IMG/VR virus record: IMGVR_UViG_3300017913_002713
Coordinates: 1-32,032 of that record
Origin: a virus
Lineage: Duplodnaviria > Caudoviricetes
DNA length: 32,032 bases
Reading direction: 5' to 3' (one strand)
Part shown: positions 1 through 32,032 of the stretch, piece by piece
Layout: each line of letters starts with the position of its first letter
Position numbering within the stretch: position 1 is the first letter of the stretch
Position numbers and translations under genes: made by a program
Notes under the pieces: generated by a model
The model's database searches: none
Told to the model about the DNA's origin: nothing
Seen by the model: the letters and a program-made list of their open reading frames with translations, nothing else

Positions 1-127
1 ACTTATATTGATGTTCGTGTTCTGAACACTTATATCCTGCTTTGTACTCAATACGATGGAACTCCAGAACACCATTAGCATGGATAAGTTCTGTCTGTCC
101 CCAAATTTTACCTGCTTTCAAAGTCAT
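1..127 (-). CDS. Cupin-like protein, partial (runs off window start)
   Basis: Not in ORF track. ATG at 127 after AAGGAG; reads MTLKAGKIWGQTELIHANGVLEFHRIEYKAGYKCSEHEHQYK; S-x-H-x-H cupin motif 1. Confidence 0.7.
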   Translation of the reverse strand, partial: MTLKAGKIWGQTELIHANGVLEFHRIEYKAGYKCSEHEHQYK

Positions 128-175
128 AATTTCTCCTTAACTAAATTCAAATAGTCCCTGTCCAATTTTGGCAGA

Positions 176-481
176 TTAGAACATGAAATCTGAAGCCATT
201 TCTAATGCATCAGACTCTTCTTCAGTGAGAACATTACCACTTACAGCGGCACCGGCAACAACATAGTCATCTACATTGTCAACGCCATATTGCTGTTCCA
301 AGGCTTCTCTAAGTTGATTAGACAACTCGCCATCAGCATCTAATACTGACACAGAATCTGCTACCGTAGTAAGCTGGAATCGTGTTTCATCTTCAGAAAC
401 ATCATATTGAGCAAAGACCTCGATACCACCACGAGTAGTAACAACAAAAAGGTCATCGGTTTCAGTCAAATAAGTTTTCAT
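176..481 (-). CDS. Acidic hypothetical protein, 101 aa
   Basis: Strong SD (AGGAG) and its own consensus promoter cassette. Confidence 0.75.
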   Translation of the reverse strand: MKTYLTETDDLFVVTTRGGIEVFAQYDVSEDETRFQLTTVADSVSVLDADGELSNQLREALEQQYGVDNVDDYVVAGAAVSGNVLTEEESDALEMASDFMF

Positions 482-598
482 AATGTTGATCTCCTAGATC
501 AGTTAAAGTTTAAGTTCAGTTGATTTCTCAACTTTATGACTACTATTATATGACAACTTTATCTAAAAGTCAAGGAGAAAAAATGGTAATATTACCAT
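482..598 (-). promoter_or_regulatory. Promoter cassette copy 1
   Basis: Palindrome ATGGTAATATTACCAT 583-598; -35 TTGACT 573-568; 17 bp; -10 TATAAT 550-545; GAAA-loop hairpin 518-533; TGATCT-AGG-AGATCA hairpin over the SD. Confidence 0.9.
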
Positions 599-697
599 AT
601 TCTTATATTTCTTCAAATAATTCTTGAAAATGTTTTTCTTGTTTTTCTTTTGGAGATATTCCTTTACCACCTATTTCTTTAGTAACATAAAAAGGGG

Positions 698-746
698 TTG
701 ACAACAATTCCTTTTTATGTTACTATTACCATTCATTCATTAAATA
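698..746 (+). promoter_or_regulatory. Promoter(s) of methyltransferase
   Basis: TTGACA 698-703, 17 bp, TGn-TACTAT 718-726; also late-type TAAATA at 741-746. Confidence 0.75.
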
Positions 747-769
747 GTACATAAAGGAGATATGATATT

Positions 770-1537
770 ATGATAGAAATTCGTAACTTAGACTGCCTAG
801 AGTTTTTGCGCGGTGTTGACAGCAATAGTGTAGACTATATAAATGTAGATCCCCCTTACAACATAGGATATGATGGAGGAGATGGTTGGGATACGTGGCC
901 GACAGAAGAAGATTATTTAAATTGGTGTAATGAGTGGTTAGTTGAGTGTACGAGAGTACTTAAGCCGGGTAGTATGATATCTGTTTGGGGTACACAAAAG
1001 ACTGACTTATTTTTTAGGCTCAAACTTGAAGTGATGAACCATTTAGTAGGGATGCATAGTCAATCCGCTATTCATTGGTCTTATAATTGGGGCGGTCGTC
1101 CAAGGAATAATTTTGCTCATAAGTTTGAGACTGCTTGGTGTTATTCTAAAGGAAAAGAATTTTATTTTAACCGTGAGGGGCCAGGTGTAGAGGTGGAACG
1201 TAAGATGAAAATGAATTTAAGAACCGGCAAAGAATACACTAATGGTACTATTCCTACTACTATATGGGAAGGGAATTTAACAACTAACTCAAAAGAAGCA
1301 AAGGAGTCTAAATTTCATCCAACTGTGAAGCCTCAGTTCGTATTACAGAGAATGATCAATGCTTATTGTCCTAAGGGTGGATTAGTATTAGACTGCTTTA
1401 GTGGTAGTGGATCAACCGCATTAGCATGTATGAAAAGCGGCATGAATTTTATTGGAAGTGAATTGAGTACGGAGTACTATGAAGCGAGCCTCCAAAGACT
1501 GGAGGCTCATAAAGAAGGGTTAGATGAGTTCTTCTAA
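770..1537 (+). CDS. Beta-class N6-adenine/N4-cytosine DNA methyltransferase
   Basis: DPPY near N-terminus, HPTVKP, DCFSGSGST near C-terminus (beta motif order). Confidence 0.93.
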   Translation: MIEIRNLDCLEFLRGVDSNSVDYINVDPPYNIGYDGGDGWDTWPTEEDYLNWCNEWLVECTRVLKPGSMISVWGTQKTDLFFRLKLEVMNHLVGMHSQSAIHWSYNWGGRPRNNFAHKFETAWCYSKGKEFYFNREGPGVEVERKMKMNLRTGKEYTNGTIPTTIWEGNLTTNSKEAKESKFHPTVKPQFVLQRMINAYCPKGGLVLDCFSGSGSTALACMKSGMNFIGSELSTEYYEASLQRLEAHKEGLDEFF

Positions 1538-2101
1538 CGAGAGTTGATCACGAATATCGTACACTACTTCAGCTTCACTCAACTTACTACTTACTTGCGA
1601 TAAGTTAGTAGATGCACCTGGTTTCCGGTTAGCATTATTACGAGCAAGCTGATCAATAACACGGTCAGTTGGTATCTTAGCGATAAGAAGACACCGCTCT
1701 TGAAAAAAGACCCCGAAGTAGTGTTCAATGTGTGAATAGGCTTCTATTGCTGAATCTTTGTATGCTCCATTGTAAACTCCACCAACTTCAAACTCTTTTA
1801 CTTTGCGGCCAGTTCGCGAAGGCAATCCTAAAAGTTTGCGTAGAGTTGTCTCATCGCCATCTTTGATAGACGTTGTTTTGTATTCACAATAAGTTTTACT
1901 ATTAGGATCAAAAGCGTCAGAACCATATTCACTGCTAGTAAGGCCGGCAGAGATTTTACTGTGGGCAATATGACCTAACTTTGATGCCATAACTGGTTCA
2001 CGCCACTTAGTCTTGTCAGTTACCTTTTGATATCCGTCTTTTAGTCCCTTCATGTAAAGTAAGTGTGCAAGATCTTCGTAAGACATTTCTTCTAAGTTCA
2101 T
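1520..2101 (-). CDS. Putative PD-(D/E)xK endonuclease, PvuII-like
   Basis: EYGSDAFDPNSKTYCEYKTT resembles the PvuII active-site segment (GNDAVD...ELKS); tail-to-tail with the MTase, 18 bp overlap. Confidence 0.6.
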   Translation of the reverse strand: MNLEEMSYEDLAHLLYMKGLKDGYQKVTDKTKWREPVMASKLGHIAHSKISAGLTSSEYGSDAFDPNSKTYCEYKTTSIKDGDETTLRKLLGLPSRTGRKVKEFEVGGVYNGAYKDSAIEAYSHIEHYFGVFFQERCLLIAKIPTDRVIDQLARNNANRKPGASTNLSQVSSKLSEAEVVYDIRDQLSLEELI

Positions 2102-2210
2102 AATGTTGATCTCCTTGATCAGTTGGTTTCTTCAGTGTATGTGTATATAATAACAGAACTTTACCCAAAAGTCAAGCAAAATATGAAGGAAAAAATGGTA
2201 ATATTACCAT
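2102..2210 (-). promoter_or_regulatory. Promoter cassette copy 2
   Basis: Palindrome 2195-2210; TTGACT 2175-2170; 17 bp; TGn-TATTAT 2155-2147; TGATC-AAGGA-GATCA SD hairpin. Confidence 0.9.
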
Positions 2211-2756
2211 CTACACAAATTCAAACAAATCGTGTCCAAATGTGTCTGGAATGACTGTAATGGTGAAATCTTCATTTACATATTCATGAGAATAACACAC
2301 TCTGTCCATATGTTTATCTAACAACTCACGAGACATCTTTTTAGACGGGGAAGTAACATAATCTTTTCTATCCATTTTGTTCTTACTCGTCGCCTTCCAG
2401 TTGTCAGATTTTTCACGATAACCACCCAAGCGAGGATGAGAAGTTTTTGAGAAATATCGCTTTCCTCTTTGTAGATGTATTTGAGCCACCGCTTCACTGA
2501 CCCTCACACCTATTCCTAATCCTTGATATTCTGGTAGGACAACTACCCTATGTTCTCGCCAAGCATTTTTCATACTTGGATAGGGACTAGGTAATGGCAA
2601 ACTAGAAGCGAACCCTACGGGTATTCCTTCCCAAATTACTATCCAACAATGTGCCGCTTTGTTTATTTCTGAACTTAGATAGTGATGGATACTGAACATT
2701 GACCAGGCCGTTGGCGAACAAGGAAGGATTTCCAATTCAACGTCTGGCCTTGGGGC
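2211..2756 (-). CDS. GNAT acyltransferase domain (Mom-like), probably the -1 frame part of a fusion with the upstream ATPase
   Basis: HHYL motif; RVVVLPEYQGLGIG acetyl-CoA motif A; no SD before the TTG at 2735; frame open up to TGA at 2787-2789. Confidence 0.8.
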   Translation of the reverse strand, partial: APRPDVELEILPCSPTAWSMFSIHHYLSSEINKAAHCWIVIWEGIPVGFASSLPLPSPYPSMKNAWREHRVVVLPEYQGLGIGVRVSEAVAQIHLQRGKRYFSKTSHPRLGGYREKSDNWKATSKNKMDRKDYVTSPSKKMSRELLDKHMDRVCYSHEYVNEDFTITVIPDTFGHDLFEFV

Positions 2757-3319
2757 TTTCCCACAGAAAGTTTCCCCGTATCTGTATCAAATACCCAATC
2801 AGGTTGTAACCATTCAATAATGTCTCTATGACAGGATGAGAATACTAAACCTTTTAGATCTTTTTTATCAACATATCTTCGAATGGCAACAGAACAACTT
2901 TTGGCAACAGCCCTATCAACTACTGAAGTGAACTCATCAACTACAGCGTTATCTTTGAGTCTCATTGCCAAGTCTGCTCTAAACTTTTGACCAGTAGATA
3001 ATACATGTTGAGGTTTCATCCAATCAGGAATAGAAGAAAACCCAACGGCTGATAACCTATCGATAGCATCATCAGATGATTCAAAGTGAGAACAAATAGC
3101 CATATCAGGATTCCATGCAGGAATTTCTTCCTCCCCAAACTCAGAGAGTAAAGTAGATTTTCCCGACCCTGAAGATCCCACGATAAGACCAATCCTGAAA
3201 TCTTCTGGAAGGTCAGGTTTATCGTAGGGTTTGAAGAAAGATTCCCCAGTAAATTCATAATCAAAATTAGTGGAAATCTCATCAGTGATTGAGTCTAACT
3301 TGACCGTGATACTTTTCAT
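2675..3319 (-). CDS. Soluble ABC-type ATPase, 214 aa if unshifted
   Basis: Walker A GSSGSGKS, signature LSTGQ, Walker B VVDEF, H-loop SCH. Start moved to ATG 3319 (MKSITVK), 1 nt after the upstream stop. Confidence 0.88.
   Translation of the reverse strand: MKSITVKLDSITDEISTNFDYEFTGESFFKPYDKPDLPEDFRIGLIVGSSGSGKSTLLSEFGEEEIPAWNPDMAICSHFESSDDAIDRLSAVGFSSIPDWMKPQHVLSTGQKFRADLAMRLKDNAVVDEFTSVVDRAVAKSCSVAIRRYVDKKDLKGLVFSSCHRDIIEWLQPDWVFDTDTGKLSVGKPQGQTLNWKSFLVRQRPGQCSVSITI
2703..2762 (-). other. Candidate programmed -1 ribosomal frameshift signal
   Basis: In-frame G GGA AAG (2762-2756), 5 nt spacer, stem AGGCC/GGCCT plus GTTG/CAAC with inner GGAA/TTCC hairpin. Confidence 0.75.
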
Positions 3320-3320
3320 A

Positions 3321-3440
3321 TCACGCCCAAGTTTTTTTGTGTTTGGTGTAGCCCTTACGAGCCGCCTTTTTACGGTCAACCATAACCGCTGACTTGTTGA
3401 AGGTACGAGCGTGTTTGGCGACAAGATTATTAGCTTTCAT
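3321..3440 (-). CDS. Small basic protein, 39 aa
   Basis: Not in ORF track. MKANNLVAKHARTFNKSAVMVDRKKAARKGYTKHKKTWA; AGGAG SD and promoter directly upstream. Confidence 0.8.
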   Translation of the reverse strand: MKANNLVAKHARTFNKSAVMVDRKKAARKGYTKHKKTWA

Positions 3441-3533
3441 ATTTCGATCTCCTGATCAATTTCTCAACTTTATGTATACTATTATACAGATATTTCAGAA
3501 AAAGTCAATAGATAAAAGTGTGAATATGTCACA
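3441..3533 (-). promoter_or_regulatory. Promoter cassette copy 3
   Basis: TGTGA-N5-TCACA 3519-3533; TTGACT 3508-3503; 16 bp; TATAAT 3486-3481; TTGATC-AGGA-GATCGA SD hairpin; shares tttctcaactttatg with copy 1. Confidence 0.85.
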
Positions 3534-3813
3534 AAACTTTAGTTAGGCGATAGTCCATTGGATTGGTCACTTTGATCTCACATAGTAATCCGTCTGTCTT
3601 GACAAATATCATATGTTTTGGAGTCATCTTTTTTATCTTTTTGATATGATAAATTTTTGAATCCGTCTCTTCAACTACTAAACCATCACCTGTAATAGTT
3701 TTTTTACCCGTGAAATAAATCTCTAGTTCCCACTCTTCATACAACCACTTCTTTAGAGTAAAAACTATCTTATCCCACACTGGTTTCAAACTAAAGTTAA
3801 CTTTTTTTGACAT
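3529..3813 (-). CDS. Hypothetical protein
   Basis: 94 aa ORF coupled to upstream gene (TAATG overlap). Confidence 0.7.
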   Translation of the reverse strand: MSKKVNFSLKPVWDKIVFTLKKWLYEEWELEIYFTGKKTITGDGLVVEETDSKIYHIKKIKKMTPKHMIFVKTDGLLCEIKVTNPMDYRLTKVL

Positions 3814-4247
3814 TATTTTTTAGTTCCACTCCATGCTTGAGCACCAAAGAATGCCGCCACAATACCAGCAACCGCTACAAAGTACGTGGGTGCCATATCA
3901 CCTAGTGTTTCTTGTGCCTGATCTAATCCAGCTAAACTAGCACATACTACAGCGAATGGATACAACAACATACCAACTAAAGCAAACCATGCCATTCTAC
4001 GCTGGGCATCTCTCATGGCATCTTGGTCTTCGAGTTCCTTTCGTTTGAACTCCAAGTGCATTTCTAGTTCACGATTAGAAATATGACCATCATCATTGTA
4101 GTCAGCATCTTCCATGCCTTCAATAGTACGATAACCACGACTATCTACTGTATTACCTGATTTGGCTTCTGGTTTGGTATCCGCTTTTGATTTTAATGAA
4201 TCATACTCGGCACGACTAAGTGTAACCTCACTTCTATCATCTGACAT
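3813..4247 (-). CDS. Membrane protein with EF-hand-like loop and two TM helices (possible holin)
   Basis: DYNDDGHISNRE loop; two hydrophobic segments; basic C-terminus; late-type ATAAATA at 4287-4281. Confidence 0.6.
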   Translation of the reverse strand: MSDDRSEVTLSRAEYDSLKSKADTKPEAKSGNTVDSRGYRTIEGMEDADYNDDGHISNRELEMHLEFKRKELEDQDAMRDAQRRMAWFALVGMLLYPFAVVCASLAGLDQAQETLGDMAPTYFVAVAGIVAAFFGAQAWSGTKK

Positions 4248-4337
4248 AATAAACTCCCTATATTATTGATATTATGAGAGTATTTATTATTATTCGGTGT
4301 AAAAAGTCTCTACCATTTTGTGTGTCAACTATCTAAC

Positions 4338-4931
4338 TTAATCCCGTTGAGTAATAATCTCGTCAATAAGTCCATAATCCAACGCTTCTTGGGCAGACAT
4401 AAATGTATCACGATCCATATCACGCTCAAACTCTTCATAAGTTTTACCTTTTGAATTATGTTTGACATAAAGTTCAGTCAATGTTTTCTTGATGTGCATG
4501 ATCTCTTTGTATGAAATCTCAATATCAGATGCCATACCACGAGCACCACCAGATGGTTGGTGAATCATATGTCGAGCGTAAGGCAACATAAATCGTTTAC
4601 CAGCGGCACCAGATTGTGCCAAGAATGATCCCATTGAACATGCTTGCCCGATAACAATCGTTTTAATATCAGGTTTGATAAACTGCATTGTATCGTAGAT
4701 TGCCATTCCAGCGGTTACTGATCCTCCAGGGGAGTTGATGTAAAGATAGATATCTGATTCAGGATCTTCTGATTCCAAGAATAAAAGTTGGGCAACGATA
4801 AGATTTGCCATTTGATCATGAACTTCGCCTTCCAAAAGAATAACACGATCTTTCAGTAGACGAGAATAGATATCATATGAACGCTCACCACGAGATGTTT
4901 GTTCTAAAACGACTGGTACTAGATTTGGCAT
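4338..4931 (-). CDS. clpP: ATP-dependent Clp protease proteolytic subunit
   Basis: [22 protein letters not shown] (Ser), MIHQP (His), DRD (Asp). Confidence 0.97.
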
Positions 4932-4963
4932 ATTTTTTCCTCTTTGTGTGTGAATATCTATCT

Positions 4964-5002
4964 ATTATACACTAACTGAAAAAATAAATCAAGCACTTTG
5001 GG
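4964..5002 (-). promoter_or_regulatory. sigma70-type promoter of clpP
   Basis: TTGATT 4992-4987, 17 bp, TATAAT 4969-4964; CCCAAAG box 3 nt upstream of -35. Confidence 0.7.
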
Positions 5003-5044
5003 AAACAAACTAAATAGTCGTATATTAGAAAAAAGGAGAAAAAT

Positions 5045-5458
5045 ATGGAATTTCTAATCTTAGCTGTTGTTGTATTAGGTGGTGCCGCTTTTTGGTGGTA
5101 CAATCGTGATGCCAAATCATTGGATATCGATTCAGATGGTGACGTAGATTTGGACGATGTAGTAGAAGCCGCTGAAAATGTTTCTGAAGGTGTCAAGGAA
5201 GATGCCGCTAAAGTAGAAGAAGCTGTTGAAGAAGTAGTTGAAGCTGTTGAAGAAGTAGTTGAAGCTGTTGCAAGTGCTGTTGAAGATGCCGCTACTGCTG
5301 TAGCAGAATCTGCCGCTAAAGTAAATAAACCTACTGCTGAAGAGCTAAACAAATTGACTAAAGTTCAGATTGAAGAAAAGGGTCGTGCTTACGGTGTTGA
5401 ATTAGATCGTCGTAAAAAGAAAGAAGCAATGATTGCGGATTTACTTAGTAAGATCTAA
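5045..5458 (+). CDS. Membrane-anchored acidic protein with C-terminal HeH/Rho-N-like helix pair
   Basis: N-terminal TM, DIDSDGDVDLDD loop, E/A/V repeats, LTKVQIEEKGRAYGVELDRRKKK tail; AAGGAG SD. Confidence 0.75.
   Translation: MEFLILAVVVLGGAAFWWYNRDAKSLDIDSDGDVDLDDVVEAAENVSEGVKEDAAKVEEAVEEVVEAVEEVVEAVASAVEDAATAVAESAAKVNKPTAEELNKLTKVQIEEKGRAYGVELDRRKKKEAMIADLLSKI
5219..5270 (+). repeat. 21-bp coding tandem repeat, about 2.5 copies
   Basis: GAAGCTGTTGAAGAAGTAGTT at 5219 and 5240, partial at 5261. Confidence 0.9.
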
Positions 5459-6153
5459 TGAACGAAATAGGCTTTGATTTCATCAGTGATCTTTATCTAG
5501 GACCCAATAGTGAGTTCAATTGGGAAGATAAGGCCACTAGCCTTTATTGTATTGTAGCGGGAAATGTCAGCCACGATATCAATACACTGATGAAAACCAT
5601 GGCTACTTTATCCAGATATTATCAACATATTTTTTATGTTCCTGGTACATTGGAATATGATCAACTAGAAGAATATGTTGATCTGAGAACTGATGAAATA
5701 GTAAAAGCCTTATCGTTTATTCCAAACGTAGGTGTATTACATCAAGATGTTGTATTGATTGATGGTATCGCTCTTATTGGAATCAATGGGTGGGCAAATA
5801 CACACTTGAATGAATTCATAACTGATAGTATGTATCGTATTCAAGATGCTGGTTATTTGGCTAAATGTATTACAAAACTTCAACTACATATTGATGTTAA
5901 AAAAATAATCGTTGTTTCAAATGCTGTTCCTAATAAAGATTTGTATTTCTCAGAAGCACCTGAATATGCTAAACTTCAGTGGGATTTATTGAGAACTATT
6001 GAAGAATATGACACAGAAAAGAAAATGTGTACATGGTTATATGGAACTTATGAAAAGGGTGTAGATACGGTTATTGATGATATACATTACATCAATAACC
6101 CACACCCCCAAGATTCACCTTATTGGCCGAAACGAATTACAATATCAATGTAA
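5458..6153 (+). CDS. Degenerate calcineurin-like metallophosphoesterase
   Basis: Motif scaffold ISDLY / VAGNV / VPGTLEY / VSNAVP / LYGTY in the expected order, with the His ligands replaced. Confidence 0.7.
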   Translation: MNEIGFDFISDLYLGPNSEFNWEDKATSLYCIVAGNVSHDINTLMKTMATLSRYYQHIFYVPGTLEYDQLEEYVDLRTDEIVKALSFIPNVGVLHQDVVLIDGIALIGINGWANTHLNEFITDSMYRIQDAGYLAKCITKLQLHIDVKKIIVVSNAVPNKDLYFSEAPEYAKLQWDLLRTIEEYDTEKKMCTWLYGTYEKGVDTVIDDIHYINNPHPQDSPYWPKRITISM

Positions 6154-6459
6154 TTCTGCTTCTACTTTTACTTGTAATGGATAACCTTGTGCCCGAGCAT
6201 CAAGGGTAACTTCTACACCTTTTTGTTCGGCAATTTCGTAAGGTAGGACAGCAACTACTGCACTTCCTTTTTCATGGATATCAACGGTTAGCTGAGTAGC
6301 TGTGTCGATATTGTAGTGGAAGTAATCAACTAGAGAATTCACTACGAAATCCATAGTCGTTGCTTCATCGTTTATATAAACGATTTTGTACAGTGGTGGC
6401 TCTTTCAATGAAACATTTGGTTTAATTTTTTGTTCTGTACCTACATTGGCTTTAGCCAT
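6145..6459 (-). CDS. clpS: ClpS N-degron adaptor
   Basis: PPLYKIVYINDEATTMDFV, IHEKGSAVV, EIAEQK, YPLQ. Confidence 0.93.
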   Translation of the reverse strand: MAKANVGTEQKIKPNVSLKEPPLYKIVYINDEATTMDFVVNSLVDYFHYNIDTATQLTVDIHEKGSAVVAVLPYEIAEQKGVEVTLDARAQGYPLQVKVEAELH

Positions 6460-6524
6460 AATTTACATCTCCTTGAGTAAGTAGCCCACAGTTTCCCATG
6501 GGCTTTATTGTATTTAGTATTATA

Positions 6525-6980
6525 TCAAGATATTACTGTAATATCAATGGTTTTTGGTAACAATTCTTCAGGAACTTCACGCTTTAGGTGAATATGAAGA
6601 ATACCTAATTCAAGGCATGCACTATCTACTTCTACATGATCTGCCAGTGTAAATTCACGATTGAAATTACGAGCGGCTAAACCACGATGTAGATACGTTA
6701 CCTCTTCCTCGTCTTCAGATTTAGGACTAGTCCCTTCAATCTTTAGAATATTCTTATCTTTAGTGATAGAAAGATTTTCCATTGCAAAACCAGCCACAGC
6801 TAGAGAAATCACATACTCATCTTCAGATTTCTGAACAATATTGTATGGTGGATAACCGCCAGATGTAGTACTATTGGCAAATTGTCTTTCTAGTTCATTA
6901 AAGATACGATCAAAGCCTACAGTGGCTTTTTGGAAGGTTGGTAAATCAAGTGTAGATACACGAAGTTGTTTGCTTGTCAT
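6525..6980 (-). CDS. Small heat shock protein, Hsp20/IbpA type
   Basis: VGFDRIF, YPPYNI, LAVAGF, YLHRGLAARNF. Confidence 0.95.
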   Translation of the reverse strand: MTSKQLRVSTLDLPTFQKATVGFDRIFNELERQFANSTTSGGYPPYNIVQKSEDEYVISLAVAGFAMENLSITKDKNILKIEGTSPKSEDEEEVTYLHRGLAARNFNREFTLADHVEVDSACLELGILHIHLKREVPEELLPKTIDITVIS

Positions 6981-7033
6981 AATATTCTCCTTTTGTTAAG
7001 CAAGATAATATGTAAACCCTTACGGCGTTTACA
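6981..7033 (-). promoter_or_regulatory. ROSE-like RNA thermometer in hsp20 leader
   Basis: UCUUGCU (7005-6999) pairs with AGGAGA (6991-6986) with a bulged G; preceded by a GUAA-loop hairpin 7033-7011. Confidence 0.7.
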
Positions 7034-7046
7034 GTAGTATTTATCA

Positions 7047-7340
7047 TTAGGCGATGACAGAAATAATTTGATCTTGTTTGATCATCAATACATCTTCACC
7101 TTCAGGACCCATCTTTTCCATTGGAACACCGGCACCCTTGATATACACTACATTTTGTCCAGGAATCAAAGACAGTGGACTAATACTACCATCCTCTTCT
7201 TCCTTTCCGGGACCTACTGCTAGTACAGTCCCAGATACAGGTGGGGCATCTACTGTCCCCGGTAGTACGATACCTCCATCAGTCATTTCTGGTTCATCAT
7301 CTGGAAGTAATACTACATAATCAAACATTGGCTTCAACAT
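7047..7340 (-). CDS. groES: Co-chaperonin GroES/Cpn10
   Basis: LKPMFDYVV, TDGGIVLP, GTVLAVGPG. Confidence 0.9.
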   Translation of the reverse strand: MLKPMFDYVVLLPDDEPEMTDGGIVLPGTVDAPPVSGTVLAVGPGKEEEDGSISPLSLIPGQNVVYIKGAGVPMEKMGPEGEDVLMIKQDQIISVIA

Positions 7341-7367
7341 TAATAATCTCCTTTGTTAATATTGCCT

Positions 7368-7405
7368 ATTATACTAGATTTTTAGAAAAAGTCAAGTGTT
7401 TTGGG
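7368..7405 (-). promoter_or_regulatory. sigma70-type promoter of groES
   Basis: TTGACT 7395-7390, 16 bp, TATAAT 7373-7368; CCCAAAA box 3 nt upstream. Confidence 0.75.
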
Positions 7406-8611
7406 TTAAATTATTTCTTTGGGATTATCTACTAATTCTTTAGTGATAATCAAAGTCGTTATTTCTTTTTCACGGTAATCACCTGAGTAGTACATGTGTG
7501 GCATCAGTACTCTCTCAATTTCGCTATGTAATCCTCTCGCCCCAGTTTTCATATCAATACAATTTTGTGCCATTTGTTTGATAGCTTCCTCTTCAAATTC
7601 TAATTTGATAGAGTCAATAGAGAATAAATGTGTATATTGTTCTATGAAGTTATCTTTAATCTCAGTGAGAATTCTAACCATCTCATCTAATGATAACTCC
7701 TGTAATGTCACTGTCGATGTAAATCTACCAATAAACTCTGGAATCATTCCAAACTTTGTCAAATCTTCCGGTGCTACTTTTTCAATATCGACGGGTGCAT
7801 TTTTTCCTACTACTGATGAACCAAAACCAATAGTTGTTCCTTGTGTTCTAGTTCTCAAAATATTTTCTAATCCTACAAAAGCGCCACCAGCAATAAACAA
7901 TATGTTTTTAGTGTCTACTTCTACCATATCACCTTGTGGATTCTTTCGCTTTCCTGCTGTTGGTACACGACATACTGTGCCTTCAACTATCTTCAATAAT
8001 GCTTGTTGTACACCTTCACCAGATACATCTCTAGTGATAGATGAACTTTCACTTTTACGAGCGATCTTATCAATCTCATCGATAAACACGATGCCTCGCT
8101 GTGCTAACTCAACATCATTATCTGCTTTTGCCAATAATGTAGATATCATCGATTCAACATCATCACCTACATATCCCGCTTCTGTTAGACTTGTGGCATC
8201 GGCAACTACAAATGGTACATCTAGATAACGAGCAACAGTTTTAGCCAACATTGTTTTACCTGATCCAGTAGGACCAACTAACAATACATTTCCTTTTTGA
8301 ATATCAAGATTTTCTGGTGGATGATGAATTCTTTTGTAATGATTGGCAATAGCGACAGCCAGAATCTTCTTGGCGTTTGATTGACCAATTACTCGACCAT
8401 CTAAATAATTGTTGATGTTTTTAGGATTGAATTTAGATTCGTCAAATTTTGGTCCCTGTGTTTCACTAGGCAAATCTTCAGTGAGGATTAAATCATTACA
8501 GAGTTCTACACAATCACTACAGATCGAAACTCCTTCACTAACAATTAATTTGCCTACTTGATCTTTATGGCTATTGCAAAAAGAACACGTTTCTTGATAC
8601 ATCTCTTTCAT
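7406..8611 (-). CDS. clpX: ClpX AAA+ unfoldase
   Basis: CSFC..CSDC zinc domain, GPTGSGKT, GYVG, IDEIDK, RDVSGEGVQQALLK, IGF loop, GARGL. Confidence 0.97.
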   Translation of the reverse strand: MKEMYQETCSFCNSHKDQVGKLIVSEGVSICSDCVELCNDLILTEDLPSETQGPKFDESKFNPKNINNYLDGRVIGQSNAKKILAVAIANHYKRIHHPPENLDIQKGNVLLVGPTGSGKTMLAKTVARYLDVPFVVADATSLTEAGYVGDDVESMISTLLAKADNDVELAQRGIVFIDEIDKIARKSESSSITRDVSGEGVQQALLKIVEGTVCRVPTAGKRKNPQGDMVEVDTKNILFIAGGAFVGLENILRTRTQGTTIGFGSSVVGKNAPVDIEKVAPEDLTKFGMIPEFIGRFTSTVTLQELSLDEMVRILTEIKDNFIEQYTHLFSIDSIKLEFEEEAIKQMAQNCIDMKTGARGLHSEIERVLMPHMYYSGDYREKEITTLIITKELVDNPKEII

Positions 8612-8650
8612 AGTAGTACTTATCTTCTTGTTTTGTGTTAAATATTAAAC

Positions 8651-9292
8651 TTATTTTCGTAGATAACGCTTGATTAATGCTCTTTCATCATCCGACAATA
8701 AACTTGTATCATATTCGCCTTTGTCTATTTGTTGAATCAAATATTTAATGTAAGCGTCATCAAACTTGGGTGTTGTCTGAACTTTATTGATCTCTATCCA
8801 TCTATTACCATCAAACTGATATGTTCTGTTTGGTATGGCATCAACCCTTACAAAAATCTCACCCTTGGTGGCAAGTTTAGGAAATGTTTCGCCAAATCCT
8901 TTTTCACTTACATCTCTCTTTACCGCTCCACCCACATCAGGATGTAATGCCAGAAATGCATCTTTCTGAACTGATTTGCCATTATCCTTGACATATCCAC
9001 CTGGGGTTAGCTCATATGTTACGTTATCTGTTTTAATAGTCTTGTGAGGTACAACTTTTTCCACAATCTTCTCGACAGGTACTTCTACAATCTTTTCTAC
9101 TTCGACTATCTTCTCGACAATCTTTTCGACAGGTACTTCTACAATCTTTTCTACTTCTACAATTTTTTCTACAATAACTTCTTTTGGCTTTTTCTCTAAC
9201 TCATCATAAGCATCCATCAATGCTTCTAATGTCTTGGCATATCTTAATTGTAGGTCGTCATAGGCTTCTTTAATCTGTTTTGCTGTTGCCAT
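8651..9292 (-). CDS. Hypothetical protein with VEKIVEVP repeats
   Basis: GGAG SD 7 nt before ATG; repeat block; C-terminal FP..KG..F.RVD..PN...FDG..W segment. Confidence 0.8.
   Translation of the reverse strand: MATAKQIKEAYDDLQLRYAKTLEALMDAYDELEKKPKEVIVEKIVEVEKIVEVPVEKIVEKIVEVEKIVEVPVEKIVEKVVPHKTIKTDNVTYELTPGGYVKDNGKSVQKDAFLALHPDVGGAVKRDVSEKGFGETFPKLATKGEIFVRVDAIPNRTYQFDGNRWIEINKVQTTPKFDDAYIKYLIQQIDKGEYDTSLLSDDERALIKRYLRK
9063..9157 (-). repeat. 41-bp direct repeat, 54-bp period (coding)
   Basis: 9063-9103 versus 9117-9157, one mismatch. Confidence 0.85.
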
Positions 9293-10688
9293 CTAATTTC
9301 TCCGCTAAACGCCTTTCCAACTCTTGTATTGCTGGTGATGGTGTTAGATCGATATCCTCTTCTGGTTTTTCAACTTCTACTATTTTTTCTACGATTCGCT
9401 CAACTGGCACTTCGACAATTTTTTCAACTTCAACAATGCGTTCTGTGTTTCCATTGAGATTGCTATCAATATCATTGCTATTGTCATCAATACTGTCATC
9501 GTTGGCACTAGGATTACTGTTGCCAACATTGTTACTGGGATTGCTAGTTTGTGACTCAACTTTTTCATTTGAATCCTCCTTTATCCATCTATATCCGCTT
9601 TGAGATGCTAATACCAATGTTATCGCTAACGGATCAAATACAAAGATAATCAAAATGATTACCCATTGTACGGCTCTTTCTAACATATTTTGATCAGCCG
9701 ATTCACCATACACAAACTCTGCTATGTATTTTACGGGACCTACTTCTGCTTCTAGTTGACGATATGCTTTTTCATTGACAAACTTTTCTTCTCTAGCATC
9801 ATCAATAACTATTTGCTCTGCTTCAATCTGTGCTTCTAATTCTTCAACTCTGGCATCAATATCTTCAGTTTTCACTGTAGCCTGAGATCTCAATTCAGCA
9901 ATACGATCCTCATATGCCTTAATCTGATCAGCATACCTTTCATCAATCGAATTCAAATCACTTGATAATCTACTGTTGATAGTTCTAATTTCACGCTGGG
10001 CAGAACTCGCTACCGATAGTTCATTGCTCTTAGCAGTAGATACCGCTTCATCAAATGCATCTTGCCCACCAAATGAGGTTGAATCTAATATCTTTTGAGC
10101 GGCGGCAATGTCCGCTTCTTTACGATCAGCGGCTTGTTGTAATCTTATATTTTGTTGTTCTATCTGGCTATTGGCACTTTCTCGTAATGTATCTTTTTCT
10201 TCTTTGATTCTATCATAGATACGATCTAATGCCGTTTGTTCATTGGCAACAAGATTATCAACTCGAACATCTTCACCTTTGAATAATCTACTTAACTCTG
10301 TTTCCCATCTATCAATCTTCGCCTGTGAACGTGAAATCTTACCGTCTAATGATTCTACTACAGCGACTTGTTCATCACTCAACGCTGTTTGTTCAATATG
10401 TGCTTTTGATAGGAAACCAAAAATACCCAATGAGGTGAGGAACATTAATCCTGCTACTGCTATTATCAGATATGATTTGAGATTCCACGGTGCTCTATCC
10501 CAATAGTTATGAAGCCATGCCGCTGTTACAACTTTGGCAAGCTCAAGCGTACCTCCCATGATGTAAATGGGAATGGTAGCTGCAGCAAAAATAGCGGCTA
10601 GACCGATTACTGAATAATATGCCGCTATTGTAGATAAACTTAAAGCGACTAATAATGTCAATGTGGCAAAACTAAATATGTATTTCAT
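9270..10688 (-). CDS. Membrane protein with long coiled coil and VEKIVEVP repeats
   Basis: Three N-terminal TM segments, coiled coil, EVGP.KY, TM with FDPLA. ATG 10688 preferred over GTG 10691. Confidence 0.8.
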   Translation of the reverse strand: MKYIFSFATLTLLVALSLSTIAAYYSVIGLAAIFAAATIPIYIMGGTLELAKVVTAAWLHNYWDRAPWNLKSYLIIAVAGLMFLTSLGIFGFLSKAHIEQTALSDEQVAVVESLDGKISRSQAKIDRWETELSRLFKGEDVRVDNLVANEQTALDRIYDRIKEEKDTLRESANSQIEQQNIRLQQAADRKEADIAAAQKILDSTSFGGQDAFDEAVSTAKSNELSVASSAQREIRTINSRLSSDLNSIDERYADQIKAYEDRIAELRSQATVKTEDIDARVEELEAQIEAEQIVIDDAREEKFVNEKAYRQLEAEVGPVKYIAEFVYGESADQNMLERAVQWVIILIIFVFDPLAITLVLASQSGYRWIKEDSNEKVESQTSNPSNNVGNSNPSANDDSIDDNSNDIDSNLNGNTERIVEVEKIVEVPVERIVEKIVEVEKPEEDIDLTPSPAIQELERRLAEKLDGNSKTD

Positions 10689-10696
10689 CACTGTAT

Positions 10697-10906
10697 TTAT
10701 TCGAAAAGATGTCCATAATGTTCGATGAACTCTTCGAAGTGTAACATCAATTTACGAGGAAGTCCACCACTTTGGGTAGTTGTATATGTCACCCATGGCC
10801 CTGTATCACGGCGTTTTACCTGTATTACCTTTAGAACATCGCCGTCCTCAAATACGTATTGTTTCCCTTCAAATCTTTTTCTCAAATCTGAATCATCATA
10901 TTTCAT
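10697..10906 (-). CDS. Hypothetical protein
   Basis: 69 aa, GAGG SD, fits the gene tiling. Confidence 0.7.
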   Translation of the reverse strand: MKYDDSDLRKRFEGKQYVFEDGDVLKVIQVKRRDTGPWVTYTTTQSGGLPRKLMLHFEEFIEHYGHLFE

Positions 10907-10922
10907 ATTATTCCTCTTACTT

Positions 10923-11159
10923 TTACAATGTTTTATTGTGTCTTTTTTGAAAATGTAATCTAACCATTGTTTTTCGCCATATCGCTACAATAGAAAATAC
11001 AGCAGTAAAAAACAATGTCATTTCTATTGGAGAAAATTCATGGTACAATGCGATACTAACTAAAACAAAGTTTAGTGGGATATTGATAAATGATGCTATC
11101 AAAGTATCAAACGTTGCTTCCTTGAACGCTACCCATTTATCGTATCTAGTTAACTTCAT
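10923..11159 (-). CDS. Small two-TM membrane protein
   Basis: Two hydrophobic segments; coupled to upstream ORF. Confidence 0.7.
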   Translation of the reverse strand: MKLTRYDKWVAFKEATFDTLIASFINIPLNFVLVSIALYHEFSPIEMTLFFTAVFSIVAIWRKTMVRLHFQKRHNKTL

Positions 11160-11392
11160 TACAAACTTTTGGCAAACTTGCCAAATTCCATTTCAAAATT
11201 CTGTGCCGCCATAACAGTTTCAAACTGAAAAGTATGTTCATACACATTTGTATATTTTCGAAAGTGCCATTCCTCTTTCCTACATTGTCTCTTACACCAT
11301 TCTTTACCTTGTGATTCTAAATCACTATGCAATGTTACAATATAACCAGGCATCCATTGACGCTTGTAATCATCGATCTGTTGTGGAGTCAT
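11159..11392 (-). CDS. Hypothetical protein
   Basis: 77 aa, fits the gene tiling. Confidence 0.7.
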   Translation of the reverse strand: MTPQQIDDYKRQWMPGYIVTLHSDLESQGKEWCKRQCRKEEWHFRKYTNVYEHTFQFETVMAAQNFEMEFGKFAKSL

Positions 11393-11789
11393 TTGTCTTT
11401 TCTCTTAAACTTATCTTCTTCAGAGATAACATATCTTTCATACTCATAATGTAAGCACTCACTGCCAATATGAAAATACCAGCACTCTCATAAAGAATAT
11501 TCAAAGGTTCTGCTCCCTTTGTTTGTAATACAATCATTCGTGTCAATGCCGTCATTGCAATGATCAATGGCAATGTGACTGGAATACGATGATCTTTGTA
11601 GAATGCTCCAACCATACCTAAAATCTCGGCATAGATAAAGAGTAGAAATAGATCACCTAATTCTATCTTTCCTTCTGCACTAAAAATATAGACAACATCA
11701 AAGGCGGCGGCATAAACCGTTCCCGCTACAATGAAAAGTAATAACGCCTTTTCTATGTGGTCTATGATCCTACTTACTGTGTTTTTCAT
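11370..11789 (-). CDS. psiE: PsiE-family phosphate-starvation-inducible membrane protein
   Basis: LLFIYAEILGMV..FY...RIPV..P..IAMTALTR; four TM segments. Confidence 0.8.
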   Translation of the reverse strand: MKNTVSRIIDHIEKALLLFIVAGTVYAAAFDVVYIFSAEGKIELGDLFLLFIYAEILGMVGAFYKDHRIPVTLPLIIAMTALTRMIVLQTKGAEPLNILYESAGIFILAVSAYIMSMKDMLSLKKISLREKTNDSTTDR

Positions 11790-13123
11790 TTATCATCCCT
11801 AAATCTTACAAATCGAGGGAATCGTAAAGAGTAGGTACCATTTTGATTTTGACTCACAACATCAGCCAATATCTCTACCGTATTACCTACAATATGATTA
11901 CGATTCTCCCAATAATCTGTCCTTTCACTATCTGAATATCCACTGCCTACATTGACAGTAATCTCGCGTCCATCATCTACACCATGACAGACCAAAGCAC
12001 CTAACCTTCCTTTATTACGGCCAGTACCTTCTTCCACACCTACTACCTGAAGATCAACTGTAATCGTAGGTTTCCATTTGAGCCAGAACTTATTACGCTT
12101 ACATTCATATGGAGCGCCCATATCTTTGATCATGATACCTTCATATCCTTCTTCAACCATATCACGACCATATTGTTCAAGAGTTTGTTGTCCTTCAGTA
12201 GTATCCAAATCTACTTCAATATGAGGCACAAGTTCAACATGAGACATTTGATTGAACATTTTTTCCATATTGTTTAGAATGTCAACTCGTGTACTGAGTG
12301 GAGCATTCCAGTGACCATTATGGAAATCGTTCAATGGCAAAATATCAAATACATGAAATACTGTATCTTCTGCCTGTACATCTTCTTTTCGTCTGGCTTG
12401 TCTCATCAATGATTGAAATGACTCACCCACGATCTCACCATCTAATACAAAACCATTGTGTAACGCTTTCATATTTCGATAAAGTAGACCAATATTTCTT
12501 TCTAATTCCGCTTCAATATGAGAGAAGTTTTCAAAAACTTTGCCATTACGACTATATGTTGTGACATATGTCATATTACGATTCATTTTACCTACTACAA
12601 TGAGAACACGAACACCATCTAACTTTGGTTCGATTCGCTTTGCGCCTCTCATTTCTGGACGACCTTTTGAATCTGTAGCCAACTGACATCCAAAAGTAGG
12701 TATCTTATATTTGGGTAGTTCTCGCTTAACAACTTTATTGATTGTCTTTTCTGAGATACCTGATCTCATGTCACGGCGTAGAATAGGAGCGATAAAGTCA
12801 TTCCATTCATCACTATCAAAGCGATGCATAAGTTGTTCAACTTCATCACGGGCATCATTACCAGTGAGTTTTCTTTCGCTCAAATCAGAAAGTAGTTGCC
12901 ATAAATCATCCCATGGATTTTCGGCATTAGTAATACCTACTGATTCTGGGATTTGTTTTATTCCGAACGTGATAAAAGGATTGTAACATTGATACAATCC
13001 CTTCAAAAAGTTTTCAGAATTTGTACTACCAAGTTTAGCAGTTTCTACCGCCTGTTTCAGAATGTCTTCTTTGTAGTTACGACTATCTGATTCAGTCAGT
13101 TTATTAATCCACGATGAGGTCAT
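11786..13123 (-). CDS. ATP-dependent DNA ligase
   Basis: EPKLDGVR, DGE, EGIMIK, WLKWK, LRFPRF. Start moved to ATG 13123 (GGAG upstream). Confidence 0.95.
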   Translation of the reverse strand: MTSSWINKLTESDSRNYKEDILKQAVETAKLGSTNSENFLKGLYQCYNPFITFGIKQIPESVGITNAENPWDDLWQLLSDLSERKLTGNDARDEVEQLMHRFDSDEWNDFIAPILRRDMRSGISEKTINKVVKRELPKYKIPTFGCQLATDSKGRPEMRGAKRIEPKLDGVRVLIVVGKMNRNMTYVTTYSRNGKVFENFSHIEAELERNIGLLYRNMKALHNGFVLDGEIVGESFQSLMRQARRKEDVQAEDTVFHVFDILPLNDFHNGHWNAPLSTRVDILNNMEKMFNQMSHVELVPHIEVDLDTTEGQQTLEQYGRDMVEEGYEGIMIKDMGAPYECKRNKFWLKWKPTITVDLQVVGVEEGTGRNKGRLGALVCHGVDDGREITVNVGSGYSDSERTDYWENRNHIVGNTVEILADVVSQNQNGTYSLRFPRFVRFRDDK

Positions 13124-13301
13124 CCATGTCTCCATCCATTGCTGTGTTCCATACTTCGATGAAATGATTGACAAACTCTCGCTGATCTTCTGTTAGATCA
13201 ACCTCTAACAATAACTCATCAGCACTCATAACAGGTAGATTATTCTCCGCTATGAACTCTTGATAATCGGTTATTAACCCTTCGATAGTATTGTTCAACA
13301 T
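13104..13301 (-). CDS. Acidic hypothetical protein, 65 aa
   Basis: Start moved to ATG 13301 after AAGGAG. Confidence 0.7.
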   Translation of the reverse strand: MLNNTIEGLITDYQEFIAENNLPVMSADELLLEVDLTEDQREFVNHFIEVWNTAMDGDMDDLIVD

Positions 13302-13311
13302 TTTACTCTCC

Positions 13312-13644
13312 TTACAGGTATAGTGGACCAGTCCAGTTAATATCATAATCACCGTCGAGGATATTACCTCGTGCCGCATTACGGGCAGGTGCCGCCCAAG
13401 ATGCCGCCTTCAGGATATCACCTTGGCGAAACTTCTTGTCATTGTCACCCTTGACAACAAATCCCCAAACCATCTGTTGGTTACCAGTATCACGAATGAC
13501 CTTGATGTACTTACGACCTTCTTCGATGAAGGTGCTATTGAACATTCTATCATAATCAGCCTGACGATCTTCACTGTTACGTGAACGCCAGTTAGCAAAA
13601 TCTTCAGCGATGGCTTGACGAAGTTCAGTTAGTTGCTTTTCCAT
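13312..13644 (-). CDS. Conserved-looking phage early protein
   Basis: GRKYIKV, GDILKAASWAAPARN.ARGNI; directly under cassette 4. Confidence 0.8.
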   Translation of the reverse strand: MEKQLTELRQAIAEDFANWRSRNSEDRQADYDRMFNSTFIEEGRKYIKVIRDTGNQQMVWGFVVKGDNDKKFRQGDILKAASWAAPARNAARGNILDGDYDINWTGPLYL

Positions 13645-13740
13645 GTTGATCTCCTCGATCAGTTGATTTCTTCAGTGTATGTGTATATAATAACAGAAGT
13701 TTATCTAAATGTCAATAGGGAAAAGTGTGAATAATCACAC
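13645..13740 (-). promoter_or_regulatory. Promoter cassette copy 4
   Basis: GTGTGA-N4-TCACAC 13725-13740; TTGACA 13715-13710; 17 bp; TGn-TATTAT; leader nearly identical to copies 2 and 5. Confidence 0.9.
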
Positions 13741-13953
13741 TCCATCCGTCTCGGCAATAGTCGCTAGTTTGTCAAACAACCGAACATAATTCATGGGATC
13801 TTCACTGTTGTAACTGTTGATTTCATCCCACCGATCCAAGAACACATCACCATCAATAAATTCCCAGTTAAAAGAACCATCTGAATTACGGTTTTCTGGG
13901 CGTTGAGCGGCTTTTGTGAAAGCAATAGCGATAAGGGTTTCAATACGGTTCAT
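13735..13953 (-). CDS. Hypothetical early protein
   Basis: 72 aa, sits between cassettes 4 and 5. Confidence 0.75.
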   Translation of the reverse strand: MNRIETLIAIAFTKAAQRPENRNSDGSFNWEFIDGDVFLDRWDEINSYNSEDPMNYVRLFDKLATIAETDGV

Positions 13954-14047
13954 AGCGATCTCCTCGATCAGTTGGTTTCTTCAGTGTATGTGTATATAAT
14001 AACAGAAGATTACCTAAATGTCAATAGGGAAAAATGGTAATATTACC
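13954..14047 (-). promoter_or_regulatory. Promoter cassette copy 5
   Basis: GGTAATATTACC 14036-14047; TTGACA 14024-14019; 17 bp; TATTAT 14001-13996; GATC-GAGGA-GATC SD hairpin. Confidence 0.9.
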
Positions 14048-14486
14048 TATTTTTCAAAGAATCTAGATAATGCCCAAATGATCCATACAGTGTTATCATC
14101 ATTGCCAACTTTTCATCATAGATACGAATGGCGGCTGAATATGGATTAGGATAAGCTCGGCTATGACTAGCCCTCAAATAATAGGGGGATGTTACATTTT
14201 TGTTTATTATCTGTTGAGCCTGTCTTGGACTTGTTCCTGATTCTTTTAGAGACACTAACCAATCGTCCAAACCAAAATCATAATGTTTTATTTCAGCAGT
14301 TCGGAAAGCTAGATTACCCTCCTGAGTCAATGCCATTGATGTTCCACTTCTACCAGTGACCCACCATTGGAACATGAGTTTATCTAATGGAGTATCTTTC
14401 CAACTATTATCGGGATTGTTTTTTAGTTGTTCGAATACAAGTTTGGTGATAGTCCGTTTGTCATGATTCATCATCTGGATAAACAA
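14043..14486 (-). CDS. Hypothetical protein (start uncertain, possibly 14474 or 14471)
   Basis: Long ORF that fits the gene tiling. Confidence 0.7.
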   Translation of the reverse strand: MFIQMMNHDKRTITKLVFEQLKNNPDNSWKDTPLDKLMFQWWVTGRSGTSMALTQEGNLAFRTAEIKHYDFGLDDWLVSLKESGTSPRQAQQIINKNVTSPYYLRASHSRAYPNPYSAAIRIYDEKLAMMITLYGSFGHYLDSLKNR

Positions 14487-14760
14487 CTCTACCCGTATTC
14501 ATGAACACTACAGTAAACTTATCTGTATTGAATTGTTTGTTTAACTTTCTACAAAGATTTCGAGCGTGTCCTGGATTTGAAAAACTTGTCTTCTTGTATT
14601 TCGGTGCCTGACCACTAGCGAGGTAATGAGATGATTTCAAATTGATAGGACTATTGTCATAAAAGACTGCCCAGATACCCGCCGCTTCAATAATTTGATC
14701 ACAACGATATGTATCTTTTTCAATATGCTCTAACAGCACTAATGGCTGTGTTCTACTCAT
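14461..14760 (-). CDS. Hypothetical protein
   Basis: 99 aa; KYKKTSFSNPGHA motif; ATGA coupling. Confidence 0.75.
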   Translation of the reverse strand: MSRTQPLVLLEHIEKDTYRCDQIIEAAGIWAVFYDNSPINLKSSHYLASGQAPKYKKTSFSNPGHARNLCRKLNKQFNTDKFTVVFMNTGRVVYPDDES

Positions 14761-14960
14761 TTGAATGTGCCGCCTGTTACTTTCACATCTATCACTTCTT
14801 CCTTTGATGTTTTCTCATTAGTTAGTTCATGTAGATCAGCCAATAACTTGCTTACCTCATCCCGTACAAGTCTGGCATCAGACATTGGCATAACCAAGTC
14901 TTTTGCTTTCCTTGTCTCTAATGCCGAGACTTTATCCATGAACTTTTTAATGTACATCAT
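14757..14960 (-). CDS. Hypothetical protein
   Basis: 67 aa; ATGA coupling on both sides. Confidence 0.7.
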   Translation of the reverse strand: MMYIKKFMDKVSALETRKAKDLVMPMSDARLVRDEVSKLLADLHELTNEKTSKEEVIDVKVTGGTFK

Positions 14961-15415
14961 AAGTTATTTAGTTGCGATTTTGCATCTTCCTCATTTTTGT
15001 ATGGTCCATAATATGGATATCTATCAACGAAGATATACTTCGGACAAAATGTTACTTCAGGTGTACCATTGTGATTCACGGCATACCATCCCGCTACATG
15101 ATAACACTTACTCTGTTGTGTCTTGGTGAAAAGATGTAATCCTTTTGTTACATCATAAAGCGAATTATAGATGACATTTGGAGTAGGATAATCAGCATAT
15201 GGAACCACCTCATCAGAAGTTGATGATCCAAATGAAACAAACTTAATTGGAATCTTCTTACTGATTTCACTCGTATCATCAAACTGGACATAATCCCCAT
15301 TCATTTGAAGACTAAAACCAGCACTATTGGCTTCAATGTTACCAATCTTACGATCACCATCGGTTACTATCCATAACTGATCTTTGATGATCGGTTTCGC
15401 TACTAATTCAGACAT
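14957..15415 (-). CDS. Hypothetical protein
   Basis: 152 aa, GGAG SD, TAAATA upstream. Confidence 0.75.
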   Translation of the reverse strand: MSELVAKPIIKDQLWIVTDGDRKIGNIEANSAGFSLQMNGDYVQFDDTSEISKKIPIKFVSFGSSTSDEVVPYADYPTPNVIYNSLYDVTKGLHLFTKTQQSKCYHVAGWYAVNHNGTPEVTFCPKYIFVDRYPYYGPYKNEEDAKSQLNNL

Positions 15416-15466
15416 AATTTCTCCCTTTATGACTCTCTATTTAATACTGTTTTTTCTTGTCGAAAA

Positions 15467-15733
15467 TTATTTTTCATCTTTTATTGCATTCCATGTCATC
15501 TCTTTGGCTAACTCTCGCTGTATTTGAATCTCATTGTCTAACATTTCATTTCCAAATAAATTGATAAGATCAATTACCGCTTTTTCGCCTCGTTCTGTCA
15601 AAGGTAATTTATTGTAAAAAGTCATACCCTCGTTATGGCGAAAGTTTTTCCAATCATATATAGTTGCCAATACAGATGCATACAACTGTTTTTCCAAATG
15701 TTCTTTTTTAATACTTGGGCTATCATCACTCAT
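15467..15733 (-). CDS. Hypothetical protein
   Basis: 88 aa; overlaps the exonuclease stop. Confidence 0.7.
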   Translation of the reverse strand: MSDDSPSIKKEHLEKQLYASVLATIYDWKNFRHNEGMTFYNKLPLTERGEKAVIDLINLFGNEMLDNEIQIQRELAKEMTWNAIKDEK

Positions 15734-16727
15734 AAAGGGATCCTTTGTACGGGGTGTTTAACCATTTGGCATATCCTTCGGCATTGTCAGCGATACGATT
15801 CAACTCATACTTTCCACAAAACTTCATCAAATGAATACCAACCTGTGGAGTTACTTTGGTTCGAACATTTTCATAAATATCCATGTCAACCTCATCTTTG
15901 ATTTCTTGTGGTTGTGCAGTCAGATCAATCAATGTCTTATTACGATTGTAGTCGTCTAATACACGATGTTGTTCATCATTGTGATCAACCCAAGATTGTA
16001 ACATAAAGTTATTCCAGTTGAAACCTTGTCGCTGACGATCTTCATATGCCTCTCGAATACCAACCTTATTTTTTGTACCTTTCTCTCGAACACCAGGATA
16101 GGCACTGAATACATTATCACTGGAATCACCTCGTACTAACTTTTTGAATAGTTCATACTGTGGGTCTTCGAGTAGTTTTGGCATACCTGTTTTCTTATCT
16201 TTTACTGGATTACCACGATCATTGAAATAACCTTCAGTAGTAATCAGATGATTAGATACACCATTGTATTGTGATACATTATCTGATATAAGTTGAACAT
16301 AGTCACTATCGGATGAGATAATGAAGTGTTCGTCATTAGGATGAAGATGAATGAATCTGGCGATAACGTCATCAGCCTCAGCGTTTGGAGACCGAATAAC
16401 GCTAACGTTAGTTTTCTTTATTAAGAATTCTAGAAATGCCTCATAGGTTTCCCAGAATAGTTTGTTTTCTTCTATTTCGGCTTCAGTCAGTAATGCCTCG
16501 TCAACTTTACGATTCTTTTTGTATGGCTCATAAAAACCCTTACGCCAAGAATGTCCTTCAAGACAAAAGACAACATGATCTATTTTGAATCTGGTCACCA
16601 TCATATTGACAGAAGCCAACGTCAGATGGATAGCCATGCCAACTTTGGTCCAAGAATCGGCAGAGCGAGAAGCGATGTGACGAGCCCGGAAGAATCCATT
16701 CATCGTGTCTATTAGTGCATATTTCAT
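15726..16727 (-). CDS. 5'-3' exonuclease / flap endonuclease (T4 RNase H-like)
   Basis: LID, YKKNR, EADD, SSDSD, GDSSDNV. Confidence 0.92.
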   Translation of the reverse strand: MKYALIDTMNGFFRARHIASRSADSWTKVGMAIHLTLASVNMMVTRFKIDHVVFCLEGHSWRKGFYEPYKKNRKVDEALLTEAEIEENKLFWETYEAFLEFLIKKTNVSVIRSPNAEADDVIARFIHLHPNDEHFIISSDSDYVQLISDNVSQYNGVSNHLITTEGYFNDRGNPVKDKKTGMPKLLEDPQYELFKKLVRGDSSDNVFSAYPGVREKGTKNKVGIREAYEDRQRQGFNWNNFMLQSWVDHNDEQHRVLDDYNRNKTLIDLTAQPQEIKDEVDMDIYENVRTKVTPQVGIHLMKFCGKYELNRIADNAEGYAKWLNTPYKGSLYE

Positions 16728-16755
16728 AATAAATCTCTATTGATAATATACGACT

Positions 16756-16797
16756 ATTATACGTTATTGGATTCTAAATGTCAAGACTTTTGGGTAA
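16756..16797 (-). promoter_or_regulatory. Consensus sigma70 promoter
   Basis: TTGACA 16784-16779, 17 bp, TATAAT 16761-16756; TTACCCAAAA box 3 nt upstream. Confidence 0.85.
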
Positions 16798-16799
16798 TA

Positions 16800-17246
16800 T
16801 TATTGGACTTCTGAATACCCGTCTCCCAAGTCTTTAGAGGTAACATTTCTCAATAAATCACTCTGTTCTGCCTGTCGCTTGTCTGGGTCCGCCATTTCCT
16901 GTTCATAAACTTCCAAGGCTATGTTCTTACAAACGGTTGTGAACCATCTATCAACAATATCAGCGTCAGTATCATCGGGTCTCAACTTGTATCCTGATTT
17001 CACTAAATCCACGACAAACTTATCATTGTAATCTAAATCAAACTCACCTGCATTGATATTCTCTGGATCAACATTGACTTGAACCACTGATACGTATGGT
17101 TCACCTTTTTGAGTCGCTTCTTCTTTTGGACTGAGTTTCTTTTTCTTGGTCTTTGGTTTTTCACCCAAGTGATCCATTACCGCCTGTGCATCAGGAGATG
17201 GTTTGATATCTTTGGGCATAAACCATTTTTTCATTTTCTCAAACAT
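16800..17246 (-). CDS. Hypothetical protein
   Basis: 148 aa ORF that fits the gene tiling. Confidence 0.75.
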   Translation of the reverse strand: MFEKMKKWFMPKDIKPSPDAQAVMDHLGEKPKTKKKKLSPKEEATQKGEPYVSVVQVNVDPENINAGEFDLDYNDKFVVDLVKSGYKLRPDDTDADIVDRWFTTVCKNIALEVYEQEMADPDKRQAEQSDLLRNVTSKDLGDGYSEVQ

Positions 17247-17859
17247 AATCTTCCTTCTTTACTGTATATATCGTTTTGTTTTTCTTCTTGTCAAAATTTT
17301 CTTCAACAATACCATCAATCCATGATGGAGGTACTCTATCTGTCCAGCGTAACAAATGTACTTTGCCATTATTGTAATAGTTACGATAGTTCTCAACAAA
17401 CTTTTTAGGATCGTCACTAACAATGTATTGATCAGCCATAGCAACACGAAGAGGTGTTAAACCAATATCAGGAATATTCTTGGGAGGATTCTTCAACATA
17501 TCACCCAAACGATCAACACAGGCATGAACTCTACCATAGCGACGAGTGTACTCATCACCCAAATGCATCCAGTGTTCATACAACCATTCATAGTTACTTT
17601 TGGATTCACGAACCCATATGTTAGATGGATGATTGATATGAGATGCCTTCATCAACTCATCTTCCATGATAGGATCAGGATGTCGCCATCGTTTGATTTT
17701 ACGATTGTTAGCGGTTAGTCCATGATACATTTCGCCATCTAAAATACGATGAGTAGTAGACAATAACTGTGGATATTCGATATTCATCTTAGTCACATGT
17801 TTGTCTACCATCAATTCAGCGGCAATCTTTGTATCGCTATCTATTCCAAAAATATTCAT
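17239..17859 (-). CDS. Pyrimidine-dimer DNA glycosylase (DenV)-like protein
   Basis: MNIF, DKHV.KM..E..QLLS, H.NHP..IW, EY..RYG..H. Confidence 0.75.
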   Translation of the reverse strand: MNIFGIDSDTKIAAELMVDKHVTKMNIEYPQLLSTTHRILDGEMYHGLTANNRKIKRWRHPDPIMEDELMKASHINHPSNIWVRESKSNYEWLYEHWMHLGDEYTRRYGRVHACVDRLGDMLKNPPKNIPDIGLTPLRVAMADQYIVSDDPKKFVENYRNYYNNGKVHLLRWTDRVPPSWIDGIVEENFDKKKNKTIYTVKKEDYV

Positions 17860-18305
17860 AAGTAGTCCTTAATAGATTCAAATTTTCCCTTACTGATATC
17901 GTATGATAATTGTGTTGTTATGTCATGTAATTTTTTGTGTATTATTCTAGCATCAGGCTCTTCGATTGTCAAGTCAGAATATTCCCGATATATGTCATTC
18001 ATATAATCTTGAACTTCTTCGAATGTTTCGAAGGGACCAGTAAAAAAATAATAAAAGTATACTCCCTTATCTAACCTTTTTTTATTTTTCGTTTTTTGTC
18101 GCTGAGTTTTACGTAGCCATCCATCAACTTCACCTACCCAATGATCATGACTCTGAGAAGATGGATACATTAATAATTTCACTAGATGCTCACTTAATAT
18201 GCCTGATTGGTGCAACAAATCATTTAATATTTTTTTTCGTCGGAACGCCATCTCAAACAACTCGGTGTCGAGAATGTAATCTAATATGATATCAGTTATT
18301 TTCAT
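17856..18305 (-). CDS. Hypothetical protein, DUF29-like
   Basis: L.EHL.KL...........W..E pattern. Confidence 0.5.
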   Translation of the reverse strand: MKITDIILDYILDTELFEMAFRRKKILNDLLHQSGILSEHLVKLLMYPSSQSHDHWVGEVDGWLRKTQRQKTKNKKRLDKGVYFYYFFTGPFETFEEVQDYMNDIYREYSDLTIEEPDARIIHKKLHDITTQLSYDISKGKFESIKDYL

Positions 18306-18808
18306 AACATCATTTCCTCAAAAGTTCTAAAACATTCCATCACTCTATTATACGCTTCTTTGTCATTATTTTCAACCGTTCTGGTGATCATGATCGGTGC
18401 CATTTTGTGCAATTGGTAATATTCCATGGCTACATCTTCCGCTACTCTCTTACTACGGTGATAAACATCACTACATTCATTTGCCTTTTCGGTAGATACC
18501 ATAATGAATGATTTTGTACTTACTCGATTGACCAGATTCATTGTCCCATTCACATTAGTAATGTAGGTTTGAATAGGTCTATCTTCTGATTTTTCAATGT
18601 TGGTTTCAGCCGCCAAATGAATAATACAATCATACGATTCAGAAATATCAAGTGGGCGATTTAAATCAGTATGATAAAAGTGATCTATCATAGGTATTTC
18701 AGAATCATCAATATCCAAACCATGTACAGTATGTTTTTTCTTCTTTTTTAGAGTTTTACATACCATATTGCCTACTGAACCAGAACATCCTGTTACTAAA
18801 ATTTTCAT
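18302..18808 (-). CDS. Short NAD-dependent epimerase/dehydratase (Rossmann part only)
   Basis: ILVTGCSGSVG, IHLAA, NVNGT, ST, YHRSK; only 168 aa. Confidence 0.75.
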   Translation of the reverse strand: MKILVTGCSGSVGNMVCKTLKKKKKHTVHGLDIDDSEIPMIDHFYHTDLNRPLDISESYDCIIHLAAETNIEKSEDRPIQTYITNVNGTMNLVNRVSTKSFIMVSTEKANECSDVYHRSKRVAEDVAMEYYQLHKMAPIMITRTVENNDKEAYNRVMECFRTFEEMML

Positions 18809-18815
18809 AATATCT

Positions 18816-18995
18816 CTATTTGATTATGCCCGTAATCCAATTTTCAGCACAATCTTCAGCGTAGTATCTACTCTTGCCATGAAGTGTTCTTACTTCCACG
18901 AGCGTGTCATCTTCATACATTTCTACGCTGTAGAGAGGTTCATTGTCAACCTCATCTAACATTACTTTAGCTTTTCTGTTCTTTATTTGTTCCAT
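18816..18995 (-). CDS. Hypothetical protein, 59 aa
   Basis: Not in ORF track. MEQIKNRKAKV...KSRYYAEDCAENWITGIIK; fills the gap. Confidence 0.7.
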   Translation of the reverse strand: MEQIKNRKAKVMLDEVDNEPLYSVEMYEDDTLVEVRTLHGKSRYYAEDCAENWITGIIK

Positions 18996-19146
18996 TGTTT
19001 TCTCTCTTTATTATATTATCGTAATAATCGGTCAGTCCCATTCGCCTTCGTCGCTTTTTTTCAGAAACCATTACACTACTGTAATAAGCTAATAAACTCA
19101 TTACAATAATAATAAATCCAGCGAATAAATTATTCAATAGTTCCAT
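18967..19146 (-). CDS. Small membrane protein, 59 aa
   Basis: Not in ORF track. MELLNNLFAGFIIIVMSLLAYYSS then KKRRRR. Confidence 0.6.
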   Translation of the reverse strand: MELLNNLFAGFIIIVMSLLAYYSSVMVSEKKRRRRMGLTDYYDNIIKRENNGTNKEQKS

Positions 19147-19151
19147 TATTT

Positions 19152-19670
19152 CTAATCTTCATAAATTGCACTATTGGCACCATGTTCAAATACTTCTACT
19201 GACTTGATGGTAACCGTAGTATTTTTTAGATTGCCTTCATTTCTTCGGTAAAACATCATTCGTTGAATATCGTGAAAAATGATTTTAGCGAACATCTCAC
19301 ATCCAACCCCTTCAACAACACGAAGATCCATAATTGCTCCACGAGTATGAGGAACCTCACTTTCTGGATTAAGACTGCTCATATCCACAATATCGGCAAA
19401 CTTTTGAAATTCGGGTAACATAGGATCAGATTCTGAAACCAATACAGTATGATCAAACATATGTCTTAGGTATTTTTCAACATCATCTAGATCATCAAAG
19501 TCCATTACCCAGTTTCTTTCATCAAGATATTCACATTCGAATACAAGTTTTATCCCAAGTGAATATCCATGTAGTGTTGAACATTTAGTATGATTTGCTC
19601 TCCATTGTCGGAAACAACAACTCAAACCACGATCATTACCATATGTTTTTGTACTGTAAAATTTAGCCAT
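19152..19670 (-). CDS. queD: 6-carboxytetrahydropterin synthase-like (QueD/PTPS)
   Basis: CSTLHGY, VMDF, FDH, GCE, VEVFEHGAN. Confidence 0.85.
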   Translation of the reverse strand: MAKFYSTKTYGNDRGLSCCFRQWRANHTKCSTLHGYSLGIKLVFECEYLDERNWVMDFDDLDDVEKYLRHMFDHTVLVSESDPMLPEFQKFADIVDMSSLNPESEVPHTRGAIMDLRVVEGVGCEMFAKIIFHDIQRMMFYRRNEGNLKNTTVTIKSVEVFEHGANSAIYED

Positions 19671-19696
19671 TAATATAATCTCTGTTCGTTTCCCAT

Positions 19697-19725
19697 ATTA
19701 TATGCTAAGTTGTTATGATTGTCAA
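19697..19725 (-). promoter_or_regulatory. Consensus sigma70 promoter
   Basis: TTGACA 19725-19720, 17 bp, TATAAT 19702-19697. Confidence 0.8.
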
Positions 19726-20168
19726 GACTTTTTTTGGTTTTCTACTACCCGTTTTCTCAAACTTGTACTACTGAAACTGTGATCTCTCTTATTGAAATAC
19801 AATCCAATATCTCTTTGCTCACAAATCTCTCTGCCAGTAAAATCTGAATCCTTGTATTCTACACCCAAGATACGAATATCAATAGGCAATGTCAACAATA
19901 GATCCTCTAGATCTTTCTCTGTATTGTAAACAATAATCTCATCTACATACTTCACGGCGCTCAGTTGAATTTGACGCTCTACAATACTTTGGACGGGTGG
20001 ATTTTTTGTGTCTGGACGATCTATGGTAGGATCATTTTGTAATCCCACAATCAGAAAGTCACAGTGATGCTTCGCTTCTTCTAGCATGGTGATATGACCA
20101 GCGTGAAGTAGGTCAAATGTGGATGCAGTGAAACCAATACTTCCACAATCTTTGTAATCTAGTTTCAT
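19722..20168 (-). CDS. Cytidylyltransferase (TagD-like)
   Basis: TFDLLHAGH, LIVG, ER, VDE, SSTSLR. Confidence 0.88.
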   Translation of the reverse strand: MKLDYKDCGSIGFTASTFDLLHAGHITMLEEAKHHCDFLIVGLQNDPTIDRPDTKNPPVQSIVERQIQLSAVKYVDEIIVYNTEKDLEDLLLTLPIDIRILGVEYKDSDFTGREICEQRDIGLYFNKRDHSFSSTSLRKRVVENQKKS

Positions 20169-20404
20169 CTTTTTAGTTTATTCCAAGTTCTGTTGGCTTC
20201 TAACTCTTGTAGCCATTCTTCTTCTGCCAAACCAAAACTAGACGATCTGGTCAAAATATCATCTAAGTGAAATTTTAGTTCCCATAATTCTTTTTTTAGT
20301 TCAAACTGTGTAAATCCATCATTGTATGGACTGTTGATTTCAGCGGATGTCCTACTAACTTCAGACATAACATTAGTAAGATCGATAGGTTTTTTGAATC
20401 CCAT
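20165..20404 (-). CDS. Hypothetical protein
   Basis: 79 aa, ATGA coupling. Confidence 0.7.
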   Translation of the reverse strand: MGFKKPIDLTNVMSEVSRTSAEINSPYNDGFTQFELKKELWELKFHLDDILTRSSSFGLAEEEWLQELEANRTWNKLKR

Positions 20405-20415
20405 AATAAATCAAT

Positions 20416-20431
20416 GAGGGCCGAAGCCCTC
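20416..20431 (-). terminator. C(UUCG)G hairpin, probable terminator or stabiliser
   Basis: GAGGGC-TTCG-GCCCTC just after the Hc1-like gene; weak U tract. Confidence 0.6.
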
Positions 20432-20437
20432 TAAATA

Positions 20438-20623
20438 TTAGCCTTCTTTACGAGCGTTCTTTGTATCTTGGATTTCACCACGACGAACTTTAGCTAGTTT
20501 GCCAATCTCGCCTAACGCTTTACGGGCACGAGTCCCAGCTGCGGCATTACCCTTTTCTTCAAACTTCTCGTTCTCTGCTAGGTATGCTTCATATTGCTCT
20601 ACGATTTGATCATGTGTACTCAT
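20438..20623 (-). CDS. Histone H1-like (Hc1 family) small protein
   Basis: KF.EKGNAAAGTRARKAL.E..K....R motif. Confidence 0.75.
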   Translation of the reverse strand: MSTHDQIVEQYEAYLAENEKFEEKGNAAAGTRARKALGEIGKLAKVRRGEIQDTKNARKEG

Positions 20624-20650
20624 TTTTTTCTCCTTAAAGTAACGTACTAT

Positions 20651-21784
20651 TTATTCGCCTGTAGTGACACTTTCATAAATTCTATTATGAGTAGTGTTCA
20701 CTCGAATGAATGTTGTTCGCTTGGGCAACTCTTTTAGATTCTTTGCCCCAACGTATGTACAAGTAGACCTGACACCACCCAAAATGTCTCCAATGATGGG
20801 TGACACATCCCCGCGATATGGTAACTCAATAACTCGTCCCTCACTTGCTCTGTAATTCTTTGTTCCACCATGTTTCTCCTGTGCCGCTGTTGAACTCATT
20901 CCATAAAATTGTACAAAACTTTTTTCTTTATTTACTTTTTTAGTTCCAAATTCTTCCCAATCATCACATAACTCATTTGATTGATAAACCTTGTGAATAA
21001 TTTCGCCACCACCTTGATCGGTGCCAGCAAGCATACCACCTAGCATTACAAAGTCTGCACCTGCTCCGAAAGCCTTTGCCACATCTCCAGAGCTTGAACA
21101 ACCTCCGTCAGCAATAATGTGTCCACCCAAACCATGAGAAGCATCAGCACACTCAATAACAGCAGACAACTGAGGATAACCAACGCCTGTTTTAACACGG
21201 GTGGTACAAACACTACCAGGTCCAATACCCACTTTAACAATATCTGCCCCACGTAATATCAACTCCTCTGTAATATCAGGTGTTACTACATTTCCAGCAA
21301 TAATGACCTTATTAAGATATTTAGTTCTCATATCTTCAACAAATCCAATAAATCGCTCAGAGTAACCATTTGCTACATCAATACAGATAAACTTGATATC
21401 TGGAATCTTTTGAATAAGTTCATCAACTCGTTTCATATCTTCTTCGCTAACACCTGTACTAATAGCAATGTTATTGTCCCACATAAAAGTAGGTATGTCT
21501 TTTAGATCTTCATAACTATGGTACTTGTGTAAAGTTGTAAATAATCCTGCTTGAGCCAACTTCAACGCCATTGGTACAGTACCAACACCATCCATATTGG
21601 CGGCAATAATAGGTACACCAAAGTAGTGAGTATCATCTTTAGAATTCTGTGGAAATTCTGGTGAATAGTTGGCAAACTTGTATCGTTTCCACAAGTCAAC
21701 ATCACTTCTACTTGATAATACACTTCGCTTCGGACGAATCAATACATCCGAATAGTCTAGTTTTGGATCATCAATAATTCTCAT
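20651..21784 (-). CDS. guaC: GMP reductase
   Basis: [52 protein letters not shown]. Start moved to ATG 21784. Confidence 0.95.
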
Positions 21785-22731
21785 ATGTTTTTCTTCTCCC
21801 ATTCATATGCGTGTCTTACAATATCTTCAAGGGCGAATAATGGTTCCCACCCCAATAAATCTTTTGCTTTTCTGTTATCCGCTTCTGCACGAGCATGATC
21901 ACCTGGTCTACTGTCTTTTATCTCATACTTTAATTCGGTGTCAGCTATTGAATTCAAAGTATCTACAATATCCAAGTTACTAACTGATTTGCCTCTTCCT
22001 ATGTTGAATGTATCAGACACATTATTCTTCATTATGTATGACATACTCATGCTCGTGGCTCTAGCAATATCATAAACATGGGTGTAATCTCGTTCACATG
22101 TGCCATCTTTTGTCGGATAACTATTTCCATTGATTGTCAATGTTTCACCCTTTAATAATTTCTGACAGGCGATTGGAAGAATGTGTGACGCTGGATTTAA
22201 TGTGTATCCATGTGATAAATCAGGCATAGCACCCGCTACATTAAAATAGCGTAATACAGCATACTTTAGTCCATACGCTTTTTCATAATCAGGTAATAGT
22301 TGTTCAATAACTGCTTTGGATTTAGCATACGGATTGATAGGGTTTACTGGCACCGTTTCATCTTGTGGAACAATGTTATTATTCCCAAAAACACTACTAC
22401 TACTGGCAAATACAAAATACTTTATGTTCGCTTCTACCATGGCATTCAATAGTGTAATAGTGAATGATATGTTGTTATTGTAATACTTGGCTGGATCTTT
22501 TACACTTTTCCCAAGTTGATGAGAAGCGGCAAGATGAATAACGACATCCGGTGATATTTCTTTTAGATGTTGTGGTAGATAATGAGAGTTTATCAGGTCA
22601 ATAGAAGTTACTCCTTCTATCTCTTTGTAATATCTATCGATTGAATAAACATCGTATCCTTGTTCTATTAGGTGTTTACATAGTGTGGTTCCAACAAATC
22701 CACTACCACCCGTTACAAGAATTTTACTCAT
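21781..22731 (-). CDS. galE: UDP-glucose 4-epimerase-like SDR
   Basis: [36 protein letters not shown]. Confidence 0.88.
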
Positions 22732-22787
22732 TTGATTTCCTTAATAGTGTGTGTCGGCCTAGATATTTAGACCGACATACATGGTTG

Positions 22788-22997
22788 CTAAAGTTTAATG
22801 CCAAACTTCTTGGCATCCTGTAACCATTGATCATTTGGTCGTTTGCCATTTCGATACTTATCGAACTGCCGCCAAACATAACTACGAGGCTGGTTCAAAT
22901 CCTTCTCGTTATATTTGTAACCAAACTCCACACAGAATGCACGAAGTTGATCAAGTGTTTCAAAAATGTCATTTACTGTAGGTCTAGACATTTCCAT
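22788..22997 (-). CDS. Hypothetical protein
   Basis: 69 aa, GAGG SD. Confidence 0.7.
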   Translation of the reverse strand: MEMSRPTVNDIFETLDQLRAFCVEFGYKYNEKDLNQPRSYVWRQFDKYRNGKRPNDQWLQDAKKFGIKL

Positions 22998-23001
22998 TTC
23001 C

Positions 23002-23340
23002 TCATTTAAGATAGTTAATAGTTACGCCATTATCTTCATCATCTCTGATATTAATAATGACATCTCGGTTGGGATAAGTTGATGCTATCTGCTCGTAAAG
23101 ATCATCAGCCATCATTTCACAAGACTTGAAGTTGAAATCCATGAATAGTTGACTACATATCTGTTTCAACCAATCTTTGAATCTCATAACTTCAATACCC
23201 CCGTCATTGTAAAATACTTCAATCGATACTGTAAAATATCGAGTTGGAGTTCCTTCTTGAAATCGTACATCAACCATACGTTTGGCATATCTTTTGATAG
23301 CCATTCGATTTTCTGCCAATGCGATTTCTCGTTGATCCAT
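23002..23340 (-). CDS. Divergent T-fold (QueD-like) protein
   Basis: SCEMMA..L and I.I.DDEDNG parallel GCEMFA and VEVFEHGANS of the QueD gene; contains no His. Confidence 0.45.
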   Translation of the reverse strand: MDQREIALAENRMAIKRYAKRMVDVRFQEGTPTRYFTVSIEVFYNDGGIEVMRFKDWLKQICSQLFMDFNFKSCEMMADDLYEQIASTYPNRDVIINIRDDEDNGVTINYLK

Positions 23341-23342
23341 TA

Positions 23343-24074
23343 TTACTTAGATTGTGCCGGTAACAAATATTGCCAAGTAGCCAATCCACTTTCAACAGTA
23401 ATCTCAGCCGCTCCCTGATCAGAAATACGAACAGTCTTCGTACCAGGCAAATCCATAATCGCCAAGAATACTTTAACAGGCCACATCCATTGACGACTCA
23501 ATGAGCCAGTCACATCAGGCTGAAATACAAAGTTACCTGAGTGTGTAGATGGGTCACCAAAGAATACTTTCAAATCACCATTCTCTGTCTTGGTAGAGAA
23601 TGTTGTTTCTTCACTATTCGCCGATGCCTGTTTCTTCAATCTCATGATACCAGGAACTGTTGGTTCAAACTCAACATCCCATGAAGCACCCTTGAATGAA
23701 ACAGCCTTTACCTTGTCTTCCACAATCGCCTGTGACATCAATCGATAATCATTCACAAAGTCACCTGACTTGGTTTCAAAGTGAATCGTAGCGGGAATCT
23801 CTTCGCCATTACGCTCGACACGATTAACACAAATCGTAGCGTTCTCATCATAATCATCAAAACTCAATATTGTCTTCAGTTTTGATAGATTGGGCATTCC
23901 GAATGTGCCAATAAACTCAGCGTTCGGACCATTGAATGTACCAAATACCACGACAGATTTATCATCTGCCAGCGCCGAGATTTTAGTCTCAGTTTCAGTA
24001 CCCTCAACTTTGACCAGTTCAACTGCACCTAGACCATAAGTATGTTGAATCAAGTCTAACAAGTTATCTTTCAT
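23343..24074 (-). CDS. Probable sliding clamp (gp45/PCNA-like)
   Basis: 243 aa acidic beta-rich protein next to polB; clamp-like size and strand pattern. Confidence 0.6.
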   Translation of the reverse strand: MKDNLLDLIQHTYGLGAVELVKVEGTETETKISALADDKSVVVFGTFNGPNAEFIGTFGMPNLSKLKTILSFDDYDENATICVNRVERNGEEIPATIHFETKSGDFVNDYRLMSQAIVEDKVKAVSFKGASWDVEFEPTVPGIMRLKKQASANSEETTFSTKTENGDLKVFFGDPSTHSGNFVFQPDVTGSLSRQWMWPVKVFLAIMDLPGTKTVRISDQGAAEITVESGLATWQYLLPAQSK

Positions 24075-24102
24075 TTTTTTCTCCGTCGTTGTTTATGTTG
24101 GT

Positions 24103-24131
24103 AGTATACACCCGAATGGCATGAATGTCAA
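24103..24131 (-). promoter_or_regulatory. sigma70 promoter
   Basis: TTGACA 24131-24126, 17 bp, TATACT 24108-24103. Confidence 0.8.
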
Positions 24132-24139
24132 ACGAGTGT

Positions 24140-26860
24140 TTACCCAAAGTTAAATAAATCATCAAATGTGTTGTTAGTAATAGTTGATGATCTGAGATCC
24201 CATTTCAATACACCCAATAAGTTCTCGATTTTCTCGTCAACTAATGTTCGCTCCATAGCCTCATCATCAAATGGCAACTCTTTGAACCAGTCTGGTAATC
24301 GTAGTTGATCAGTCGGATATGCCACCGATGTATAGTTCAAGGCATTCGACTTCAACTTACATACGACAATCTTCATACCATCTACAATCGCTTCACTGTA
24401 GTTGTCACCATTCATTCTTCTGAGATAGTTGTAGTTCAATGCCGCTCTCACATGACCAGGCATATTCGCTCTACCTTTCTTACTATTCTTTTCTAGGTCA
24501 TTGTAATAAGTAAGTTTGTTCACTGACTTGGGAGAACCTTTTGTCCAGCTTTCTTGTTCAGATAGTTGAATCTTAAACTCCTTGATTCTTTCAATGACTT
24601 CTTCACGACCCAGACCTTTTTGAATGACCATACCTAATACTTCCATGAGAAACTCTTGAATATATTTTGGAGTATCAGCCCTCTTCAAGTCAAGTCCCAT
24701 TGCCTTGATCTTACCTAACTTACCATCCTTATCTTGACGATTACCTTCCAAGTCAATAATGTTGATGGCATATCGCTTTTTCGTAATGTAAATAGATCGA
24801 TCACCTACAAGTTCTAGACCCGCTTTGATAATCTCACCTTTCTTACGAGGACAATGGAAAGCCTGTTCCATGTATCCAGCGAATGTGTCATTGACCTGTT
24901 CGCCAATACTATTGTACAGATCAATACATAGTTCTTTAGACCATTCCAAATCACCATTATCAACTTGTTCCTTGACAATAGGCCATGCCGAGAAATACGC
25001 TGAGTCTGTGTCGCCATAAACGATTGATCGCCCAGTGTGAGTGTATTCATTATCAATAACATTATTGATTTCGGACATCATATGTCGTGTAATACATCGA
25101 CCAGTCAAGGTTGTTGATTGACCAATACGCTTATCAAAGAATCGACAATGCTCATTCAGAAGTGCTCCATATGCTGAGTTCAACAGAATCTTACGGACTA
25201 ACTGTCGCTTGTCGTAGTATTCATACATATCAGTTCCATATGCCTCACGAGCCTCTTTCTGAATAGATTTTCGTTCTGAATACCAGCGTGACAATAGACC
25301 TGGAATAATACCTTCTTGTTCATAAGTAAAGATTGTACCATTCGCTGACAAGATATATGGATTATGTTTATCAAAGATCATTGTCCATATTTCTGCCGCT
25401 GACATTTCTTCACTACGACCATCTTCATAATCTACCGTCAACAATGTTCCACGCTCTTGATTCATTACGGCTTCATACTCAAGAGAACCGAACATGTTTT
25501 CCCACAAGATAGCACCAAAGACACCATTATCTTTTTCTTTACCTCGTGTTTTTTTAGCGCCAAGATCTAAACTCTTTTTCTTGAGATGTTGTTCTGTCAG
25601 AGTTTGTCTTATTTGGCCCACGATAGTTTCTGGAGCCATATTCAAAGCACGTATGGTTGAAGGATACAGTGAGTTAATATCAACCGCTCCTATCCATTCA
25701 TGTATTCCTTTTTTAGGAACTGCCACATACGCTCCCGCCGCCGCTTTTTGCACATCCGCTTCGCCAACATCCTTTTTATTTTTATCAGGAACGACCACAC
25801 CTCGTTCATGGGCTTCATTGTAGATAGCCATTTCAATCATGGCTACCGAACCCATGGCTGTTGGCAACAGGACTGTATTTTCGTGTGCTAGAGCATTAGC
25901 AAGATCCAAAAACTTTAGTTTATCGTGGATTTTGTAAACAAGATATGTATCTTGTCTGTTGTACTCAATGAACTTTTTGAAGTCACGATTGTAAAGTTGA
26001 TCAAGTGTACCTTCATACGCTGTCTTACGTTCATCTAACTCATATTCACCAATAGCATCCAGTGAATAACTGTGTCTAGACTCATAGTTGTATTTCTTGT
26101 ACAACTGAAGATAGTCCATATGAATACGACCAACAAGATCAAATGTTTCTTCTTCTTTGCCAAATCTTTCGTAGACTCGTTTCTTTGGCATTTGATTCAT
26201 CAAACAGAATCGCCGAGTATCATCTTTAGACATCACACGAGTGACACGATTCACCATATACGGAATATCGAATCCCTCACTGTTCCATCCTGTAAGAATA
26301 TCAGCGTCTTCTATCAAATCAAAGAATGTTTCAAACATTTCTATTTCATCTCTGAATAAGAAAGTATTTGGAAACTCAGATACAAGTTCTTTTGCTGTTT
26401 CATCACTCATATGTTTCGGTGGGATAGCCAAACAAACTAGTTGATCTAGCCAATCCAAATAAACAGCGATTGCTGTCACCATATTGAATGGATCAGATGG
26501 TGGAGCGAATCCTTTATCTGGGTGGAAGTCCACCTCAATATCAAAGAAACATGTATGAAGTTTTGGGGGTTCAGCCCCAAGATAGTTATCAGATAGACAT
26601 CTAAAGACTGGATTGATATCAGATTCAAATACCTTTTTACGGCCTTGAATCCTTCTTTCCTTTTCAAACTCTGAACGCTTTCTTGTTGAGAATCGTGATA
26701 CCGGATCACCAAACATCGATCGGTGTTTACCTTTTGGATCCTCATAATACAAAACATAGTTTGTCGGGAACTCCTTGTAGGCTCTGTTGCCATCAGAAGT
26801 TCGCTCAACAACTAATATTCTATCAGAATCTTTGTCTAGAATAGCGTCTACATAACTCAT
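24140..26860 (-). CDS. Family B DNA polymerase with 3'-5' exonuclease
   Basis: FDIE, WNSEGFD, YNRQD, DINSLYPS, KILLNSAYG, YGDTDS. Confidence 0.97.
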   Translation of the reverse strand: MSYVDAILDKDSDRILVVERTSDGNRAYKEFPTNYVLYYEDPKGKHRSMFGDPVSRFSTRKRSEFEKERRIQGRKKVFESDINPVFRCLSDNYLGAEPPKLHTCFFDIEVDFHPDKGFAPPSDPFNMVTAIAVYLDWLDQLVCLAIPPKHMSDETAKELVSEFPNTFLFRDEIEMFETFFDLIEDADILTGWNSEGFDIPYMVNRVTRVMSKDDTRRFCLMNQMPKKRVYERFGKEEETFDLVGRIHMDYLQLYKKYNYESRHSYSLDAIGEYELDERKTAYEGTLDQLYNRDFKKFIEYNRQDTYLVYKIHDKLKFLDLANALAHENTVLLPTAMGSVAMIEMAIYNEAHERGVVVPDKNKKDVGEADVQKAAAGAYVAVPKKGIHEWIGAVDINSLYPSTIRALNMAPETIVGQIRQTLTEQHLKKKSLDLGAKKTRGKEKDNGVFGAILWENMFGSLEYEAVMNQERGTLLTVDYEDGRSEEMSAAEIWTMIFDKHNPYILSANGTIFTYEQEGIIPGLLSRWYSERKSIQKEAREAYGTDMYEYYDKRQLVRKILLNSAYGALLNEHCRFFDKRIGQSTTLTGRCITRHMMSEINNVIDNEYTHTGRSIVYGDTDSAYFSAWPIVKEQVDNGDLEWSKELCIDLYNSIGEQVNDTFAGYMEQAFHCPRKKGEIIKAGLELVGDRSIYITKKRYAINIIDLEGNRQDKDGKLGKIKAMGLDLKRADTPKYIQEFLMEVLGMVIQKGLGREEVIERIKEFKIQLSEQESWTKGSPKSVNKLTYYNDLEKNSKKGRANMPGHVRAALNYNYLRRMNGDNYSEAIVDGMKIVVCKLKSNALNYTSVAYPTDQLRLPDWFKELPFDDEAMERTLVDEKIENLLGVLKWDLRSSTITNNTFDDLFNFG

Positions 26861-27114
26861 AGAGTTCGACCAACAGTCTCCAAAATAGTGTTTAGGTCTT
26901 CGTTCTGTTGATTCTCATCAGTCAATCCAGACTTGAATGCCAATCGAACAGCCTTTTTCAATACGGACGGTTTGATATCGAGTTCTTCGGCAACCGCCTT
27001 GATCGTATCATTCAATCCTTCATTTAGGGTTTGTACTTCAGTCATTACTTGAATGCCTTCGTTGACCAACTGTGTAAGTTTGATCTTGGCATCACCATCA
27101 AAAGATACAGACAT
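26857..27114 (-). CDS. T4 DsbA-like dsDNA-binding protein
   Basis: Helical 85 aa, L.D.IK.VAEEL.IKP..L.K; start moved to ATG 27114 (AGGAG upstream). Confidence 0.6.
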   Translation of the reverse strand: MSVSFDGDAKIKLTQLVNEGIQVMTEVQTLNEGLNDTIKAVAEELDIKPSVLKKAVRLAFKSGLTDENQQNEDLNTILETVGRTL

Positions 27115-27143
27115 ATTTTTCTCCTTTTTCAATGTCGTTGTGT

Positions 27144-27172
27144 ATTATACGACATTCTGAGAATAATGTCAA
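27144..27172 (-). promoter_or_regulatory. Consensus sigma70 promoter for the dsbA-like/polB unit
   Basis: TTGACA 27172-27167, 17 bp, TATAAT 27149-27144. Confidence 0.85.
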
Positions 27173-27174
27173 GG

Positions 27175-27750
27175 TTATTGAATGCAATTTGGGTTATTAT
27201 CTTTCCAAATTTTTATGTATTTACCAGCCAACATTTCTGCCATCGTCTCTATCGGAGCACCAGGATAAGATTGACCACTACCATTCGGATCAATCATTCC
27301 TATCTCGTTTTGACGAACATGGACTAGTTCATGAAATATACTTCTGAAAATATCAATAAGATTACGGTTCTTACAGTAAACCCATACCTTACCTTCTGAT
27401 GGCCAAAAACATCCTGTTGCCTTTCCATCGTGGGCTTCATCAGTATCCATGCTGAGTTCTATTTCTGGTAGTTGTTTGATATGAAGCCTGTCACCCGCCC
27501 ATTGAGCGAACTTCATTATTTCACTGGCAGTTTCTGGATCAATCTGTTCATCTAACTTATTTTGATGATAACGATCTGGAACATGTTTATCAGTGAAAAT
27601 ATCTTTCAGGGCACGATGATGTATCTTGTGTTTTTGGGATACATCCCTAACAAGTTTATCTATTGTGTTTAGCCTATGTTTTTTGAGAGAAGGTAGTCTT
27701 CTCTCAAATTCATTCAAAGCGGCTTGTAAGATAATATCATCAGATTTCAT
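27175..27750 (-). CDS. HExxH zinc-metallopeptidase-like protein
   Basis: FHELVHVRQ plus downstream E..A. Confidence 0.65.
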   Translation of the reverse strand: MKSDDIILQAALNEFERRLPSLKKHRLNTIDKLVRDVSQKHKIHHRALKDIFTDKHVPDRYHQNKLDEQIDPETASEIMKFAQWAGDRLHIKQLPEIELSMDTDEAHDGKATGCFWPSEGKVWVYCKNRNLIDIFRSIFHELVHVRQNEIGMIDPNGSGQSYPGAPIETMAEMLAGKYIKIWKDNNPNCIQ

Positions 27751-27765
27751 ATTACTATTTATCGT

Positions 27766-28323
27766 TTATGATGACCAATATTTGCCTAATCTCGTAGAAA
27801 TAACATTCCAGTTAATAATCTTCCATAGTTCTTTTAGATACTTTTTCTTATCTGAACCATAGTCTAATACCCATGCGTGTTCCCACCAATCAACTAATAA
27901 CAATATGTCACTTCGCACTTCATGATTTTTGATTGTTTTGATCTTACCATCTGTAGCGAGATACGCCCAGCCTGATCCCTGAATCTTCATCGCTGTTTCT
28001 TCAAACTCTTTTTGAAAATCATCATAGTTGCCATAGTTTTTATTGATGAAAGAGAGAATGGGTCCATTTGGTGTATTGTTGTTTCTTACCTCTCGAAACT
28101 GTGGGAACCAAAGATTATGTAAGAATGCACCAGCGTAGTTGAACTCTGGATCACCTTCACCCTTGTTATACCGAGTGGCGTATCCCTTTGCCAACTTGTT
28201 GTAATGCATATCTAAAGTAGCTTCACCCATAACTGATTTTACATCTTTGGGAGTGAAGTTAAGGGGGATGATTTCAATATCTTCTTTGGCTTTACTTTCT
28301 AGTAGGGTTATTAGATCTCTCAT
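27766..28323 (-). CDS. sod: Fe/Mn superoxide dismutase
   Basis: HYNKL, LHNLWF, GSGWAYL, DWWEHA; four metal ligands present. Confidence 0.9.
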   Translation of the reverse strand: MRDLITLLESKAKEDIEIIPLNFTPKDVKSVMGEATLDMHYNKLAKGYATRYNKGEGDPEFNYAGAFLHNLWFPQFREVRNNNTPNGPILSFINKNYGNYDDFQKEFEETAMKIQGSGWAYLATDGKIKTIKNHEVRSDILLLVDWWEHAWVLDYGSDKKKYLKELWKIINWNVISTRLGKYWSS

Positions 28324-28336
28324 GAAGAGTATTTAT

Positions 28337-28555
28337 CTAATTTCGTCTGACAACACGACCTTTCTCTAGGTCATATGGACTCATTTCTACTTCTACCCTA
28401 TCGCCTTGTAGGATTCTTATTTCGTGTTTTCTCATTCTACCTGATACATAGGCAGTAATGATATGTTCAGTGCCATCTAACTTGACCTTGAACATGGCGC
28501 TAGGTAATACATCAATTACCTCGCCTTCCACTTTTAACATTTCATTTTTGCTCAT
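28337..28555 (-). CDS. infA: Translation initiation factor IF-1
   Basis: EG.V..VLP..MFKV.L, SGRMR...IRIL.GD.V.VE.SPYDL.KG. Start moved to ATG 28555 (72 aa). Confidence 0.95.
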
Positions 28556-28556
28556 A

Positions 28557-28919
28557 TTATTTTTTAAGTAGTTTCCAGAGTTCTTGTTTTTCAAGTAACT
28601 CTTCCTCTAACTTTCTGTATTTCTCTCCTAGTTCTTTAAGTTCATCCCATTCGTCTTCTAACGCTTTATTGGGTTGTAGGATATTTAGTCTTTTTTCTAT
28701 TTCCGTGAGTCTTTTTTCTATTTCAGTTTCATGTTTCTTGTCAAGTTCATCTAACCAATCAAATGTAAAAGGTTCATTAGTCGAAGAAACATAAAGACTA
28801 TCACCAACTGTTATCGATGGAACAGTATCATCACCAGATATTATTGATAAGTTTTCGTCATCTTCGCCTGTAGTCCACAAATCTGAAAAATCTAGTTTTA
28901 TTTCGTCATCTGAATTCAT
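28557..28919 (-). CDS. Acidic coiled-coil hypothetical protein
   Basis: 120 aa ORF that fits the gene tiling. Confidence 0.7.
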
Positions 28920-29113
28920 AATTTTCTCAAAAATAATTGTCCGTTTTCATCAAGGGCGATATCTAAATCATCGCCCTCTTTCCATCCTAATTTTTTCAAA
29001 AGGGGTTCAGGTAACGGAACAATGATATCTTCTGAATCATCGTCCGTTACCTGGGTGATTACCTCATAACTAATCTTTGCATCACCTGGTTTCGTTTTTT
29101 TCGCTTCTGACAT
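28916..29113 (-). CDS. AbrB/MazE-like DNA-binding protein
   Basis: IVPLPEPLLKKLGWKEGDDL. Confidence 0.75.
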   Translation of the reverse strand: MSEAKKTKPGDAKISYEVITQVTDDDSEDIIVPLPEPLLKKLGWKEGDDLDIALDENGQLFLRKL

Positions 29114-29124
29114 AATCTTATTTA

Positions 29125-29556
29125 TTACACTTCATCTATTGACAAATGTTTTGAAACAGTAACACCACTATTTCTTAGAAATATCAATCCTTCATCAGAT
29201 CGATAATCATCACGATAATGATAATGAGAAATCCCTGATTGATAAATCGCCTTGGCACAGTTGATACATGGAGCGTGTGTGACAAATATTGTCGCTCCTT
29301 CTGTACTCTCAGTACTTTTACATACCTTCATCAAGGCATTCATTTCAGCGTGTAATACTTCTGGCTTCGTAACTAATCCGTCTTCTGTTTCTGTCTCACA
29401 GTTATTTTCCCAACCACTGGGCATACCATTGTATCCAGCGGCAAGTATCTTGTGATCTTTGACAATAACAGCGCCTACTTGTAATCGTTTGGCATAGCTT
29501 AATGTAGAGGTTAGTTCTGCCATCTTCATGTAATAATCTACGAACTTAGGCTTCAT
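29125..29556 (-). CDS. dCMP deaminase
   Basis: VGAVIV, GYNG, HAEMNA, PCINC. Start is 29556 or 29568. Confidence 0.92.
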   Translation of the reverse strand: MKPKFVDYYMKMAELTSTLSYAKRLQVGAVIVKDHKILAAGYNGMPSGWENNCETETEDGLVTKPEVLHAEMNALMKVCKSTESTEGATIFVTHAPCINCAKAIYQSGISHYHYRDDYRSDEGLIFLRNSGVTVSKHLSIDEV

Positions 29557-29558
29557 TT

Positions 29559-30185
29559 TCAATCCCATAAATTTTCATAGTACTTTCCAAACAATCTGAA
29601 TCCATTGCTCATACGTTTTTGGTGTGCCTTTCGACCTTCATCATCTGGATTCTTGTGATAACCTCCACATGATTTAGTCGAATCTTCTACCCATTCACCA
29701 TAATATTGTTGTTCCCAGTTTTCTTCTACCTTCGAAGAAAAAGCAAAGATCATTTCATCAAGAATCCAATCCCAACGATCAAAAAACTTTTCATCAGTCT
29801 CTCCGTTTGTCCAAAATGCTTTGTTTTCAGGATCGTTTATTCTCAAATTTTCTGGTACATCAGTCATATCGACGTTTGGTGCGCCGTGTTTGGTTTCCTT
29901 GAGTTGTATTAGACATGGTAATATAATGTCGGCAAGAGTATGATCAAGACTCCATGTATCCCATCGATCAATACGAATAGTTTTTTTCTGAGTTACTCGT
30001 CGGTCGAAATACAGTTTGTTGAAAATGTTGTAGAAGTTCTGAATGCTTTCATCCAGTTTCTCAACGAAGTTTTCGAAACGTGTCTGTGTCTCTGGCCATT
30101 TGAAATCATACTTGCGATTCATGTAGTTATTATAGATATTGCAAGTCAGTCTATTTCTGTACGGTCCTATATTAACTTTCATCAC
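29559..30185 (-). CDS. Conserved-looking phage hypothetical protein
   Basis: D.W.LD.TLA..I.P.L, W..ILD.MI.AF, G..LF.KY...LWD. Confidence 0.75.
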   Translation of the reverse strand: MMKVNIGPYRNRLTCNIYNNYMNRKYDFKWPETQTRFENFVEKLDESIQNFYNIFNKLYFDRRVTQKKTIRIDRWDTWSLDHTLADIILPCLIQLKETKHGAPNVDMTDVPENLRINDPENKAFWTNGETDEKFFDRWDWILDEMIFAFSSKVEENWEQQYYGEWVEDSTKSCGGYHKNPDDEGRKAHQKRMSNGFRLFGKYYENLWD

Positions 30186-30451
30186 TCACCTTCATCAAAA
30201 CTTGTAATCTTTTTACCTCGTTGATGATACTCTTTGCAAACCGCTTCAAATGTGTTCCACATCTTATCAAACTTTAACTCATACAGTTCTTGTATGGCAA
30301 AGTATTTATTGGCCATCTCATCCCATGTCTCGCCTTTGATGTCAGCAAACTTAGGATCATCCAAGAAGTGTTTAGTAACCATCTCAATGTCATTGGTTAC
30401 ATTCCAACATTCTAACATTTGTTGTTCTAAATCAAAAATATCATTGCTCAT
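30182..30451 (-). CDS. Hypothetical protein
   Basis: 89 aa, ATGA coupling. Confidence 0.7.
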   Translation of the reverse strand: MSNDIFDLEQQMLECWNVTNDIEMVTKHFLDDPKFADIKGETWDEMANKYFAIQELYELKFDKMWNTFEAVCKEYHQRGKKITSFDEGE

Positions 30452-30687
30452 AGTATCTCCTTCAAACTATCGATACGAAATGATCGCCATTCTTTGATGT
30501 TCAAATCAAAGACAGACAATACTTCTTCATTCACTTTACGTTCACCTGTTCCTTTTGGACGTTTTTCTTCAGGTATCATACCCTCATCCAATGTACAAGT
30601 CATTTCTCGTAAAGTGCCATCTTTCTTTTCAAAAGTTACATTCAAAACTTTTGATGACAGCGTTTCGATTAGTTGTTCTCTATTCAT
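30448..30687 (-). CDS. WYL/SH3-like small protein (DUF2693-like)
   Basis: VTF.KKDGT.R.M.CTL and VFD.....WRSFR. Confidence 0.75.
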   Translation of the reverse strand: MNREQLIETLSSKVLNVTFEKKDGTLREMTCTLDEGMIPEEKRPKGTGERKVNEEVLSVFDLNIKEWRSFRIDSLKEIL

Positions 30688-31046
30688 TTCTGTACCTCCG
30701 GTAGAATGTCGCCAGCAAAAAATACATATTGTTTATCACCCAATCTAGCGTCAATTGGATAATCGTGGCCAATCATTTTATATGCTAATTCAGCTATAGT
30801 CTCGCCCTGTGCTAAAAATACATTATCTTCGGAATAGAGATAATACATATCACCTTCCTGTTCAATAGTATGTATTGGAGAGACATAGGATTCTCTTCCT
30901 TCTTCGAGGATCTCTAGATCTATTCCCTGTTCTTTTAGCGAATTTACGATTACGTTACGTGCGCCGAGAACACCTAGATAAAATCCACCCACTAATCCAA
31001 TAACAATACCAAACAGTATTAGACCTAAAACAGTTAAAGTACTCAT
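30684..31046 (-). CDS. N-terminally anchored membrane protein
   Basis: Gly-rich TM segment, AGGAG SD. Confidence 0.7.
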   Translation of the reverse strand: MSTLTVLGLILFGIVIGLVGGFYLGVLGARNVIVNSLKEQGIDLEILEEGRESYVSPIHTIEQEGDMYYLYSEDNVFLAQGETIAELAYKMIGHDYPIDARLGDKQYVFFAGDILPEVQK

Positions 31047-31078
31047 TCTTACTCCTAGTTGATTTGATGTTTCCCTAT

Positions 31079-31106
31079 ATTATACAGATATTTACAGAAA
31101 AGTCAA
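31079..31106 (-). promoter_or_regulatory. sigma70-type promoter
   Basis: TTGACT 31106-31101, 16 bp, TATAAT 31084-31079; spacer nearly identical to that at 3487-3502. Confidence 0.75.
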
Positions 31107-31546
31107 GAGTTATTTTTTACCGTACTCATATCAGCGAGATATTCTTCATGTTGAACCCATTCTCCATTACGAATGAATCCCCACTCTCTCAACTTAGGTC
31201 CCACTGCAAATAAAGTCCATACATCAACGCTAGGCTCCAACTCAATGCGATGAAGGCTCCTACTGCCACGAAAACGGAAACTAAACCGTCCTCTCCAGAC
31301 TCGCTCACCAGATTCGATATGCTCCCAATAGCCACCTTTAATGATAAAAGTGAGATAAGGCCAAGGGTGATCATGTAGATCATCTAAATCTCCTTTATGA
31401 AAGTTGTGCAAAAAGATATTGAAGGGAAATCGTTTTCGATCCTTCAAAAATAGATAATAACGAGTAAGGTATGGTTCATTGTAGTGGCGATCCATCACCA
31501 CTCTTTTTCGACCCATTCGATCTAAAAGTTTCAAAAATTTATTCAT
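31103..31546 (-). CDS. Cupin-fold protein
   Basis: LHDHPW, GGY.E, HRIEL, WTLF, WGF. Confidence 0.7.
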   Translation of the reverse strand: MNKFLKLLDRMGRKRVVMDRHYNEPYLTRYYLFLKDRKRFPFNIFLHNFHKGDLDDLHDHPWPYLTFIIKGGYWEHIESGERVWRGRFSFRFRGSRSLHRIELEPSVDVWTLFAVGPKLREWGFIRNGEWVQHEEYLADMSTVKNNS

Positions 31547-31566
31547 ACCTCACTCCTAGAATTATG

Positions 31567-31582
31567 GCGGGGTTTCCCCCGC
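31567..31582. terminator. GC-rich hairpin (GAAA loop on the minus strand)
   Basis: GCGGGG-TTTC-CCCCGC just after the HTH gene stop. Confidence 0.6.
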
Positions 31583-31586
31583 TTTA

Positions 31587-31838
31587 TTATGCTTCGTTAG
31601 CCAAAGCACGATAGCCAGCGGCTACTACACGGCGAGTTGGGGTGCCCAACCGATAACTCGTGTAGGTACCATTCTCACCACGGCGCTGGTTTGCATAGAT
31701 GGCATAACCTTCCATACGGAGATCACTTACTGTCGCTGATGGATTAGCGATCCCATAACGAGCGGTGATCTGTGCAGGGGTGAGGTTTACACCACGTTGA
31801 AAGGCTTCTAGAAGCCGAGTTTTTTTAGAAACGTTCAT
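31587..31838 (-). CDS. Winged-HTH DNA-binding protein
   Basis: LTPAQI..RYGI.NP.ATVSDLR..GY.I, YRLG. Confidence 0.75.
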   Translation of the reverse strand: MNVSKKTRLLEAFQRGVNLTPAQITARYGIANPSATVSDLRMEGYAIYANQRRGENGTYTSYRLGTPTRRVVAAGYRALANEA

Positions 31839-31894
31839 AATTTCTCCTTTTTTCTGAACATTTGATTCGACGGTATTGTCGAACCATGCCGACT

Positions 31895-31950
31895 ATTATA
31901 CACGATATGTGAATAACAGTCAAACATTTTGGGTAAATTTGGGTAAATTT
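31895..31950 (-). promoter_or_regulatory. sigma70 promoter with tandem upstream boxes
   Basis: TTGACT 31923-31918, 17 bp, TATAAT 31900-31895; GGGTAAATTT twice at 31931-31950. Confidence 0.8.
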
Positions 31951-32032
31951 TTAGTCGTCTTCGCCTTTTATTTCCCACCAAACAATCAAAATACCGATTG
32001 CCATGATTCCTAATATCGAATATCCAATAACA
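31951..32032 (-). CDS. Membrane protein, C-terminal part only
   Basis: VIGYSILGIMAIGILIVWWEIKGEDD-stop. Confidence 0.5.
   Translation of the reverse strand, partial: VIGYSILGIMAIGILIVWWEIKGEDD

Follow-up and report, generated by a model that had tools for sequence, protein, structure and literature searches.

How does a phage make use of a gene whose two conserved domains stand in different reading frames? The question is posed by a locus in the window analysed here, a stretch of 32,032 nucleotides from a virus of the Caudoviricetes (IMG/VR record IMGVR_UViG_3300017913_002713), where the frame of an ABC ATPase overlaps that of a GNAT acyltransferase (Table 1). A preliminary description of this DNA proposed that a programmed −1 frameshift gives rise to an ATPase-only and an ATPase–GNAT protein, and comparison with relatives now supports this proposal well. 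We put the probability at roughly 0.7 that the heptamer G_GGA_AAG splits the gene at its ABC/GNAT boundary and likely directs a programmed −1 shift, from which both a 214-aa ATPase and a 369-aa predicted DNA acyltransferase would result.

Table 1. Positions of the features discussed, counted from the first letter of the window
Feature	Position	Strand	Remark
ABC ATPase, unshifted ORF, 214 aa	2675..3319	(-)	ABC complete, with a 26-aa tail ending SITI
GNAT frame, −1 relative to ATPase	2211..2786	(-)	191 codons; 181 aa used after shift
Slippery heptamer G_GGA_AAG, predicted −1 shift site	2756..2762	(-)	at ABC/GNAT domain boundary
GGGG, weak SD-like candidate stimulator	2774..2777	(-)	11 nt 5′ of heptamer
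Candidate 3′ stem-loop AGGCC/GGCCT, borderline	2701..2750	(-)	begins 5 nt 3′ of heptamer
ATPase-only overlapping tail, predicted disordered	2675..2755	(-)	ends at family-wide I-x-I stop over GNAT codons HHYL
C-terminal peptide DTFGHDLFEFV, clamp-binding-like	2214..2246	(-)	fusion only; resembles C terminus of window family B polymerase
Palindrome of 16 nt plus five further T, terminator-like	2190..2210	(-)	directly after GNAT stop
DUF7230 ORF, 39 aa	3321..3440	(-)	stop 1 nt before ATPase ATG
Sigma70-type promoter-like TTGACT-16-TATAAT	3481..3508	(-)	11/12 consensus matches; upstream of unit

The elements of the proposed shift site are in place at the coordinates first given for them. The ATPase-frame codons GTG GGA AAG contain the heptamer, the −1 frame opens 8 codons upstream of it, and a shift would join 188 residues to 181, giving the 369-aa fusion. 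The site is thus an X_XXY_YYZ sequence read in frame within the two-frame overlap, as in −1 frameshifting, and G_GGA_AAG is shift-prone in E. coli (PMC5009743). GGGAAAG occurs once in the 32 kb, both strands included, and in-frame X_XXY_YYZ sequences occupy 28 of the 6828 codons of 29 window ORFs, which amounts to a chance of about 6% of meeting one in an overlap of 16 codons. The upstream GGGG is a weak element whose anti-SD duplex (−5.7 kcal/mol) ranks among the best 3% of positions within the window ATPase; its distance lies within the spacing of 9–14 nt given for SD-like elements in bacterial −1 frameshifting (PMC5009743). The stem said to follow the heptamer does start where claimed, but it is borderline and not a general feature, as z falls below −2 in only 6 of 19 relatives with the −1 layout. 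In the window itself, its folding energy is −14.9 to −17.7 kcal/mol, with z of −1.3 to −2.0 when 52–70 nt are folded, +0.5 to +0.6 for 40–48 nt and −1.06 for 76 nt, and it ranks 25th among 353 folding windows of the gene. Slippage by RNA polymerase is unlikely here because a long homopolymer is absent, and it is very probable that ribosomes slip by −1 at the heptamer.

Both halves of the gene belong to one protein family. The window ATPase matches positions 9–195 of phrog_11143 (E 3e-61) and the GNAT positions 199–352 (E 2e-40), in this order along a single profile of 357 positions; the GNAT is also recognized by PF00583 (E 3e-9), and NCBIfam returned sub-threshold ABC matches and none for the GNAT. 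The ATPase contains what we take to be its Walker A (GSSGSGKS), signature (LSTGQ), Walker B (AVVDE) and switch (SCH) motifs, and QGLGIG in the GNAT is presumably an acyl-CoA-type motif. In the model of a fused homologue (pLDDT 91.3), the ABC domain covers residues 1–193 and the GNAT 197–352, placing the recoding site at the modelled domain boundary. The short product is likewise modelled with a whole ABC fold (pLDDT 85.9), while residues 190–214 stay below 50. A tail that folds onto the ATPase is unsupported at these values, and the invariant Gly in it would be a by-product of the codon for an invariant Trp of the GNAT.

Could the break be an artefact? A one-base assembly error is exceedingly improbable. 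The junction is identical in a second IMG/VR contig (L001), and two Logan contigs show 0 differences and 0 gaps, X1 at depth 13 over 2431–3100 and X2 at depth 8 over 2600–2900; both come from one study that may be the source of the window, and, like all the evidence on this point, they are assembled contigs rather than raw reads. A third contig, X8, stems from a separate study and covers 2730–2900 with 1 substitution and no gap, reaching 26 nt past the heptamer against a bridging rule of 31 nt. The preliminary description had allowed for an indel, and none is found around the junction in these four contigs; three of the 8 sequencing runs compared cover it (X1, X2 and X8). A long homopolymer, moreover, is missing, and the offset from the fused relatives exceeds a single base.

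A second possibility is that ATPase and GNAT are separate genes, the GNAT starting at TTG 2735 or ATG 2699 by translational coupling. Both codons lie in the GNAT frame, and the preliminary description had noted that the GNAT has no SD of its own. This is so, the best anti-SD value being −2.9 at TTG 2735 (−2.1 at ATG 2699), but it is weak evidence because 7 of the 13 genuine gene starts examined do no better than −3.3; weak SDs are thus common among real window genes. Some relatives (L084–L090) are split and have an SD and an apparent TTG start, which in L084 and L089 looks like one of their own, and the GenBank copies of P335, Oenococcus, Streptococcus and TR-TP1 are annotated as two genes. 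In these GenBank cases, however, GNAT homology begins 5′ of the annotated start. In the window, both start codons lie 5′ of the ATPase stop at 2675, and initiation at 2735 would lose an R-P motif shared by 90% or more of 111 fused homologues and cut the first GNAT strand, whereas the split L084 group keeps R-P. The first seven residues of the junction peptide APRPDVELEILPCSPTAWSMFSIHHYLSSEINK are encoded 5′ of TTG 2735. We regard independent initiation as very improbable, and a −1 shift remains the preferred route into the GNAT frame.

Homologues number about 5,800 in all. To place the window gene among its relatives, we assembled 359 loci out of contigs from viruses, metagenomes and genomes together with GenBank phages, a non-random sample made up of the best 80 per search. 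In-frame fusion is seen in 306 of them, the −1 layout in 31 and a +1 split in 9, and the 13 that lack a domain were dropped; clustering at 90% ATPase identity left 176 non-redundant representatives (149 fused, 23 with the −1 layout, 4 with a +1 split). As to whether homologues are fused or keep a heptamer at the junction, the answer is both: besides the 149 fused representatives, 19 of the 23 with the −1 layout carry an in-frame X_XXY_YYZ in their overlap, where 2.1 are expected and 4 of the 149 fused controls have one, and the remaining 4 of the 23 are without. The site is therefore conserved as a type in relatives of the same layout, while the spelling G_GGA_AAG is unique to the window. No further locus among those surveyed has it at the junction, and a DNA-pattern search of viral contigs for a junction of the window type returned the window's own contig alone. 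Fifteen of the 19 heptamers are runs of A or T and may instead reflect transcriptional slippage or homopolymer errors; the other four are mixed, namely G_GGA_AAG of the window, A_AAT_TTT twice and A_AAG_GGC, and both A_AAT_TTT loci have a strong upstream SD and a stable stem. The short products of all 23 stop at one place, 22 of them ending in I-T/I-I.

But what about the fused majority, in which there is no frame to restore? In the linker of 134 of the 149 fused representatives, we find the strict in-frame sequence NGG-RGG, which occurs at 45 of 48,950 other codon positions; at a looser level, 136 of the 149 have an SD-like match and 13 lack even that. The sequence opens a cassette of constant order: the SD NGG-RGG, 3 nt, a P-site codon and an A-site codon that is mostly a rare Arg codon. 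Within the 136, the P site is CTT in 82, GAA in 21, GTT in 19, CAT in 5, CAA in 3 and GAT in 2, and the A site encodes Arg in 99 and is a stop in none. It is the nucleotides that stay constant, while the residues beneath the SD vary (RG, RR, WR, GR, WG). Synonymous choice is correspondingly skewed: Gly is GGG in 80 of 80 cases (background 17%) and Arg AGG in 54 of 54 (9%), and at the P site Leu is CTT in 82 of 83 (14%) and Val GTT in 19 of 20 (26%).

This arrangement matches the +1 frameshift signal described for RF2, which consists of GG_GGG or GG_AGG, a spacing of 3 nt and CUU_U, and slow A-site codons are known to favour +1 slips (PMC5009743). The fused relatives share with prfB, as described there, the SD spellings, the spacing and a mostly CUU P site (PMC5009743), and the strict form, an SD separated by 3 nt from a slippery P-site codon, holds for the same 134 of 149. 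They differ in the A site, which is UGA in prfB and a sense codon in all 136, and in the outcome, since the prfB shift completes an ORF whereas theirs would truncate an intact one; the window, in turn, uses −1. At most, then, the cassette works like that of prfB without the stop-driven autoregulatory circuit of RF2.

If it does, where would a +1 slip lead? It would enter the frame that corresponds to the window's unshifted tail. In all of the 134 sequences tested, this frame is open as far as the codons for HHY (88.4 expected from synonymous resampling; in a control region, 43 against 55.3), and in 90 it stops at the HHYL codons (60.3 expected); the test left out the representatives whose HHYL pattern was unmatched, 15 of the 149 fused ones and 16 of the 23 with the −1 layout. 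His is CAT in 122 of 129 cases and Tyr TAT in 129 of 134, compared with about 51%, and these are the codons that spell I-x-I in the +1 frame. The base following the P codon also fits re-pairing after a +1 slip (T is followed by C or T in 96 of 109 cases, A by A in 25 of 25), although these raw counts are pseudoreplicated; on the tree, 7 independent pairs remain, of which 5.3 change in the same way and 0 in the opposite one, with a median p of 0.06. CAT_C, GAT_C, GAA_A and CAA_A would re-pair worse than CTT_T. Most members of the family would thus carry, within a gene fused in frame, an RF2-type cassette made up of an SD, a 3-nt spacer, a slippery P codon and a slow sense codon, and a +1 slip would divert ribosomes into the same short tail as that of the window's ATPase-only product. 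We consider it probable that selection maintains both products across the phrog_11143 family as a whole, in most members by way of this mirror design.

The window's −1 shift could be real and the cassette of the fused relatives nevertheless be something else, namely a folding pause, an RNA structure or an internal start. It lies at a domain boundary, where pausing would be useful, and its A site is a sense codon, unlike that of prfB. Pausing alone, however, leaves unexplained the fixed spacing of 3 nt, the choice of CTT, GTT and GAA, the pattern of the fourth base and an open +1 frame that ends at the stop of the −1 forms. For a structure speaks the high mean predicted pairing of the SD bases (0.5–0.8); against it, there is neither an excess of folding at the cassette (mean z −0.39) nor covariation from the SD to the Pro codon. 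CTT-CGG forms C-UUCG-G in 36 of 134, but the tetraloop reading is unsupported as well. Internal initiation finds no in-frame ATG, GTG or TTG at 3–12 nt from the SD in any of the 134. Taken as a whole, this set of explanations is unlikely. A −2 slip on GGGGG was dropped because AGG stands there in 54 of the 136. Recoding by +1 is the reading with which we continue.

How did two recoding directions come to coexist in one family? The window gene nests among fused genes of the +1 type, and its GTG GGA AAG aligns with GTC GGA AGG in its near relatives; with unrooted trees, the direction of change is read from this nesting. That all −1 forms go back to one origin is rejected (AU p 3e-79), while a common origin of the window with its nearest −1 group, L092/L093/L233, is not (p 0.057), and the starred branches of the unrooted tree require at least 3 layout changes. 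L152 was excluded from the large tree, and alignment A3 excluded L239, L266, L267, L268, L278 and L281 as well as L152. The window lineage thus appears, from nesting and alignment, to have exchanged a +1 cassette for a −1 site. On balance, we lean slightly towards a history in which the family flipped its recoding direction several times, most members keeping the hidden +1 cassette and the window gene having been rebuilt as a −1 form of which only the shifted product would be placed on the clamp.

The same alignment raises a less flattering possibility: the gene may be real but broken, a net loss of 4 nt from the linker having killed the fusion and the heptamer being there by chance. In near fused relatives the junction is indeed 4 nt longer (89 letters against 85 in the window), the window's site is a singleton whose chance occurrence in the overlap was estimated above, and apparent one-base indels occur in other loci (L281, L301, L359). 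Several features speak against decay. The GNAT frame of the window is open for 191 codons, and family-conserved columns are intact at 68 of 71 in the ATPase and 48 of 52 aligned in the GNAT, where 14 further columns are gaps caused by one misplaced residue. All 6 strain differences listed are synonymous, and the GNAT frame holds two of these. Where the ancestral SD cassette stood, there is now a shift-prone heptamer with a properly spaced SD-like element, and 18 other representatives repeat the layout with heptamers. Judged by its sequence, the window gene is unlikely to be a ruined copy and is not an assembly error; we hold a broken gene to be quite improbable, and return to a functional −1 site.

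Each part of this arrangement has a known counterpart. Lambda gpG/gpGT uses G_GGA_AAG and makes a short default product together with a minor, C-terminally extended one whose extension adds a binding function; it is structural, whereas the window gene encodes a non-structural enzyme and belongs to a family that slips in both directions. In dnaX, the shift yields the short form, while that of the window would yield the long one, and tau alone has an extra binding domain; the dnaX ATPase is of the clamp-loader type and that of the window an ABC. What they would have in common is an ATPase gene with a long and a short subunit, tau and gamma in dnaX, and a heptamer ending in A_AAG between a 5′ SD-like element and a 3′ hairpin (PMC3711429, PMC5009743); the window's stem is weak. 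G_GGA_AAG is also a known G-T site in HCTV-5 (PMC5009743). The main text of PMC3711429 contains neither 'acetyltransferase' nor 'ATPase', and PMC12839542 concerns a different system. In the literature covered, no frameshift in the ABC–GNAT family was found, with Iyer 2013, Krishnan 2020 and the supplementary cluster tables of PMC3711429 lying outside that scope. Heptamers for −1 shifts, two-subunit genes in the manner of dnaX and the RF2 signal are thus each known separately; what is new is a conserved RF2-type cassette with a sense codon in intact ORFs, and a swap of direction within one family.

What might two products be good for? An ABC dimer had been suggested, and it is predicted here: the homodimer scores 0.86 with ATP, compared with 0.00 for the best control, the signature residues face Walker A, the runs share at least 97% of contacts, and pLDDT is at least 85. 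Among solved pairs, 20 of 30 reached the mark for a dimer, as did 1 of 23 single chains, and the window protein may pass it owing to its likeness to solved ABC dimers. ATPase-only and fusion chains would then also form mixed dimers. We think it rather likely that the products pair through their shared ABC domain into dimers with 0, 1 or 2 GNATs, and that recoding limits or tunes the amount of acyltransferase per dimer. The further suggestion of a substoichiometric acyltransferase at a set ratio does not hold in general: in most relatives, the fusion would be the default and the ATPase-only form the shifted product. No single fixed ratio is evident, because the two layouts have opposite default products.

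The setting of the gene offers some hints about its use. The window ORFs include genes for a family B polymerase, a ligase, an exonuclease and a chaperone, and the whole stretch has the look of a segment from a large phage genome. The 39-aa ORF and the ATPase are likely to be translationally coupled, given the single nucleotide between them. Together with the promoter-like site and the terminal palindrome, which was not called by the terminator scan, this suggests early expression of the unit. Promoter-like modules resembling the one upstream of the unit also occur at about 573 and 2175.

A further question concerns the substrate. The window protein belongs to the ABC-coupled GNATs, which Iyer et al. 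predict to modify a base in DNA by an acylation that is uncharacterised (PMC7824862, section 3.4.7), and which in 2021 they placed separately from Mom (PMC7824862). They describe a plain fusion, the word 'frameshift' being absent from the main text (PMC7824862), whereas the window gene is split by −1 and most fused members of phrog_11143 carry the +1 cassette. The preliminary description had called the GNAT Mom-like. The fold is that of a GNAT, and Mu Mom and the window protein are alike in being phage GNAT-fold proteins linked to DNA modification, but there is no detectable similarity to Mu Mom itself (hhalign probability 0.3, E 0.22; best BLASTP E 0.65). With the whole two-domain model as query, Mom is absent among the fold-search matches listed and generic GNATs lead; when the alignment of fused proteins was compared with the sequences of solved structures, ABC proteins alone made up the best 60 of 140 matches. 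Mom carries out a Gly-tRNA-dependent adenine modification and has an HTH-like insertion, and the word 'ABC' is absent from the text describing it (PMC13219725), whereas the window protein has an ABC domain and QGLGIG.

Two observations bear on a role in DNA modification. Relatives adjoin genes for ParB, a formyltransferase, a DNA methylase and terminase, a neighbourhood that fits a DNA role and leaves room for other substrates; ParB and formyltransferase genes are absent among the window ORFs scanned. The second is the peptide at the end of the fusion. Clients of T4-type sliding clamps end in a terminal hydrophobic peptide like that of the phage polymerase, and a T4 clamp-binding motif resembles DTFGHDLFEFV (PMC6212786). 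Against the C terminus of the window polymerase, this peptide scores 27, the best of 40 ORF ends, the next being 17, and 10 of 7241 windows of sequence score as high; the motif was picked post hoc, after it had been seen. Clamp-like tails are found in 9 of 170 relatives by a loose pattern, and no sliding-clamp gene was found among the window ORFs scanned. An alignment of the last residues of the window polymerase with solved polymerases stops at residue 154 of 200; because its end is unaligned to them, the clamp reading rests on the literature motif. We give even odds to the prediction that the enzyme acylates phage DNA close to the replication fork, at which the fusion-only tail would dock it.

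The recoding may equally be as described and the acyltransferase act on a protein, a tRNA or a small molecule, which we regard as possible though doubtful. The closest folds are small-molecule and protein acetyltransferases (Z 12–13.7, none prominent), likeness to Mom is absent, the DNA role is itself a prediction, and an early-type promoter would suit host takeover just as well. Against such substrates stand the neighbours of the relatives and the resemblance of the fusion's end to the polymerase tail.

Finally, we would like to consider what the hidden cassette means beyond this locus. The main known case of +1 frameshifting stimulated by an SD is prfB, with a stop codon as its driver. A conserved sense-codon version, present in genes of phages and prophages across many bacterial groups, would add a second large natural class. 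Within an intact ORF the cassette is invisible to annotation, which suggests searching such ORFs for more. If true, an RF2-type +1 shift at a slow sense codon could couple DNA acylation to the host's supply of arginyl-tRNA. The swap between +1 and −1, which keeps both products and the stop, would be a clean natural experiment on the need for the truncated subunit, and a codon-optimised fusion expressed alone may leave out a subunit of this putative DNA-modification system. The cultured phages EastWest (Arthrobacter) and Jace (Rhodococcus), whose hosts are harmless, carry the +1 cassette, making these ideas testable now.

Among the ABC-GNAT relatives, the loci L084-L090 present a junction at which the domains are split and the GNAT lies in the +1 frame, with an apparent TTG start preceded by an SD, while the R-P motif conserved in fused homologues is retained. 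This layout is a third route to separate ABC and GNAT domains. Four more loci, L267 and those of Oenococcus, P335 and Streptococcus phages (L266, L268 and L278), are two genes by annotation; in all four, GNAT homology begins 5' of the annotated GNAT start. L268 and L278 have the stretch GTT TTT CNA TNC CCC CAC in common, and this shared stretch contains no canonical heptamer.

Further observations concern the predicted prfB-type +1 cassette of fused relatives (SD, 3-nt spacer, slippery P-site codon). At the L320 junction, the linker carries two such cassettes in tandem, and L279 (Pseudoalteromonas phage SL25) is a fused gene with a cassette and lacks an annotated CDS in its GenBank record. One-base changes fall within the cassette or run in L281, L301 and L359, and upstream of it in L152; these may be errors, decay, or intermediates between layouts.

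In the window itself, the ATPase contains a weak prfB-like arrangement, in-frame GGG AAA CTT T, four codons 5' of the predicted -1 heptamer G GGA AAG. A putative +1 slip here would run into a stop after at most about ten codons; the GGGG of the arrangement is also a candidate -1 stimulator of the heptamer. Close to the ATPase-GNAT gene, two neighbouring products have further C-termini resembling a T4-type sliding-clamp-binding motif.

Features of the window and their positions
Feature	Position	Strand	Remark
Small ORF	176-481	(-)	C-terminus ASDFMF, clamp-motif-like
DNA methylase	770-1537	(+)	C-terminus GLDEFF, clamp-motif-like
Weak prfB-like arrangement	2780-2766	(-)	within ATPase
Promoter and leader modules, repeated	477-618, 2097-2230, 3459-3527		28-42 nt, up to 96% alike
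ClpP, ClpS, Hsp20, GroES and ClpX genes	4338-8611		clustered; contig phage-like

A 16-nt palindrome is repeated along with the promoter and leader modules, and together these elements are likely early-gene cassettes.
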